Shown here piece after piece: positions 1 through 64,000 of a stretch of DNA of 64,000 nt. The notes under the pieces were generated by a model. It saw nothing but the letters and a program-made list of their open reading frames with translations, was not told where the DNA came from and ran no database searches. The stretch covers positions 4,608,001 through 4,672,000 of the forward strand of contig OZ242374.1 of assembly GCA_965209055.1 (NCBI GenBank), read 5' to 3'. The translations under genes and the position numbers were made by a program. Each line of letters starts with the position of its first letter. The stretch's first letter is position 1. Source of the stretch: Acidobacteriota bacterium. Lineage in GTDB: Bacteria > Acidobacteriota > UBA6911 > RPQK01 > JAJDTT01.

Positions 1-93
1 GGAACGGTCCGACGCCCTGCTCTGCTCCAATCCCGAATGTTATTTCTGCACCCATGCCCGGAAGAAGACGGACCTTCACCCGAGATCGGGGGA

Positions 94-1257
94 ATGACCG
101 GGATGGCGACTCACGGTTCGGCGACGACGACGATCGCGAACCCCTTGGCGGGGTCCTGCCGCCGTACCTTCCTGAAAGTAATGGGACTGGCCATGGCGCC
201 GGCCTGGTGTCCTCTGCGCGCCTCCCCGACTCCACCACCGACTGAAACCGTAACATCGGACTGGCTCACGCCGGTGGAGCGCTTCTTCGTCCGGAGTCAC
301 CTGGGAACTCCTTCCATCAACCGGGATAAATGGCGGCTTGCGATCGAAGGAGACGTCCGCCGGCCACGGGAGTGGACGTGGGCTCAGATTCGGGAGATGG
401 AGCAGGAATCCCGCACCGTCACTGTGGAGTGCGCGGAGAACCTCCCAGGTGGCTCATTGGTGGGAAACGCCCAGTGGCGGGGCGTGCCCCTGGCCCGGCT
501 TCTGGAGGAGGCCGGCGTCGAAGATGACGCCCGGGAGGTCATTCTCGAGGGGGCCGACCGGGGTCTGGACGAACTGGAGATGGTCCCCGTGACCTATGCC
601 AGAAGCCTGCCTCTGCAGGTGGCGGTGGCCGCCGGCACCCTGATTGCTCTTGAGATGAACGGCCGCCCCCTGACTCCGGAGCACGGATATCCGGCGCGAG
701 CAATCGTCCCCGGCTGGTACGGAATGGCCCACGTCAAGTGGCTGATACGGATCCGGGTGGTGGCCGAGCCGTTCCGGGGGTTTTACATGGCCAAACGCTA
801 CTTCACGGCCCGCCGCCATCCCAATACGGGAGAACCGGTCTTGACTCCGGTGACGCGCATGGGCGTCAAGTCCCAAATCGACTCCCCCGTCGACGGTGAG
901 ACCCTGAGTCCCGGTTCTCACGTCGTCCGGGGCCGGGCCTGGGCTGGATGCCGGACCGTCGACAGGGTCGAGGTCAGTAGCGACGCGGGCAGGTCTTGGA
1001 CCCGGGCCGAACTCCAAGACACACCCAAACAATGCGCCTGGGTCCGTTGGCACCACACCTGGGAGGCTCCCCGGACCGGTCCGTACGCGCTACAGGTCAG
1101 AGCCTTTGATGATCACGGCCAGACCCAACCGCCACAGGAAGACCTGGGCCGGATCAACCGCTACGACAACCGCTGGATTCACACCGTCCGCTGCACCGTC
1201 AGACGCCGCGATCAAGCCGATGCCATCAGCCCCCGCGGAGCGAGTCGGTGGGCCTGA
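94..1257 (+). CDS. Sulfite oxidase-family molybdopterin oxidoreductase, Tat-exported
   Basis: RRTFLK twin-arginine motif; FFVRSH, TVECAEN (Mo-ligand Cys), GNAQWRGV, HGYPAR, VPGWYG and VKWL motifs. Start may be 94 or 103. Confidence 0.88.
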   Translation: MTGMATHGSATTTIANPLAGSCRRTFLKVMGLAMAPAWCPLRASPTPPPTETVTSDWLTPVERFFVRSHLGTPSINRDKWRLAIEGDVRRPREWTWAQIREMEQESRTVTVECAENLPGGSLVGNAQWRGVPLARLLEEAGVEDDAREVILEGADRGLDELEMVPVTYARSLPLQVAVAAGTLIALEMNGRPLTPEHGYPARAIVPGWYGMAHVKWLIRIRVVAEPFRGFYMAKRYFTARRHPNTGEPVLTPVTRMGVKSQIDSPVDGETLSPGSHVVRGRAWAGCRTVDRVEVSSDAGRSWTRAELQDTPKQCAWVRWHHTWEAPRTGPYALQVRAFDDHGQTQPPQEDLGRINRYDNRWIHTVRCTVRRRDQADAISPRGASRWA

Positions 1258-2966
1258 TCCAGATGGTTACAGACCGTCTCTTGGCGGCTCGACGTCCTTC
1301 CCTGATGGCCGCATTGGCGGCCATCGCTGCGGCATGGGCCCACTCAAGCGAGGTCACTTTCGTGGACCGGGCCTCTCAGGCCGGAATCATCCTGGAGGAC
1401 CTCTCGGGCGGGCCCAGGAAGGATGCCCTGCTGGAGACCTTGGGGCATGGAGCGGCCTGGTTCGATTACGACGGAGACGGCTGGGTGGATCTGTACCTGG
1501 CTAACGGGTCTTCCCTGGACAAGATTCGGGGACGGGATCCGGAGCCGCCTCCCGGAGGTGCGCTCTACCGGAACCGGGGTGACGGAACCTTTGACAACGT
1601 GACCCAGCGGGCCGGTGTTTCCGGGGGCGACCTCTGGGCCATGGGGACCGTGGCCGCCGACATCGACAATGATGGAGACCTCGATCTGTTCGTCACCGGT
1701 TACGGACGGAATCTCCTCTTCCGGAACCAGGGAGATGGAACCTTCCAGGAGATCTCGGAGGAAGCCGGGGTCCGGGGCGGCGGGTGGTCCGCGGGAGCCG
1801 CCTTCGGTGACTACGATCGGGACGGGTTTCTGGATCTCTACGTGGCCCGCTACGTGGAGTTCTCGCCTGAGAACTACCCCACCGCATGCCTCTTTTCGGG
1901 TCTGCGCGTCACTTGCGGCCCGCGCCGCTACTCGGGTAGCCCCGACCTGCTTTATCGCAACAACAGAGACGGCACCTTCCAGGACGTCTCCGTCTCCGCA
2001 GGCATCCGGAGCGGTGAGCCCTACAACGGCCTCGGTGTCCTCTTCCTGGACTACGACAACGATGGCCTCCAGGACATCTACGTCGCCAACGACGCCACTC
2101 CGGCCAACCTCTGGCGCAACAACGGCGACGGCAGCTTCACCGACAACGCCGTGCTGGCCGGATGCGCCTTCAGCGAGGACGGCCGGGAACAGGCCCGGAT
2201 GGGAGTCGACGCCGGCGACTTCGACCACAGCGGGCATCTCTCCATCTTCACCACCAACTTCTCCGGCGACGTCAACACGCTCTTCAAGGCGAATCGGGAC
2301 GGGACGTTTTCGGACCAGACGGGACCGTTGGGGTTGGGCGCCCCCAGTCTGCTGCATTTGGGTTGGGGCGCCGGGTTCATCGATTACGACAATGACACTT
2401 GGCTCGATCTGTTCATGGTCAACGGCCACCTCTACCCCGAGGCGGAGCGGCTCGACTACAAGTACCTCCAGTCCAAGCTTCTCTTCAAAAACACTGGAGC
2501 CGGCCACTTTATCGAGGTCACCCGGGAGGCGGGGGCGGCCCTGACCCGTCCCAACGGCGGGCGGGGAGCCGCTTACGCCGACTACGACAACGACGGGGAC
2601 CTGGACGTGGTGGTGACCAATATCGACGGGCTGCCCGAGTTGTTGGAGAATCGGGGTGGCAACCGGCGAAATTTCATCTCCTTCCGTTTGGTGGGAACTC
2701 GAAGCAACCGGGACGGCGTCGGAGCGCGGATTCAAGTCCAAACCGGTGACGTCCGGCAAATGAGGGAGGTCCGTAGCGGCGCCAGCTTCATGTCTCACAA
2801 CGATCTCCGAACCCACTTCGGCCTGGGAGACGGTCTTGTTGCCCAGGTGACAATCCGATGGCCGGATGGCCGGGTCCAGGAGCTTCCCAATTTGGAGGCC
2901 AACCACTTCTACACGGTGCAGGAAACAAAAGGAGTGATCCAAAAGAGGCCGGGGAAGGACCGATGA
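1248..2966 (+). CDS. CRTAC1-family FG-GAP repeat protein with C-terminal ASPIC/UnbV domain
   Basis: Many DxDxDGxxDL repeats (DYDGDGWVDLY, DIDNDGDLDLF, DYDRDGFLDLY); C-terminal SNRDGVGARI...HFGLG. Confidence 0.9.
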   Translation: MGLIQMVTDRLLAARRPSLMAALAAIAAAWAHSSEVTFVDRASQAGIILEDLSGGPRKDALLETLGHGAAWFDYDGDGWVDLYLANGSSLDKIRGRDPEPPPGGALYRNRGDGTFDNVTQRAGVSGGDLWAMGTVAADIDNDGDLDLFVTGYGRNLLFRNQGDGTFQEISEEAGVRGGGWSAGAAFGDYDRDGFLDLYVARYVEFSPENYPTACLFSGLRVTCGPRRYSGSPDLLYRNNRDGTFQDVSVSAGIRSGEPYNGLGVLFLDYDNDGLQDIYVANDATPANLWRNNGDGSFTDNAVLAGCAFSEDGREQARMGVDAGDFDHSGHLSIFTTNFSGDVNTLFKANRDGTFSDQTGPLGLGAPSLLHLGWGAGFIDYDNDTWLDLFMVNGHLYPEAERLDYKYLQSKLLFKNTGAGHFIEVTREAGAALTRPNGGRGAAYADYDNDGDLDVVVTNIDGLPELLENRGGNRRNFISFRLVGTRSNRDGVGARIQVQTGDVRQMREVRSGASFMSHNDLRTHFGLGDGLVAQVTIRWPDGRVQELPNLEANHFYTVQETKGVIQKRPGKDR

Positions 2967-4519
2967 CTCGAATCGATAGGAGCGGGGGTTTCCAGCCGCC
3001 GATTCCGAGAGTATGGGGGACAAGAAAGTCCCCCCTCCTATGCGTGCTCATCCTGGGAGTCCTGGGCCCCACAGGTTTCGCCCAAACGACGGAGGAAAGG
3101 CTGGCTGAGGTCTATTCCCTGCTTCGTTCCGAGTCCTATGCCCAGGCGGCGCGCTCCCTGGAGGCCCTGATTCAGACGGCCCCGCCCGATGCCTCGCTCC
3201 AGAACCTTCTGGGAACCACCCGGGAGAGAGCGGGAGAAACGGCCCGGGCTCCCTCCTGTTATCTGCGCGCCCTGCAACTGCGCTCCAACTGGTCCACCGC
3301 CCGGTTGAACCTGGCGCTCGCCTATCTCCGCTTGGGACAAAGCTCGGCCGCCGCCGGACAGTTCGCGCGTCTGGTCCGATCCACGGCTCCGGCAACACCG
3401 GCCGTGAGCTTTTTCCACCAAGCTCCCATCGGGGACGAATTGAAGCAATTTGCCGCAACACTGCGGTCGGAAGAGCACGAATTCCTCTCATTGGGGGGCG
3501 TTTTCCTGGTCCACGAGCTTCCTGAAGCTGCGTCGGCGGTCTTCTCCGCCGGCATCCGGGCCAATCCGGTCTCGCCTCTGCTGCAGGACGCCCTGGGACG
3601 CACCTGGCTCAAGATGAAACGCTTCCGAGAGGCGGAAACGGCCTTCGCCCGGACCCTGGAGCTGGACCCGGACGCCGAGGGCGCCTGCCTTCATCTGGGG
3701 TATGCCCAGGCCTCACAAGGACGAGTTGAACCCGCGCGGGAAACCTACGCCGAGTGCGTCCGTCAGGACCCGGACGATTACGCCGGCCACTACTTCCTGG
3801 GATCGACGCTGCTGGACCTGGACCGGCCGCAGGAGGCCATCTCCAAGCTGGAGGAAGCGCTGCGGCTCAACCCGCGCTCGGTCAACTCCCGCCTTTTGCT
3901 GGGAAAAGCATACGCCGCCGCTGGGAGGGACCAAGACGCTCTGGCCGCGTTCCTTGCAGTCGTGGACCGGGAGCCGGACCACGAAGCAGCCCTGTTTCAC
4001 TTGGGGACCTTGCACCGAAAGCTGGGCCAGCCGGAGGAGGCCCGGAAGATCCTGGACCGGTTCCAGAAGGTCAAGGCCTTCGAGCGGCAACGGTCGCGGC
4101 GGGCTCTCCTGCCCGGCTCGGTCCAGGTTGACCCCAGAGAAAGCTCCCGGGTGGCCCAGGCGGTGAACCGGTTCTATCTCCGTTACAAGCAGGCTTTGCT
4201 TCACGGCAGGTACCGGGAGATCTGGGACCTGCTGACGCCGTCTTCACAGGCTCTCTACGGCGACTTTCAGAGCTTCCGGGCCATTGCTTCATCTGTCTAC
4301 GGGAACAGCCAGTCGAGAGACCGGATCGCGGGTAGCCGAATCCGGGACGGCAACACCCTGGGCAAGAGGATCTTCTGCCAACTGGTCACGGCGTGGGGCG
4401 AGCCCCTGCCGCTCCTGGTCCTGGTGCGCCAGGGTGATGAGCTGAAGATCGACCATGCCTTCGATCTGAGCTTGGCAGGGGTTCGCACCCTGGGAGGCCG
4501 GGCGCCAACCGCTCAGTAA
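2963..4519 (+). CDS. Tetratricopeptide repeat protein, probably exported
   Basis: Repeated TPR-like helices; ATGA overlap with the upstream stop at 2963-2966; hydrophobic signal-like stretch LLCVLILGVLG. Confidence 0.8.
   Translation: MTRIDRSGGFQPPIPRVWGTRKSPLLCVLILGVLGPTGFAQTTEERLAEVYSLLRSESYAQAARSLEALIQTAPPDASLQNLLGTTRERAGETARAPSCYLRALQLRSNWSTARLNLALAYLRLGQSSAAAGQFARLVRSTAPATPAVSFFHQAPIGDELKQFAATLRSEEHEFLSLGGVFLVHELPEAASAVFSAGIRANPVSPLLQDALGRTWLKMKRFREAETAFARTLELDPDAEGACLHLGYAQASQGRVEPARETYAECVRQDPDDYAGHYFLGSTLLDLDRPQEAISKLEEALRLNPRSVNSRLLLGKAYAAAGRDQDALAAFLAVVDREPDHEAALFHLGTLHRKLGQPEEARKILDRFQKVKAFERQRSRRALLPGSVQVDPRESSRVAQAVNRFYLRYKQALLHGRYREIWDLLTPSSQALYGDFQSFRAIASSVYGNSQSRDRIAGSRIRDGNTLGKRIFCQLVTAWGEPLPLLVLVRQGDELKIDHAFDLSLAGVRTLGGRAPTAQ
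2977..3040. repeat. REP-like palindrome doublet (two inverted units)
   Basis: TAGGAGCGGGGGTTTCCAGCCGCCGA (2977-3002) and an inverted unit GGGGGACAAGAAAGTCCCCCCTCCTA (3015-3040); similar to units at 10931, 36855, 53622-53670 and 63773. Confidence 0.75.
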
Positions 4520-4534
4520 ATTCAGGTATCCCGA

Positions 4535-5773
4535 TCAGGGGATACGGAAGATCACTTCTTTCAGATGAGTGGAGTATTGGGCCCGGAGGCTCTGGTACTT
4601 CCCCCTATGGCGTGAGGCCGCTTCCGGCTCGTCCAGGCGAGTGTAGACCTGGGCCAGCTTGAAGTGGGCGGCCGCGTGATTGGGATCCAGGGACAGGACA
4701 CGGTTCAGCAGGAGTTCCGCTTTCCGGTAGTCGTTCCTGAGCCACAGGATCTGGGCGCGGTAGTAAAGCGCCTCGATCCGCTCAGGGTCTTCACGGAGGA
4801 CCCTGCCGAAGGGTTCCCAGGCCGCTTCCGGCGAACCGCTCTTGTAGAGGTTGATTCCGTAGCGATGGGTGGCCTCCAGATGATCCGGTCTCCGCTCCAG
4901 GACCTTCTCCAACTGGCGGACGGCCTCGCGGTGCCGGCCCTGCATCTCGTATCCGATCCCCAGCAGGTAGTACGGGTGCGCCCGCTCCGGATGCATCCGG
5001 ATCGTCCTTTCCAGCAACGGAACGGCCTTGGCGAGGCGGCTGGAGGTGAGATAGCCGTAACCCAGCGACTGGAGCAGTTGTCCGTCGCGGGTCCCCAGTT
5101 CCAGGGCCCGCTCCAGGTGTGAGAGGGCTGCCTCCGATTGTCCCTGCTGCAGGAGAAACAGGCCCAGGAGCCTGAGGCCGGGTCCATTGTCGTGGGCAAG
5201 GGCTGAAACCTGCCGGGCACGCTTCAAACCCTGGTCCGTTTGGCCGTTTCGGAAGTGGATCTCGGAGAGCAGAAGAAGGTGTTCCGCGTCGTCCGGGGTG
5301 GACTCCTCGGCTCGCAGAGCCGCCTCCAAGGCTCCCTTCAGATCACCACCAGCCAACAAGACCCGGGCGCGCCCTGCCCAAGCCGCTGAATGATTCGGGT
5401 CCACCTTCAGGACCCGATCGAAACGAGCCAGCGCCTGCCGGTACTTGCCCAGTGAGAGCAGGGCGTACCCCAGGTTGCTTCCGGCCGCCACATGATCCGG
5501 GTTCAGAGCCAGCGCCCGCTCGAAAGTCTCGATGGCCTGCTGCGCCCGTCCCTGTTGCCGAAAAATGATCCCCCGCAAATTCAGGGCGGCCGGCCAATTC
5601 GGGACGGCGGCCAAGGCCCGGCGGACCTCCGCCTCGGCTCTGGAGAGTTCCCCCTGGGCCAACCACTTACTGGCCTGCTCGTAGTGACGGGCAGGGTCCA
5701 CCTGTGGCTGGAGGGCGGGATTGGGCCCCGCGAGAAGTATGATGAGAGCCAGAGGAATAAACGGAAACGGCAC
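4535..5773 (-). CDS. Tetratricopeptide repeat protein with signal peptide
   Basis: About 10 TPR-like repeats; N-terminal hydrophobic segment. Confidence 0.85.
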   Translation of the reverse strand: MPFPFIPLALIILLAGPNPALQPQVDPARHYEQASKWLAQGELSRAEAEVRRALAAVPNWPAALNLRGIIFRQQGRAQQAIETFERALALNPDHVAAGSNLGYALLSLGKYRQALARFDRVLKVDPNHSAAWAGRARVLLAGGDLKGALEAALRAEESTPDDAEHLLLLSEIHFRNGQTDQGLKRARQVSALAHDNGPGLRLLGLFLLQQGQSEAALSHLERALELGTRDGQLLQSLGYGYLTSSRLAKAVPLLERTIRMHPERAHPYYLLGIGYEMQGRHREAVRQLEKVLERRPDHLEATHRYGINLYKSGSPEAAWEPFGRVLREDPERIEALYYRAQILWLRNDYRKAELLLNRVLSLDPNHAAAHFKLAQVYTRLDEPEAASRHRGKYQSLRAQYSTHLKEVIFRIP

Positions 5774-5824
5774 GGTCTAGGCTGCCCTCCTTCCGCCCAA
5801 AGACGGTAGCCAAAACACCCAGAC

Positions 5825-5859
5825 AAAAAAAGGGGCGGGAGTTCACTCCCGCCCCTTTT
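5825..5859 (-). terminator. Intrinsic terminator downstream of the TonB receptor, probably bidirectional
   Basis: A7-GGGGCGGGAG-ttca-CTCCCGCCCC-TTTT: perfect 10-bp GC stem with T-runs on both strands. Confidence 0.85.
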
Positions 5860-5908
5860 CTTTCACGGATCGTTCCGCAAGGCTGTGCAGGACAGCCTCG
5901 TCCAAGAA

Positions 5909-8900
5909 CTAGAACATCCACTTGACGCTGAACATGACGCGCCGCGGCCAAGTGACGTCCGACCCCACCCGTCCGAAGCTTCCGCTGGTCGGACTGGTGT
6001 TAGCCGCGCCGAAGCTGGCATGGTTCAGGGCATTCAACAACTGGGCCTGAAAACGAATCTTGTGATCGTCGTTTATGAACGTGTCCTTGATGATACTGAC
6101 ATCCCAGAAATCGACAATGTCCGAACGCAACTGCGCGAACCGGCGGGGGAAGGTCCGCTTGTGGGTGCCTTCGGGAGCTGCAGCGACATCTCTGACAAAA
6201 CCGGCGTTGGTGTTGAACCACCTCTCCACCGTGCCACCGCCGCTGAGGCGGTCGGGACTGAAGCTGTCGGTGGTGAAGACGTCGCTACCGAAGGTCAGCG
6301 GGAACCCGCTCTGGAGCTGCCACACCGCCGAGACCTGCCATCCTCCAAACCGGCTGTTCCTCCCGAAGGGCAACTGGTAGATGCCACTCAACTTGAAGTT
6401 GTGGGGCCGATCCGCTCGGGCCACCATCTCGAAGGGAACCGCGTCGCTGGCATTCAGGAGCTCGATGGCCTCCCAGAACCGGGACCACGTATACCCCAGA
6501 GAATAGCTGAAACCGCCGGACAGTCGTCGTTCCAGGCGGCTCTCGAAGGAGTGATACCAGGAATACCCCTGATTGGTCTGATTCAGAACTACGCCCGTGA
6601 AGTGCGGATAGGGCCGGAGCAACTGGCTTCGAGAGACGGTATTGGTGTTGAGCCCCGTCCCCGGCAGCAGACCAGCGAAGGGATTCGGCACCGCTGCGTT
6701 CAGATAGGCGTGATTCTCATTGTTCCGCTGGTTGGCCGAACTCAGGTAACGTTCGGGCAGAGCGTTCAAGTTCCGACTTCCTCTTTCCGCGAGGCGAACT
6801 CCGCGGGTTCCCACGTACCCCAACTCGAGAAGGGTGCTGCCCAGCATATGCTGCAGTGTGAGCGACCAACGCTGGTTGTAGGGCACTTTCAGGTTGTCCT
6901 GGTTGAAGAAAGTCACGCTCTGACCCAGGTTCGTCGCCAGTCCCCTGGCATTCCCGATTGGCAGGAGAATTCCACCCGGAAACGGGTTGGCAAAATCAGC
7001 GCGGAAGGTGAGCCCGTTGTCCAACGTCGGCACCAGATCCGTACTTTGACTGTACCCGGTCAGAATGGGGGAAACGCTGTTGCCCAGGATCCCGATGGGC
7101 TGGTGGAAAATGCCGTAACCACCCCGGAGGACCGTGTCTTCGCCCATTCGATAGGCGAAACCAAAACGGGGAGCAAAGATATTTGAGGGGACGTCGTAGA
7201 GGCGACGTGGAGTGTCCCCAACGCCCGCGTAGGTGATTCCGCCGTTCACGGCGAATTCACTGGCTGCGATTTCAGGAATGGGGTTCATGCCGTAGGCGGC
7301 TTGAGCAGCGGCCGCAATCGGACTCGCGGTGCCGAATGCGAAACCGGCCACGCTCCGGTCGAACCGCTCGGTGAGCGAACCGAAGTACTCCCAGCGGACG
7401 CCGAAGTTGAAGGTCAACTCCGGAGTCGCCTTCCAGTTGTCCTGGATGAACCAGGCGTAATAGTTGTGATGGGCGGCGTAGTTGTCGTTCCGGTTGATGA
7501 AGCCCGTGGAGGGCTGCCCCAAAAGGTAGGCGGCAAATCCCTGGCCCTGGGCGCTGGGCGAGGTGTTCAGAGGACCGTTGGTGAAGGTGGACCGGAACCG
7601 GTAAACCGGGTTCGACCAGCGTTGATCGTTCCGATTCAGGTAATTGGCCCGCGCTTCCACACCCAGCTTGACGTTGTGATTGCCCTCGTGGATGTCGGTG
7701 GACGCCTCGCCGAAGACATAGGTGGAGAAATCGAAGTTGTTCCGGGTCTCGTCATGGATCCCGCTGAAGCCTTCGATCTGGATGTGGGGCAGAGCCGACT
7801 GGTCCGGATCGAGCTGGGCCTTGAGCGAATCGGCCAAGGGCAGCGAGAAGATGTCAAACGGCACGCCCCGCGGATGCAGGCCGTGGCTCTTGTGCACTCT
7901 GGGGTCGGAGCCTCGGTTGTAGCCGCCGCGGAAATTCATGATGACGTTGGGATTCACGGTCCAGACGTCGTCCAGGCCGAAGGTCTCACGAATGATGGAT
8001 TCGTGGAAACCGGTGGCGCCGTTGCCGTAGTAGTCCCTCCACTCGCCCGACCAGTTGTCCAGCTTGGTGTAGCTGCCGAAAATCCGGTTGGCTGGTCCGA
8101 AGCTGTGGTCGACCCGCAGGGTCCACTGGTCCCACTGGGTGGGCGAGGCCGTGCTGGGCTCGAAGTTGCTGCTGAAGTCGCTGCCGCCCGCAAGATTGGG
8201 TTCGGGGTAGTAGGACATGAGCTGCGAGGCAATGGGGTGGATCCGGCCGGACGGGATTTGGTTGTTGGGAAAGGGCATCCGGGAGAAGAACCCGTCGCCG
8301 GTGGCCTGGATGGTCGCCGGATCGTAGATCTGGTACTCGGGTCCCAAGGCCAGGAGAGCCGAGAAGTCACCCGCTCTCATGGCCGCGGTCGGAACCGTCC
8401 GGGCGCCGTAGAACTCCAGGGTCCGCTGGAAGGTGCGCTCCCAACTGAAGGCGAAGTGGGTCTGGTCCTGGAAGATGGGACCGTTGACCGCGCCTCCGGT
8501 GCGCCGGTACGCGGTATCGGCCTTGGGAGAACCGGCCCGGTTCTGGAACCAGGCGTTGGCGCCCCACTCGCTCTCGCGGAAGAACCCGTAGACCGAGCCA
8601 TGCCAGTCGTTGGTGCCCGACTTCAGGGTCACGTCCATGGTGGTGCCGTTGTGGTGTCCCCGGGCGGCCGTGTAGTCGTGGGCGATCCGGATTTCCTTGA
8701 CCGCCTCGGCCGACGGTGCCGTCTGGGCCTGCTGGGCGCCACCGAAAATGGTCCCCACGTTGTTGATACCGTTCAGGGTGAAGCCGACGGCGTTGCCCTG
8801 GCTCCCGTGGAAGTAGAAGCCGGTGGTGATGGACCACCCGGGCTCGTCCCACTTCCATCCTCCGCCCGGAGGGCTGGAGGCACCGGGGGCCATGACCAGC

Positions 8901-9364
8901 AGGTGGCTCGGATTGCCCTGGGCCATGGGCAGAGTCTCGATCTGCTCGGCCTCGATCAGGTTGCTGAGGGTGGCGTTGGTCGACTGGAGCAGCGGCGCCT
9001 GAGCCTGGACCGTCACCTGCTCGGTGACCTCACCCACAACCATCGTGAAATCCAATGTCGGGTCGTCACCGGTGCTCAGTTCCACCGGCTGGATCTGGGT
9101 CTGAAATCCGGGAAGCGACGCGGTCACTTCGTACGGACCGGGCACCAGGAAATCAACCCGGTAGAGACCCGTGTCATTGGTGACCGTGGGATAGTCGAGA
9201 CCGGTGGCCGTGTTCTTAGCGGTCACGTTGACGCCGGGAATCACGCCCCCCGTGTTGTCCATCACGCGGCCATTGAGGCTCGCGTATGCTCCCTGGCCCC
9301 AGAGCGGCGCGGCAGCCAATGGCGCCAGGAGCATGACAACCAAGAGGATTTTCCACTTTCGCAT
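5909..9364 (-). CDS. TonB-dependent receptor (Oar-like) with N-terminal carboxypeptidase-regulatory-like domain
   Basis: Signal peptide; GRVMDNTGGVIPGVNVT domain; KSGTNDWHGS, FIQDNWK and APRFGFAY motifs; C-terminal Phe. Confidence 0.92.
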   Translation of the reverse strand: MRKWKILLVVMLLAPLAAAPLWGQGAYASLNGRVMDNTGGVIPGVNVTAKNTATGLDYPTVTNDTGLYRVDFLVPGPYEVTASLPGFQTQIQPVELSTGDDPTLDFTMVVGEVTEQVTVQAQAPLLQSTNATLSNLIEAEQIETLPMAQGNPSHLLVMAPGASSPPGGGWKWDEPGWSITTGFYFHGSQGNAVGFTLNGINNVGTIFGGAQQAQTAPSAEAVKEIRIAHDYTAARGHHNGTTMDVTLKSGTNDWHGSVYGFFRESEWGANAWFQNRAGSPKADTAYRRTGGAVNGPIFQDQTHFAFSWERTFQRTLEFYGARTVPTAAMRAGDFSALLALGPEYQIYDPATIQATGDGFFSRMPFPNNQIPSGRIHPIASQLMSYYPEPNLAGGSDFSSNFEPSTASPTQWDQWTLRVDHSFGPANRIFGSYTKLDNWSGEWRDYYGNGATGFHESIIRETFGLDDVWTVNPNVIMNFRGGYNRGSDPRVHKSHGLHPRGVPFDIFSLPLADSLKAQLDPDQSALPHIQIEGFSGIHDETRNNFDFSTYVFGEASTDIHEGNHNVKLGVEARANYLNRNDQRWSNPVYRFRSTFTNGPLNTSPSAQGQGFAAYLLGQPSTGFINRNDNYAAHHNYYAWFIQDNWKATPELTFNFGVRWEYFGSLTERFDRSVAGFAFGTASPIAAAAQAAYGMNPIPEIAASEFAVNGGITYAGVGDTPRRLYDVPSNIFAPRFGFAYRMGEDTVLRGGYGIFHQPIGILGNSVSPILTGYSQSTDLVPTLDNGLTFRADFANPFPGGILLPIGNARGLATNLGQSVTFFNQDNLKVPYNQRWSLTLQHMLGSTLLELGYVGTRGVRLAERGSRNLNALPERYLSSANQRNNENHAYLNAAVPNPFAGLLPGTGLNTNTVSRSQLLRPYPHFTGVVLNQTNQGYSWYHSFESRLERRLSGGFSYSLGYTWSRFWEAIELLNASDAVPFEMVARADRPHNFKLSGIYQLPFGRNSRFGGWQVSAVWQLQSGFPLTFGSDVFTTDSFSPDRLSGGGTVERWFNTNAGFVRDVAAAPEGTHKRTFPRRFAQLRSDIVDFWDVSIIKDTFINDDHKIRFQAQLLNALNHASFGAANTSPTSGSFGRVGSDVTWPRRVMFSVKWMF

Positions 9365-9686
9365 TACTCAAAACCTCCTAATGCAGAAACAAACTTCGAG
9401 CACTTGGGATGCACGTCTGCGAAGAACTACCAGCCGCGCATTTTAGGGCATTCCGAACGTCGATTCAAATCCCGATGAAAAATAATTGCGCGACTGGTTC
9501 GAACCTATTTCCGGACAAACAGGATTGGGACCCGAACTCTGGCCTGTCGAACAGGTGAAGTCTACAATGTCCCCCCGACGGGAGCGCCGGGAGGGGAACG
9601 GGGGGTTCCGACCGCCCGATTCCAATGGTCGCGCCAGTAGAACGCCTGATTTTTCCAGGGTTAGGAATATCGATTTGAAGACAGAA

Positions 9687-10853
9687 ATGCTGCACACGCC
9701 TCCAAGAGTTCTCAGGAATGCTCATACCGCTTGGACCCTGACCGGTCTGCTCTTCGTGCTGTTTTCACCACCGGGGTTACGGGCCCAGGAGGCCCCGGAA
9801 CAAGTTCCCGACCTCGCTGGTAGGGTCCTGACGGTCAACGGCCCGGTAGACCCGGATTCTCTGGGCGCCACCATGGTGCACGAACACATCTTCATCAACC
9901 GGAACCATCCCAACCGGCCGGTGCCGACCACAGCCACGCGGGTCCGTTTCTATCTCAAGCCCTTGACCATGGACATGCTGGGAGCGGTGACCATGGGTTA
10001 TCCGAATCGGGACAACCTGATCCTGGGGGATGAAACAACTGCCCTTCAGGAGCTGGCGGACTATCGGAAACGGGGCGGTGGGACCCTGGTGGACGTGACC
10101 AGCATCGGCCTGGGACGGGACCCCGCGGCGTTGCGGCGTGTTTCCCGAGCCACCGGGGTGCATGTGGTCATGGGCACGGGTTGGGACACCCGCGCCTTGG
10201 ATTCCCGCGACCTGGAGGATCGCTCTCTGAGCGAGTTGACCAGGGAAATCGTGCGTGACGTGACCGTGGGCGTCGGAAACAGCGGCATCCGGTCCGGAAT
10301 CATCGGCGAAGTGGCCACCGGCGGAGACTCTCTTACTCCCGTGGCGACCAAAGTGATCCGAGCCGCGGCCCGCGCCAGCCGCATCACCGGAGCCCCGGTC
10401 TCGCTGCACAGCGGCGGGAGCGGGAGCGAAAGCACGCATGCGATGCTGGACCTGCTGGCGGCGGAAGGGGCCGAGCTGGGGCGGGTCATCCTGGGACACT
10501 GCGACAACCTGGTTCGGGATCTGCCCTCCCTACTGGGTCTACTGAAGCGGGGGGTCTACGTGGAGTTCGACGGGATATCGGAATTCCACATGCTGCGGCA
10601 GGCGGCGACGGCGGCCCACGTTGGGGACGGTATCGTAAAACTGATCCAGCGCGGATACCTGGAGCGGATCCTCCTCTCCCAAAACGTGGACCAGAAGATC
10701 GACCTCAAGGCCTACGGAGGGATGGGCTACACCTTCGTCCTGGAAAAGTTTGTTCCCCACCTCAGGAACAAGGGCGTCGCTGAGGAGCAGATCCGGACCC
10801 TGATCTACGAGAATCCGCAGCGGATCCTGACCTTCGTTGCGCGCCGCCAGTAG
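9687..10853 (+). CDS. Phosphotriesterase-family amidohydrolase
   Basis: TMVHEHI, GGGTLVDVT, GIIGEV, SLH, GHCD, VEFDG and ENPQRIL motifs. Confidence 0.88.
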   Translation: MLHTPPRVLRNAHTAWTLTGLLFVLFSPPGLRAQEAPEQVPDLAGRVLTVNGPVDPDSLGATMVHEHIFINRNHPNRPVPTTATRVRFYLKPLTMDMLGAVTMGYPNRDNLILGDETTALQELADYRKRGGGTLVDVTSIGLGRDPAALRRVSRATGVHVVMGTGWDTRALDSRDLEDRSLSELTREIVRDVTVGVGNSGIRSGIIGEVATGGDSLTPVATKVIRAAARASRITGAPVSLHSGGSGSESTHAMLDLLAAEGAELGRVILGHCDNLVRDLPSLLGLLKRGVYVEFDGISEFHMLRQAATAAHVGDGIVKLIQRGYLERILLSQNVDQKIDLKAYGGMGYTFVLEKFVPHLRNKGVAEEQIRTLIYENPQRILTFVARRQ

Positions 10854-10930
10854 GGACGGCCCTTTTGGCCTCCCTCTTTGCCTTCGTTATGCGGCAGGTG
10901 CGGTTTATTGTCTCGTCTGAGAGCGAAGAT

Positions 10931-10982
10931 TCGGCGGTTGGAAACCGCCGCTCCGCTTCGGCGGCAAGAAAGCCGCCGCCTA
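10931..10982 (-). repeat. Two tandem REP-like palindromes between convergent genes
   Basis: TCGGCGGTTGGAAACCGCCGCTCC and TCGGCGGCAAGAAAGCCGCCGCCTA. Confidence 0.75.
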
Positions 10983-12515
10983 TTCCACCTTGATGGAATA
11001 GAGCTTCGTGTTGCCCAGTACGAACTTCAGGCGGACCGGGCGGTCGCCGACGCCCGACAGGTCGCGGCCCCCTTCCCAGGTGACCTTCTGGTAGAGGTCT
11101 CCGTGGTGCACGGGCGTGCAATTGGAGGCCTCATATCCAGGCAGCGCATTCCCTCCCGTGTCCTGGACCTCGACCCGCACGTAGCCCCGAGCCGATGGAT
11201 TCTTGCTGTAGAGCTTGCTGTAGAGTTCCTTGCCGCTGTCCCGCTGGAAGTTCGGCCGCATCTCGGTCATGGAGGACATGTTCACCGACAACGTGTTTCC
11301 CCCGAGCTTCAGCGGTGGAGTCAGGATCGAACCCTCGCTGGTGGCGTCGAAGGAGACGAACCCGTCCTGGCGCAATGTCCCCAGCCCGATCTGGCCGTTG
11401 TGGTCCCGGGAGGGAGCATTGTGCAGATTGGTGAAGCCGGAGTAGTAGATCCAGACCTTGCCGTCCTTCACGAAGGGACTGCTGGACGGGTAGACCATGC
11501 CGCTGTCGAAGGTGTCGTTGCGGTAGTTTCCGTCCGGCGCCAGCTTCATGAAGCGCCGGCGGCCCACGGAGCGCTCCCATTTGAGCCCGTCCCGGCTGGA
11601 GACCAGTTGGGAGTCCATGAACTGGGTGTAGGTGTGGTAGATCCAGAGCACCCCCAGGTACTGGCCGGCGTAGGGAAAGGCCGACAGACCGTAGAACTCG
11701 GTGTCGGGGGGATCATGGGGGTCCGGGTCCAGGACCTGCTGGGAATCCCTCCAATGGATGAAATCGTCGCTCACCAGGCGGGAGACCTTGCGGATCGGGC
11801 GGCTGATGGTCTTGTGGTAGAGCAGGTATTGGCCGCTGTCCGGATCCTGGGTGATCGAAAAGGTGTCGCCGGTCGCCCAGCAGGGCACCACCGGATTCTC
11901 CGGGTACTCGGTCCACTCCTTCCCATCGGGCGAGAAGGCCACCGAGATGCCGCATCGATCCATGTCATGGGTCTGCCAAAACAGCAGTTTGTAGCGCCGT
12001 TTCGGATCCGGATCCGAAGAGTCCTTCAGGAGAGCGTGGGTCCACCCCGACCACTTGAGGAAGATGTTGTTTTTCTTGGATCCCCTGAACTCCACCAGCC
12101 CAAGATCCGGTTTTTCCCAGACGAGGCCGTCCCGGGAGGTGGCGTAGCAGAGGTAGTCTTCGACGTAGGGCCGTTTGTGGGTGCCGATGGTGTTGTACCA
12201 CATCTTGAAGAGCTGCTCTTCTTCATCCCAGATCACGGTTCCGGGCTGGAGCACCAGGTAGCCCTCCCAGGGCCGGTCCGGCTTCACCACCGGGTTCTCC
12301 CGGTGCTTGGTCGGGCGATTCAGGGAGCGCCAGACCCTGTCCGTCTCCGCCACCAGGCGGTCGTCCACGAAGAGGTGGGTGCCCGGTCCCACCTCGATGG
12401 GAGCCGGCCCCTCTTCAGCAGGTTCGGAAGTACAGGAAAGAGCGCCGAAAAGGCAGGCGACCACTAGGACCGTTGCGATTCTCCCCAGATTCAGGCTCCC
12501 GTGTTCACGATGCAT
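10980..12515 (-). CDS. Five-bladed beta-propeller glycoside hydrolase-like (GH32/GH43 clan-like) protein, possible lipoprotein
   Basis: LFVDD, ENPVV, SRDGLVWEKP, SDDFIHW Asp-box-like repeats; LRQDGFVS C-terminal domain; ALSC lipobox-like motif. Confidence 0.7.
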   Translation of the reverse strand: MHREHGSLNLGRIATVLVVACLFGALSCTSEPAEEGPAPIEVGPGTHLFVDDRLVAETDRVWRSLNRPTKHRENPVVKPDRPWEGYLVLQPGTVIWDEEEQLFKMWYNTIGTHKRPYVEDYLCYATSRDGLVWEKPDLGLVEFRGSKKNNIFLKWSGWTHALLKDSSDPDPKRRYKLLFWQTHDMDRCGISVAFSPDGKEWTEYPENPVVPCWATGDTFSITQDPDSGQYLLYHKTISRPIRKVSRLVSDDFIHWRDSQQVLDPDPHDPPDTEFYGLSAFPYAGQYLGVLWIYHTYTQFMDSQLVSSRDGLKWERSVGRRRFMKLAPDGNYRNDTFDSGMVYPSSSPFVKDGKVWIYYSGFTNLHNAPSRDHNGQIGLGTLRQDGFVSFDATSEGSILTPPLKLGGNTLSVNMSSMTEMRPNFQRDSGKELYSKLYSKNPSARGYVRVEVQDTGGNALPGYEASNCTPVHHGDLYQKVTWEGGRDLSGVGDRPVRLKFVLGNTKLYSIKVE

Positions 12516-12553
12516 CCCCTCTCGAATTGAAAATCAGTGTCACGGGCACAGGG

Positions 12554-14188
12554 TTAGACAGGCTCCCGTGCGAATTGGAAGGAAAAGAGCTTGGCCCGGT
12601 GGACCTGGAACCGGACCCGGACCGGCTTGCCCTCCAGAGCGCCAACATCGGCGCTCCCACGCCAGCTCACGGTGTGGCTGATGCTGTCTCCGCCGAAGAC
12701 CCGGCAATCGTCCAGGCCATATCCGGGCAGGGCCTGGCTGGTCTCCCCATCCAGCAATGCCACCTTGACCGTGCCGTAGCCATCGCCGGCGTACCGGTCC
12801 CGGCCGGTGGCGTTGATGCGGAGGCGGTTGCCCTCGAAGACCAGGGGCCGCGTGGTCAGCGAGCCCGCGCCGGTGATGCTGACGAACCCGTCCAGACGAA
12901 GGATGGCCAGGCCGATCTGGCCTCGCTGCTGCTCGCCCCGGTGGTTGAAGACGTGCCGGCCGCCGAAACCCTCGTAGTAGATCCAGATCTCCCCCAGGTC
13001 CTCTCGAACGATGGGCGCCTGGACGGTGTAGCAAAGATGCTCGTCCCAGCTGCCCTCGGGACCGTTGGGCAGAAACACCCTACGGTCCCCGACCCGCTCG
13101 AAGCGGCGGGCGTCCCGGCTCCACAGCAGTTGAACGTCGATCCGGTCCACCCATGGGCTCCGGGCTTTGCCCAAATCGGTCCCGGCGGGAATTTGGCCCA
13201 TCAGACTATGGTAGACCGAGGTGAAACCGACCAGCCCGCCACCATAAGGGAGCACCTCCAAGGTGTAGAAATCCCGGTCCCCGATGCGGTCGGCGGCGTC
13301 AGCATGAAAACAGAAGTACCGCTCTTCCGGCTCCTGCTTGTCGCTGGGACCGTCCCAGTCCAGGAAGTCCCGGCTGGCCGCCCAGGCCGCCGTCCGCACC
13401 CGCGCACCCTCAGGATAGACGGGTTCCGGCTGAAACCAACGATCCAGTCTCGGGTAGGTCCTATGGTAGACCAGGTATTCGTTGGTCCCCGGATTCCAGA
13501 TCGCGTTGTTGTTGGTATCGCTGTAGAAGGGAATGATGGGCCGGGAGACGGGATAGCGATGGAAGCGGATGCCATCGGCGGAATAACCGGGATAGAGCCC
13601 CCCCGCCCCGTCCTGTTTGCCTTGGAACACGATCTTGTACCGTTCCTGGGGCCTTCGGGCCGCCGGGTCCCGGAAAACGCCGAGGTTGCCGGGAGATGCG
13701 TCTCCCAGGAAGGGCAGTCGGATGAAATTGGTGTCGTACCCCAAGTAACGAACTTGGCCCAGCGGCGGTTTCCGCCAGTGGAGACCGTCCTCCGACTCGG
13801 CGTAGAAGATGAACTTCCGAACCGAACTTCCCAGGGGAGGCCACGGAATCATCCAGCCGTAGAACCGATAGAGCTTGCGTTCCGGGTCGTAGAGGACGGC
13901 TCCGGCGTCGCCCCCGTGGGACAGTCCTCCTTTTTGCTCCCAGTCCGTTCCCAACGGAATCACCGGATTGTCTCGGTACCGAACCGGCTGGTTCAGGAGC
14001 CGGAAGACTCGGGGCTCCATGGTCTCGACGACATGGTCGTCCAGGAAGAGCTGTCTCTCCTGACCGATCTCCAGGGGTGTTCTCGACGGCTCGGCGTGGA
14101 CGGCGCCTCGGACCGGCGTCGGCAGCGCCGAGGCAGCCGCACCCCCGGATCCCAACAGTCTCAAGAAACTCCTGCGCTCCATATCCAC
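12554..14188 (-). CDS. Beta-propeller glycoside hydrolase-like protein, Tat-exported; paralogue of 10980-12515
   Basis: RRSFL Tat motif; LFLDD, DNPVI, SEDGLHWRKP and LRLDGFVS motifs. Confidence 0.7.
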   Translation of the reverse strand: MDMERRSFLRLLGSGGAAASALPTPVRGAVHAEPSRTPLEIGQERQLFLDDHVVETMEPRVFRLLNQPVRYRDNPVIPLGTDWEQKGGLSHGGDAGAVLYDPERKLYRFYGWMIPWPPLGSSVRKFIFYAESEDGLHWRKPPLGQVRYLGYDTNFIRLPFLGDASPGNLGVFRDPAARRPQERYKIVFQGKQDGAGGLYPGYSADGIRFHRYPVSRPIIPFYSDTNNNAIWNPGTNEYLVYHRTYPRLDRWFQPEPVYPEGARVRTAAWAASRDFLDWDGPSDKQEPEERYFCFHADAADRIGDRDFYTLEVLPYGGGLVGFTSVYHSLMGQIPAGTDLGKARSPWVDRIDVQLLWSRDARRFERVGDRRVFLPNGPEGSWDEHLCYTVQAPIVREDLGEIWIYYEGFGGRHVFNHRGEQQRGQIGLAILRLDGFVSITGAGSLTTRPLVFEGNRLRINATGRDRYAGDGYGTVKVALLDGETSQALPGYGLDDCRVFGGDSISHTVSWRGSADVGALEGKPVRVRFQVHRAKLFSFQFAREPV

Positions 14189-14239
14189 TTCCCCCGTAAC
14201 TGGGGCTCCTAAGGGCGATAGACAGAATACGAGTTGCGC

Positions 14240-16447
14240 CTATCTGGAATAGTGCCCGAAGCGCACCGGGACCGCTTCAGTCTCCTCCTCTTCCAGCATC
14301 TCCCGATAGATCGCCTGCCCTTTCCGGAAGAGGTCTACGGTCTTTTGTTTCTCCCGCTCGTGGCTGAACTGGCCTTTGTCGTGGACGCGCTGGATCAAGA
14401 GATCGATCTGCTCGACGAAGAACTGGGCGGCGGCGTGGGAACGGACAGGCCGGTTCTTGAAGCTGAGGTATACGGGACTGGTATGGGCATAGAGGGCGGC
14501 GTCGTTGGGAAGAAGCCGGTGCGCCTCGCCCCGGACCCGGACCGCCATCCAGCAGCTGTCCGTGACCTCCAGACCCTTCCTCAAACGGACCCGCTTGCCC
14601 TCGTCACGCGCCTTTTCGGTCTCCACCACGCGCCCGTTGACCACCAGTTCGATGCTGGACATGGGAATGTGGGACTCGGCCTCGGCCTCCACCTTCACCT
14701 GCAGCGTCCCTTTCTCCCACTTCAGCTCCGACCCGGGCTCCTGGCCATTGACGGTGAAGGTGACCATGGGGGCGTTGGTGGCAAAGCTCTTTCCCTCCAG
14801 ATAGGCGTCGATCCAGTCGGAATAGTCGAGCCGGGGACCCGACTTCACATAGACCCGCCCCGCCCCCGGGATGAGATGGTAGGGCAGGTCGAGGTAGCTG
14901 TCGGTCCCGGCCGAGATGGGACAGCGGAATCCGGCGTTCAGGAGTTGGTACCAGTGGGCCGTGTTCTTCTCTTCGTCCCCCTGGCACATGACGTCTATGG
15001 TGTCCACGACTCCCAGGGCGATGTCCACCGGGTACTCGCTGGGGAGACTGGGGTGAACGTAGATGACGGCGGCGTTTTGCGCCTTGGCCTTGACGGCCTG
15101 GAAGTAGTTGGCCGGGTCGTCCTGGGGATGGGTGGTGCCGGGCCAGCCCACGAAGGCCGGCTCCACGAAGCTCTTGATCCTCAGAAAGCCCATGTGACCG
15201 TAGAGGCGCAGGTTGCGCATCTCTTCGTTCCAATAGAGGATGTGCCGCTCTTCCGAGAGGGCGTTGGGCCGCCCCTCCACCCGCTTGCGCTCGTAGACGT
15301 ACCCGTCTTCGCTGTTGCAGGCCAGCATATGGGCCACGTTCAGATCTTCGGCCTTCACCACGAAGAGCACGTCCTTGGGCTTGATCCGGTCGTCCGCGCC
15401 GGTGATGGGATCGTGGAAGAGGTTGGCATGGAGGTGGGTGTCGCCCGACCACCAACCCCTGGCGCCCATGTCCCAGGTCCGCTTCAACCGGAACTCCACC
15501 TTCTTGGCCTGTCCCTTGGCGACCTGGACCTTTCGGGCCAACGGGGCGTATTCCAGGCCTTTGACCACCTCCAGGGAGACGGTCCCGGCCGGAACGCCCG
15601 CTTCGAAACCGCCGTCGGCATAGAAGTAGTACTCGCCGCCATAGGGCTGGCGGTAGTCGCCGTTGGTGATGTGAGGCTGAGCTCCCGGCGGTGTGTACGA
15701 CTTTCCGTCGGGTCCGTTGAGATACACACGGGCCTGGGTCGGCCGTCCGTTTTCATCCAGGACTCTGACCTTCACCGTCCCCGAGTCCCAGGCCCGGGTG
15801 GGAAGCGAAATCTCCCGGGACAAGGATCCGGCATCGAGCTTCAAACCTACGGCGCCGCCACTCCATCCTTCCAGTGAAACGGGGACGAACCAGCCCAGAC
15901 TCTGTCCCGCGCCCAGAGTCCGGGGTTCTTCCTGGACTTTCACACCCTCGGTCCCGCTGCGGACCGTCACCTGGACCTGACCGGTTCCCGAATTCCGAAC
16001 GACGAACGGGACGGGAATCACCAGCGATTGGAGGAGGTCCAACCGTTCAGGCGCCTGAAGGACTTCGATCCGGTCCGAGATCTCCAGTTTCACCAGTCGC
16101 GGACTCTCCAATTGCTGATAGGCGTCGCTCATCAGGTCGACCACGCCCTCCAAGGGCAGCGGGTTGTAGCTCAGGTTGGCCCCCCATTCCTGGGCGTAGG
16201 TCTCTCCCTTGATGATGCGCTGAACCTTGAGGATGGAGGGCCGATTCGTGTCCGACCACTGGAGCAGCCGGATGGCGAACTCGGCGGCGTCTCCCAGGTG
16301 AGGCGCCACCGGCTTGTTCATGACGTAGTTGCCCAACAGGGGGATCTGGGTCAGAGGAACCTCTTTGGTCTCCGCCCTGATCGAGCCGGAACCGGCGGCA
16401 AGAAGCAGTAGCAGGACGAACAGCGATGGATGCATTGGTTTTTCCAT
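14240..16447 (-). CDS. CehA/McbA-family (PHP-like) metallohydrolase
   Basis: WWSGDTHLH, YGHM, YVHP, WYQLLNAG, AGTDSY, GRVYV and SFATNAP motifs; signal peptide. Confidence 0.8.
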   Translation of the reverse strand: MEKPMHPSLFVLLLLLAAGSGSIRAETKEVPLTQIPLLGNYVMNKPVAPHLGDAAEFAIRLLQWSDTNRPSILKVQRIIKGETYAQEWGANLSYNPLPLEGVVDLMSDAYQQLESPRLVKLEISDRIEVLQAPERLDLLQSLVIPVPFVVRNSGTGQVQVTVRSGTEGVKVQEEPRTLGAGQSLGWFVPVSLEGWSGGAVGLKLDAGSLSREISLPTRAWDSGTVKVRVLDENGRPTQARVYLNGPDGKSYTPPGAQPHITNGDYRQPYGGEYYFYADGGFEAGVPAGTVSLEVVKGLEYAPLARKVQVAKGQAKKVEFRLKRTWDMGARGWWSGDTHLHANLFHDPITGADDRIKPKDVLFVVKAEDLNVAHMLACNSEDGYVYERKRVEGRPNALSEERHILYWNEEMRNLRLYGHMGFLRIKSFVEPAFVGWPGTTHPQDDPANYFQAVKAKAQNAAVIYVHPSLPSEYPVDIALGVVDTIDVMCQGDEEKNTAHWYQLLNAGFRCPISAGTDSYLDLPYHLIPGAGRVYVKSGPRLDYSDWIDAYLEGKSFATNAPMVTFTVNGQEPGSELKWEKGTLQVKVEAEAESHIPMSSIELVVNGRVVETEKARDEGKRVRLRKGLEVTDSCWMAVRVRGEAHRLLPNDAALYAHTSPVYLSFKNRPVRSHAAAQFFVEQIDLLIQRVHDKGQFSHEREKQKTVDLFRKGQAIYREMLEEEETEAVPVRFGHYSR

Positions 16448-16704
16448 GAACAGGTGACCTTTGAAGCCCGAATCCGGCCCGGATTCTAGCAGTCCGGGGC
16501 CAAAGTCACCACGGCATTGACCGGAAGTGGCGAAGGAAAAATCGCGAACGGTTCGGTTGAACCGCTCCGTGGCATTGCCCGTTTCTCACCAGAACCGGCC
16601 AGAAACGGCGCACCATGATCAGAACGGCATCGACTCCATTAGCGTCCTACCGGGTCTGCCTCCGGTGTCTCACCACACCCCCGGGCAGGTCACCATCCGT
16701 TCTG

Positions 16705-19700
16705 TCACTCCTCCTGCGTTATCGAGAGCTTGGAGATCGTCCAACTGGAGCTGTCCTCGATCATGTTCGCGGAGAAAACGATCGAATACTTGTTACCCGA
16801 CGGTGTGTTCAACACAGAGTCAGCAGGTAAGCTGACGTTGCTGGAACCACAACTCTGGAAACCACTGCCGATAAACAGACAACCCTTCTCCGATCCGAAG
16901 AATTCGCCGACGGCAAACCGGCCAAACGTATTGCCCGCGTCGGGAGTCCCTTCGGGGAACTGAAGGGCGCATTCGCTTCCGGATTGGATCGTGCTACCGG
17001 CAGCGCACACCTGGCTCGTGTCGTCATCTTCATCATCGGAAGGAATATCCGCCAAGCGCCAACTGGCATTTCCGCTCTCTCCGTCGATGCAACTGTAGGT
17101 GAACGTTCCCGACGTTTCGGAAGCGAACGTCAGTTCGAAGGTGCAGCGATCGCCGTCGTCATAATTCAGCGTCAACGTTCCCGTATTCGAACCTGAATTC
17201 CGATACGTATAGTCTCCGGGATAGACGTCCGACTCCTCGGTTTCCTCGAAGCGGCCGGGACGGATGAAATCGATGTGGTAGTCCGGAAAGCCCGTCAACA
17301 TGCGCTTGCCAACGAAGACTTCGTTGAACGCGCCTTGATCGGCGGGAGCCAGCGATACTGGCGGCTCGGTCACGGTGACGGTCGTTGAGTCCGAGGCGGT
17401 CTGTCCGTCGGCTCCGCGGACGGTGATGCGGTAGGTCGTCGTTCTGGTGGGGGAAACTCGCCGCGATCCGGAGGTCGGGACCGTGCCGATCCCCGGCGTG
17501 AGGGACGCGCTGGTCGCGTTGGTGGATGACCACCTCAGGGTCGCGCTCTGGCCCCGCTCGATGGACGTGGGCGATGCCGACAGACTCACCGTCGGGGCCG
17601 TCCGAGGCACTTCGGGGCGGGTCCCGCCCTTCACCGGCACCACCGGGAGCGTCGTGAAGATGCCGTTGTCGAAATCCATCTCCAAGGCGACCCCGGCGAA
17701 CCTTCCCCCGACCGGCGCCAGGCACCTCACTGAACCCACGAACTCCGACGAGCCTGCGCCGGCGAAGATCTCATCAATGAACCGGGCGGTCTGCCCCCCT
17801 GCGTCCAACGGGATATCTACGCTTTCCAGCGCGGAGCCTCCCCGCATCAAGTTACAGGACACCGTCATTTCTTCCGCGGTCAGGTTGCGGAGCGCCACGC
17901 CGGTATTGATGCCTCCCGCTTGGCGGCGAGCCGGGAAGAGGGCGTCAGCGACGGGTTCGCTGGCTCCAACCCCCGCCACTCCCGCACCTGGGAGCGTAAA
18001 GCGAAGGACCCCGCCGATCGGGCCGTCCGATATCACCCGCACCGATCCCACCACGACATCCCCCCGGCCGTGGGTCGAAATCGTGAAATCTCCCAATGGC
18101 GGCAGTGCCTGACGCGCACGAAGGCCTCCGTCCGGACGCATCTCCAGGCTGTTTCCGGTATCCACCACTGAATCCGGCTCTATCTCATTGCCATCCTGAT
18201 CAAAAAAGTAGAGGGTGGGACGGATCCGCTGGGTCGAGACGTTCAACAACACCACATCGGAGGTGATGGAAGAACCATTGGCGAAATGGGCAAACTCCAG
18301 AGAGGTCTCCCCGTTTCCGGCTCCCGTCTGGTCCACAGCCACCACCGGCAGAGTTGTGAAGATGCCGTCGTTGGCATCCATCTCCAAGGCTATCCCGGCG
18401 AACCTTCTCCCTTCAGGCGCGGTGCACCTCACTGATCCCACGAAATCGGACGTGTTCACGCCGGGGAAGATCTCATTGATGAACTGCGCGGTCTGCCCGC
18501 CGGCGTCCAACTGGATCTCCTCGTCTTCCAGCACGGAGCCCCTCCGCATCAAGTAACAGGACACCGTCATCCCGTCCGCTTCCAGGTTGCGCAGCGCCAC
18601 TCCGGTGTTGACGCCACTCGCTTGGCGGCGTGCCGGGAAGAGGGCGTCATTGAGGGGTTCACTGGCCCCGACTCCCGCCACTCCTATGCCGGGCGCGTCA
18701 AAGCGCAGCACCCCGCCGATGGATCCGTCCGCTGTTACCCGCACCGATCCCACGACAAGGTCCCCCCGGCCGTGGGTCGAAATCGTCAGCTCTTCCAGCG
18801 GCGCCATCTCGGTTCTTACGCTCAAAGCTCCGTTTTCAAGCACCTCCAAATCTCGAGTGATCTCCACCAGCGATCCGGCGTCAATCCGATTGCCTTCGTC
18901 ATCGGCAAAGTAGAGGGTGGGACGGATCGGCGTGGCCGCAACGTTCAACAACACCACGTCGGAGCTGATGGAAGAACCATTGGCGAAATGGGCAAACTCC
19001 AGCGCGAAATCCTCGTCGATAAACTGGCGGATTTGGGGATAGAAAAACGATAGGCGAGTATAAATGTCACGAGACGGACCGATCGGACAGAAATCCCCAC
19101 CTTCTCCGCCGCTCAGTGCCCCCACGAGGGTTCCAGGGCTGCTGAAGATGGCGGACCCGGAAGAGCCCCCTTCCGTGTAGCCTTGTCCCAATGGATAGGA
19201 AACAATCAAGTAGGATTCTTCGGAAACGCCAAACCCTGGGTCGCGAATAGTCTGACCGAAGGAAATCCGCTTGAACTCGCCCCAATCACTCCCCGGATGA
19301 TGAATTCCGGCGACTTGCTCGCCGACCGGTTGCGGGTCCGCGTCCCAGCCTTGGAACATCACGCCGTCCGGCAGATCACCTTCGAGCTGTAGCAGCGTCA
19401 TATCGCCGCTGGGCTGCCCGAGGTCCTCGATTTCGGAGAACCCTGTGGTGGCGAGCAGACGCGCCCCCTCGGTGCGCGGCACGCTCCGCAAGTCCGGCGA
19501 TTCTCCGTTACAGGTTCGCGTCTGGTAGAACCAGGCCGCCGTCACGCTCCGCGCTTCCGCCTCGGTTTGCACGCAGTGGGCCGCGGTGAGAAAGTAGGGA
19601 GTGAAGTCCTGCCGGCTGTTGTTCAGCACCGTGCCCGAGCAGGCTGCACTGCTACCTTCGCTCGTCTCGATGAATATTCTCGCGACTCCGGTTGCGGAAC

Positions 19701-21738
19701 TCTCCCATTCCGAGTGGCAGGTCACATCCAGGTGACAGTCCACCGCGTTCGTATCCACGGTCGCCGTGATCGTACCCTCGGCGACGGCGCCAGTATCAAT
19801 AACAGCGATGGAGACGAAGTAGGTTCCGGCTCGAAGCGGCGGGTCGGAGCGCCGGGTGATGCCGATCCGTTCGTCACCCGCGTAGTCAAAGACAGCTCTC
19901 CCATTCTGAACGCCGTTGTCTTCGCCGTGGCGGACAACCAAAACCACATCGGCATCGGATTCCAGCGTCAAGGTGACAAGAGTGGCGGCCTCGGGAACCT
20001 CCAGCCGGAACGAGCGATTCCCTGCGAACAGGGTCGGGTTGTCAACCGGACCCAAACGGAAGTCGGACGGTTGACCGGGGGTGAGCGGTCCACCGCCGAT
20101 CTGTTCCGGATCTTCTCCGTCACCGTCCCGTTCCACTTCCGCTGTGAGCGTGCATTCGGCAGAGACGCCGGTATCCCAGAGTAGTACCGAGACAAAGTAG
20201 GCTCCGGCTTGAAGCGGCGGGTCGGATTCGGGGGTAATGACGATCTCCTCGTTGCCCGTGTCTCCCCGCGAAGCGAAATCATAGACAACCCTCCCATCCT
20301 GAACCTCGTTGTCCTCGCCATAACGGACATACAAGTCCACGTCGACATCGGGATCGGCCGATTCCAGCGTGAAGGTGACCCGGGAGGCGTCGTCGGGAAC
20401 CTCCAGGCGGAACGAGTTGTCCCCGGTGAACAGTGTCGGGCTGTCAACCGGATCTAGACGGAATTCGACGGGACGTCCAGGCCTGAGCGGTCTACCTCCA
20501 GTCGGCTCCGGGTCCTTATCGTCCAACTCCACTTCCGCCGTGAGCGTGCACTCGGCGACGACGTCCGTATCCCAGAGAAGCACCGAGACAAAGTAGCTTC
20601 CGGCTTGAAGCGGCGGGTCGGATTCGGGGGTGATGACGATCTCCTCATTACCCGTGTCTCCGATCGAATTGTAGTCGTAGACAGGCCTCCCATCCTGAAC
20701 ATCGTTGTCCTCGCCATGGCGGACATACAAATCCACGTCGACATCGGGATCGGCCGATTCCAGCGTGAAGGTGACCCGGGAGGCGTCGTCGGGAACCACC
20801 AGCCGGAATGAGTTGTCCCCGGTGAATAGTGTCGGGTTCTCAACCGGACCTATCCGGAACTCGACGGGGCGCCCGGGCGTGAGCCTCCTTGCCGCTTTCG
20901 CGCGTGGCGTTTTTAGGGAGGTGGACCGCTTGACCGGCTGTATCGGCTTGTCCGGCAACGACGACCCCGACCCTGTTCCCACCGCAGCCTCGATCGGACC
21001 AGCAAACAATCGTTTTTCCCATTCCCGGCGGTCTGAACTTGCCGCCGTTTCCACGCCGGTTCCGAAAGCGTCGTCCCAGATATGGCTGATGGCGACAATA
21101 TGAAACGGGACGGCTTCGTCTGCCGCCGGCTCACCCGGCAGATATTCGATTGTCAGGCTATCGCCGAAAACGATGCCGCTCCAGAAGTCTCCGTCCTCGT
21201 ACCGACCCGAACCGCTGTATGGCCCCACGATCTGACCGCTCTCCGAGTGAAGCCAGAGACGGCCTGCCCCGACGGCGAAATCCTGAAAGTGAATTCGCAT
21301 GGCGCGAGCACTGGGAGAGGACACCTTCAGGCGCCAGACGGGTCCGGCCGAGGTCGATTGCCACGCTCCCTCGGCGGTTGTCTTGACGGTCTCCCCGGAG
21401 AAGTTCAACCGGACCGCGCCCGGTGGCAACTGACGGTGAACGCCGATTACGGGTGGCTGGCCCCGTTGCGTCTGCAAACTCTGCAAATCGTCCGGGCCCA
21501 GTGGTGGCAGAGTAGCCGTGGCGGGAAATGGAAGGCTCAGTCGCAGGCTGGGCGGTCTGACCGCTGCCGCCTTCGAACGCCGTTGTTCTTCCAGAACCAG
21601 GGGCCCGATCCGTTGGCCCCAGCCCGGCGGCGACAGCATGGCAAGTGTCAGGACCAGGAATATTCCCCGGCGCCATAACACCGGTGAAACTACGGCACTC
21701 ACCCAGGTTGTGGATTCGTCAGGCTTCCCTTTGAACAT
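16705..21738 (-). CDS. Large secreted multidomain trypsin-like (lysyl-endopeptidase-type) serine protease with PPC-like and Ig-like repeats
   Basis: Catalytic triad motifs LTAAHC, DMTLL and EGGSSGS; IHHP motif; three PPC-like repeats (DVDLYVR); two ~234-aa repeats; PTVSLSASPTSI Ig-like domain. Confidence 0.85.
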   Translation of the reverse strand: MFKGKPDESTTWVSAVVSPVLWRRGIFLVLTLAMLSPPGWGQRIGPLVLEEQRRSKAAAVRPPSLRLSLPFPATATLPPLGPDDLQSLQTQRGQPPVIGVHRQLPPGAVRLNFSGETVKTTAEGAWQSTSAGPVWRLKVSSPSARAMRIHFQDFAVGAGRLWLHSESGQIVGPYSGSGRYEDGDFWSGIVFGDSLTIEYLPGEPAADEAVPFHIVAISHIWDDAFGTGVETAASSDRREWEKRLFAGPIEAAVGTGSGSSLPDKPIQPVKRSTSLKTPRAKAARRLTPGRPVEFRIGPVENPTLFTGDNSFRLVVPDDASRVTFTLESADPDVDVDLYVRHGEDNDVQDGRPVYDYNSIGDTGNEEIVITPESDPPLQAGSYFVSVLLWDTDVVAECTLTAEVELDDKDPEPTGGRPLRPGRPVEFRLDPVDSPTLFTGDNSFRLEVPDDASRVTFTLESADPDVDVDLYVRYGEDNEVQDGRVVYDFASRGDTGNEEIVITPESDPPLQAGAYFVSVLLWDTGVSAECTLTAEVERDGDGEDPEQIGGGPLTPGQPSDFRLGPVDNPTLFAGNRSFRLEVPEAATLVTLTLESDADVVLVVRHGEDNGVQNGRAVFDYAGDERIGITRRSDPPLRAGTYFVSIAVIDTGAVAEGTITATVDTNAVDCHLDVTCHSEWESSATGVARIFIETSEGSSAACSGTVLNNSRQDFTPYFLTAAHCVQTEAEARSVTAAWFYQTRTCNGESPDLRSVPRTEGARLLATTGFSEIEDLGQPSGDMTLLQLEGDLPDGVMFQGWDADPQPVGEQVAGIHHPGSDWGEFKRISFGQTIRDPGFGVSEESYLIVSYPLGQGYTEGGSSGSAIFSSPGTLVGALSGGEGGDFCPIGPSRDIYTRLSFFYPQIRQFIDEDFALEFAHFANGSSISSDVVLLNVAATPIRPTLYFADDEGNRIDAGSLVEITRDLEVLENGALSVRTEMAPLEELTISTHGRGDLVVGSVRVTADGSIGGVLRFDAPGIGVAGVGASEPLNDALFPARRQASGVNTGVALRNLEADGMTVSCYLMRRGSVLEDEEIQLDAGGQTAQFINEIFPGVNTSDFVGSVRCTAPEGRRFAGIALEMDANDGIFTTLPVVAVDQTGAGNGETSLEFAHFANGSSITSDVVLLNVSTQRIRPTLYFFDQDGNEIEPDSVVDTGNSLEMRPDGGLRARQALPPLGDFTISTHGRGDVVVGSVRVISDGPIGGVLRFTLPGAGVAGVGASEPVADALFPARRQAGGINTGVALRNLTAEEMTVSCNLMRGGSALESVDIPLDAGGQTARFIDEIFAGAGSSEFVGSVRCLAPVGGRFAGVALEMDFDNGIFTTLPVVPVKGGTRPEVPRTAPTVSLSASPTSIERGQSATLRWSSTNATSASLTPGIGTVPTSGSRRVSPTRTTTYRITVRGADGQTASDSTTVTVTEPPVSLAPADQGAFNEVFVGKRMLTGFPDYHIDFIRPGRFEETEESDVYPGDYTYRNSGSNTGTLTLNYDDGDRCTFELTFASETSGTFTYSCIDGESGNASWRLADIPSDDEDDDTSQVCAAGSTIQSGSECALQFPEGTPDAGNTFGRFAVGEFFGSEKGCLFIGSGFQSCGSSNVSLPADSVLNTPSGNKYSIVFSANMIEDSSSWTISKLSITQEE
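17630..19000. repeat. Intragenic tandem duplication, 702-bp period
   Basis: GAAGAACCATTGGCGAAATGGGCAAACTCCAG at 18269 and 18971; protein repeat EFAHFANGSSI...GIFTTLPVV. Confidence 0.85.
19750..20885. repeat. Three intragenic PPC-like domain repeats; the first two have a 396-bp period
   Basis: Identical 60-bp block GTCGACATCGGGATCGGCC... at 20341 and 20737; a third, more diverged copy at about 19750-20090. Confidence 0.85.
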
Positions 21739-22239
21739 GGTTCTCTTCCCCTTGGAACCTGTCCGAAAACTGGGCTGTCACGGACGCTGTTCTTCGATCG
21801 GTTGGCATCGCGCATGGAACCGGATTACCCGAGTGATGCACACCGCCACCCACCATCTCTTTTTCGTTTGATCTCACCCGTTTCCCCAACTCCCGGATCA
21901 GGAATGGCGAATTGGTGCGCCGGATTGTTGCGGAGACATAAATCCCGGTTACGGGGATGAAAAAGACGCCACGACCGGGGCCGGGTGAGACAGCCGGTCA
22001 CCGGAACCACCGACCCGGACACCAACCCCAAAGGCGCGACAAACGACTCGATAGCCCCGAAAAATCCAGCGCCTGTTCCGACGCCATTTCGTCCGTCCTG
22101 GCGGAGTACATCGTGTTCTCCATGCGGGAGTGGGCCCGAGAGAGGAGGATTGTACTGCACAACTACCAGATAGATACCAACCTTTGTGTGATATTATGAA
22201 GATAATACACGTTCTTATTGTGTCAATACTGTGTGATTT

Positions 22240-22451
22240 CGGCGATCTGTGCGAGGATCGCCCTTCAGGACAATCCTGCTGCGGCGGGTCTCCAGGTCGG
22301 GAACGGACAGAGGAACGGCCGAGATAAGCTCCTGCGTATACGGATGCAAGGGGCTCTCGTAGAGGTCGTCCCGGGCGGCCAGCTCAACGATCCGGCCCAG
22401 GTACATGACCGCGACCCGGTCGCTGATTTCCCGGACCATGCTCAGGTCGTG
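22240..22451 (-). pseudogene. Fragment of an oligopeptide/dipeptide ABC ATPase (C-terminal part only)
   Basis: [23 protein letters not shown]...PLHPYT is the OppD/OppF C-terminus; no Walker A/B upstream. Confidence 0.75.
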
Positions 22452-22530
22452 GCGTCCCTTTGTGTTCGATCGAATCTCAGGCTGAAACTGCAGCACCCAG
22501 GAGTCTGCGCCCGTCCCTGTGCTGAATCGC

Positions 22531-23325
22531 TTATCGAAAGTGCGCGCTGATCTTTCCCAGCCCGTCGATATCGACTTGCACGAGATCGTTTCGTTGGATC
22601 CAGTGGGTCTGAACGAGGCTTCCCAACAACACGAACTCGCCGGCCCTCAAGTAGCTCCCGCGCGTTTCCAGGGAGTTGGCCAACCAGGCGAGCGCTTCAA
22701 GGGGGTGACCCAGGATGTCGGCTCCCCGTCCGCTACCGAGATGCTCGCCGTTCACGGACATGGACCCAACAATGCCCTGCAAGTCGATTGAGGACCATGC
22801 GGTCACCGGCTCACCCAGCACGCAGGCGGAGCCAAAGAAATCGTCGGCAATCAGTGTTGCCGTATCGATCGACGAATAGTCGACCCAGCGGTCGTCGACA
22901 ACTTCGATCGCAGCCATCACCGATTCCACTGATGGCGCAATCGTCTCCCGGTCGTGGAGGCGACCCACCGAATTGAGATCTCGACCCAGGGAGACCGCCA
23001 ATTCGCATTCCACGCCCACATGCAGAAAGCTGTCGTGTTCGAACAGTCCGGATACCCGCCTGACTGTTGAACCGAAAACTCCTCCGGAACAGGGATTGTC
23101 AATTCCCAGGTACTTCTGCATGACGGCCGTCGTACAGCCGATCTTGTAACCGACCCGAGGCCCCAGGTCTGTGCGTATAAAGCGGGAGTGCAACAGCTCC
23201 TGGATGGCGTAGGCCTCGGCCTCGCTCCCGGGCCGGAGCGGGTCGGGCAACCGGCCCATTCGCTTGAGCTCCAGTCTCCCCACGCTCAGCAGATCGGCAG
23301 CCTGTTCCATCAAATCGACTGTCAC
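22531..23325 (-). CDS. 2-keto-4-pentenoate hydratase / FAH-family hydratase-decarboxylase
   Basis: [39 protein letters not shown] and VLLGS motifs. Confidence 0.88.
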
Positions 23326-23451
23326 CGTCGGAATGCTCCGGTCAGAAGGGGCAATCAGCTGATAATCCTGAGCGAACGATACAGTAGAAGTATACTGAGT
23401 TGGCGAATCGCGAGGAACAAATCCACGGGTTGGAAAACGGGATCAGAGGTC

Positions 23452-24342
23452 ATGAAAACAGCACGCATTGACGACCGGGACTGGAGCGCTTTGACCCGGG
23501 GCGAGCAGCTCTACCAGATCGAGGTGGAAGGCTACCTGCTCATGCCCAACATGCTGTCGCCCGATGAGGTGCGGCAGCTCAAGTCGGAGACGGCGCGCCT
23601 GGAGACCTTTCCCATGCCCTACAGCGTGCACCAGCGGGACCGGATGCTGCAGCCGGGGCACAACCCCTATCCGGGCTCCGACTGGGAGCCCTATCGCTTC
23701 GGCAGCCAGGGGGGCGCCATCACGGACCTCGTCGCCCATGAGCCCATGGTGGCATTCCTGGAAAGGATGTTCGGGGACGAGATCGTCTTCATGACCTACC
23801 TGTACGCCCGGTCCGAGCCGGGGCACCCGGGGATCAGCCTCCACACCGACGGGCAACCTTACGGATCGGAGATCTTCGGCTACGAGTGCAGTTGCCCGGT
23901 CATGGTCAAGGTCCTCTACTACCTGGACGACCTGACCCCCGATGTCTCGCCCTTCAGCGTTCTCCCCCGGTCCCATCTCTCCCTCCACCATCAGGCCAAC
24001 CCCTACCAGCGTTACCGCGATCATCCGGACCTGGTGATGGTCACCGCGACGGCCGGATCGGCCCTGGTCCTGCATCCCCGCGTCTTCCATGGCACCTACG
24101 CCAACGTGGGACAGCGATCCCGGGAGATGTTGCAACTGGGATACCGTCCCGCCTGGTCCGGTCCCATCCAGGAAAAGGTTCCGGCCTGGGACCCCGCGGA
24201 ACTGGATCTGTTGCCACCCCGGGTGCGGCGTCTGTTCAAGGACCGGAACGCCTGCAAATTCCGGGACGACGGCGATCACAAACCGGCCGACATGGCCAAC
24301 TCCGCCGACTGGATCAGCCCGGGCCGCTGGGACTGGAAGTAG
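23452..24342 (+). CDS. Phytanoyl-CoA dioxygenase (PhyH)-family Fe(II)/2OG oxygenase
   Basis: HTD ... FHG facial-triad motifs; YYLDDLT and PRSH. Confidence 0.82.
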   Translation: MKTARIDDRDWSALTRGEQLYQIEVEGYLLMPNMLSPDEVRQLKSETARLETFPMPYSVHQRDRMLQPGHNPYPGSDWEPYRFGSQGGAITDLVAHEPMVAFLERMFGDEIVFMTYLYARSEPGHPGISLHTDGQPYGSEIFGYECSCPVMVKVLYYLDDLTPDVSPFSVLPRSHLSLHHQANPYQRYRDHPDLVMVTATAGSALVLHPRVFHGTYANVGQRSREMLQLGYRPAWSGPIQEKVPAWDPAELDLLPPRVRRLFKDRNACKFRDDGDHKPADMANSADWISPGRWDWK

Positions 24343-24396
24343 ATCCCTCCGAAGCGAATCGGGATCACCTCGGACACGCCCGAGTCGGTCAGACCC

Positions 24397-25803
24397 TTAT
24401 TCTTGAATTCGGCTGAAGGTAAAGGTTCCCAGGGGGGCCGCCGTCCGGCCGTTTCCGAGGGGAAGTTCCGTGATCCTTCGAATCGGCCGCGGCGGAACTG
24501 TAGGTGCGTTGGCAGAGTTGAAGGTCACTCCGCTATCGGTCCCGGCATCGTAGGGCAAGAGTTCAAGGGTCCGTCCCTCGACCCAATCCCCCGATTCGAG
24601 AAGACTCAGGTCACGCACCCCCACGAACCAGTCGGGGCTGGGGGCGATCATGGAGACCAGCGTCACCAGCGGAAAGTCCCGGCTGATCTCGAATTCCAAG
24701 GAGACCAATCCAGGTGACCTGCCGATACCGCCGCCCCGGATGACGCGTTCGGCGGTTCCGGCCCGGATGGCGGCCCGGACTTCATTCGCCAGAATACTCT
24801 GTCCGCCGGTCTCGGCCATGCTCTTGATCCCCGGAGTTGCGTTCTGTCCGGTCTCCCAAAATTTAACCTGGTCGTTGTGAGTCCCTCCGATCAGTCCCGA
24901 GAAATGAGGCCCGGACGGGAAGTGGTTCGGATGGGTGGTGGCGCTCCAGGTGGCGTTGAAGAGAACCCGGTACCGCGCCGTGGCCGAAATTGCGGGTTTT
25001 TCGGGCGGCGTGCCGGGGAGGATTGCGGCCGGGACTCCGGTCAGATGAAACCGTCCTCCCTCCAGCAGCCGCTGTCGCAGCGCCACCAGGTGAAACGGGT
25101 CGTGCGATTCGCAGAGAATCGAACCGATGAACTCCCCTTGACCCGCGTGATCGGGAAAAAACTCGCTGGCGAACCGGGCGCCCTCCGCCTCCACCGGAAT
25201 CGTGTCCAGCGACTCGCCATCTTCATCGAACAGCGTCATTTGGAACGGCTCCGGCTCATCTCCGGCAGTCCCCGCGTCGCGGGGGCGGCGAAAGGCGATG
25301 CCGGTGTCGGTCGACGTCGACGGAGACACTTCGACCGGGATGCTCACACGGTGGGCCGCGGGTGACGCCGCCACCCCCACCATGTCCACCAACTCGTCCT
25401 CCAGCCAATATTCGAGGAAGAAGGTCACGGCCAGATCGGTTGCTGATGAACCGTTCCCGCCCTCGATCTGGAATACGCCGGACCAGATGGGCGACCCGGA
25501 CGGAGCCGCCAGGACGTGGCGCATGGTGGCTTGGGGCTCCAGGATCAACGGAGCCCCATCGCTGCCGGTGCGATCGACCCCGTTGTGCATCCAGGTCCGG
25601 CCCGACCCGGAACCGAAATCGGGCAGCCGCATCGAGCCCTCCCACGGCTGGTCCGTGGGATTGGTGGTCAAAACCACGACCTGGAAACCTCCGCCCAACA
25701 CCAGATGGGGATAGACCACCGGTTCGGAATCTTGCGCCCAGGTGGGGGTTCCGAAAACCAGAAGGACCACGGGGAGGATCCTTTTGGCCAGAGGAGTGAT
25801 CAT
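24397..25803 (-). CDS. Secreted protein with C-terminal Spondin_N domain
   Basis: ARYRVLFNATWS, HFSGLIG, SMIAPSPDWFVG and YDAGTDSG are spondin motifs; signal peptide. Confidence 0.85.
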   Translation of the reverse strand: MITPLAKRILPVVLLVFGTPTWAQDSEPVVYPHLVLGGGFQVVVLTTNPTDQPWEGSMRLPDFGSGSGRTWMHNGVDRTGSDGAPLILEPQATMRHVLAAPSGSPIWSGVFQIEGGNGSSATDLAVTFFLEYWLEDELVDMVGVAASPAAHRVSIPVEVSPSTSTDTGIAFRRPRDAGTAGDEPEPFQMTLFDEDGESLDTIPVEAEGARFASEFFPDHAGQGEFIGSILCESHDPFHLVALRQRLLEGGRFHLTGVPAAILPGTPPEKPAISATARYRVLFNATWSATTHPNHFPSGPHFSGLIGGTHNDQVKFWETGQNATPGIKSMAETGGQSILANEVRAAIRAGTAERVIRGGGIGRSPGLVSLEFEISRDFPLVTLVSMIAPSPDWFVGVRDLSLLESGDWVEGRTLELLPYDAGTDSGVTFNSANAPTVPPRPIRRITELPLGNGRTAAPLGTFTFSRIQE

Positions 25804-25924
25804 GACGTGCGCAAGCTCACGAGATGCATATCGCATACAAATAAATATTACTCAAAAACTCGTCCTCAGGGTGGAACCCCGCCAAGAGAGGGCCGGGTTC
25901 CCGCCTCGTCGAGTGAAATCCCGT

Positions 25925-27115
25925 CTATCCCTCCAGATTCAGTGCTTCGATGGTCCAGGTGATGAGACGTCCCCGCTTGTCGAAGGAAAATCGCTCCCCC
26001 AGGTTCCCGGTAGTGAAGACGAAGCCGTCGAACCCGGCGAGACGAGCCAATCCCTCAAGTTGCTCCCCGTCCGGTTCCCTCCGGTTCAGATCGACTCCCG
26101 CCCCCAGGTGAAGACGGCACCCCGCCCGGCGGCAGACCGGACCGTAGACCCGGGCCAGATCCTGTTCCAGAGGATTCAGTCCGATCCCGTCCTCGCCGTT
26201 CGTCAGGTACCCATAGCCGGAAAGCCCCTCCGTCAACTGCCGCCCGCTGATGACGTTCACCACCAATTCGTCCACCAGCCCGTCCCGGACCCACTTCTGC
26301 CAATTCAGGTGCAAATTGCCATACGGGGGACCCAGATAACTTCCCCGCGGGATGGCCAGTGAGAGCCGCCGTCCGGCGGGATGGAGCAGATCCTTTACTT
26401 CCGACAGGAATCGGCTCAGCGACTCGCCCCGCAGCCTCCGCCAGGATTCCAGATCGAAGTCGCTTTGGAGGATGTCCACACCATACCGCCGCCGGTATTC
26501 CTCCACGACCGGGCGATTGAAGCCGAACTGGTCGCCGTAGGCCGCCGGCAGCACGTAGGAACGGGTGCAGAGATGGAGCCCGTCGGCCGGAGCTTCCGCC
26601 AACAGATCGCGGAGCATCTCGAGACGGTACCGGCGCACCTCCGGGTAGGAGTAGCAGAGCACTCCCCAGTGGCGCTCCTTTCCGGAGCGGTCTACCTCGA
26701 CAAACTCGGGATGGGTTGCGGAAAAACGGCTCTGATACGGGTATGGCGTCCCCCGGGGACGGTAGAGCAGATCCCGGGGAAGTCCCTCATCCAGGAAGGG
26801 GAAATAGAGGTAGGCCTGCGCTCCCGCCGCATGAGTCACCTCGACGAAATCGGTCACGTCCCGGATCCGGGAAGCAGCCAGTCCCTCCCAGAAGCGGGAC
26901 CAACCCCGGGAAACCTCCGGGTCGTCCGTGCGCTGGTTGCAGTACCGCTGAATGAACCAGTGGTCCACGCGCCAGTAGAACCGGCGGACCCCGAAGCGCT
27001 CCCTCCAATAGGCGACTGCCGCAGCCAACCGCTCCCGGCTGTCCAGGCGGGCCTCCCCCTGCCCGTACTCCAGATGGTCCGGCCAATGCACGCGAAATAT
27101 GATTTCCTTCGGCAT
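25925..27115 (-). CDS. GHL10/DUF187-like TIM-barrel glycoside hydrolase-like protein
   Basis: FSATHPEF, LCYSYPEVRRY, DGLHL and WVRDGLVD motifs. Start reassigned to MPKEII because the longer ORF overlaps the next gene. Confidence 0.62.
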   Translation of the reverse strand: MPKEIIFRVHWPDHLEYGQGEARLDSRERLAAAVAYWRERFGVRRFYWRVDHWFIQRYCNQRTDDPEVSRGWSRFWEGLAASRIRDVTDFVEVTHAAGAQAYLYFPFLDEGLPRDLLYRPRGTPYPYQSRFSATHPEFVEVDRSGKERHWGVLCYSYPEVRRYRLEMLRDLLAEAPADGLHLCTRSYVLPAAYGDQFGFNRPVVEEYRRRYGVDILQSDFDLESWRRLRGESLSRFLSEVKDLLHPAGRRLSLAIPRGSYLGPPYGNLHLNWQKWVRDGLVDELVVNVISGRQLTEGLSGYGYLTNGEDGIGLNPLEQDLARVYGPVCRRAGCRLHLGAGVDLNRREPDGEQLEGLARLAGFDGFVFTTGNLGERFSFDKRGRLITWTIEALNLEG

Positions 27116-27180
27116 ACGCGCTGTGATGGAAAGGAGCGTTGGATCCAGCCAGTGTTTATTGGCGTCCGGCGAGACAAACG

Positions 27181-28965
27181 TTACTCCGCAATAAACGTCA
27201 TCTCCCAATCTCCGATCTTCTTGAGCCGGCTGCCGGACATTCGGATGGGAGGCTCTCCCGATTCGACCCAGGCCTCCAGTTCCTCGACATGACCCAGGCG
27301 CCTTAAATCGGGGAGCGAAGTGCCGTGGCCCCAGAAATAGGCCGAGTGGGCGTCGAACTCGGGACCCCAGACCTTGGCCGTATCCCAGAAGACCAGCGAC
27401 TCGACCCCCAGGGCATAGAGCTGGAGAGCCTTGCGCCGGTACTGCTCGGCATTCAGATGCCGGGGCATGATGTTGAACGTCACCGTGCACGACGTCCCGC
27501 GGGTCAGGTCCAGCCAGTAACGGACGTCGGCCGGATCCTCCCAGGCCAGTTCCCAACTGTAGAGACCCTCCGCCGAAGTGTAGGGAACGACGGTGTCCAC
27601 CAGGCCTTCCCGAATCCACCCTTCCACGTCCAGACCCCAGTAGAGGTTCTCGTCCCGCCGACCGAAGACCCAGACCGACAGCTTCTTGGATCGGCCCTGT
27701 TCCATGGCCACCTGATCCAGCATCCGTCTCAGGTCCCGGACGAATTCGGTCATCACGGCGGCCCGGTGGTTCAGCCAGCGCGGGTCCCTCTCCTCCAGTT
27801 GCCGGGGGTCCTGGCCGTATTTCTCCTGGAAGCTCTTCACCAAGGGTTCTTCGTACTCCACGTAGGGCGGGCGCCGATTGAACAGGGGACAGATTCCATC
27901 CACCGGATAGTTGGCCATCTCCCGAAACAGCGACACCAGGTAGCCGCGGGTCTCGGGATAGCTCAGGGAAATCCGCGGCGCCCGGCTGCCATCCCGCCGG
28001 ACCGCCCTCAACTCGGGATATTTCTCGTAGAAACCTCCCTGGTTCATCTCCTCGAAGGGCGGAGAGAAATGAAACGGACCCATCCCCTCGGCGAACCGGT
28101 AGGAAGCGTGAAACTCCATCCCCAGCTCGTGGGCGTGGTCCACTGCGATTCGGAGCGGGTCGATCCCCTTCTCGACGTACTCGGTCCAGTTTTCCACGAG
28201 TCGCCGATATTCGAAGAGGGAGTAGTCGTCGATCTGCAGGTGGCGGGTGGTGCACATGCGGCCGATCCGGGTGAAATACGCGCAGAGGTCCCCGGCTCCC
28301 GCTTCCCAGTAGATGCTGCCGAAGTCGGTGTCCCGGTAGCTCTCCAGCAGATCCCGGACCGTGCCGGGCTCGCTGTCGACCACGATTCCCGTCCCCACGT
28401 CCTGGGTGGCCACGAGGCGTTTCCGGTCCGTCCGCCTGCGGTCGGCCTGCAGAGTCTCGACCTCCTCCGTTTCCAATGGCACCAGCTTGATGTAGGCGAT
28501 CCAGACGTTCTCGCTGGTGCTCCGGCCCGTTTCCCCCGCCGGGACCTGCTCCCGGCAGAGCTGCTTGAAGCGGATTCCCTGACCGGTCAGGTCTGCCGCC
28601 TTCCAGTAGACGTCCCGGACCGCCTGTCCGCTCTCCATGGCGGGAGCCGGAAGAAAGACCAGGGAAAACGCCGGGTCATCGTCCAGCCGGGTCCACACCC
28701 GCTGTCCCCGAAAAGGCCGAAACGGCGTGTTGTACAACCCGATGTAGATGTCGTGCCAGCCTCGGACCTCGAGGGGGTACCGCACTTCCGCCGCCGCCGT
28801 CTCGGGACCCGCCCGCAGGAAGACACCTCGGAAATGCTCCGCCTCGTAGTCGATCAGCCGCCAGCACGCCCGCTTGCCGACTCGGCTCAGGGACGAATCG
28901 GGCCGGCACCGGTTCAGATCGGTGAAGTAAATGGGGTCGTTTTTCCTTGCGGGTCCAGCGGGCAT
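27181..28965 (-). CDS. GHL10/DUF187-like glycoside hydrolase-like protein
   Basis: AHELGMEFHASYR, FYEKYPE, LSYPETR, YPVDGI and WIREGLVD motifs. Confidence 0.65.
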   Translation of the reverse strand: MPAGPARKNDPIYFTDLNRCRPDSSLSRVGKRACWRLIDYEAEHFRGVFLRAGPETAAAEVRYPLEVRGWHDIYIGLYNTPFRPFRGQRVWTRLDDDPAFSLVFLPAPAMESGQAVRDVYWKAADLTGQGIRFKQLCREQVPAGETGRSTSENVWIAYIKLVPLETEEVETLQADRRRTDRKRLVATQDVGTGIVVDSEPGTVRDLLESYRDTDFGSIYWEAGAGDLCAYFTRIGRMCTTRHLQIDDYSLFEYRRLVENWTEYVEKGIDPLRIAVDHAHELGMEFHASYRFAEGMGPFHFSPPFEEMNQGGFYEKYPELRAVRRDGSRAPRISLSYPETRGYLVSLFREMANYPVDGICPLFNRRPPYVEYEEPLVKSFQEKYGQDPRQLEERDPRWLNHRAAVMTEFVRDLRRMLDQVAMEQGRSKKLSVWVFGRRDENLYWGLDVEGWIREGLVDTVVPYTSAEGLYSWELAWEDPADVRYWLDLTRGTSCTVTFNIMPRHLNAEQYRRKALQLYALGVESLVFWDTAKVWGPEFDAHSAYFWGHGTSLPDLRRLGHVEELEAWVESGEPPIRMSGSRLKKIGDWEMTFIAE

Positions 28966-29143
28966 TTAGGGATTCTCCTTGACGGTCGAGTCCGGAAACG
29001 ATTCCAGGTGAAAATTAAATGAACGCTTATGGTAATGGTGTCGTCAATAAATCAAGAGGCTTGAGCTTGCCACAACGACTCTTCCAGCTCAGTCGACGCC
29101 TTCGTCACGGATGTCCGATTCCCGCGCACACGGAGGATGTGGG

Positions 29144-30832
29144 ATGAACCTGCCCAACGGACGAACCTTCATTTCAGCTACTGCGGCTGCGGCAATGATC
29201 CTGGCGTCCTCGCCGATCCATGGCGCCACTCCAGTCCTGGACGCCATGAAGGAAGAGCTTCAACGCTCGGTCAAGCTCCTATCCCAACAACCGACTCCTG
29301 TCTACTACCTCAGCTTCGAAGTCACTGAAGACCGGAGAGCGATGCTGAGAGCCTCCTTCGGAAACGTCGCCGGCAACTTCGAGAACACGCGGCGCCTGCT
29401 GGACATCGATCTCCGTGTCGGTAGCCCTGATCTGGACAATACACACCTCATCCGCGGCGACTTCTTTGCCAACATGCCCGATTTTTCCATGGTTGAGGTG
29501 CCATTGGAGGACCTGGACGCGCTTCGGAACATCCTTTGGTACGAGACGGACAAGAAATACAAGAAAGCCCGCGAGCAGTTGACCAAGGTCAAGGCCAATG
29601 TACAGGTCAAAGTGAAAGAGGAGGATCAAGCGGGAGATTTCTCGGCGGAGTCGCCTGAAAGTTGGGCCGAAGACCCTGCATCCGTGACCATCGATCAGGC
29701 ATTGTGGGAAGAAAAGCTCCGCAGGTACACGGCCCCCTTTTCAGGTTCCGGCCACATCTACTCGGCCGACGCAACCCTTTCGGCCAACGCCGAGACCCGC
29801 TGGTACGTGAACAGCGAAGGATCCCGGATCCGGACCTCGCAGACCTACTATCGACTGATGATCTCGGCCATCACCAAAGCCGAGGATGGGATGGAGCTGC
29901 CCCGATACGAATCGTTTTTCTCCTTCACCCCCGACGGGCTCCCGGACGACAGCGCCGTGCTCAGCGCTGTGGATGACATGATCCGCGATCTCGAAGCGCT
30001 CAAAGCGGCCCCCGTCGTCGCTCCCTATACCGGCCCCGCCATCCTGTCGGGCCGGGCCAGCGCCGTGTTCTTTCACGAGATCCTGGGCCATCGGGTGGAA
30101 GGACACCGGCACAAGGAAGAAGACGACGCCCAGACCTTCAAGGAAATGGTGAATCAGAAGGTTCTGCCCGAGACCTTTTCGGTCATCTTCGATCCGACGG
30201 TCAAGCGAATTGAATCGACGGATCTGGTCGGCTCCTACCGCTACGACAATCAGGGAGTGAAGTCTCGGCGAGTTCCGGTCATCGAGAACGGGATTCTGAA
30301 GCGATTCCTCATGTCCCGAAAACCGGTCGAGGGCTTCTCGAAATCGAACGGCCACGGCCGCAAACAGGCGGGATTGCCTCCGGTCGCGCGTCAATCGAAT
30401 CTGTTCGTTGAGGTGACCGAGTCCCATACGCGCGAAGAGCTCAAGGCCCGATTGATCGACTTGATCAAGGAGTCTGACAAACCGTTCGGACTCTACTTCG
30501 AAGACGTCCAGGGCGGTTTCACTTTCACGGGAAGAATGATTCCCAACGCCTTCAACGTCCTGCCGATCATGGTCTACCGGATTTTTCCCGACGGACGCGA
30601 GGAGTTGGTTCGCGGCGTCGACCTGATCGGCACGCCGCTGACGACCTTCAGCAAGATCGCCGCTGCGGACAACCAGCTTGAGGCCTTCAACGGAATCTGT
30701 GGAGCAGAGTCGGGCGGCGTGCCTGTGGCCGGCATCTCACCCGCGGTTCTGGTCTCCCAGATCGAGGTGCAAAAGAAGGAGAAATCTCAGGAGCGAACTC
30801 CTATTCTCCCCGCCCCCGTGGACTTGAGATAG
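29144..30832 (+). CDS. TldD-family metalloprotease, catalytic subunit, with signal peptide
   Basis: FFHEILGHRVEG (HExxxH); YDNQGV, IENGIL, SNGHGR and CGAESG motifs; GGAGG RBS. Confidence 0.88.
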   Translation: MNLPNGRTFISATAAAAMILASSPIHGATPVLDAMKEELQRSVKLLSQQPTPVYYLSFEVTEDRRAMLRASFGNVAGNFENTRRLLDIDLRVGSPDLDNTHLIRGDFFANMPDFSMVEVPLEDLDALRNILWYETDKKYKKAREQLTKVKANVQVKVKEEDQAGDFSAESPESWAEDPASVTIDQALWEEKLRRYTAPFSGSGHIYSADATLSANAETRWYVNSEGSRIRTSQTYYRLMISAITKAEDGMELPRYESFFSFTPDGLPDDSAVLSAVDDMIRDLEALKAAPVVAPYTGPAILSGRASAVFFHEILGHRVEGHRHKEEDDAQTFKEMVNQKVLPETFSVIFDPTVKRIESTDLVGSYRYDNQGVKSRRVPVIENGILKRFLMSRKPVEGFSKSNGHGRKQAGLPPVARQSNLFVEVTESHTREELKARLIDLIKESDKPFGLYFEDVQGGFTFTGRMIPNAFNVLPIMVYRIFPDGREELVRGVDLIGTPLTTFSKIAAADNQLEAFNGICGAESGGVPVAGISPAVLVSQIEVQKKEKSQERTPILPAPVDLR

Positions 30833-30933
30833 CCGCCGGAGCGGCAACGAGGAGCGCAGCGAAAATGAAAACCTCGACAAAAGGATGCACCGATCGAAAT
30901 GTGGATCTCCCCTGCCATCCAAGAAGAGTCCCC

Positions 30934-32712
30934 ATGAAATTCGGCCGCCTCCAAATACTCGCGTTCATTTTCTTTTTGGCCTGTCCGTCGCTCCTGGCAC
31001 AGGAAAGCGTCCTGATGAAGGCGTTGCGAGACGAGCTCGGACGGACAATGGAGAAGCTTCAATTGGAGGATATGGAGAGGCCCTATTTCGTCGCCTACTG
31101 GGTTCAGGAGACGAATAGTCTGCGGATCGAAGCCAGTCTGGGTGGACTGCTCGGCAACAGAAAGGCCTCCAACCGTTATCTGTCCGTCCAGTTGAGGGTC
31201 GGTGATCATAGCTTCGACAACACCAACTTTCTCGATACCGCAGGGTTCCGATCCCGAGTCATCCGGGCTGGAGGCCCCACCTACCTGCCTCTCGAAGACG
31301 ACTACGGCGAACTGAGACGGCAGATATGGCTCGCTACCGACGGCGCCTACAAGCAGGCGGTTCAACGCCTCGCCAGGAAGCGCGCGGTTCTTCAGAACAA
31401 GACTCGGGTTGAAGAGGTGGACGACTTCAGTCGGGAGGAACCGGTTGAGTTCAGGGACTCGCGTCCCGCGGTGAAACTGGCCGAGCCCGCCCAGGTGGAG
31501 GCGGCGGTCAAGGAGCTGTCGTCTCTTTTCAAGGAAGCGCCCCACGTCTTTGCTTCGAACGTACGGGCCGAACTCCTCAATACCATGACATATTTCGTCA
31601 ACAGCGAGGGGTCCTCGTATATCAAGAGCGAGCCTTCGGTCTCGATTCGCGTTCTGGCGGAGACCCAGGCCTCAGACGGAGCGGAACTGGCAGACTTCGT
31701 GGTTGCCTACGGACGTTCCTGGGAAGATCTTCCCCGCCGTGCGGAGTTGGAGAAGAAAATCCGGGAGATGGCCACTCACCTGGGCCGTTTGCGGGATGCG
31801 GAGACCGTCGACCTCTACAGTGGGCCGGTCCTGTTCGAAGGGCAGGCGGCGGCCGAACTGGTGAACCAGGGTCTGGTGCCCAAGCTTCTGGCTCAGAGAA
31901 CTCCCATGCTGGACGATCCCAGACGGGAACAGTTCTTCCAACTGGCCCGGAATCCCTTCCAGGACAAGCTGGGCGCCCGCGTTCTCCCTCGATTTCTCTC
32001 GGTCGTCGACAATCCGACTGCAGGGACGTTTGGGGAGATTCCTCTTCTGGGCGGATATCAGGTCGATGAGGAAGGGGTGAGATCGCGGGAAACGACCGTT
32101 ATTCAGCGGGGAATCCTCAAGACGCTCCTGACGACCCGAAACCCCGTCAGAGGAATCCCCAAAAGCACGGGTCACCGGAGAAATATGGGACCGTCCCCGT
32201 CGAATCTGTTCGTACAGGCCCGGAATGCCATGAGTGGTGACGAGATCAAGCAAGAACTTCTGAGTCTCGTGCAGGAACGGGGACTCGATTACGGGATCAT
32301 CGTGCGCAGGATGGGAAACCCGAACCTGAAACTGTCCAGGAACCGGCGCGCTCCACTGATGATGCGGGGAGCCATGAGGGAACCACAAGTCGAACCGGCC
32401 ATTTTGGCGTACAAGTTGCTGCCGGACGGACGGGAAGAGCTGATTCAGAAGGTGGTCCTTTCGGGGTTCAGCGAGTCCAGCTTCAGAGACATCGTTGCGG
32501 CGTCGGACGTGCCCATGAAATACGACACTGAATATCAACGTCGTGCAGGTGGATTCAGCATGCTTTTCGACTTCAGCGCCGGAGGCTCCTTTGGAACGCC
32601 TCTGGTGTCTCTGGTGACACCGTCTCTACTGTTCGAAGATCTGACCTTGAAGAGACCCACGGAGGCCGTCCCCCGTCCGCCCGTGACTCCACCACCTGCT
32701 CGCGGCCAGTAA
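30934..32712 (+). CDS. TldE/PmbA-like partner subunit (no HExxxH), with signal peptide
   Basis: YSGPVLFEG, VDEEGV, IQRGILK, STGH and PSNLF motifs; paralogous to the upstream gene. Confidence 0.82.
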   Translation: MKFGRLQILAFIFFLACPSLLAQESVLMKALRDELGRTMEKLQLEDMERPYFVAYWVQETNSLRIEASLGGLLGNRKASNRYLSVQLRVGDHSFDNTNFLDTAGFRSRVIRAGGPTYLPLEDDYGELRRQIWLATDGAYKQAVQRLARKRAVLQNKTRVEEVDDFSREEPVEFRDSRPAVKLAEPAQVEAAVKELSSLFKEAPHVFASNVRAELLNTMTYFVNSEGSSYIKSEPSVSIRVLAETQASDGAELADFVVAYGRSWEDLPRRAELEKKIREMATHLGRLRDAETVDLYSGPVLFEGQAAAELVNQGLVPKLLAQRTPMLDDPRREQFFQLARNPFQDKLGARVLPRFLSVVDNPTAGTFGEIPLLGGYQVDEEGVRSRETTVIQRGILKTLLTTRNPVRGIPKSTGHRRNMGPSPSNLFVQARNAMSGDEIKQELLSLVQERGLDYGIIVRRMGNPNLKLSRNRRAPLMMRGAMREPQVEPAILAYKLLPDGREELIQKVVLSGFSESSFRDIVAASDVPMKYDTEYQRRAGGFSMLFDFSAGGSFGTPLVSLVTPSLLFEDLTLKRPTEAVPRPPVTPPPARGQ

Positions 32713-32787
32713 CACCTGCGTCCCAATCTCCGCTTCCGCGACGCAGGAAGGCCCCTACCCGCCGCCACTGCCAAGCCCACCCGGCCC

Positions 32788-35391
32788 ATGTACAATGGGG
32801 CCCGGTTCGCCATGACCTGCAAGTTCCGATTTCTCATCATTTTCGGACTGCTCGGTTCCGGCTTCGGGAGGGCCTCCCCTTCAGCGGCGGTCCTGGACGA
32901 GTTGGCCCAGGAAGTCCGGACCCTGCTCGAGAACCATTGCGTTCAATGCCACGGTCCCTCGCAGCAGTTGAACGGCCTCCGCCTGGACAGCCGGGAGGGT
33001 GCGTTGGAGGGGGGCTATTCGGGGACCGCCCTGGTTTTGGGTGACGCCGGCGCCAGCACCCTGATTCAGCGGCTGACCAGCGACGACCCCACTGCTCGCA
33101 TGCCCCTGGCGGCGCCTCCCCTCCATCCGGATCAGATCGAGGTCTTGACCCGCTGGATCGACCAGGGCGCCCCCTGGCCCAGGGACGCAACGGTCCGGGC
33201 AGGCTTGGACTCGGTTTCCTCAAAGACGGACCAACACTGGTCGTTCCGGCCCATTGTCCGGACAGCGCCTCGGACGGAGAAGGCCGGATCCTGGGACCGT
33301 TCGCCCGTCGACTCGTTCATCCGTAACCGTCTGGAGCAGGAAGGGTTGGCCCCCTCCGCGATGGCATCCAAGGAGACCCTCATCCGAAGGGTCAGCGTGG
33401 ATCTGACTGGCCTCCTGCCCAGCGTGGAGGAGGTGGAAGTCTTCTTGCGGGACGATCGACCCGACGCCTATGAGCGCTTGGTGGACCGGCTCCTGGCGTC
33501 GCCCCGTTACGGCGAGAAATGGGCCCGTCACTGGCTGGACCTGGCCCGCTACGCCGACAGCGACGGCTACGAGAAGGACCTCCTCCGTCCCCACGCCTGG
33601 CGCTGGCGGCAGTGGGTGATCCAGGCCCTGAACCGGGACCTTTCCTTCGACGAGTTCACCATCGAGCAGTTGGCCGGCGACCTGCTGCCGGAGGCATCCG
33701 TGGAACAACGGGTCGCCACCGGATTCCTGCGCAGCGGCCTCAAGAACCGGGAAGCGGGCGTGCCTCGAGGCCAGGTCCGGTTCGAGGAGACGGTGGACCA
33801 GACCAACACCATGGGCACGGTCTGGCTGGGCCTGACCCTGGGTTGCGCCCAGTGTCACGACCACAAGTACGATCCCTTGAGCCAGAAGGAGTACTACCAG
33901 TTCCTGGCCTTCTTCAATCAGACCCAGGCCCGGGAGATGGACGCACCGCTCCCCGGAGAAATGGAGCCCTACCTGGAAGAGTTCCCCCGCTACCGCCAGC
34001 AGAGAAAAGAGCTTCTGGACAACGGCGAGATCTCGATTCCCCGGCTGCAGGCGCGATGGGAGACCATGCTCCTGGAGGCGGCGGAGCACCCGGGAAAACA
34101 CTTGGACTGGGACGACATTCTGCGGGGCGCCATTCTCAACGAGTTGGACCGGGCCGTCGAGTTGTTTCGTTCGGGTCCCGCGGGCCGCACCTGGCGGGAA
34201 AACGACCGCGTGACCCACTATTTCTTCAAATACACCGGTCCGGAAATCGCCAGGGACGAGGCCCTGAGCGAGAAGCTGAAGGACCTGAAGGGGAAGCTGG
34301 CCGAGCTGGAAACCTCCTTCCCCGACGTGACACGGGCCTATGTGATCCAGGGCATGCGGGCCGCCACCCATATCGCCCTGCGCGGGGACTACCGGGCTCC
34401 CGGTGTCCAGGTCCAACCCGGTACGCCCGCGTGGTTGCCCTCCTTCCACAACGGTAAGGAGCCACCCCGTCTGCGGTTGGCCCGGTGGCTCGTGGATGAG
34501 GACAATCCCCTGACCGCCCGGGTCGCCGCCAATCGATTCTGGCAGGAACTGTTCGGCAGCGGCCTGGTGAGGACCCCGGAGGATTACGGGATCCAGGGAT
34601 CCAAGCCCTCCCATCCGGCTCTTCTGGACTGGCTGGGTTCCGAATTCATGCGCCAGGAGTGGAGCCGGAAGCAAATGCTGCGCCGGTTGGTGACCTCGGC
34701 CACCTACCGTCAGGCCTCCCGGGTCGAAAGGAATTCAGAGGAGATGGATCCGGAGAACGTCCTGCTGGCCCGTCAGAGCCGGCTGCGCCTCTCCGCCGAG
34801 TTGATCCGCGACGCCGCATTGTCGGCAGCCGGCGTGCTGGATTCGCGAGTCGGCGGCAAGAGCGTTCGTCCCCCTCAGCCCGACTGGGTCTCCGAGATCA
34901 CCTACGGCAAGTCCGACTGGGAGTCCAGTTCCGGTGCGGACCGCTTCCGGCGCGGGCTCTATGTGCTGTTCAAGAGAAGCGCCCCGTATCCCCAGATGGT
35001 GAATTTCGATGCTCCCGACGCCAGCGCCACCGTCTGCCGCCGGGACCGCTCCAACACGGCGCTCCAGGCCCTGAACCTGCTCAACGATCCCGTCTTCCTG
35101 GAAGCCGCCCGGTTCCTGGCGGTGCGCACGCTCCGGGAGGCGCCGCCCCGCTGGGAAGACCGCCTCCATCACATCTACCATCTCTGCTTGAGCCGGGACC
35201 CCGGTCCCGCGGAACTCGGCCGTTTCCGCCGGTTCTTTGAGCGCCAGAGGGCGATTTTCCAGGAGGAACCGGAGTCGGTGAAAGACCTTGCGTCCGGGTC
35301 CGGCTCCGATCTGGATGCTCTGCAGGTGGCGTTGTGGACCACCGCAGCCAGGGCCGTGTTGAACCTGGACGAGTTCATCACCCGGGAATGA
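32788..35391 (+). CDS. PSD1/PSCyt (DUF1549/DUF1553) planctomycete cytochrome c domain protein
   Basis: CVQCH and CAQCHDHKYDP heme motifs; YGEKWARHWLDLARYADS; PSHPALLDWL. Confidence 0.93.
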   Translation: MYNGARFAMTCKFRFLIIFGLLGSGFGRASPSAAVLDELAQEVRTLLENHCVQCHGPSQQLNGLRLDSREGALEGGYSGTALVLGDAGASTLIQRLTSDDPTARMPLAAPPLHPDQIEVLTRWIDQGAPWPRDATVRAGLDSVSSKTDQHWSFRPIVRTAPRTEKAGSWDRSPVDSFIRNRLEQEGLAPSAMASKETLIRRVSVDLTGLLPSVEEVEVFLRDDRPDAYERLVDRLLASPRYGEKWARHWLDLARYADSDGYEKDLLRPHAWRWRQWVIQALNRDLSFDEFTIEQLAGDLLPEASVEQRVATGFLRSGLKNREAGVPRGQVRFEETVDQTNTMGTVWLGLTLGCAQCHDHKYDPLSQKEYYQFLAFFNQTQAREMDAPLPGEMEPYLEEFPRYRQQRKELLDNGEISIPRLQARWETMLLEAAEHPGKHLDWDDILRGAILNELDRAVELFRSGPAGRTWRENDRVTHYFFKYTGPEIARDEALSEKLKDLKGKLAELETSFPDVTRAYVIQGMRAATHIALRGDYRAPGVQVQPGTPAWLPSFHNGKEPPRLRLARWLVDEDNPLTARVAANRFWQELFGSGLVRTPEDYGIQGSKPSHPALLDWLGSEFMRQEWSRKQMLRRLVTSATYRQASRVERNSEEMDPENVLLARQSRLRLSAELIRDAALSAAGVLDSRVGGKSVRPPQPDWVSEITYGKSDWESSSGADRFRRGLYVLFKRSAPYPQMVNFDAPDASATVCRRDRSNTALQALNLLNDPVFLEAARFLAVRTLREAPPRWEDRLHHIYHLCLSRDPGPAELGRFRRFFERQRAIFQEEPESVKDLASGSGSDLDALQVALWTTAARAVLNLDEFITRE

Positions 35392-35394
35392 AAG

Positions 35395-36840
35395 ATGACT
35401 CCCCTTCAACTTCGTGAACTTCAAGGCCGGCGGGACTTCCTGCAGAACTGCGCCTCCGGAATCGGCGTCATGGCCCTGGCCGACCTTCTCACCCTGGACG
35501 GACTGACCGCCGCTCCCACTCCAGGCGGCCCGCTTCAACCGGCGGCGCCCCACTTCGCGCCCAAGGCCAAGAACTTCATCTTCATGTTCATGGAGGGTGG
35601 CCCCAGCCAGTACGAGCTCTTCGATCACAAACCGGCCCTGGACCAATACCACGGCAGCCCGCTTCCCAAGTCCCAGACCGAAGGACTGGAATTCGCCTTC
35701 ATCCAGCCTTCGGCGTCGATCCTGGCCAGCTCCGTCCCCTTCCGGCGCTACGGCCAATGCGGCATGGAGCTCTCGGAGCTGATTCCCCACATCGGCTCCT
35801 GCGCCGACGACATCTGCCTGGTCCGCTCCATGCACACCGACTCCTTCAACCATCACCCGGGACAACTGCTGCTCTTCACCGGAACCATTCAGATGGGCCG
35901 TCCCAGCCTCGGCGCCTGGATCTCCTACGGCCTGGGGAGCGAGTCCCGCAACCTCCCCGGATTCGTGGTCCTGACTTCCGGCCCGGGAGGCACCAGCGGC
36001 GGGTCCACCAATTTCGCCAGCGGATTTCTTCCCTCCCACTACCAGGGAACGGTCTTTCGCCAGTCGGGCGATCCGATTCTCTACCTGGGCAACCCGCCCG
36101 GCGTCAGCCGCTCGACCCAGAGGGCGTCGCTGGACCTGATCCGGGATCTGAACCGGCAACATGGGGAGTCCACCGGAGACGCCGAGATCGCCTCCCGCAT
36201 CTCCAACTACGAGCTGGCGTTCCGCATGCAGACGGCGGCTCCGGAGCTGACCGATCTCTCCACCGAACCGGCCGGGATCCGGGAACTCTATGGCCTCGAC
36301 CGCACGGACAAGGCCGAGCGCCAGTTTGCGGCCAACTGCGTGCTGGCCCGGCGCATGGTGGAGCGGGGCGTCCGTTTCGTCCTGATGATGGACCACGGCT
36401 GGGACGACCACACCGAGATCAACAAGAAGATCCCCAAACGCACCCGCAAGATCGACCGGCCTACGGCGGCTCTGCTCAAGGACCTGAAGCAGCGGGGCCT
36501 GCTGGAGGAGACCCTGGTGGTCTGGGGCGGCGAGTTCGGGCGGACACCCATGGTGGAATTGAGGCGGCCAGAGGACGCCAGCTACGCGGGCCGAGATCAC
36601 CAACCTTCCGCCTACAGCCTCTGGATGGCCGGCGGGGGAATCCAGGGGGGCCAGGTGGTGGGGCGAACCGACGACTTCGGGATCCGGATCGAGGAAGACC
36701 CGATCCACGTCCACGACCTGCAGGCCACCCTGCTGCACTGCCTCGGCCTGGACCACACCCGGCTCACCTACCGCTACATGGGCCGAGAGTTCCGCCTCAC
36801 CGACGTGGCCGGCCGGGTGATGGAGAAACTGTTGGCGTAG
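35395..36840 (+). CDS. DUF1501 family protein, Tat-exported
   Basis: RRDFL; FMEGGPSQ, GRPSLGAW, GWDDH, GEFGRTP and GRDH motifs. Confidence 0.92.
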   Translation: MTPLQLRELQGRRDFLQNCASGIGVMALADLLTLDGLTAAPTPGGPLQPAAPHFAPKAKNFIFMFMEGGPSQYELFDHKPALDQYHGSPLPKSQTEGLEFAFIQPSASILASSVPFRRYGQCGMELSELIPHIGSCADDICLVRSMHTDSFNHHPGQLLLFTGTIQMGRPSLGAWISYGLGSESRNLPGFVVLTSGPGGTSGGSTNFASGFLPSHYQGTVFRQSGDPILYLGNPPGVSRSTQRASLDLIRDLNRQHGESTGDAEIASRISNYELAFRMQTAAPELTDLSTEPAGIRELYGLDRTDKAERQFAANCVLARRMVERGVRFVLMMDHGWDDHTEINKKIPKRTRKIDRPTAALLKDLKQRGLLEETLVVWGGEFGRTPMVELRRPEDASYAGRDHQPSAYSLWMAGGGIQGGQVVGRTDDFGIRIEEDPIHVHDLQATLLHCLGLDHTRLTYRYMGREFRLTDVAGRVMEKLLA

Positions 36841-36854
36841 ACGTTCTGAGATTC

Positions 36855-36898
36855 GGGAGGGGACCTTCCTGTCCCTCCGAGGCAGTGGGGGTAGGAAA
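36855..36898. repeat. REP doublet: one intact unit plus the left half of a REP split by element E1
   Basis: GGGAGGGGACCTTCCTGTCCCTCCGA, then AGTGGGGGT-AGGAAA; the missing arm ACCCCCACTCCC lies at 44893-44904. Confidence 0.75.
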
Positions 36899-36930
36899 TC
36901 CGTTGCTCTGTCCAACTGAGCTACGGGATT
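36892..36930 (-). other. tRNA 5'-half-like sequence forming the att arm of E1 (not a complete tRNA)
   Basis: Minus strand AATCCCG TA GCTC AGTTGGACA GAGC A ACGGA TTTCCTA has canonical acceptor/D-arm/anticodon spacing; no T-arm follows. Confidence 0.8.
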
Positions 36931-36972
36931 GATCCTTTCTTTTCAACCCTTTATCCCAGTTTTTCCCTCGAA

Positions 36973-38058
36973 TCATTTCCCCTTGCTCCCGACCCGTTGC
37001 CTGTTTGTTGCCTGTTGCGTTTGTGAGTCTTCGTTAGCCTGTGCCTCTCGAATGCTCTGGAGCGCATGCGAACTGACGTACCCCGCGTAGCGCATCGTCG
37101 TGCTGATCGCAGAGTGTCCCATCAGCTTCTGCACCGTCCTCACGTCCACGCCCCGCATCAGCCAATGGCTGCAACGGAATCGCCTCAGGTCGTGAAACCC
37201 AACCTTCAATCCCACCCGCTCGGCAGCACGACGTAGAGACTTGTCGGGATTCACCCATCTTGTCCCGGTCCGGCTGTTGACGAAGACGTATGGGATGTTC
37301 AGGTAGCGAACCAGCCCGGCCAGATATCCGGCGGCGTACTTCGAGAGCGGAATCTCTCTCGGTTCGTCGTCCTTGGTGAACTCCACCCACAACATCCGCC
37401 GACTCAGGTCCACCCGGCTCCAGGTGAGCGACAACGCTTCTCCCTTTCGAATCCCCGTCTCGCCGATCACTGCGATCATGGCTTGCATGTAAGGGTTGTC
37501 TATCGCCTCGACCAGGTCGCGGAACTGTTGAACCGCCAAAGGCCGGAAGACCTTCTTCGGCTCCTTTAGTTTGGGGAACCGAACCAGCGGATGTGTGTCC
37601 ACTTCCCCACACTCCAGTGCGTAGGAAAACAGCTTGCTGATGGCCGCAATGTCGCGGTTCACTGTGGCTGGCTGGACCTGTCCCTTCCGTTTCGCGACGT
37701 AGCGGTGGAGGTCCTTGCGCTGGAATTCCTTCAGGGGAATGTTTCCCAGCATGGCGTTGAGGCTCTTGAACGAGAGCGCATAGCGGCGCAAGCAGCGCAG
37801 ACGAGGTTTGCAATACTCCTCGAAAAAACGCTCGTAGAAACTCTGGACCGTCCAGATGGTGCGTTTCCCACCGGCGAGCTCGCGCTTGAGCTGCTTCCAG
37901 GTGCCGTCCAGGATGCTCGACTCGATTCGTGTTTGAAGTGCCTGTGCGCTCCGGTAATTGGGGGCGTACATTCGGAGCCGACCGGATCCGTTCGGCCAGT
38001 ACTTGCTGACGACATACCGCTGTCTCCCCCGGCGGTCCTTCACCTTGTAGATGCCCAT
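36973..38058 (-). CDS. Tyrosine recombinase/integrase (E1)
   Basis: TGIRKGE (R), FTK (K), FHDLRR (HxxR), LMGHS (H), TMRY (Y); AAGGAGG RBS. Confidence 0.95.
   Translation of the reverse strand: MGIYKVKDRRGRQRYVVSKYWPNGSGRLRMYAPNYRSAQALQTRIESSILDGTWKQLKRELAGGKRTIWTVQSFYERFFEEYCKPRLRCLRRYALSFKSLNAMLGNIPLKEFQRKDLHRYVAKRKGQVQPATVNRDIAAISKLFSYALECGEVDTHPLVRFPKLKEPKKVFRPLAVQQFRDLVEAIDNPYMQAMIAVIGETGIRKGEALSLTWSRVDLSRRMLWVEFTKDDEPREIPLSKYAAGYLAGLVRYLNIPYVFVNSRTGTRWVNPDKSLRRAAERVGLKVGFHDLRRFRCSHWLMRGVDVRTVQKLMGHSAISTTMRYAGYVSSHALQSIREAQANEDSQTQQATNRQRVGSKGK
36998..37016. promoter_or_regulatory. Putative integrase arm-type site, left end of E1
   Basis: TGCCTGTTtgtTGCCTGTT, also at 44759-44777, 53847-53864 (variant) and 56762-56780. 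Confidence 0.7.
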
Positions 38059-38642
38059 GCATCTCCTCCTTTCTGGATCCGGGTTCTTCGCCGTGGGGCG
38101 AATCGTACCACGGCTCCAGAGAATCGGCGTAGGCGTTCAGGTCTTCCAAGGCGAAGCCGCGGTAGCGACTACTACCTCCAGTTTAGGGTGAATCCCTCTA
38201 AGGCGGGTGACAAAACTGTCGTCAAAGTCATTCGTAAAAAATCGCTACGCGAGTTGAAGAAGATCGACGAGGCGCGGCCGGGACTCAAATGCGGCCTGGC
38301 GCGGGGTGCCCTCATTGTCGAGCCATCCGTGCCATCGGTTCCCTTCCTCACCCAGTAATCGGCGCGGTCCTTTCCACAGCGCCCAGGGACTTTTCCACGG
38401 AAAAACGGGCGTAGTTCTCTTCTCTTCAAGTCGGTAAGAGCAAGTAGCTAGTTGCAAATAACCGAACCGGGCGGGATGTGGAAACCATCGGAAAGGGAAT
38501 CCGGACCCGGCAGGGTAATGACGGCTTCGTCACAGGCGCAGCCGGCACAGGATCAGAGCAAAGGAGGAAGAGGCTTTTAAGGGGAGGACAAACAGAGACG
38601 AGGAAGGGGTGCGGAGGCACCCGCTCGACTGAGGGAGGCATT

Positions 38643-39590
38643 CTATCCGTGTGAAGGCACCGGCAAGAGAGTTAGGTAGTCGTGTCCACGTCCAGCGACT
38701 ACGTGGTATTTCCACTCCACCTCTGTTTTCTCTATCTTCACTCTGACGCGAGCACCGAATGGATCACGTCCGGCTATCTCTTCCACTTTACTCATATCGT
38801 CAAATGTGGCCGTCGCCACCGCGCTCTCGCCAAATCTAGATATACCGAAGTAGTGTCCGTCACGCAGTTGGAATTGCTTGTCGCCCATCAATTGGACAGA
38901 GTCCGCATAGATCGCACCGTCGTCGGCTTTGGGAAGAATGATGCCCCATTTGTCGAATTTCACCATCCAAAATTGAGGCTGCTTGGTGTGGATAAAAATC
39001 CAGTCCCTTTTAGGTCCGTCCGTGACCTCACTCATGAACCGCTCGATAAGCCGTTGTTCCGGGTGCATGATCTGCTCGCGCACAAGAGATACAGCCGTGC
39101 CCGCCGCGTAATCGTAACCTCGCCTTCCCAGCAAAGTGAACACCGAGAGGTAGGCAGCCTTCAGCCAACTGATGGTAGCGAAGCGTGGATCTGGCATTTT
39201 GAGTCGTACCTGGAACTCATCAGGCTTGAGAGTGTGCAGCACATGGGGTGAAACTCGGAGACCCGCCGTCCGTATGTCTATTATGTCATCTTCACCCACA
39301 TCAAGCTCAGCCCTGTGCGGGACACCTTTAATCTCCACAGTCGCCGTGGGCGCATGCATCAAAATTGATGCAGCCTGCTCCATTCCCCTTCCCGCCCGTT
39401 CATTACAGGTCCCGCAGGTAAGACAGATGTATCTGCTGGCAGAACTCAGCGCTTTGGGAGGAACATGCTCCAACGTGACGTCAACGCCACGCTTGACGCG
39501 CCCTTTCGTAAAAGGTGTTAGGCAGATCGGACACGCGTCGTTGCCCCGCCCGAACAGACTCATGCGCCGTTCGCTACCGGACCTACGCAT
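38643..39590 (-). CDS. HNH endonuclease-domain protein
   Basis: CPIC...TLEHVPPKAL...CLTCGTCNE zinc-binding HNH motif; lower GC than the flanks. Start reassigned to MRRSGS. Confidence 0.75.
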   Translation of the reverse strand: MRRSGSERRMSLFGRGNDACPICLTPFTKGRVKRGVDVTLEHVPPKALSSASRYICLTCGTCNERAGRGMEQAASILMHAPTATVEIKGVPHRAELDVGEDDIIDIRTAGLRVSPHVLHTLKPDEFQVRLKMPDPRFATISWLKAAYLSVFTLLGRRGYDYAAGTAVSLVREQIMHPEQRLIERFMSEVTDGPKRDWIFIHTKQPQFWMVKFDKWGIILPKADDGAIYADSVQLMGDKQFQLRDGHYFGISRFGESAVATATFDDMSKVEEIAGRDPFGARVRVKIEKTEVEWKYHVVAGRGHDYLTLLPVPSHG

Positions 39591-39592
39591 TC

Positions 39593-39997
39593 TCAATTCC
39601 TTTTCATGTTCTGGACATGGAGATAACTTCCGAGCGCATGGTAGTGTTTTTTCAAGGCCGCCGTATTGAATACTGGCTCCGAGCCTAGCCGCTTCCACTC
39701 CCGTGGTGGACTACCTTCCGTCTCTTCACGGCTATAGGAGAGTGATCTAGACCTATCCGCCATGGGATCCATTTCTAGAAGTCCCGCCATCACCTTCTGT
39801 GGTTGCCATGTCTCGTATTCATCCGGCGGAAACTCTTTCTTGTACGCAATGGCACGGTCGTAGGTAAGCGCCTCAATTGCCATACGCAGTTCCAGCATGG
39901 CGTATTTCAGACGCTCGTTATCGCCAGAGACAAAATCTTCTTGGAAACGCTTCAGATGTCTTCGGGCATCAGTACGAAACCTAGTCCGGGCAAGCAT
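39593..39997 (-). CDS. Hypothetical protein, possibly truncated
   Basis: 134-aa ORF co-oriented between the MTase and HNH genes; protein-like composition (YAMLELRMAIE...LGSYLH). Confidence 0.55.
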   Translation of the reverse strand: MLARTRFRTDARRHLKRFQEDFVSGDNERLKYAMLELRMAIEALTYDRAIAYKKEFPPDEYETWQPQKVMAGLLEMDPMADRSRSLSYSREETEGSPPREWKRLGSEPVFNTAALKKHYHALGSYLHVQNMKRN

Positions 39998-40024
39998 GAC
40001 GTTGCGCCGATGGTGGATAGCACA

Positions 40025-42820
40025 TTAGCTCTTCGGCCTTGTCGCCTTGCCGCCATGTACGGATGGCTCCGCGCACCATTGCCGACGCAGCAAGTCCAGC
40101 AAATCCTCTAGGTCCGCATCGAGTTTCAGGACGCTGAGCTTGCCGAACAGCAGTTCACGGTCCAGTTCCTGGCGTGTGTCATCCCGGTAGGCCTCGTTCG
40201 CGGGCAGAAACTTTCTACCCTTGAAGCGGGCGAAAATGTCTCGACAGTGATCCATCTGCGCTTCCGCTAGGGCGCGAGGGTCAAGCACCGGAAGGTCCGG
40301 AATAGCACTGATCTTGATGATTGACCTCCCCGCCTGCTGGCGAGTTCCTTTCCACCAGTGCATTAGCAGCCCAAGTGTCGAGTTGCCCCACAGCAGTAGC
40401 GGAATCTCATGTCGCTCGTTGCAGGGAATTACGTTAGGCCAAGCTCGACCGCCGAGACACTTTTCCGGCGTGAGACACATAACGAAACTCTGGGAATTCA
40501 GCCGGAAATCAATGTTGAAATGCAATCGGGATACCGTGCGGTTCCAGGTGCTGACGGCTTTCTCATCATATCCTGTCCGCACATCCCCGCAAGTGTCCGG
40601 ATGGACGATCAGTCGACGCTCCCTGTTTGCATCGTGGTTCCATAACGCGGGGTAGGTCGGAATCTCATCGTCGCGGATGGCGCGGATGTCGAAAGGTCCC
40701 TCTACAGGTGGCTTGTAGCCATTGATTAGGAGGCTATGAAGACCACGATCCGCGACAGTTCCTAGCTTGATGATAGGAATGTTGATCGCATGGCCCCCTC
40801 GTGGCAGTTGTAGCTGGCCTCTCTGCAATGCCTGTGCAGCACGGACTACACTATCCGATCGTGCACCTGCCGCTCCTGAATCGAAGATCGTACCTTGAAT
40901 TGACGGTTCGGTTCTGGCTGTGACCAGAGCTTCCAAGGTAGATGTAGGACGCGCGTCTAGGTTGATGAACGATACGAGCGGATTCCGTGGAGGCATTTTT
41001 CGTGCGACAACAAGACATTCGGCTATTCCGGTATCCGCCGAGAACGCCGTTTCCGTCGCGCCGGTTGTTGCGATCGCCGCGATGTGAATGTCGTCGTAAT
41101 GTTGATGCAACTTCGTCCGTGCCTTCTCCCATGACTTCCCACTATTAAAGGTAAACGGCAGCACAAGAGCTAAAACTCCACCGTCTTTCAGCTTGCGATG
41201 GGCCAGATCCATGAAGTTCGAGGCGAGACCGGCGTGGCCATGTCCAAATTCAGAACGAGTTTTCTTGAGTTGTTTTGCCATTGCACGCTGTTCGTCTTTG
41301 GAGGTGCCGAAACCTGCGAATGATGGGATCGGGATGCCCGCCCTCTTCGCCGCGTGGTTTGTGGACCGCGTGAACGGCGGGTTCATGATAATCAAATCGC
41401 AGGAACGATTCTTGACTGCGACCGAGTACTTGTGGCTGGTGTCCGCTTCCTTTCCCCCTATCGACTCCGCTCCCGTGGCGAACAGGGAATAAACTTGGTC
41501 GGCATCAAGCAGGTCCAGTGAACCGATATGCGTCTTGCCGCCATCAATGCCATAGGGCATCGTGTAGATGTTCGTCCTGCCGAACTTCTCTCCCGGATGA
41601 ACACTGGACAGCATCGAGCAAGTCAGGTGCGTGGCGGCGGGCATGATGTCCATGCCGATCATCGTGCGTTCCACCAAGCCGGCATGGAGATTCAGGTCGT
41701 TACCTCCCATCCTGCGATACCGGCGGCAGATGGCGCGCTGCACAGCGGAGAGCAGGGCTCCAGTGCCACAAGCAAAATCGGCGATCCGCAAGTTCTCGAT
41801 GGCCCCCTTGTTCGACCAGTCTACTGGCAGACGTTCCACCGCAAGTTCCGCGAGGAGCGTTGCTGACGCAGGCAGCGTGTAGAAAGTGGCCAGGAACTTA
41901 CGGTCGGCAATAAGAGCCTGAAACATTCGCCCCGTGAGTTCGTGGTAGGTGGTCGCGCCCAGGGAGGCCAGCGAAGAGGACGTCTCCAGAAGCCGGTCCA
42001 TCAAGCGCGGCACTAGGGGTGTTTGGATCTCCTCAAGTAACGACGTGGCGATGGAGAAGATCGGCCAGTAGTTGATGGCCAGAATTGCATCCCATGTGTC
42101 CAACAATCTCTCCTTGTTCCTTCCAACTCCGCGCAGGGTGGAGAGACTCGGAATCCCCTCCTGACCCTCGATGGAGGCGTGGAACACAAACGCGGAAGTG
42201 AGGATCGCGGCGACCATCCGGAGGGTCTGGTCGCCTTGGCTTTGCTTGAGCTTTTCGGCAAGACGATGCCGCACGTGTGCTGTGGATTGCTGCGACAGTA
42301 GACCAGCACATGCTTTGACTGTCGTCTCAAGCATCCGCACCCCTTGGTCAAGCTTTCGTTGCGACAGGGACAAAGCCTCGATGGCATCCGCCAACTCATC
42401 CACCGTCCCTTCGAGATAGTCTGACAACGGCCAACGGGAATGGTGACCATCCTTGTTCAGGTGGTGCGTGGCGTAGCGCAGCTTGGAGTTCTCTATGGCA
42501 GCCAGCGAACCGGTCTTCAGTTCGACCGGAAACACGACGGAGAGCGCGCTTTCGATGGTATCCCCGGTGGAATCCAGCTTCCGCCCGAGACGGCCAATGG
42601 CTTCGTTCTCGACCGTCCGGGCGGGATCGAACTCAGTCTCGACAGCGACTGGCTGGCGGGATGGTGTATGGATCAAGATATCGATCTGGCCGGAGCCTCC
42701 CTGCAACACGCCAGTCCGTTCCGCATGGACAGACGTGTCATCCCAGAGCGGGTGGCGTTTCATCAGGGCGCGGGCCAGGGCGCCGTTCGCCTGGGGCTCA
42801 GTATTTCGGGGCAGGCTCAT
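40025..42820 (-). CDS. N6-adenine DNA methyltransferase with N-terminal nuclease-like segment (type IIG/IIL-like fused R-M enzyme)
   Basis: FYT, motif I DFACGTG and motif IV MNPPF; N-terminal IDILI...VAVETEF resembles a PD-(D/E)xK variant. Confidence 0.8.
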   Translation of the reverse strand: MSLPRNTEPQANGALARALMKRHPLWDDTSVHAERTGVLQGGSGQIDILIHTPSRQPVAVETEFDPARTVENEAIGRLGRKLDSTGDTIESALSVVFPVELKTGSLAAIENSKLRYATHHLNKDGHHSRWPLSDYLEGTVDELADAIEALSLSQRKLDQGVRMLETTVKACAGLLSQQSTAHVRHRLAEKLKQSQGDQTLRMVAAILTSAFVFHASIEGQEGIPSLSTLRGVGRNKERLLDTWDAILAINYWPIFSIATSLLEEIQTPLVPRLMDRLLETSSSLASLGATTYHELTGRMFQALIADRKFLATFYTLPASATLLAELAVERLPVDWSNKGAIENLRIADFACGTGALLSAVQRAICRRYRRMGGNDLNLHAGLVERTMIGMDIMPAATHLTCSMLSSVHPGEKFGRTNIYTMPYGIDGGKTHIGSLDLLDADQVYSLFATGAESIGGKEADTSHKYSVAVKNRSCDLIIMNPPFTRSTNHAAKRAGIPIPSFAGFGTSKDEQRAMAKQLKKTRSEFGHGHAGLASNFMDLAHRKLKDGGVLALVLPFTFNSGKSWEKARTKLHQHYDDIHIAAIATTGATETAFSADTGIAECLVVARKMPPRNPLVSFINLDARPTSTLEALVTARTEPSIQGTIFDSGAAGARSDSVVRAAQALQRGQLQLPRGGHAINIPIIKLGTVADRGLHSLLINGYKPPVEGPFDIRAIRDDEIPTYPALWNHDANRERRLIVHPDTCGDVRTGYDEKAVSTWNRTVSRLHFNIDFRLNSQSFVMCLTPEKCLGGRAWPNVIPCNERHEIPLLLWGNSTLGLLMHWWKGTRQQAGRSIIKISAIPDLPVLDPRALAEAQMDHCRDIFARFKGRKFLPANEAYRDDTRQELDRELLFGKLSVLKLDADLEDLLDLLRRQWCAEPSVHGGKATRPKS

Positions 42821-42969
42821 GAGCGTCTCCGCGCCATGGACTCACACGCTTCGCCGCAACGGGGACAGTCCATGCGGTTTCCTTGGTAGCCACAGTCCGG
42901 GCAGTGATAAGAGTTCCGGTTCTGGAGCCGATCCAGAGCCAGCTTCCTGATGGTCTCCATTCTCTCCAT
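42817..42969 (-). CDS. Small zinc-ribbon protein (50 aa)
   Basis: CPDCG...CPRCG; its stop overlaps the MTase start (ATGA). Confidence 0.55.
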   Translation of the reverse strand: MERMETIRKLALDRLQNRNSYHCPDCGYQGNRMDCPRCGEACESMARRRS

Positions 42970-43067
42970 GTGGATGTCCCAACTGCTCATACAGTTCATT
43001 CTGCCAGAACGGTCTGCCGCGTCCGGAATCATTTCTCGGAGCGGAGCGTCTCTTCTGTGGTTTCTCT

Positions 43068-43381
43068 CCGGGCCTTCCCGCAGGGAGGATTGAGACGGGA
43101 GCGACCCCCCCAGGGGGTGTTGCGCAAATGTGAATTGCGCAACACCCCCGCGCCCGCACCGGGCAGCAAAAAGGGGGGGTCGCTCCCGTCCACCTCCATT
43201 TTCCCCGTGCGGCCACCCGGTGGCCGGAAATGGGGCCGTAACTGACTGAAAGGAAACAGGATCGGGGAACGCGCATTTGTGAATGACCGGGACCGCTTTT
43301 TGTGAATCCACCCCCTTTGTCCCATTCACATCCCGGATCGGGCGCGAGACCCTCTTGACGCACTGCCGAAACGAGCCTCCA
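43068..43381. other. Conserved structured non-coding module of E1 (candidate oriT/origin or ncRNA)
   Basis: Homologous to 56062-56375; nested perfect 18-bp and 15-bp stems; four TGTGAAT motifs. Confidence 0.7.
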
Positions 43382-43604
43382 TTGGCCCTTGCGACTGCCG
43401 AATGCGTTCACCGTCAATCACGACTTGGAAGGAGCGAACTTCCGCCGCTGGTTGCCTCTCGACCGCCCGCTTCAGTGTGGCCGTCACCCCTCCGTAGGAG
43501 TTGAGCAGGGCCGTATCCCCCGTTGGAACGGCGCGTTTGAATCGGACGGCGACAATCGTGTAGCTTGATGAGCCGATTGAGATATCTAGCATTGGGACGC
43601 AGAA

Positions 43605-44660
43605 ATGACTGAGGAACTGTGTATCTGGGCGGTCGACGGGTCGGGGACGGTGGAGCCCCTGTCTCCGCTCAAGCAGATGCCTACAGAGTTGCGATTTGAG
43701 GAGCTGATCGTTCGCAATCCGGAAATGCTAGAACCCGGCCTCCGTTTGGTGGGACGACAGACTCCTACTCAAACCGGTTGGCTGGACCTGCTTGCTATCG
43801 ACACGGACGGTCGTCTGGTCGTCTGCGAGTTGAAACGCGGAATGCTTGCCCGGGAGGCCGTGACCCAAGTCTTGGACTACGCTTCGGACTTGGATGCCAT
43901 GAGTACCGGGGACCTCGCGGAGCACATTTCCGATCGCTCCGGGAATCACGGTATCGAACGGATCGATGACTTCGAGCAATGGTACGCCGACAACTTCGGC
44001 GGGGACGACCTGTCTCGCCTCCTGCCGCCCCGCATGGTGCTGGTCGGATTGGGCGTGGACACCGTAGCCGAACGAATGGCGAGATTCATTTCTGCTGGGC
44101 CGGTCGATATTTCCGTGGTTACATTCCACGGGTTTCGACGTGAAGGGGAGCAACTCCTGGCTCGACAATTGGAGGTCGAGTCAGGACGAACAGAAGTCAT
44201 CCGAAGGCGTCGTTCCGCAACCACGGCCGAAAAGCGTCGCCTTTTGGGGAAATACCTGGTTGACAATGGATACAAGGACCTCTTTGACCGAGTAAATGCC
44301 GATCTTCGCCGACATCTGCCAGAGCAGGGCGTTTGGGAGCAGCCAGGTAGCACGGGGGTCGGATTTTTGCTCAGCGAGCCAGAGGACTCCAAGGTCTGGA
44401 AAACCTACTTCGGCGTGCAAGCTGGATATCTGGGAACGGAAGTGTACAGCGTCAGCGTTTTGCCGCAGGCGATTACATGGGGCGGAGACGGTGCATTTGA
44501 GAGACTCCGTGGTTCCGTCGATCTCGAAGAATGGACACACGGTGGCTATGCCCTCTCCTTCAAGACTCCGGAAGAGTGGGACGAGATTCGACCACAAGTG
44601 CTTGAGTTCGTTCACACCGTCTTGGCGAATCGAACGAACGTGGAAGGGCCAAAAAACTGA
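43605..44660 (+). CDS. NucS/DUF91-like PD-(D/E)xK endonuclease-domain protein
   Basis: LVGRQ...LDLLAID...VVCELKRG...QVLDYA motif. Confidence 0.8.
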   Translation: MTEELCIWAVDGSGTVEPLSPLKQMPTELRFEELIVRNPEMLEPGLRLVGRQTPTQTGWLDLLAIDTDGRLVVCELKRGMLAREAVTQVLDYASDLDAMSTGDLAEHISDRSGNHGIERIDDFEQWYADNFGGDDLSRLLPPRMVLVGLGVDTVAERMARFISAGPVDISVVTFHGFRREGEQLLARQLEVESGRTEVIRRRRSATTAEKRRLLGKYLVDNGYKDLFDRVNADLRRHLPEQGVWEQPGSTGVGFLLSEPEDSKVWKTYFGVQAGYLGTEVYSVSVLPQAITWGGDGAFERLRGSVDLEEWTHGGYALSFKTPEEWDEIRPQVLEFVHTVLANRTNVEGPKN

Positions 44661-44758
44661 GTTCGACTGCCCGACCTTCGTCACACCGGATCTGGTGACG
44701 GCGGGCCTATATCGCAGAGGAAATAGTTCCGGACCGGCATCGCAGGCTTGAATACTGC

Positions 44759-44892
44759 TGCCTGTTTGTTGCCTGTTCAGCACGTCAAACATAGGGAGTC
44801 AACCACGCTACCGATTCGGCGAAGAACCCGGTAAGCCATTGAAAAAGTTAATGTTTGGTAGTTGTTGACTGTGGGGCTATCGGGATAGGAAA
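44759..44892. other. Right-end att region of E1
   Basis: Colinear with 56762-56895; contains an arm repeat, CGGCGAAGAACCCGG, an IHF-like site (44832-44844) and the core. Confidence 0.8.
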
Positions 44893-44918
44893 ACCCCCAC
44901 TCCCAGCGCCCTCTTTCC

Positions 44919-45746
<828 letters not shown>

Positions 45747-48342
45747 TCGTCAGGTGGAAGCGGAGGCGAACCGGCTGGCCTCGCAAGGAAGCCAGATCCG
45801 CTTTTTCTCTCCACGCCACTTCCTGCCGGGTGCTGTCGAAGGCCGTGAGCAGGCAATCGTCCCGGACATAGCCGGCCACCGGCCGCCCTCCTTCGTCCAG
45901 GACCTCTACGCTCACTCGGCCCTCGGCAGCCGCCGCATTGACCGTCAAACGGCTCCCCTGGAAAATCAGCGGGTGGGTCGTCAGGACGCCTTCCCGGTCT
46001 CCGGCCCGACGCGACGCGAACCCGTTGGTGCGGTACTCCACCCGGGCCGGCGCGATCTGGAACACCCGGCTCTTTTCGATATGGTCCTCCCGGGTCTGAC
46101 CCGTGTTGGCCTCGAGCTCCGCCCAGAACGCCTCCCGGACTTCCTCCACCGTGCGGCTGCAGCGGGGCCGCCGCCAGCTCCAGATGCATTCGTAAAGCGC
46201 CCACGCGGGCTCCACCGGCGCCGGCGGGGAGAGATAGGGCCGACCATTGTATTGCTCGTCGTCGAAAATCCCGGAGGCGGGGATCGGGATATCACCCGGT
46301 CCGCCGCCCACCAGCTTGTCCCGGATCCAGGCGTTGACGTGCAGGGTGTTGGTGCCGTGGTAGAACCCGACCGACCGGTCTCCGTCCGCCGGGCCCTCCG
46401 AGAAACTGTAGACGATCCCGTAATCGAAGCTGCCGTCGGGTCCGCTGGGAATCCAGGCCCGATCTCCTCCCAGATCCTCCCAATGGATGCCGTTGCGGCT
46501 CACCCAGAGATGGATCGACATCCGTTGAGTCCCGCAGTCGTAGAGCGGAAAGAAGGCGACGTAGAGGTCCCCGATCCGCTTCACCCGCTGCATCCCGTAG
46601 CTCTGGTGTTTCGGGTGTTCCCGCGGCGGCGCCCAGATATAGCTCCGGTGCCAGTTCACGCCGTCGCGCGTGGTCATCCGCCCCAGGTTCCGCGAGACGG
46701 CCCACTTGTTGTCGTAGCGCACCAACGCCCGCCCCATGGCCGGAGGATGGGCGGCGAAATAGAGCACCAGCTCACCGGTGCGCTCGTCGTAGAACATGGG
46801 CCCCAGGTTGTCGGTGGGGCTGTCCAGCGTCTCCACCTGAAGGTGATTCCGCATGAAGGGACGTTCCGTGGTGAGATAGGCCACTCCCTCGGAATCCCGG
46901 ACCATCAGGTAGATCCCCCGCTGAAACTCCATGTCAGGAAACTTGGGAGTACTGACCCGGGTGGCGGTCCGCAGATCAGGGATGCCGCGGGTTCGGTAGT
47001 CCCACAGCCCGCCGAACTTCTCTCCTTCGCCCACGTGGCCCCGGGACGCCATCTTCTCCAGGATGTTGTTGGCCCGGGAACCTTGGAACTCCACCAGACC
47101 GAGTTCCGGCTTGGTCCAACGGTTCCCGTCACTGGATACGGCCAGCATCCGGTACCGGGTCGGGCTGATGTACTCCAACTCGTACCGTTGCTTCTCCCGG
47201 TTGAAGGACAGGCCGGCGCCCTCGCGCAGTATTGTGTAATGGCCCTCCCAAGGCCGGTCGGGCCGGAACAGGGCCTGAGCGTCCAGCTTGCGGGCTGGAT
47301 GGAAGACCTTCCGGAGATGCCGCTGGTCCTGGATCAGGTAGTCGTCCACGAACAGTTGGGGAGCCACCGGAATCTCCAGGGGAGGCTCCGGTTTCGGTGG
47401 CGGCCCGTTCCGGTGCAGGTACAATGCCCGGCGGGGCCCGTCATCCCAGAGCCGTCCGTCCACCCGGGGCCGCACCCGCACGTGATACGTGGCCGCCTTC
47501 AGGCCGGTGAGATCGAAGGCGACATGAGCCTTGTCCGGTGTGAGCCGGACCGCCGTGGCGGGTGATCGCACGGTTCCGGTGCCGGCTTCCACAAGATCGA
47601 CTTCCACGGCCAGCTCCCGGACCGGAGCGCCTTTCCTGAGCCAGAGCTCCACCTCGGCGGCGTTGTCGTCGATATAGGCCAGACGGTCCAGGTCCGCGCC
47701 CACCCAGGTTTGGACCGGAAGGCGGAAGTCGTTGGAGAACAGGACCCGGCCGTCCCCGACTCGCCGTCCCTTCACGGTCAGGCGGTAGTTCCCCGAATCG
47801 TGAGTGTCGACCCACCAGCCGGTCCGCAAGTATCCCCGGACCCTCTCCTGGGGCCCCTTGTGGCTGGAGGCAGGGAGGGGCCGGTAGGGTCCATGGCCCA
47901 AGAGAGGCCCCAGATCAAAGCCGGCCGCAGCGTCTTCCGCTCCCGCCTCCAGAAGCCGTCTTTCGGTTCGAGCCCCTCCCGCAGGAAACCCCACCGACAC
48001 CTCCATCTCCACGGGCTCTGCCGGAACATAGTTGAATTGGAGCCGATGTCCCGCTTCCCCCACAAAATTCAGCTGGTATCCAGCGGGTTCCGCTCCCTGA
48101 TCACCCTTTTGGACTCGATAGGGAGCCAGATCAATGGGCGTGAGGGCACTCTGGGACACCGCCGTCTGGAAGAGAAAAAGCAGAACCAGGACTGGGACCA
48201 CTATCCGTCGCGCACTTGATGTCAACACGGGGCCTCCACCGAAATTGCCGTCCGTTCCAAATCGATTGCCGACTCATTCTAGCCCGAATTCCAAAGCGCG
48301 TCCCGGTGGCAGCCGTTCGGCTGAAATTGTTATCGTGTCCGT

Positions 48343-49299
48343 ATGGTGACCGCTCCCGCGCTTCGTCTTCGTGGCATCCGGAAGAACTACGGCAAGAAGA
48401 CGGCCCTTGAGGGCGTGGACCTGGAAACGCCGTCCGACACCATTTGCGGGTTGATCGGTCCCAACGGCGCGGGCAAGACCACCCTGCTGCGCATCGTTCT
48501 CGACATCATCGGCCCCGACGACGGAACCGTGGAGGTGTTGGGCACTACCGACCTCCAGTCGACCCGGCGGCGCATCGGGTATCTTCCGGAAGAGCGCGGG
48601 CTGTATCCCAAGATGCGGGTCGTCGACCACCTGGTATTTCTGGGTGTGCTCAAGGGACTGGGCAGAATGGATGCCATGGAACGGGCTCTCGGCGGACTCG
48701 AGGAGGTCGGCCTCGGCGAACGCGCCCGGGACAAGGTGGAAACCCTCTCCAAGGGAATGCAACAGAAGGTCCAGCTTCTGGGGACGATCCTCCACGAGCC
48801 GGAGCTGCTGGTTCTGGACGAGCCGTTCAGCGGACTGGACCCGCTCAACGTGGAGCTTTTCAAACGGTTGGTCCTGGAGCGCCGCCGCGCGGGAGCGACC
48901 GTTCTCCTTTCGACCCACCTGATCGAAGACGCCGAACGCCTTTGCGACCGGGTCTGCATGATCGCCGGCGCCAACAAGGTCCTGGACGGAAAGGTGAGCG
49001 ACTTGAAGGCGGCCTCCGGGCGGCGTGATCTGGCCATCGCCTTCGAGGGGAGCAGCGAGTTCCTGGCGGCGCCCGGCTTGGTGGAGCGCGCCGCCGACCA
49101 GGGCGGTTACGTTGAAGTTCGGCTCAAGGAAGACGCCGATCCTCAAGTCCTGCTCCACCGGGCCGTGGAGTCGGGAGCGAGGATTTCACGTTTCGAACTC
49201 ACGGAACCCTCACTGCGCGAGATCTTCATGGAGAAGGCCGAGGCGGCCGGCCTGTCGACGAGCGACGCCCCGCCGGCTGAAGAGGCGGGTGCGGTATGA
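48343..49299 (+). CDS. ABC transporter ATP-binding protein (NatA/YhaQ-like)
   Basis: GPNGAGKTT, GYLPEERGLY, LSKGMQQK and LDEPFSGLDP motifs. Confidence 0.9.
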   Translation: MVTAPALRLRGIRKNYGKKTALEGVDLETPSDTICGLIGPNGAGKTTLLRIVLDIIGPDDGTVEVLGTTDLQSTRRRIGYLPEERGLYPKMRVVDHLVFLGVLKGLGRMDAMERALGGLEEVGLGERARDKVETLSKGMQQKVQLLGTILHEPELLVLDEPFSGLDPLNVELFKRLVLERRRAGATVLLSTHLIEDAERLCDRVCMIAGANKVLDGKVSDLKAASGRRDLAIAFEGSSEFLAAPGLVERAADQGGYVEVRLKEDADPQVLLHRAVESGARISRFELTEPSLREIFMEKAEAAGLSTSDAPPAEEAGAV

Positions 49300-50681
49300 A
49301 CCCATTTACGCCCAGCGTTATGGCAGTTGCGTACCGCGAGTTCATGCAACGCGTCAAGACCAAGTGGTTCATCCTGGGCACCATCGGAATGCCGGTGATC
49401 ATGGTCGGCGTGGCCTTCCTCATCGTTTTCGCGATGCGGGACGTGGAGGACTCCGAGAAAGGGAAGACCATTGGAGTCGTGGACTCCGGCGGAGCCGTAG
49501 CGAACCTGCTGGTGGAGGAATTGAATGACGGTTTCGTCACGGCGTCGCGGGCGCGCGACCTGGAAGAATTGCCCGCTGACGCGATCCGGGAGCGTTTCCT
49601 TTCGACGGCGTACGACTACCTGCTGATTTTGCCGGACGGAGCCGCCACCTCGGCCCCTGGTGCTCCTGTCGCGGGCAGGGAGGAAACGGATGACACCGGG
49701 GACCGGGTGACCGCCACCTTGCTGGCCAGAGACAAGGTTCCGTCGGGAACTCTGAGATCGGCCCGCAATGCGCTCCAACGGGCTCTTTTGCAAACTCGAC
49801 TCCAAGCGGCGGGAGTCGAAGCAGTGGACGCACGAGAGTTGTTGCGCAGACCTCGATTGAACGCCGTCAACGTCACCGACACGGGCGAGACCCGCTCCCA
49901 GACCATTCAGTCCATCGCCAGCATGGGCGTCGTCTACTTCTATTTCATGCTCCTGGTGGCTTACGGGCAGATGGTCCTGATGTCGACCATCGAGGACAAG
50001 CAATCGAACATCGTCGAAATCCTGGCATCGTCGTTACGCCCCTGGGAATTGATGTTGGGGAAGATACTGGGCTGCGGCGCCATGGCCCTGGCTCAGATCG
50101 GGATTTGGGCCCTGATGGCGGCCACAGCGGTTGGTTTTTTCCTCACCCGCGGAGGATTGGCGAGCGTGCCGTCTCCAGGTCCTGGTCTCGGTGGCGGCCG
50201 CGACCCGATCACCGGTGAAGCCGCCGATCTTTCGGGTATCGACCTGATTTCGGATTCCATCTCGTGGGAAAGCGTCATCCTGGCGCTGCTCTTCTTTATC
50301 CTGGGCTATCTCCTCTACACCTCGGTTTTTGCCGCCGCCGGGGCCACGGTCAGCGATCTTCAGGACGCCCAACAGGCGATGACGCCCATCGTCCTGGTGA
50401 GCATGATCTCCCTCATTGCCGGCCCCTTGCTGATGGAGAGTCCCAACAACCGATGGGCCGTGATCCTGTCGATGGTCCCACCCTTCAACGCTGTGGTGAT
50501 GCCCTCCCGGGTCTTCTCCACCGAAGTTCCGCTCTGGCAGTGGGGGCTCTCCCTGCTCCTCCTGGCCGCGGCTGTGGCGGCCGTCGTCTGGTTGGCCGGA
50601 CGGATCTACCGGGTGGGAATCCTGATGAGGGGACAACGGGCCAGCCTGCCGGAGATCGTTCGCTGGGTCCGTCACGGCTAG
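49296..50681 (+). CDS. ABC-2 type permease (NatB/YhaP-like)
   Basis: Several TM segments; EDKQSNIVEIL, LMLGKILG and IYRVGIL motifs; ATGA coupling to the ATPase gene. Confidence 0.88.
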   Translation: MNPFTPSVMAVAYREFMQRVKTKWFILGTIGMPVIMVGVAFLIVFAMRDVEDSEKGKTIGVVDSGGAVANLLVEELNDGFVTASRARDLEELPADAIRERFLSTAYDYLLILPDGAATSAPGAPVAGREETDDTGDRVTATLLARDKVPSGTLRSARNALQRALLQTRLQAAGVEAVDARELLRRPRLNAVNVTDTGETRSQTIQSIASMGVVYFYFMLLVAYGQMVLMSTIEDKQSNIVEILASSLRPWELMLGKILGCGAMALAQIGIWALMAATAVGFFLTRGGLASVPSPGPGLGGGRDPITGEAADLSGIDLISDSISWESVILALLFFILGYLLYTSVFAAAGATVSDLQDAQQAMTPIVLVSMISLIAGPLLMESPNNRWAVILSMVPPFNAVVMPSRVFSTEVPLWQWGLSLLLLAAAVAAVVWLAGRIYRVGILMRGQRASLPEIVRWVRHG

Positions 50682-50782
50682 GAGTCTGCGTTTCTCGCCA
50701 GGCAGCGTGACGATCGCGCAGGATTATCGCCTTCCCCCTCTTCCTCGTTGCGTCCGGGTTCGGTTCGGCGTACGCTGAATCC

Positions 50783-51181
50783 GTGAAGACGGTGGCCGGT
50801 TCCATTCTCTTGTTCGTCCTGGCCACCAGCCCCATGGTCTGGTTGGTTCGAGAAGCGGGGAGTGAGCCGGCGGCTTCGGCCTGTCCGACTCACGGGAGCG
50901 TCTGCTGCTGTCCGGACGCGTGCCTGAAGCAGTTGAAAACCCCGGACGACGGCCTTCTCGCCTGCGCCCGGCCGGCGCGAATACCGGGCCGGCTCCGGTT
51001 CGTCTCCGACTGCGGAGCCGAGCCCGACGGCATCGGATTCATGAATCTGAAGGCCGTCTTCCTCCCTCCGGTCCGGACCGGTTGCGATGACCTTGACTCC
51101 GGCCTCGCCCCGGAGGCTCCCTTGCGAACCCCCCTGATCCCGCCAGTCCCCGACGACCCTCCTCCACGCTCGTTCTCCTGA
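50783..51181 (+). CDS. Small Cys-rich protein with Pro-rich C-terminus (DUF2946/CruR-like leader candidate)
   Basis: N-terminal hydrophobic helix; CPTHGSVCCCPDAC; C-terminal DDPPPR; directly upstream of a TonB receptor. Confidence 0.55.
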   Translation: MKTVAGSILLFVLATSPMVWLVREAGSEPAASACPTHGSVCCCPDACLKQLKTPDDGLLACARPARIPGRLRFVSDCGAEPDGIGFMNLKAVFLPPVRTGCDDLDSGLAPEAPLRTPLIPPVPDDPPPRSFS

Positions 51182-51293
51182 CTCGAGGACAGTTAAACGA
51201 CGATTCGGGATCCCCCGCCGCCGGGAATATTTCCGTGCGCCCGCCGGGGGTTCCCTGTTTGCTCTGAGCGTGCGACACCAAAAGGAGGTTCGT

Positions 51294-53609
51294 ATGCGCC
51301 AACTGATTGGAACCGCGGCCTGCCTCCATCTCGCCTGCATGGCGCCGGCGGGAGGGAAGCTGCTGGCCGCGGAAACCGAGCCCGTTGTGTTCCAAGGCCG
51401 GGTCGTGGACCCTCACGGCTATCCCATTCCGGGCGCCGAAGTGAAGGCCCTCCGATCCGGCAAACCGTTAGACGCCCGCTTCACCGATGATCGGGGCGAA
51501 TTTCGCGTCCGCCTGAAGCCCGGACGCTACTCGTTCAGGGTCCGGGTGCCTGGCTTTCAAACCTATGAACAAGCGTGGCTCCTGGGAGATCAGCCTCAGG
51601 AATTGCTCTTGCGGTTGGAGGTGGACACGACCGTCCAGCATCTGGAAGTGCGGGCGAGCGCGCCCCGGATGCAGCATGAACTGGCCATGGGAAGCGGCCG
51701 GATCGACCGGCAGGAGAGCCAGGACCTGGCCGAACTTCTCCGGGGCGAGGCGGGAACCGCCGCGGTCCGGCGAGGACCCATCAACCTGGAACCGAACATT
51801 CGGGGCCTGCAGGAAAACCAGATCGGCACCTTCGTGGACCGGACCCGAACCTTTGCCGCCGGTCCCGCGCGGATGGACTCGGACATGAGTCACGTGAGCC
51901 CCCACGCGGTCCGGTCCATTCGCGTGGTCAAGGGCCCCTACGCCCTGGGATGGGGCGCCGGAGTGCTGAGCGGAATCCAGGTGCAGACCTTTCGGCCCCC
52001 CTTCCACAGCGGCGGCGGCCGCTTTCATGGACGGTTCGGATACCGCTACGGACAGAATGCCGTCAACCAGGACGGGCACGGCCTGTTCTGGGGCGGGAAC
52101 GAATGGTTTCGGCTCCACCTGCTCTACAACCGGCGGCAGGGCAACGACTACCGGGCGGGCGACGGAAGCCGGGTCCCTGGCGACTACAGTTCGGACGACG
52201 TGCATTGGAGCCTGGGATTCAAGCTGTTGCCGGAGCTGGTGCTGGACTACGCGGGCGGCTATCAGGAACAGAATGACATCGACTATCCCGGACGAATCCT
52301 GGACGCCAGCTATTTCTACACCCGTTCCAACGCCGTGGGGTTGACCTGGAATCCGGCCGCGGGAGCCCTCTCCGAGATCCGCGGCCAGGTCTACCTGAAC
52401 TTGAAAGACCACCTGATGAACAACGAGGAGAAGCCGACGGCACGGCCCATGGCCGGACGGAAGCCTCCGTTCGGCCTGCTGGTGGACCTGCCCACGGAGT
52501 CGAACACCATCGGCGGGGACTTCTCGGCCCTGATTGAGAAGGGTCTCTGGGATTGGAGGTTCGGCCTGGACTTCTACAATTCGAATCAGACGGCCACGCG
52601 GTCCATATTCCGGCGCGCTCCCATGGTCCTCCTGTTCCGGGATGTGGTCTGGCCCGATGCCGAACTCAGCGACCAGGGATTCTACGTGCAGATGGTCCGG
52701 GAAGGGGAGCGCACCGAACTGGCGGGGACAGTCCGGATCGACCGGGTCCAGGCCGTGGCCGGCGCCGTTTCCGACTTCTTCGCCGCCAACACGCAAGGCG
52801 GACTCGACCAGGGAGAGACGCACGTCAGTGCCGCGCTGAACGGAAGATGGTCCATGGGCCGGGGCGTGTCCCTGACCGCCGGTCTGGGACGCGCGGTGCG
52901 AACCGCCACGGTTTTGGAACGCTATTCCGACCGATTCCCGGCCACCAAGTTCCAGATCGCCGCCGAGTTCATGGGCGATCCGGCCCTGAACCCGGAAGAA
53001 AGCCTGGAATTCAATCTGGGCAGCAGCCTGGTTCGGGAGACGACCCGCCTCGACCTGGACCTCTTTCACCGCGTGATCGACAACTACATCACCGTGCAGG
53101 CGGATCCCTCCCTGCAAAAACGGCTGCCTTTGAGTCCGCCGGTCGTGTTTCGCTACATCAACGGTTCACAAGCCCGCTTCCACGGAGCCGAATTGACGCT
53201 GGAACAAGAGCTGCCCCCCGTTTTCCGGCTCCGGGGATTTCTCTCCTATGTCTGGGGAATGGACGAGCTGTTCGGCGAACCGATCCTGGGACTGCCCCCG
53301 TTGCAGGGACAGGCGGCTCTGGAGCTGAGCTCGCCCGACCGTCGTTACTGGGTGGATCTGTCAGTGACGCTCGTGGCCAGTCAAAACCGGGTGGCCTCCC
53401 GGAGGTTCGAGCAGGCGACCGGCGGTTACTCCGTCGCCGATCTGAGAGGACGGGCGGCTCTCACCTCCGGATGGACGTTGAAGGCCGGGGTCGAAAACCT
53501 GGGTGATCGGCTCTACAGCAATCACCTGAACTCTCCCAATCCCTTCACCCGCCTCCGCATCCCCGAGATGGGCCGGAATTTCTACCTGGGACTGGAATAC
53601 GAGTTCTGA
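51294..53609 (+). CDS. TonB-dependent receptor, OprC/copper-receptor-like
   Basis: AAGGAGG RBS; PNIRG, PARMD, VVKGPY, HLMNN and PEMGRNF motifs; C-terminal YEF. Confidence 0.82.
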   Translation: MRQLIGTAACLHLACMAPAGGKLLAAETEPVVFQGRVVDPHGYPIPGAEVKALRSGKPLDARFTDDRGEFRVRLKPGRYSFRVRVPGFQTYEQAWLLGDQPQELLLRLEVDTTVQHLEVRASAPRMQHELAMGSGRIDRQESQDLAELLRGEAGTAAVRRGPINLEPNIRGLQENQIGTFVDRTRTFAAGPARMDSDMSHVSPHAVRSIRVVKGPYALGWGAGVLSGIQVQTFRPPFHSGGGRFHGRFGYRYGQNAVNQDGHGLFWGGNEWFRLHLLYNRRQGNDYRAGDGSRVPGDYSSDDVHWSLGFKLLPELVLDYAGGYQEQNDIDYPGRILDASYFYTRSNAVGLTWNPAAGALSEIRGQVYLNLKDHLMNNEEKPTARPMAGRKPPFGLLVDLPTESNTIGGDFSALIEKGLWDWRFGLDFYNSNQTATRSIFRRAPMVLLFRDVVWPDAELSDQGFYVQMVREGERTELAGTVRIDRVQAVAGAVSDFFAANTQGGLDQGETHVSAALNGRWSMGRGVSLTAGLGRAVRTATVLERYSDRFPATKFQIAAEFMGDPALNPEESLEFNLGSSLVRETTRLDLDLFHRVIDNYITVQADPSLQKRLPLSPPVVFRYINGSQARFHGAELTLEQELPPVFRLRGFLSYVWGMDELFGEPILGLPPLQGQAALELSSPDRRYWVDLSVTLVASQNRVASRRFEQATGGYSVADLRGRAALTSGWTLKAGVENLGDRLYSNHLNSPNPFTRLRIPEMGRNFYLGLEYEF

Positions 53610-53621
53610 GGAGCGGCGACT

Positions 53622-53707
53622 GGAGCGGCAACTTTCCTGTCGCCGGGAGCGGCGGTTTTCTTACCGCCGATTGGGGGGATACGGAGGGACGGCAGTCCCC
53701 CCTATAC
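53622..53707. repeat. Cluster of REP-like palindromes
   Basis: GGAGCGGCAACTTTCCTGTCGCCG, GGAGCGGCGGTTTTCTTACCGCCGA and GGGGGGA...TCCCCCC. Confidence 0.7.
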
Positions 53708-53741
53708 GTTTTTGTTCTACGCTCTTATTCGGGTCGGGGGA

Positions 53742-53780
53742 CTAACAGTCCCGTGCTCTGTCCTGCTGAGCTTGGGGCGA
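53742..53780 (-). other. tRNA 5'-half-like sequence forming the att arm of E2
   Basis: Minus strand TCGCCCC AA GCTC AGCAGGACA GAGC A CGGGA CTGTTAG (TCCC); same spacing as in E1; no T-arm. Confidence 0.8.
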
Positions 53781-53818
53781 GTGCTTTTATTGTCAAGGGT
53801 TTACGCCACTGCTCTTCT

Positions 53819-54907
53819 CTAATCATTCCCCCTATTTCCTGCCTGTTGCCTGTTTGTTGCCGGTCGCATTTGTGAGTCTTCGGTAGCCTGTGCCTTCCGA
53901 ATGCTGGCGAGTGCATGAGAACTGACGTAACCCGCGTAGCGCATGGTCGTGCTGATCGACGAGTGCCCCATCAGCTTCTGCACCGTCCTCACGTCCACCC
54001 CCTGCATCAGCCAATGGCTGCAGCGGAATCGTCTCAGGTCGTGAAATCCGACCTTCAACCCCACCCGCTCGGCGGCCCGGCGCAACGGCTTGTCCGGATT
54101 CACCCATCTCGTGCCGGTCCGGATGTTGACGAAGACGTATGGCGTGTTCAGGTAACGAACCAGCCCGACCAGGTATCCGGTGGCGTACTTCGAGAGCGGA
54201 ATCTCCCTCGGCTCGTCGTCCTTGGTGAACTCCACCCATAGCAGCCTCCGGACCAGGTCCACCCGTTTCCAGGTGAGCGACAACGCTTCGCCTTTCCGTA
54301 TCCCCGTCTCGCCGATCACCGCAACCATGGCTTGCAGGTAAGGGTTGTCCATCGCCTCGACCAGGTCGCGGAACTGTTGAACCGTCAAAGGCCGGAAGAC
54401 CTTCTTGGGTTCTTTGAGTTTGGGGAACCGAACCAGCGGGTGCGTGTCCACTTCCCCGCACTCCAGCGCGTAGGAAAACAGCTTGCTGATGGCGGCAATG
54501 TCGCGGTTCACCGTGGCCGGCTGCACTTGCTTCTTCCTCCGGGCGACGTAGCGGTACAGGTCCTTGCGTTGGAACTCCTTCAGGGGAATGTTCCCCAGCA
54601 CGGCGTTGAGGCTCTTGAACGAGAGCGCGTAGCGACGGCGGGAGCGCATGCGAGGTTTGCAATACTCCTCGAAGAAACGCTCGTAGAAGCTCCGTACCGT
54701 CCAGACGGTGCGATTCCCGCCGGCGAGCTCCTCCTTGAGCTGCTTCCAGGTGCCGTCCAGGATGCTGGACTCGATTCGTGTTTGAAGCGCCTGCGCGCTC
54801 CGGTAGTTGGGGGCGTACATTCGGAGCCGACCGGATCCGTTCGGCCAGTACTTGCTGACGACGTACCGTCGTCTCCCCCGGCGATCCTTCACCTTGTAGA
54901 TGCCCAT
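53819..54907 (-). CDS. Tyrosine recombinase/integrase (E2), about 90% identical to the E1 integrase
   Basis: All catalytic residues intact; about 37 aa differences counted by eye; start MGIYKV at 54907 with the same RBS. Confidence 0.95.
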   Translation of the reverse strand: MGIYKVKDRRGRRRYVVSKYWPNGSGRLRMYAPNYRSAQALQTRIESSILDGTWKQLKEELAGGNRTVWTVRSFYERFFEEYCKPRMRSRRRYALSFKSLNAVLGNIPLKEFQRKDLYRYVARRKKQVQPATVNRDIAAISKLFSYALECGEVDTHPLVRFPKLKEPKKVFRPLTVQQFRDLVEAMDNPYLQAMVAVIGETGIRKGEALSLTWKRVDLVRRLLWVEFTKDDEPREIPLSKYATGYLVGLVRYLNTPYVFVNIRTGTRWVNPDKPLRRAAERVGLKVGFHDLRRFRCSHWLMQGVDVRTVQKLMGHSSISTTMRYAGYVSSHALASIRKAQATEDSQMRPATNRQQAGNRGND

Positions 54908-54973
54908 GCATCTCCTCCTTTCTGGATCCGGGTTCTTCGCCGTGGGGCGAATCGTACCACGGCTCCAGAGAAC

Positions 54974-56050
54974 GGACCGGTGGGACCTGTCCCCCCAGAC
55001 CCCCCAGTGGCGCCAGAACCCGCGCCGGATCACCATTCCGGCGCTGAACCGGGCGCTTTTATTTGTCGCGTCCCATAAGAATGGGTCCCTCGCGCAGGAT
55101 TCCCGCCGCGTCTCTCGCAGGCTTCCCGGTCGGAGCAAATCTGTCCCCGGCCGAGGTGTCGCTTGAAACCCCCTCAGGCGGGAATTCTCGTGAGATCGTG
55201 AAAAAACAAGCCCGCCATCGGGCCTGTGTTGGCCCGCCGCAGCCGGACGAAGGGTTAGGTATAGGCCCCGGAGCGTCGTCCAGAAGCCTCCGGCGCGGCG
55301 CGGGGAAACAGGCAATTCTCAGCACGGGCGCAGCCCGTTAGGTAGTCCGTGAGATCCGGAGCTCGGGCGATCGGCAAGACGCGATCCTGCTTCCGGAACT
55401 CAGCCTGATGGTGAAGACGGCTGACGTCATCCGATCTTCGTGAGTAGAATCTGATGGAAGTGGGTCAATCGAAAGCAGGCCAAGGAGGCAAAGCAGATGC
55501 GCTCAGACCACACCCCCCCCACCATGCTCAGGATGGTCGTTGCCGTCGTCATCGGACTGATTGTGTTCGAGGTGGTGGCGGCGCTGTATCAGGTCGTCGC
55601 CGGGTTCTTTCTGGCGGCTTTCTGACGTCTTGCCGGGTTTTCGGCCCCAAGAGCAATCCAAAATCACGGCGATGGTAGCCGGTCGGGCCAAGGGTTCCAC
55701 CTCGATGGCCAGGCCGACATGGAAAGCGTCCTCGGTTCTGGCGATCCAGGGGAGAAAGTAAATTGCACCGGTGGGGCTGGGGGCTTGAGAGATCGGTGGC
55801 AACACTGAACTGGAGGCAAAACGACGCACCCTGTGGGAAATCTCTGATTTTCCACAGGGTGGGGAGGTTCGTTGAGACGAAGCTCGATCCCTCTTTGGAG
55901 AGTTCTTTGGTGGGTATGTGTCTCTTCGCATCCGGGGGGTTCGGGGGGGCTGGCCCCACCGCTACGAGCGTCAGGTTCACGGTCGGCTTGGTGTGCCGAA
56001 CGGGGTTCAGGCGCACCAGGGGGGTCTGGGGGGACAGGTCCACCCGGTCC
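54974..56050. repeat. 84-bp imperfect inverted repeats (54974-55057 / 55967-56050) bounding the E2 cargo
   Basis: Perfect 23-bp core GGACCTGTCCCCCCAGACCCCCC (54983-55005) with its reverse complement at 56019-56041. Confidence 0.8.
55497..55625 (+). CDS. Small hydrophobic single-TM peptide (42 aa), absent from the ORF track
   Basis: AAGGAGG RBS; MRSDHTPPTMLRMVVAVVIGLIVFEVVAALYQVVAGFFLAAF*. Confidence 0.5.
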   Translation: MRSDHTPPTMLRMVVAVVIGLIVFEVVAALYQVVAGFFLAAF

Positions 56051-56061
56051 TCGGTCTTCTT

Positions 56062-56375
56062 CCGGGCCTTCCCGCAGGGAGAATTGAGACGGGAGCGACC
56101 CCCCCAGGGGGTGTTGCGCAAATGTGAATTGCGCAACGCCCCCGCGCCCGCACCGGGCAGCAAAAAGGGGGGGTCGCTCCCGTCCACCTCCGATTTCCCC
56201 GTGCAGGCGCCGGCGTTCGGGGGTAGGGGACCGTAACTGACTGAAAGGAAAACAGATCGGGGAAAGCAGAGGTGTGAATCACCGGGACCGCCTTTTGTGA
56301 ATCCACCCCCCATGTCCCATTCACATCCCGGATCAGGCGCGAGACCCCTTGACGCACACCCGAACCGAGTCTCCA
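56062..56375. other. Conserved structured non-coding module of E2
   Basis: Homologue of 43068-43381 with the same nested stems and TGTGAAT motifs. Confidence 0.7.
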
Positions 56376-56888
56376 AAAACCATTGCGGCACCGAGAGTGG
56401 TCATCTCGATCACAACTGAGACGGAGCGATCCTCCACCCGCGGTGCGCTGCCATCCAGGAGCGCAGACCCTTGGCGGCCACATGCTCCGGATCGACACCG
56501 ACGAGGACGACCCTGTCGTCCTCGTCGGCAATCGGCAGTTTGAACGCCAAGGAGCGCCGAGTCTTCCCCACCGTGCCGTAGTACACTTGCCGGGGATGCC
56601 GATTCATGGGAACGTCGCGCCGTTGGAAGCCGGACACCTTCGGCCTCAGGCTGAGTCCTGCGGTGGAGCCAAACGGTCGGCAAAGCCTATCGGATAAGGT
56701 CTCTGAGCCAGGCAACGGAAGGGGGAAAACGGGCGCGGCGGCGTTCAGGAACCGATTCGGCTGCCTGTTTGTTGCCTGTTCAGTATGTCAAACATGGGGA
56801 GTCAACCACCTTACCGGTCCGGCGAAGAACCCGGTAACATATTGAAAACGTTAACGTTCGGTAGTCTTTGACTGTGAGACAGTTGGGA

Positions 56889-58244
<1,356 letters not shown>

Positions 58245-58356
58245 TCAGGGACTTGACCAGATCGGTGCGCATACCGGCCGCAAGCCGAACTGCAGTCAAC
58301 CTTGATTGGAAAGTTCCTCAACCGGGTCGGTCATCCATCTCCGGACGCGGTGACGG

Positions 58357-58683
58357 CTAGAGCTGGTTCTCGATCAGACGGGCGATGTTCTCTCGGGACG
58401 TGGCGCCAACGACCTGGTCCCTGAGTTCCCCATTCTTGAAGAGCAGCAGCGTCGGAATGCCCCGGATCCCATATTTGGCCGAAGTCTCACGATTGTCGTC
58501 GACGTTGAGCTTGACCACCTTGGCGCGACCGGCAAAGTCCTGGGCAATCTGATCGATGGTGGGGGAGAGCATCCGGCAGGGCGCGCACCAAGCCGCCCAA
58601 AAATCCACCAGCACCGGATCGCTCGCCTGTAAAACGTCCGTCTCGAAACTCTGATCTGTAACGTCCTGAACCTTGTCGCTCAT
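58357..58683 (-). CDS. trxA: Thioredoxin
   Basis: DFWAAWCAPC and GIPTL motifs. Confidence 0.96.
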   Translation of the reverse strand: MSDKVQDVTDQSFETDVLQASDPVLVDFWAAWCAPCRMLSPTIDQIAQDFAGRAKVVKLNVDDNRETSAKYGIRGIPTLLLFKNGELRDQVVGATSRENIARLIENQL

Positions 58684-58866
58684 CCTGTCCTCCTGAAATC
58701 TCCATCGAGCGGGCGCCCAACGCCGCCGCCGGCCCCGCTTGACCTTCAGAAACCCTTATTGACTGCCTCTGATTGCGGTGGCGCAGAACCCGGAGCGCCC
58801 ACCGCGGCACATGTTAACATAGGAGCCTGCGTTGAAAGTCGCCGCGGACTGCCCGCGGTCCCACGT

Positions 58867-59667
58867 ATGACTCCGAAATTCCCCCGGGCCAAACGTTCCC
58901 TGGGGCAACACTTCCTCCACGACGCCGGCTACTGCCGCCGGATAGTCCGGCTGGCGGCGCCGACCGGCCGGGAGACCGTCATCGAAATCGGTCCGGGCAC
59001 CGGCCAGCTCACTCGGCTCATCCTGGAACGGGCCCGCAATGTAGTCGCCATCGAGTTCGACCGGGATCTGGCGGACTATCTGAAACGCAGTCTCAGGCCC
59101 GAGTCCCTGTCGCGGCTGACCCTGATCCAATCGGACGTCCTGGATCTCGATTGGGCCGCCACCTTTCCCGAAGCTCCCGTCAAGCTGGTGGCCAACCTTC
59201 CCTATAATATCGCCACCGCCGTACTCACAAAGATGATTCCTTTCGGCCATCGGTTTCACAGCTTCACTTTCATGGTCCAGAAGGAGGTCGCCGAGCGCAT
59301 TCTGGCCCGGCCCGGTTCCAAGAGCTACGGCTATCTCACGCTGGTGCTCCAACACCGCTTTTCCCGGATTCGCGGCTTCGACGTGCCGGCCGGCGCTTTT
59401 GCCCCTCCACCCGAGGTCCGCTCCCACGCCATGCAGTTGTTCCCCCGCCCACGGCCGGCCCACCTCCCGTGCCACGACCGGTTCCTGCGGCTGATCCGGA
59501 CCGGATTCCGCCAGCGCAGGAAGACACTCAGAAACAATCTCCGGAGCGTGTTCGGACCCTGGAAGGGGCGCCTGGAACCGGCTTTCGAAGACGCCGGAAT
59601 CGAACCCCGTCAGAGGGCGGAGGAGGTGTCTTTGGAACAGTTTGTGTGTCTGGCACGCATGCTATAG
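58867..59667 (+). CDS. rsmA: 16S rRNA m6,6A dimethyltransferase
   Basis: KRSLGQHFL, EIGPGTG, ANLPYNI, MVQKEVAER and QRRKTL motifs. Confidence 0.96.
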   Translation: MTPKFPRAKRSLGQHFLHDAGYCRRIVRLAAPTGRETVIEIGPGTGQLTRLILERARNVVAIEFDRDLADYLKRSLRPESLSRLTLIQSDVLDLDWAATFPEAPVKLVANLPYNIATAVLTKMIPFGHRFHSFTFMVQKEVAERILARPGSKSYGYLTLVLQHRFSRIRGFDVPAGAFAPPPEVRSHAMQLFPRPRPAHLPCHDRFLRLIRTGFRQRRKTLRNNLRSVFGPWKGRLEPAFEDAGIEPRQRAEEVSLEQFVCLARML

Positions 59668-59677
59668 TTGGCCGCCA

Positions 59678-61345
59678 ATGAGCGATCGTTTGGAAGTCAT
59701 CCCCCTGGGAGGGCTGGGCGAATTCGGGATGAACTGTGCCGCCCTCCGGGCCGGAGACGACCTGATACTGGTCGATGCCGGAATGATGATTCCAGGCCGT
59801 CGCCCGGTGACCAGCCTGGGCGTGGATCTGATGGTCCCCGACATCAGCTTCCTCCTGGAAAACCGGAGCCAGTTGCGGGGCATCGTGTTGACCCACGGCC
59901 ACGAGGACCACGCCGGGGGAGTCTCCTACATCATCGATCAGCTTCAGGTCCCGGTCTACGCCAACCGGCTGACCTTGGGCATGGTTTCGTCCCGGCTAAG
60001 GGAGCGAGGACTGGACAAAGAGGCGGACCTTCGATCGCTGGAAGCCGATCGTCCCGTGGACCTGGGGGTCTTCCGGGTGGAACCCCTCCGGGTCACCCAT
60101 TCCTTTCCCGAAAGCTTTTGTTTTGCGATTCGGACTCCCGCGGGCCGGATTGTCTGGACCGGAGACTTCAAGTTCGACCAGACCCCCATCGACGGCCACA
60201 GGAGCAACTTGGCGCGACTCGCCGAATTGGGGCAAGAGGGTGTTCTGGCGCTCTTTTCGGACAGCACCAACGCGGACGTCCCGGGTCTTTCTCCTTCCGA
60301 GTCTTCCGTTTACGAGCCCCTGGAAAACCTGTTTCGCCAGGCCGACGGCAAGATCATCCTGGCCACCTTCGCCAGCAGCATGCACCGGATCCAAATCGTC
60401 CTGGACCTGGCCCGCGAGGTGGGGCGCAAGGTGGTTCCCTTGGGGAGGAGCATGGTCTCCAACATCCGCCTGGCGTCCCGGCTGGGATATCTGAGGACCG
60501 ATTCCGAAGTCTTGGGGTCGCGGGACGATCTGGCGCGGATTCCGTCGGAACGCCTCGTCGTCCTGGCCAGCGGCACCCAGGGAGAGCCCATGTCGGCCAT
60601 GAGCCGGTTGGCCGTGGACCAGGTTTCCCAGGTTCGAATCGAGCCCGGCGATCTCGTCCTCCTTTCGTCCCGCATCATCCCCGGAAACGAGAAGGCCATC
60701 GGCCGGATGATCAGCAACTTCTACCGCAGAGGAGCCCGCGTGCTGGACTCCCGCCATGAGCCGATCCACGCTTCCGGACACGGTTACCGGGAAGACCTCA
60801 AGCTCATGATCGACCTGACGCGGCCCCGGTTCTTCATTCCCATCCATGGCGAATTCCGCCAGTTGGCGGCCCACGCCAGCCTGGCCCGGCGCCAGGGGAT
60901 CCCCCCGGACCGGGTCCATCTCCTGGAATCCGGAGAGGTCCTGGGCCTGGGTCCCGACAAGGCCGAGATCCTGGGCCGGGTGAGGGCAGGACGCCGCTTT
61001 ATCGATGAGGGCATCCGGCGGCAGGTGGATCGGGACCTCCTCAGAGACCGTCGTTTTCTGGCCACCGACGGGGTACTTGTGGTGGGACTTCGGCTGGACC
61101 GGGTGAGCTGGGAACTCATCGGGGAGCCGGAGTTGATATCCCGTGGATTCGTTCAACCGGAGGATTCCGAGGACCTGATGCGGGAAACCCGGGCCCGGAT
61201 CCGCCGTCTCGTGTCCGAAACCGGCGCCAACGGGAAACGGGACGAAGGCCTGCTGGAAGAGATGCTGCAGACCGGGTTGAAGCGTTTCCTGCGCAAACGC
61301 ACGAGGAAGAGGCCCTTGATCGTCCCGATGATGCTGGCCCTGTAG
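59678..61345 (+). CDS. rnj: Ribonuclease J
   Basis: PLGGLGEFGMN, THGHEDH, TGDFKFD, HASGH and IPIHGE motifs. Confidence 0.95.
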   Translation: MSDRLEVIPLGGLGEFGMNCAALRAGDDLILVDAGMMIPGRRPVTSLGVDLMVPDISFLLENRSQLRGIVLTHGHEDHAGGVSYIIDQLQVPVYANRLTLGMVSSRLRERGLDKEADLRSLEADRPVDLGVFRVEPLRVTHSFPESFCFAIRTPAGRIVWTGDFKFDQTPIDGHRSNLARLAELGQEGVLALFSDSTNADVPGLSPSESSVYEPLENLFRQADGKIILATFASSMHRIQIVLDLAREVGRKVVPLGRSMVSNIRLASRLGYLRTDSEVLGSRDDLARIPSERLVVLASGTQGEPMSAMSRLAVDQVSQVRIEPGDLVLLSSRIIPGNEKAIGRMISNFYRRGARVLDSRHEPIHASGHGYREDLKLMIDLTRPRFFIPIHGEFRQLAAHASLARRQGIPPDRVHLLESGEVLGLGPDKAEILGRVRAGRRFIDEGIRRQVDRDLLRDRRFLATDGVLVVGLRLDRVSWELIGEPELISRGFVQPEDSEDLMRETRARIRRLVSETGANGKRDEGLLEEMLQTGLKRFLRKRTRKRPLIVPMMLAL

Positions 61346-61377
61346 CCAGGACGCATCGATCGTCGGAAGGAGTCGAC

Positions 61378-63714
61378 ATGAGCATCCAGGCCTACCAGCG
61401 CATTTCGGAATTGTTGGGACTCTCCCTCCTGTTCGGCTCCGCCCTGCTGACCCTGTCCCTCGTGAGCTACGATCCCACCGACGCCTCATACAGCGTCGCC
61501 TCGTCCAGCCGGATCTACTCCAATCTGGCGGGCAAGATCGGCGCCTTGAGCTCGGACGTTCTGTACCAACTGCTCGGTTGGTCGGCCCTTTGCGTGCCCA
61601 TTCCATTTTTGCTCCTGGGATACCGGTGGCTTCGGAGACGGCGTCTGGAAGACCCCTTCCTGAAGCTGTTTTGCGCCGTATCCGGCCTGATCGCCTTGAG
61701 CGCGGCCTTCTCCATCGTTCCCCTGCCCATCCGTCCGGATGTGAATTTTGCCCCCGGCGGGATCCTGGGAGTGATGCTGGCGCATTACCTCACCTCCGTG
61801 CTGAACGCTCCCGGAGCCCTGCTCGTCCTGGCCACAGCCCTGATTCTAACTCTGGTTGCCGGCACCACTTTTTCCGTGAACCGGTTCCTGGGCTGGATCG
61901 GCAACCGCAACTGGAACCTTTTGCGGAACGCCTGGGCGCACTATTCCGATTGGACTCATAGCCGGCGCCAAAAAAAGGAAGCGGCGACCTGGAGCGAAAA
62001 GACGGAATCTCAAGTGGCGCAACCGATGCCGCGGAGGATGACCTGGGACGGGGTCAAGCCCGAAGATGCGCCTCCTCCCGAGAACATTCCGGAAACTATT
62101 GCGCGATCCGTTTCACAGACCGTCCCAACGACCATCCCGCAGGCCATTCCGGCCGCTTTGCCCGAGGTCGAACCGGCGTCCGGACCGGAGGCCGAAGCCT
62201 TCGCGGTGCCGGTGGCGGCGGCTCCGGCGGAATCGACTCCGGTCGACCGGCCCAAGCAGGACGCGGCTTCCACCTACACGCTCCCTCCTCTGGATTACCT
62301 GGAGGAGAACCTGATCAGGCCGGAGATCGACGAGGCCGACCTCATACAAAGAGCCCATATCCTGGCGACCAAGTGCGCCGAGTTCGGGGTCTTGGGCCAA
62401 GTGTTGCAAATTCATCCCGGGCCGGTGGTCACGACCTTCGAATTCAAGCCGGATCCGGGCATCAAGTACAGCCGCGTCACCAATCTTTCGGACGATCTCT
62501 GTCTGGCTCTGAAGGCCGAGTCGGTCCGCATCGAACGGATCTCCGGCAAGAACACCGTCGGCATCGAAGTCCCGAACTCGGATCGCCAGATCATCCATTT
62601 GAGAGAGATCCTCTCGTCCGGCAGCTTCCACCAGATGCAATCCCCTCTGGCTCTGGGACTCGGGAAAACCATCCATGGCGCCAACTACGTGGCGGACCTT
62701 TCGCGAATGCCGCATCTTCTCATTGCCGGGGCCACCGGATCGGGGAAGAGCGTGGCCCTGAACTGCATCGTCTGCTCCATCCTCTACAAGGCCGGCCCGG
62801 ACGAAGTCCGATTCATCATGATCGATCCGAAACGGCTCGAGCTGGGCCTGTACGCCGACATTCCACACTTGATGGCGCCGATCGTCACGGACCCGAAGCA
62901 GGCGGCCAACGCCTTGAACTGGGCCGTGGGAGAGATGGAGAAACGGTACCGGACGCTGGCGCACGCCGGGGTTCGCGACATTGGGGAATACAACAAGTTG
63001 GTGACCGAAGATCCGGGCCAGTCGAAAGAGGGTCCCCTTCCCTACGTCGTCGTCATCGTCGACGAGTTGGCCGACCTCATGCTCACCACGGGCAAAGAGG
63101 TGGAAACCGCCGTCACTCGACTCGCCCAAATGGCCAGGGCCATCGGGATCCACTTGATTCTCGCCACGCAGCGCCCGTCGGTGGACGTCATCACCGGCCT
63201 GATCAAAGCCAATTTCCCCAGCCGGATCTCCTTCCGGGTCTCCTCCAAGATCGACTCCCGGACCATACTGGACGGCAACGGCGCGGAGCAGTTGCTGGGC
63301 ATGGGAGACATGCTGGTGCTGTCTCCCGGAACCTCACGGTTGGTTCGCTCCCACGGGGCCTGGGTGAGCGTGAAGGAAATCAATCGCCTGACCTCCTACA
63401 TCAAGGACCAGGGCAATCCCGAATACCGCGAGGAAATCCTCGCCGGCGACGAGGATGAGAACGAACCCGGAGCGGTCGGCGGCGTCTCGCCCGCGGAAGA
63501 CAGCCTGTTCGATGAGGCCGCCCGGTTGGTGGTGGCGACCGGCAAGGCATCCACTTCCCTCCTGCAGCGGAGGCTCAGAATCGGATACGGACGCGCCGCC
63601 AGGCTCTTGGACATCATGGAGCACGAGGGCATCATCAGTCCCCCCGACGGAAGCAAGGCCCGCGACATTCTGGTGGCGCCCGACTACTTCGAAGAAGTGG
63701 ACAGCCGGGATTGA
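61378..63714 (+). CDS. ftsK: DNA translocase FtsK
   Basis: N-terminal TM domain; GATGSGKS, DELADLM and ATQRPS motifs; gamma domain LQRRLRIGYGRAA. Confidence 0.96.
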   Translation: MSIQAYQRISELLGLSLLFGSALLTLSLVSYDPTDASYSVASSSRIYSNLAGKIGALSSDVLYQLLGWSALCVPIPFLLLGYRWLRRRRLEDPFLKLFCAVSGLIALSAAFSIVPLPIRPDVNFAPGGILGVMLAHYLTSVLNAPGALLVLATALILTLVAGTTFSVNRFLGWIGNRNWNLLRNAWAHYSDWTHSRRQKKEAATWSEKTESQVAQPMPRRMTWDGVKPEDAPPPENIPETIARSVSQTVPTTIPQAIPAALPEVEPASGPEAEAFAVPVAAAPAESTPVDRPKQDAASTYTLPPLDYLEENLIRPEIDEADLIQRAHILATKCAEFGVLGQVLQIHPGPVVTTFEFKPDPGIKYSRVTNLSDDLCLALKAESVRIERISGKNTVGIEVPNSDRQIIHLREILSSGSFHQMQSPLALGLGKTIHGANYVADLSRMPHLLIAGATGSGKSVALNCIVCSILYKAGPDEVRFIMIDPKRLELGLYADIPHLMAPIVTDPKQAANALNWAVGEMEKRYRTLAHAGVRDIGEYNKLVTEDPGQSKEGPLPYVVVIVDELADLMLTTGKEVETAVTRLAQMARAIGIHLILATQRPSVDVITGLIKANFPSRISFRVSSKIDSRTILDGNGAEQLLGMGDMLVLSPGTSRLVRSHGAWVSVKEINRLTSYIKDQGNPEYREEILAGDEDENEPGAVGGVSPAEDSLFDEAARLVVATGKASTSLLQRRLRIGYGRAARLLDIMEHEGIISPPDGSKARDILVAPDYFEEVDSRD

Positions 63715-63772
63715 CAGTCCGTGGTCAACAGCCCGGCTTTTGGCCCGGCACCCTCCCTTTAAAGAAATAGGA

Positions 63773-63848
63773 GGAAGGGCGATTTCCAATCGCCCATTCT
63801 TCGTTACCGGTCACTCTGGAGTTCGGCGGGCAGGATACCGCCGTTCCT
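63773..63848. repeat. REP-like palindrome doublet downstream of ftsK
   Basis: GGAAGGGCGATTTCCAATCGCCC and an inverted unit CGGCGGGCAGGATACCGCCGTTCCT. Confidence 0.6.
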
Positions 63849-64000
63849 CTCCCCCTCCCTCTCCGGGGTCACTTTTACTTTTTAAACGTATGCCATAGAA
63901 TGGTTTCAGTACATGGGTAGATTTCTCCCAGCCGCACTCATACTGTTGCTGGGGAGTCCCTGGGCAAACGCCAACGAGCGGGACCTGCCTCCCCGGTTCC

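Follow-up and report, generated by a model that had tools for sequence, protein, structure and literature searches.

Integrase-linked relics of a tRNA-Arg(UCU) 5' half point to a change of target from tRNA genes to REP-like hairpins

Two short blocks on the minus strand of the window (the whole stretch of 64,000 nt analysed here) raise the question of why a mobile element would carry what looks like half of a tRNA. A preliminary description of this DNA had quoted both blocks and placed each downstream of an integrase gene, with the final 7 nt, at the position of the anticodon loop, read as a duplicated crossover core. Both sequences occur letter for letter at the positions given in Table 1, on the minus strand and about 40 nt 3' of a tyrosine-integrase gene, and homology between the two elements (E1, ~8.0 kb, and E2, ~3.1 kb) spans the integrase gene and the block and ends at the 7-mer. 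The duplication of the 7-mer was likewise confirmed by a second copy at the far end of each element, where TCCC adjoins the core in both cases, as expected from the earlier proposal that the circular form would gain TCCC from the other end. The spacing had been equated with tRNA positions 1-38, and indeed the alignment to the host tRNA is gapless and includes a 9-nt D-loop; the E1 relic comprises the acceptor 5' strand, the D-arm and the 5' strand of the anticodon stem. The reported absence of a T-arm also stands, with the inner 36 nt of the far end matching the tRNA 3' half at just 9-10 of 36 positions (25/25 paired elements of this genome, described below).

Both genes encode tyrosine (lambda-type) integrases with the R...HxxR...Y catalytic domain recognized by PF00589, and int1 also matches Xer/integrase structures in the PDB. 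The translations of both contain TGIRKGE, HDLRRF and MRYAGY, which we take to be the R...HxxR...Y signature of tyrosine integrases; PF24624 (Int_N) scored 24.8-25.9 bits on the integrases, slightly below its cut-off of 27. Tandem ACAGGCA repeats lie in both arms of attP, ~100-125 nt from the core, with the near pair inside the 3' coding end of the integrase gene, and from their sequence we regard them as candidate arm-type Int sites. The far arm is a conserved 134-nt block with 30 copies in the genome, and in E1 it opens with TCCC (44882-44885), the putative former 3' strand of the anticodon stem. The E1 repeat is exactly 7 nt, as the bases bordering its two copies differ, so the exchange must fall inside the 7-mer or at its edges; in E2 the likeness of the attP and attB stems lengthens the identity between the two ends to 15 nt (GGGACTGTTAGTCCC). 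Pfam and PHROG searches with the small ORFs of E1 and E2 gave no credible match, and their translations look non-coding. The E1 cargo between 40025 and 44660 is of defence type.

Every element also carries a conserved non-coding block; of its 66 genomic copies, 33 lie apart from the 26 elements. The RNAalifold consensus of 40 distinct copies consists of a long closing stem around two hairpins, with 42 pairs and 8 two-sided changes. The block contains no credible ORF and has no Pfam, PHROG or Rfam match, and ARAGORN mistakes two of its copies for tRNA-Val genes. The block may represent a structured RNA, or else a site resembling oriT.

Table 1. Features of elements E1 and E2 in the window
Feature	Position	Strand	Details
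E1 block	36930..36892	minus	AATCCCG-TA-GCTC-AGTTGGACA-GAGC-A-ACGGA-[TTTCCTA]
E1 relic, tRNA-Arg(UCU) positions 1-31, element-carried	36899..36930	minus	gapless alignment to host tRNA-Arg(TCT)
E1 near-end core TTTCCTA, putative former anticodon loop, now predicted 7-bp overlap (crossover) region	36892..36898	minus	duplicated at 44886-44892
int1, tyrosine integrase, 361 aa	36973-38058	minus	PF00589 E 2.8e-25; PHROG 1 integrase E 3.6e-54
E1 near-arm tandem ACAGGCA, spaced 11 bp, in int 3' coding end	36998..37015	minus	recurs at 44759-44776 and in E2
E1 cargo	38643..44660	not a single strand	includes methyltransferase/restriction and NucS-C proteins
Eco57I-type methyltransferase/restriction protein, 931 aa	40025-42820	minus	PF07669 E 1.8e-06
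NucS C-terminal nuclease domain protein	43605-44660	plus	PF01939 E 1.7e-09
E1 far arm	44752..44885	minus	84% identical to E2 far arm; ACAGGCA repeats 44759-44776
E1 far-end core TTTCCTA	44886..44892	minus	host GGGAGTGGGGGT outside
E2 block	53780..53742	minus	TCGCCCC-AA-GCTC-AGCAGGACA-GAGC-A-CGGGA-[CTGTTAG]
E2 relic, tRNA-Arg(UCU) positions 1-31	53749..53780	minus	alignment to host tRNA-Arg(TCT)
E2 near-end core CTGTTAG	53742..53748	minus	duplicated at 56889-56895
int2, tyrosine integrase, 90% identical to int1	53819-54907	minus	PF00589 E 1.5e-25
Conserved non-coding structured block, in every element	56051..56400 (E2); ~43057-43393 (E1)	minus	RNAalifold
E2 far arm	56755..56888	minus	TCCC 56885-56888; ACAGGCA repeats 56762-56779
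E2 far-end core CTGTTAG, includes purA stop TAG	56889..56895	minus	intact orthologous hairpin 3' of purA in L084, L085

The D-loop of the blocks had been said to resemble tRNA-Arg, and comparison with the host tRNAs extends this likeness to the whole block, which is a near-copy of the 5' half of the host tRNA-Arg(UCU). Using the tRNA-Arg(TCT) gene found by ARAGORN on the whole genome as the reference, the gapless alignment of E1 matches at 27/31 positions from base 1 to base 31 and at 24/25 from base 8 to base 32; the corresponding values for E2 are 25/31 and 21/25. To set these values against background, bases 8-32 of the tRNA (a 25-mer) were scanned against both strands of the 6.08-Mb genome. 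A score of at least 19/25 occurred at 36 sites: the tRNA itself, four other tRNA-Arg genes, three other tRNAs, 27 integrase-adjacent blocks and one unrelated site, which scores 19/25 and is the only one of its kind at or above that value; below it, 10 sites scored 18/25 and 61 scored 17/25 on the two strands. Gapless identity to the host tRNA-Arg(TCT) was 18-23/24 in all 26 integrase-adjacent blocks examined in this genome. The blocks are thus fragments of a tRNA-Arg(UCU) 5' half, aligned in register at an identity well over background, and on this sequence comparison their resemblance to the tRNA is homology, not chance.

Searches for tRNA genes as such found nothing. ARAGORN called no tRNA in the window, at the 25 reconstructed attP sites or at the 25 integrated junctions (0 in each); Rfam gave no hit anywhere in the window at gathering thresholds, no tRNA at E<=10 in the surroundings of either block (where the sole matches, to miRNAs and frameshift elements, were due to chance), and only a chance miRNA match in the non-int part of E2. 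The preliminary description had proposed a covariance-model search as a check, counting a missing tRNA signal against its own reading. Taken literally that outcome did occur, as no Rfam tRNA signal was found; the search is nevertheless not a valid test, since a genuine displaced tRNA 5' fragment from a relative, 100% identical to its tRNA, reaches just 14.3 bits (E 3.2), where the gathering score is 29. Because this genuine fragment also misses the gathering score, the missing signal carries little weight. The blocks lack the full cloverleaf, and with it the T-arm and 3' acceptor strand, of a functional tRNA gene: with the 3' half absent and the acceptor strand decayed, the relic no longer makes a tRNA.

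The silence of ARAGORN and Rfam might also be taken to favour an origin as a chance inverted repeat or as host debris, that is, tRNA fragments displaced by earlier integrations, which are common beside genomic islands. We give this practically no credence: identity to tRNA-Arg(TCT) lies far over the genome background, the block moves with the integrase gene to 25 loci with unrelated host flanks, and canonical islands displace 3' parts of tRNA genes, not 5' parts.

The genome contains 26 full-length copies of the integrase, 89-100% identical, plus fragments. Both ends could be paired for 25 elements, which range from 2.7 to 25 kb, while the 26th runs off a contig end. All 25 carry the tRNA-like block after the integrase gene, each in a different host flank, and the same 7-mer at both ends. 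The cores of these 25 elements are CTGTTAG (8), CTAACAG (7), TTTCCAA (5), TTTCCTA (4) and TTTCTAA (1). Identical or near-identical integrases occur at different hairpins with unrelated flanks (for example at 4496745 and 6055740), which points to recent movement.

We reconstructed the target (attB) sites by joining the outer flanks of each element. The earlier proposal of retargeting to REP-like hairpins is borne out by these sites, all 25 of which are palindromic and GC-rich with the core in or at the loop; examples are GGAGGGGGGA-CTGTTAG-TCCCCC, GGGGCGA-TTTCCAA-TCGCCC and AGTGGGGG-T-TTTCCTA-CCCCCACT, and the CTAACAG target is the CTGTTAG hairpin read from the other strand. The core is directly flanked by 3-7 Watson-Crick pairs in 20 of the 25 attB sites, and the remaining five have an 8-nt loop. 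Empty copies of the target hairpins are extragenic palindromes present in high number and standing in REP-like arrays: the whole genome holds 79 of GGCGATTTCCAATCGCC (the TTTCCAA type), 14 of the TTTCTAA form and 8 of GGGGACTGTTAGTCCCC (CTGTTAG), and just one each of the E1-type TTTCCTA hairpin and the GGGGGT-TTTCCAA-CCCCC hairpin. The orthologue of the E2 site is empty in two of eight congeners (L084 and L085), which have an uninterrupted GGGGACTGTTAGTCCCC 3' of purA followed by the same right-hand flank.

Several further features of the hairpins and their surroundings were recorded. Several REP-like hairpin families occur genome-wide (GGCGATTTCCAATCGCC, CGGCGGTTAGGAAACCGCCG, GGGGGTTAACAACCCCC and GGGGACAGGAAAGTCCCC), often as arrays, with an example in the window at 63778, and ARAGORN gives false tRNA calls on several REP-like arrays. 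In the empty sites of L084 and L085 the shared right flank is separated from the CTGTTAG hairpin by a second hairpin of ~27 nt. This second hairpin is missing beside E2 (53700-53741), where the host sequence to the right of the element matches its 3' strand, a pattern that suggests deletion or recombination between neighbouring hairpins. The last codons of purA pass through the 5' stem of the E2 target, with the stop codon TAG inside the target loop CTGTTAG (56889-56895), and duplication of the core on insertion preserves the purA stop codon. Several other targets carry TAG immediately before the hairpin.

The preliminary description had supposed that the ancestor of these elements targeted a tRNA gene, and relatives that still do so were found among the genomes compared, all of which are metagenome assemblies. 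The closest, in a congener (L025, the same locus as L050; genomes G001 and G049), has an integrase 86% identical to those described here, followed 38-47 nt past its end by a complete, co-directional tRNA-Arg(TCT) gene (RF00005, 71.7 bits), which in L025 begins 38 nt from the integrase stop codon. The far end of this element, ~47 kb away, carries tRNA positions 1-42 a second time, at 100% identity and directly adjoining the conserved far-arm block; ARAGORN calls no tRNA on this displaced copy. The 42-nt direct repeat begins exactly at tRNA position 1, and it follows that the element supplies the 5' part of the tRNA gene. Among the best six DNA matches to this tRNA in the L025 genome, five are called by ARAGORN, and only the integrase-adjacent one has the anticodon TCT. 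The G001 relative thus shows the hallmarks of integration in reversed orientation, namely a direct repeat of the 5' part, an intact tRNA gene beside the integrase gene and a displaced 5' fragment, whereas E1 and E2 themselves lie in hairpins, not in a tRNA gene. At E<=1e-40 the L025 genome contains one copy of the integrase, compared with 26 here.

More widely in the order, 35 of 76 genomes contain an integrase match at E<=1e-40. A tRNA gene lies no more than 130 nt from the integrase 3' end at 20 of 22 more distant loci (34-71% identity). Sixteen of these 20 are convergent with the integrase gene, with tRNA-Leu, tRNA-Thr and tRNA-Arg as targets. In this canonical arrangement the 3' part of the tRNA is replaced by the element. 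The other four are co-directional: L051 (Arg-tct), L052 (Arg-tcg), L060 (Thr-cgt) and L074 (Arg-ccg). A real, complete and co-directional tRNA-Arg therefore follows the integrase, at the position homologous to the blocks, in L025, L051 and L052. In G010 and G041, which harbour the relatives at 71% identity, 5' tRNA fragments at 91% identity are present, none of which could be paired with the elements. In both of these genomes one tRNA-Arg gene stands between two integrases of the family (G010:C1:5131139-5133451 and G041:C21:320539-322467), a convergent one on its 3' side (48-54%) and a co-directional one on its 5' side (71%), so that both halves of the gene may be element-derived.

As had been suggested, we placed the integrase among tRNA-targeting ones, using an IQ-TREE phylogeny of 56 integrases with midpoint rooting (the partial sequences L023, L024, L026-L028, L054, L070, L071 and L073 and the duplicates L046-L050 and L053 were left out). 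All 36 hairpin-targeting rows group in a single clade (support 100/94), which every bootstrap tree contains; for 10 of these rows, from other genomes, the label reflects how we ourselves interpreted the junctions. L025 is the sister of this clade (100/97), the reversed tRNA-Arg targeters L051 and L052 come next (100/100), and the canonical tRNA targeters fall outside. Hairpin targeters are thus nested within reversed tRNA-Arg targeters, and these within ordinary tRNA targeters. With the midpoint root outside the 39-row clade and two successive reversed-tRNA outgroups, the tree supports the derivation of hairpin targeting from reversed tRNA-Arg targeting, and the decayed acceptor strand in the hairpin copies agrees with this direction, from tRNA to hairpin. 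We therefore consider it highly probable that the blocks are element-borne fossils of the 5' half of a tRNA-Arg(UCU), retained in the attP of a family that has been retargeted to REP-like hairpins.

How the overlap changed can be followed within the clade, which has at least 12 overlap forms, each matching its target loop. Among them is a one-step series from CTTCTAA (tRNA) through TTTCTAA and TTTCCAA to TTTCCTA. On either side of the overlap, GGA (positions 29-31) and TCCC are invariant in the 25 copies at 7/7 columns, compared with 39% of 125 four-fold synonymous sites in the integrase gene; this gives a rough P of 1.4e-3, whose significance is overstated by the relatedness of the copies. 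Going by this conservation, GGA...TCCC around the overlap probably represents the Int core half-sites. CTGTTAG and CTAACAG are reverse complements and correspond to opposite insertion orientations in the same hairpin, and the tree intermixes copies with the two cores, as in the sister pair 4661828 and 2828156 (100/96). Orientation switching may be easy, as the outer CT...AG is kept in both orientations.

From this anatomy we infer the following mechanism. The attP would be ~260 bp long, with the overlap bordered by the 31-nt relic on its left and by TCCC on its right, and the block would be the integrase-proximal half. The closest relatives themselves sit in the anticodon loop of tRNA-Arg(UCU/UCG) genes, inserted in reversed orientation, a rare arrangement; in them tRNA positions 1-42 come from the element and not from the host, and the intact gene is rebuilt just downstream of the integrase gene. 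In the present lineage the 7-bp overlap, formerly the anticodon loop, would have mutated, and the family would have moved to GC-rich REP-like hairpins whose 7-nt loop serves as the overlap. The inverted half-sites once found in the anticodon stem (CGGA/TCCG) would now be offered by the hairpin stem (GGGA/TCCC or GCGA/TCGC), and the overlap sequence would determine which hairpin family is entered and in which orientation. The abundance of targets would have let the family grow to its 26 copies. As for the relic, its only role is most likely that of double-stranded DNA within attP.

The preliminary description had drawn attention to the D-arm, noting that it is kept while its flanks diverge and suggesting that it might be a binding site or a functional RNA at the 3' end of the int transcript. 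The contrast is real as a description: mean pairwise identity is 0.797 over the 17 D-arm columns and 0.578 over the 12 columns of relic positions 1-9 and 26-28, which lie below both the D-arm (p 0.002) and the synonymous baseline (p 0.0006). It does not single out the D-arm, the conservation of which equals that of four-fold synonymous sites in the integrase gene (0.795; Mann-Whitney p 0.77). All of these p-values are rough, with significance overstated by the relatedness of the copies. The proposed test of D-stem covariation gave no support either. We compared 33 distinct sequences of the relic, including one real tRNA: all four pairs are standard in 20 and at least one is broken in 13, pair 10-25 being mismatched in 10, and two-sided compensation occurs in two. 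Pairing is thus not maintained, there is no sign in these sequences of selection for an RNA fold in the relic, and neither of the suggested functions is upheld; retention of the D-arm would be expected of such a young family anyway.

Selection could still keep the D-arm as a DNA site in attP, either an extended Int core or an accessory site for bending or an excision factor, 8-22 bp from the overlap. Besides the difference from the rest of the relic (p 0.002), T12-A14 and G18-G24 stand at 0.84-1.00, the D-arm adjoins the invariant GGA half-site, and by our own reading its 3' part (ACAGAGCAAC) resembles the arm repeat ACAGGCAAC. We treat such a site as a tentative and rather doubtful option, given that D-arm conservation does not rise above that of the synonymous sites and that attB carries nothing similar, so Int does not need such a site on the partner.

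An RNA function for the relic, whether as a tRNA-half-like or D-arm 3' end of the int transcript or as a chimeric tRNA-like RNA with the host hairpin as its anticodon arm, draws on the fact that the tRNA-inserted relative must express its rebuilt tRNA from element-side sequence. In the elements, tRNA position 1 is preceded at 16-17 nt by a TAAAGT, TAAACT or TAAAGG box, a distance equal to that of TGnTAAAGT from native tRNA-Arg genes, and the near arm may still be transcribed outward. Judging by its sequence and position, the box may serve as the promoter required by an element in reversed orientation. A simple scan for sigma-70 promoters and terminators in both near arms and in L025 predicted no promoter and did not call the box. 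Given also that the D-stem is standard in only 20/33 variants, with 10-25 mismatched in 10/33 and only two compensated, and that the acceptor strand is decayed and partnerless with no T-arm, we find an RNA function quite improbable. The same low standing applies to a more specific version, in which the box and 5' half would be transcribed outward from the 26 elements into the hairpins and processed into chimeric tRNA-like regulators or decoys; were it true, the fossil would be an exapted RNA gene and not dead attP DNA.

Two further observations were set aside. Metatranscriptome contigs matching 36895-36927 are short and continue into a T-arm, and belong to the tRNA-Arg genes of other organisms; two raw-read RNA runs gave 0 matching reads, a result that carries no weight either way. 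An upstream GGGAT/GGCGT appeared to covary with the acceptor strand (ATCCC/ACGCC), a pattern confined to two clades and failing in several copies.

How site-specific integrases gain new targets is an old open question, with practical bearing on integrase engineering. The fossil reading of the blocks makes this family a natural series: a single lineage of integrases, 89-100% identical within this genome, with at least 12 overlap sequences and their matched hairpins (including both orientations of one hairpin), a living relative in the ancestral tRNA gene, and a tRNA 5'-half fossil that gives the direction of change. The geometry of a REP hairpin is that of an anticodon stem-loop, which suggests that jumps from tRNA genes to REPs are thereby easy. 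The consequence of the jump can be read from copy numbers, with one copy in the single-target relative and 26 in the multi-target descendant.

Zhao and Williams reportedly described in 2002 a reversed tRNA-integrating element, with the 5' portion of the tRNA on the element and the intact gene rebuilt on the integrase side. The G001 relative is the same in that the element carries the 5' portion of the tRNA, whereas the elements of the window are not in a tRNA gene and have a decayed 5' half and hairpin targets at 25 or more sites. A search covering the main texts of the full-text literature returned no account of a family whose integrase left a tRNA gene for REP-like hairpins while retaining a tRNA half.

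Mobile elements mostly recombine with tRNA genes in their 3'-distal part, use of the 5'-distal part being 'considerably less frequent' (PMC6563490, citing Zhao & Williams 2002 and others). The pTN3-like integrases of Thermococcales (Cossu et al. 2017) are an example of the latter: according to the review PMC8371274, their attB is the tRNA 5' half and the crossover is thought to border the anticodon loop. They resemble the present family in using a 5' half and differ in being archaeal, of another integrase lineage and still tRNA-specific. The same review notes that a 7-bp anticodon loop with its palindromic stem fits the overlap-plus-core layout of attB (Campbell's model; PMC8371274). Canonical anticodon-loop integrases (Williams 2002, NAR 30:866) have the same arrangement as ours, with the 7-bp overlap in the loop and the inverted half-sites in the stem; the orientation is flipped in the clade at 71% identity and above, and the target of the clade in the window is no longer a tRNA.

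REP-specific insertion sequences such as IS1397 and ISPpu9/ISPpu10 (Tobes & Pareja 2006, PMC1525189; PMC8450116) share with the present elements a specific insertion into repeated extragenic palindromes. Such insertion sequences use DDE or IS110-type transposases, whereas the elements described here encode a heterobivalent-type tyrosine integrase, for which conservative site-specific recombination is predicted from sequence, have a duplicated core of 7 nt and carry cargo of up to ~25 kb.
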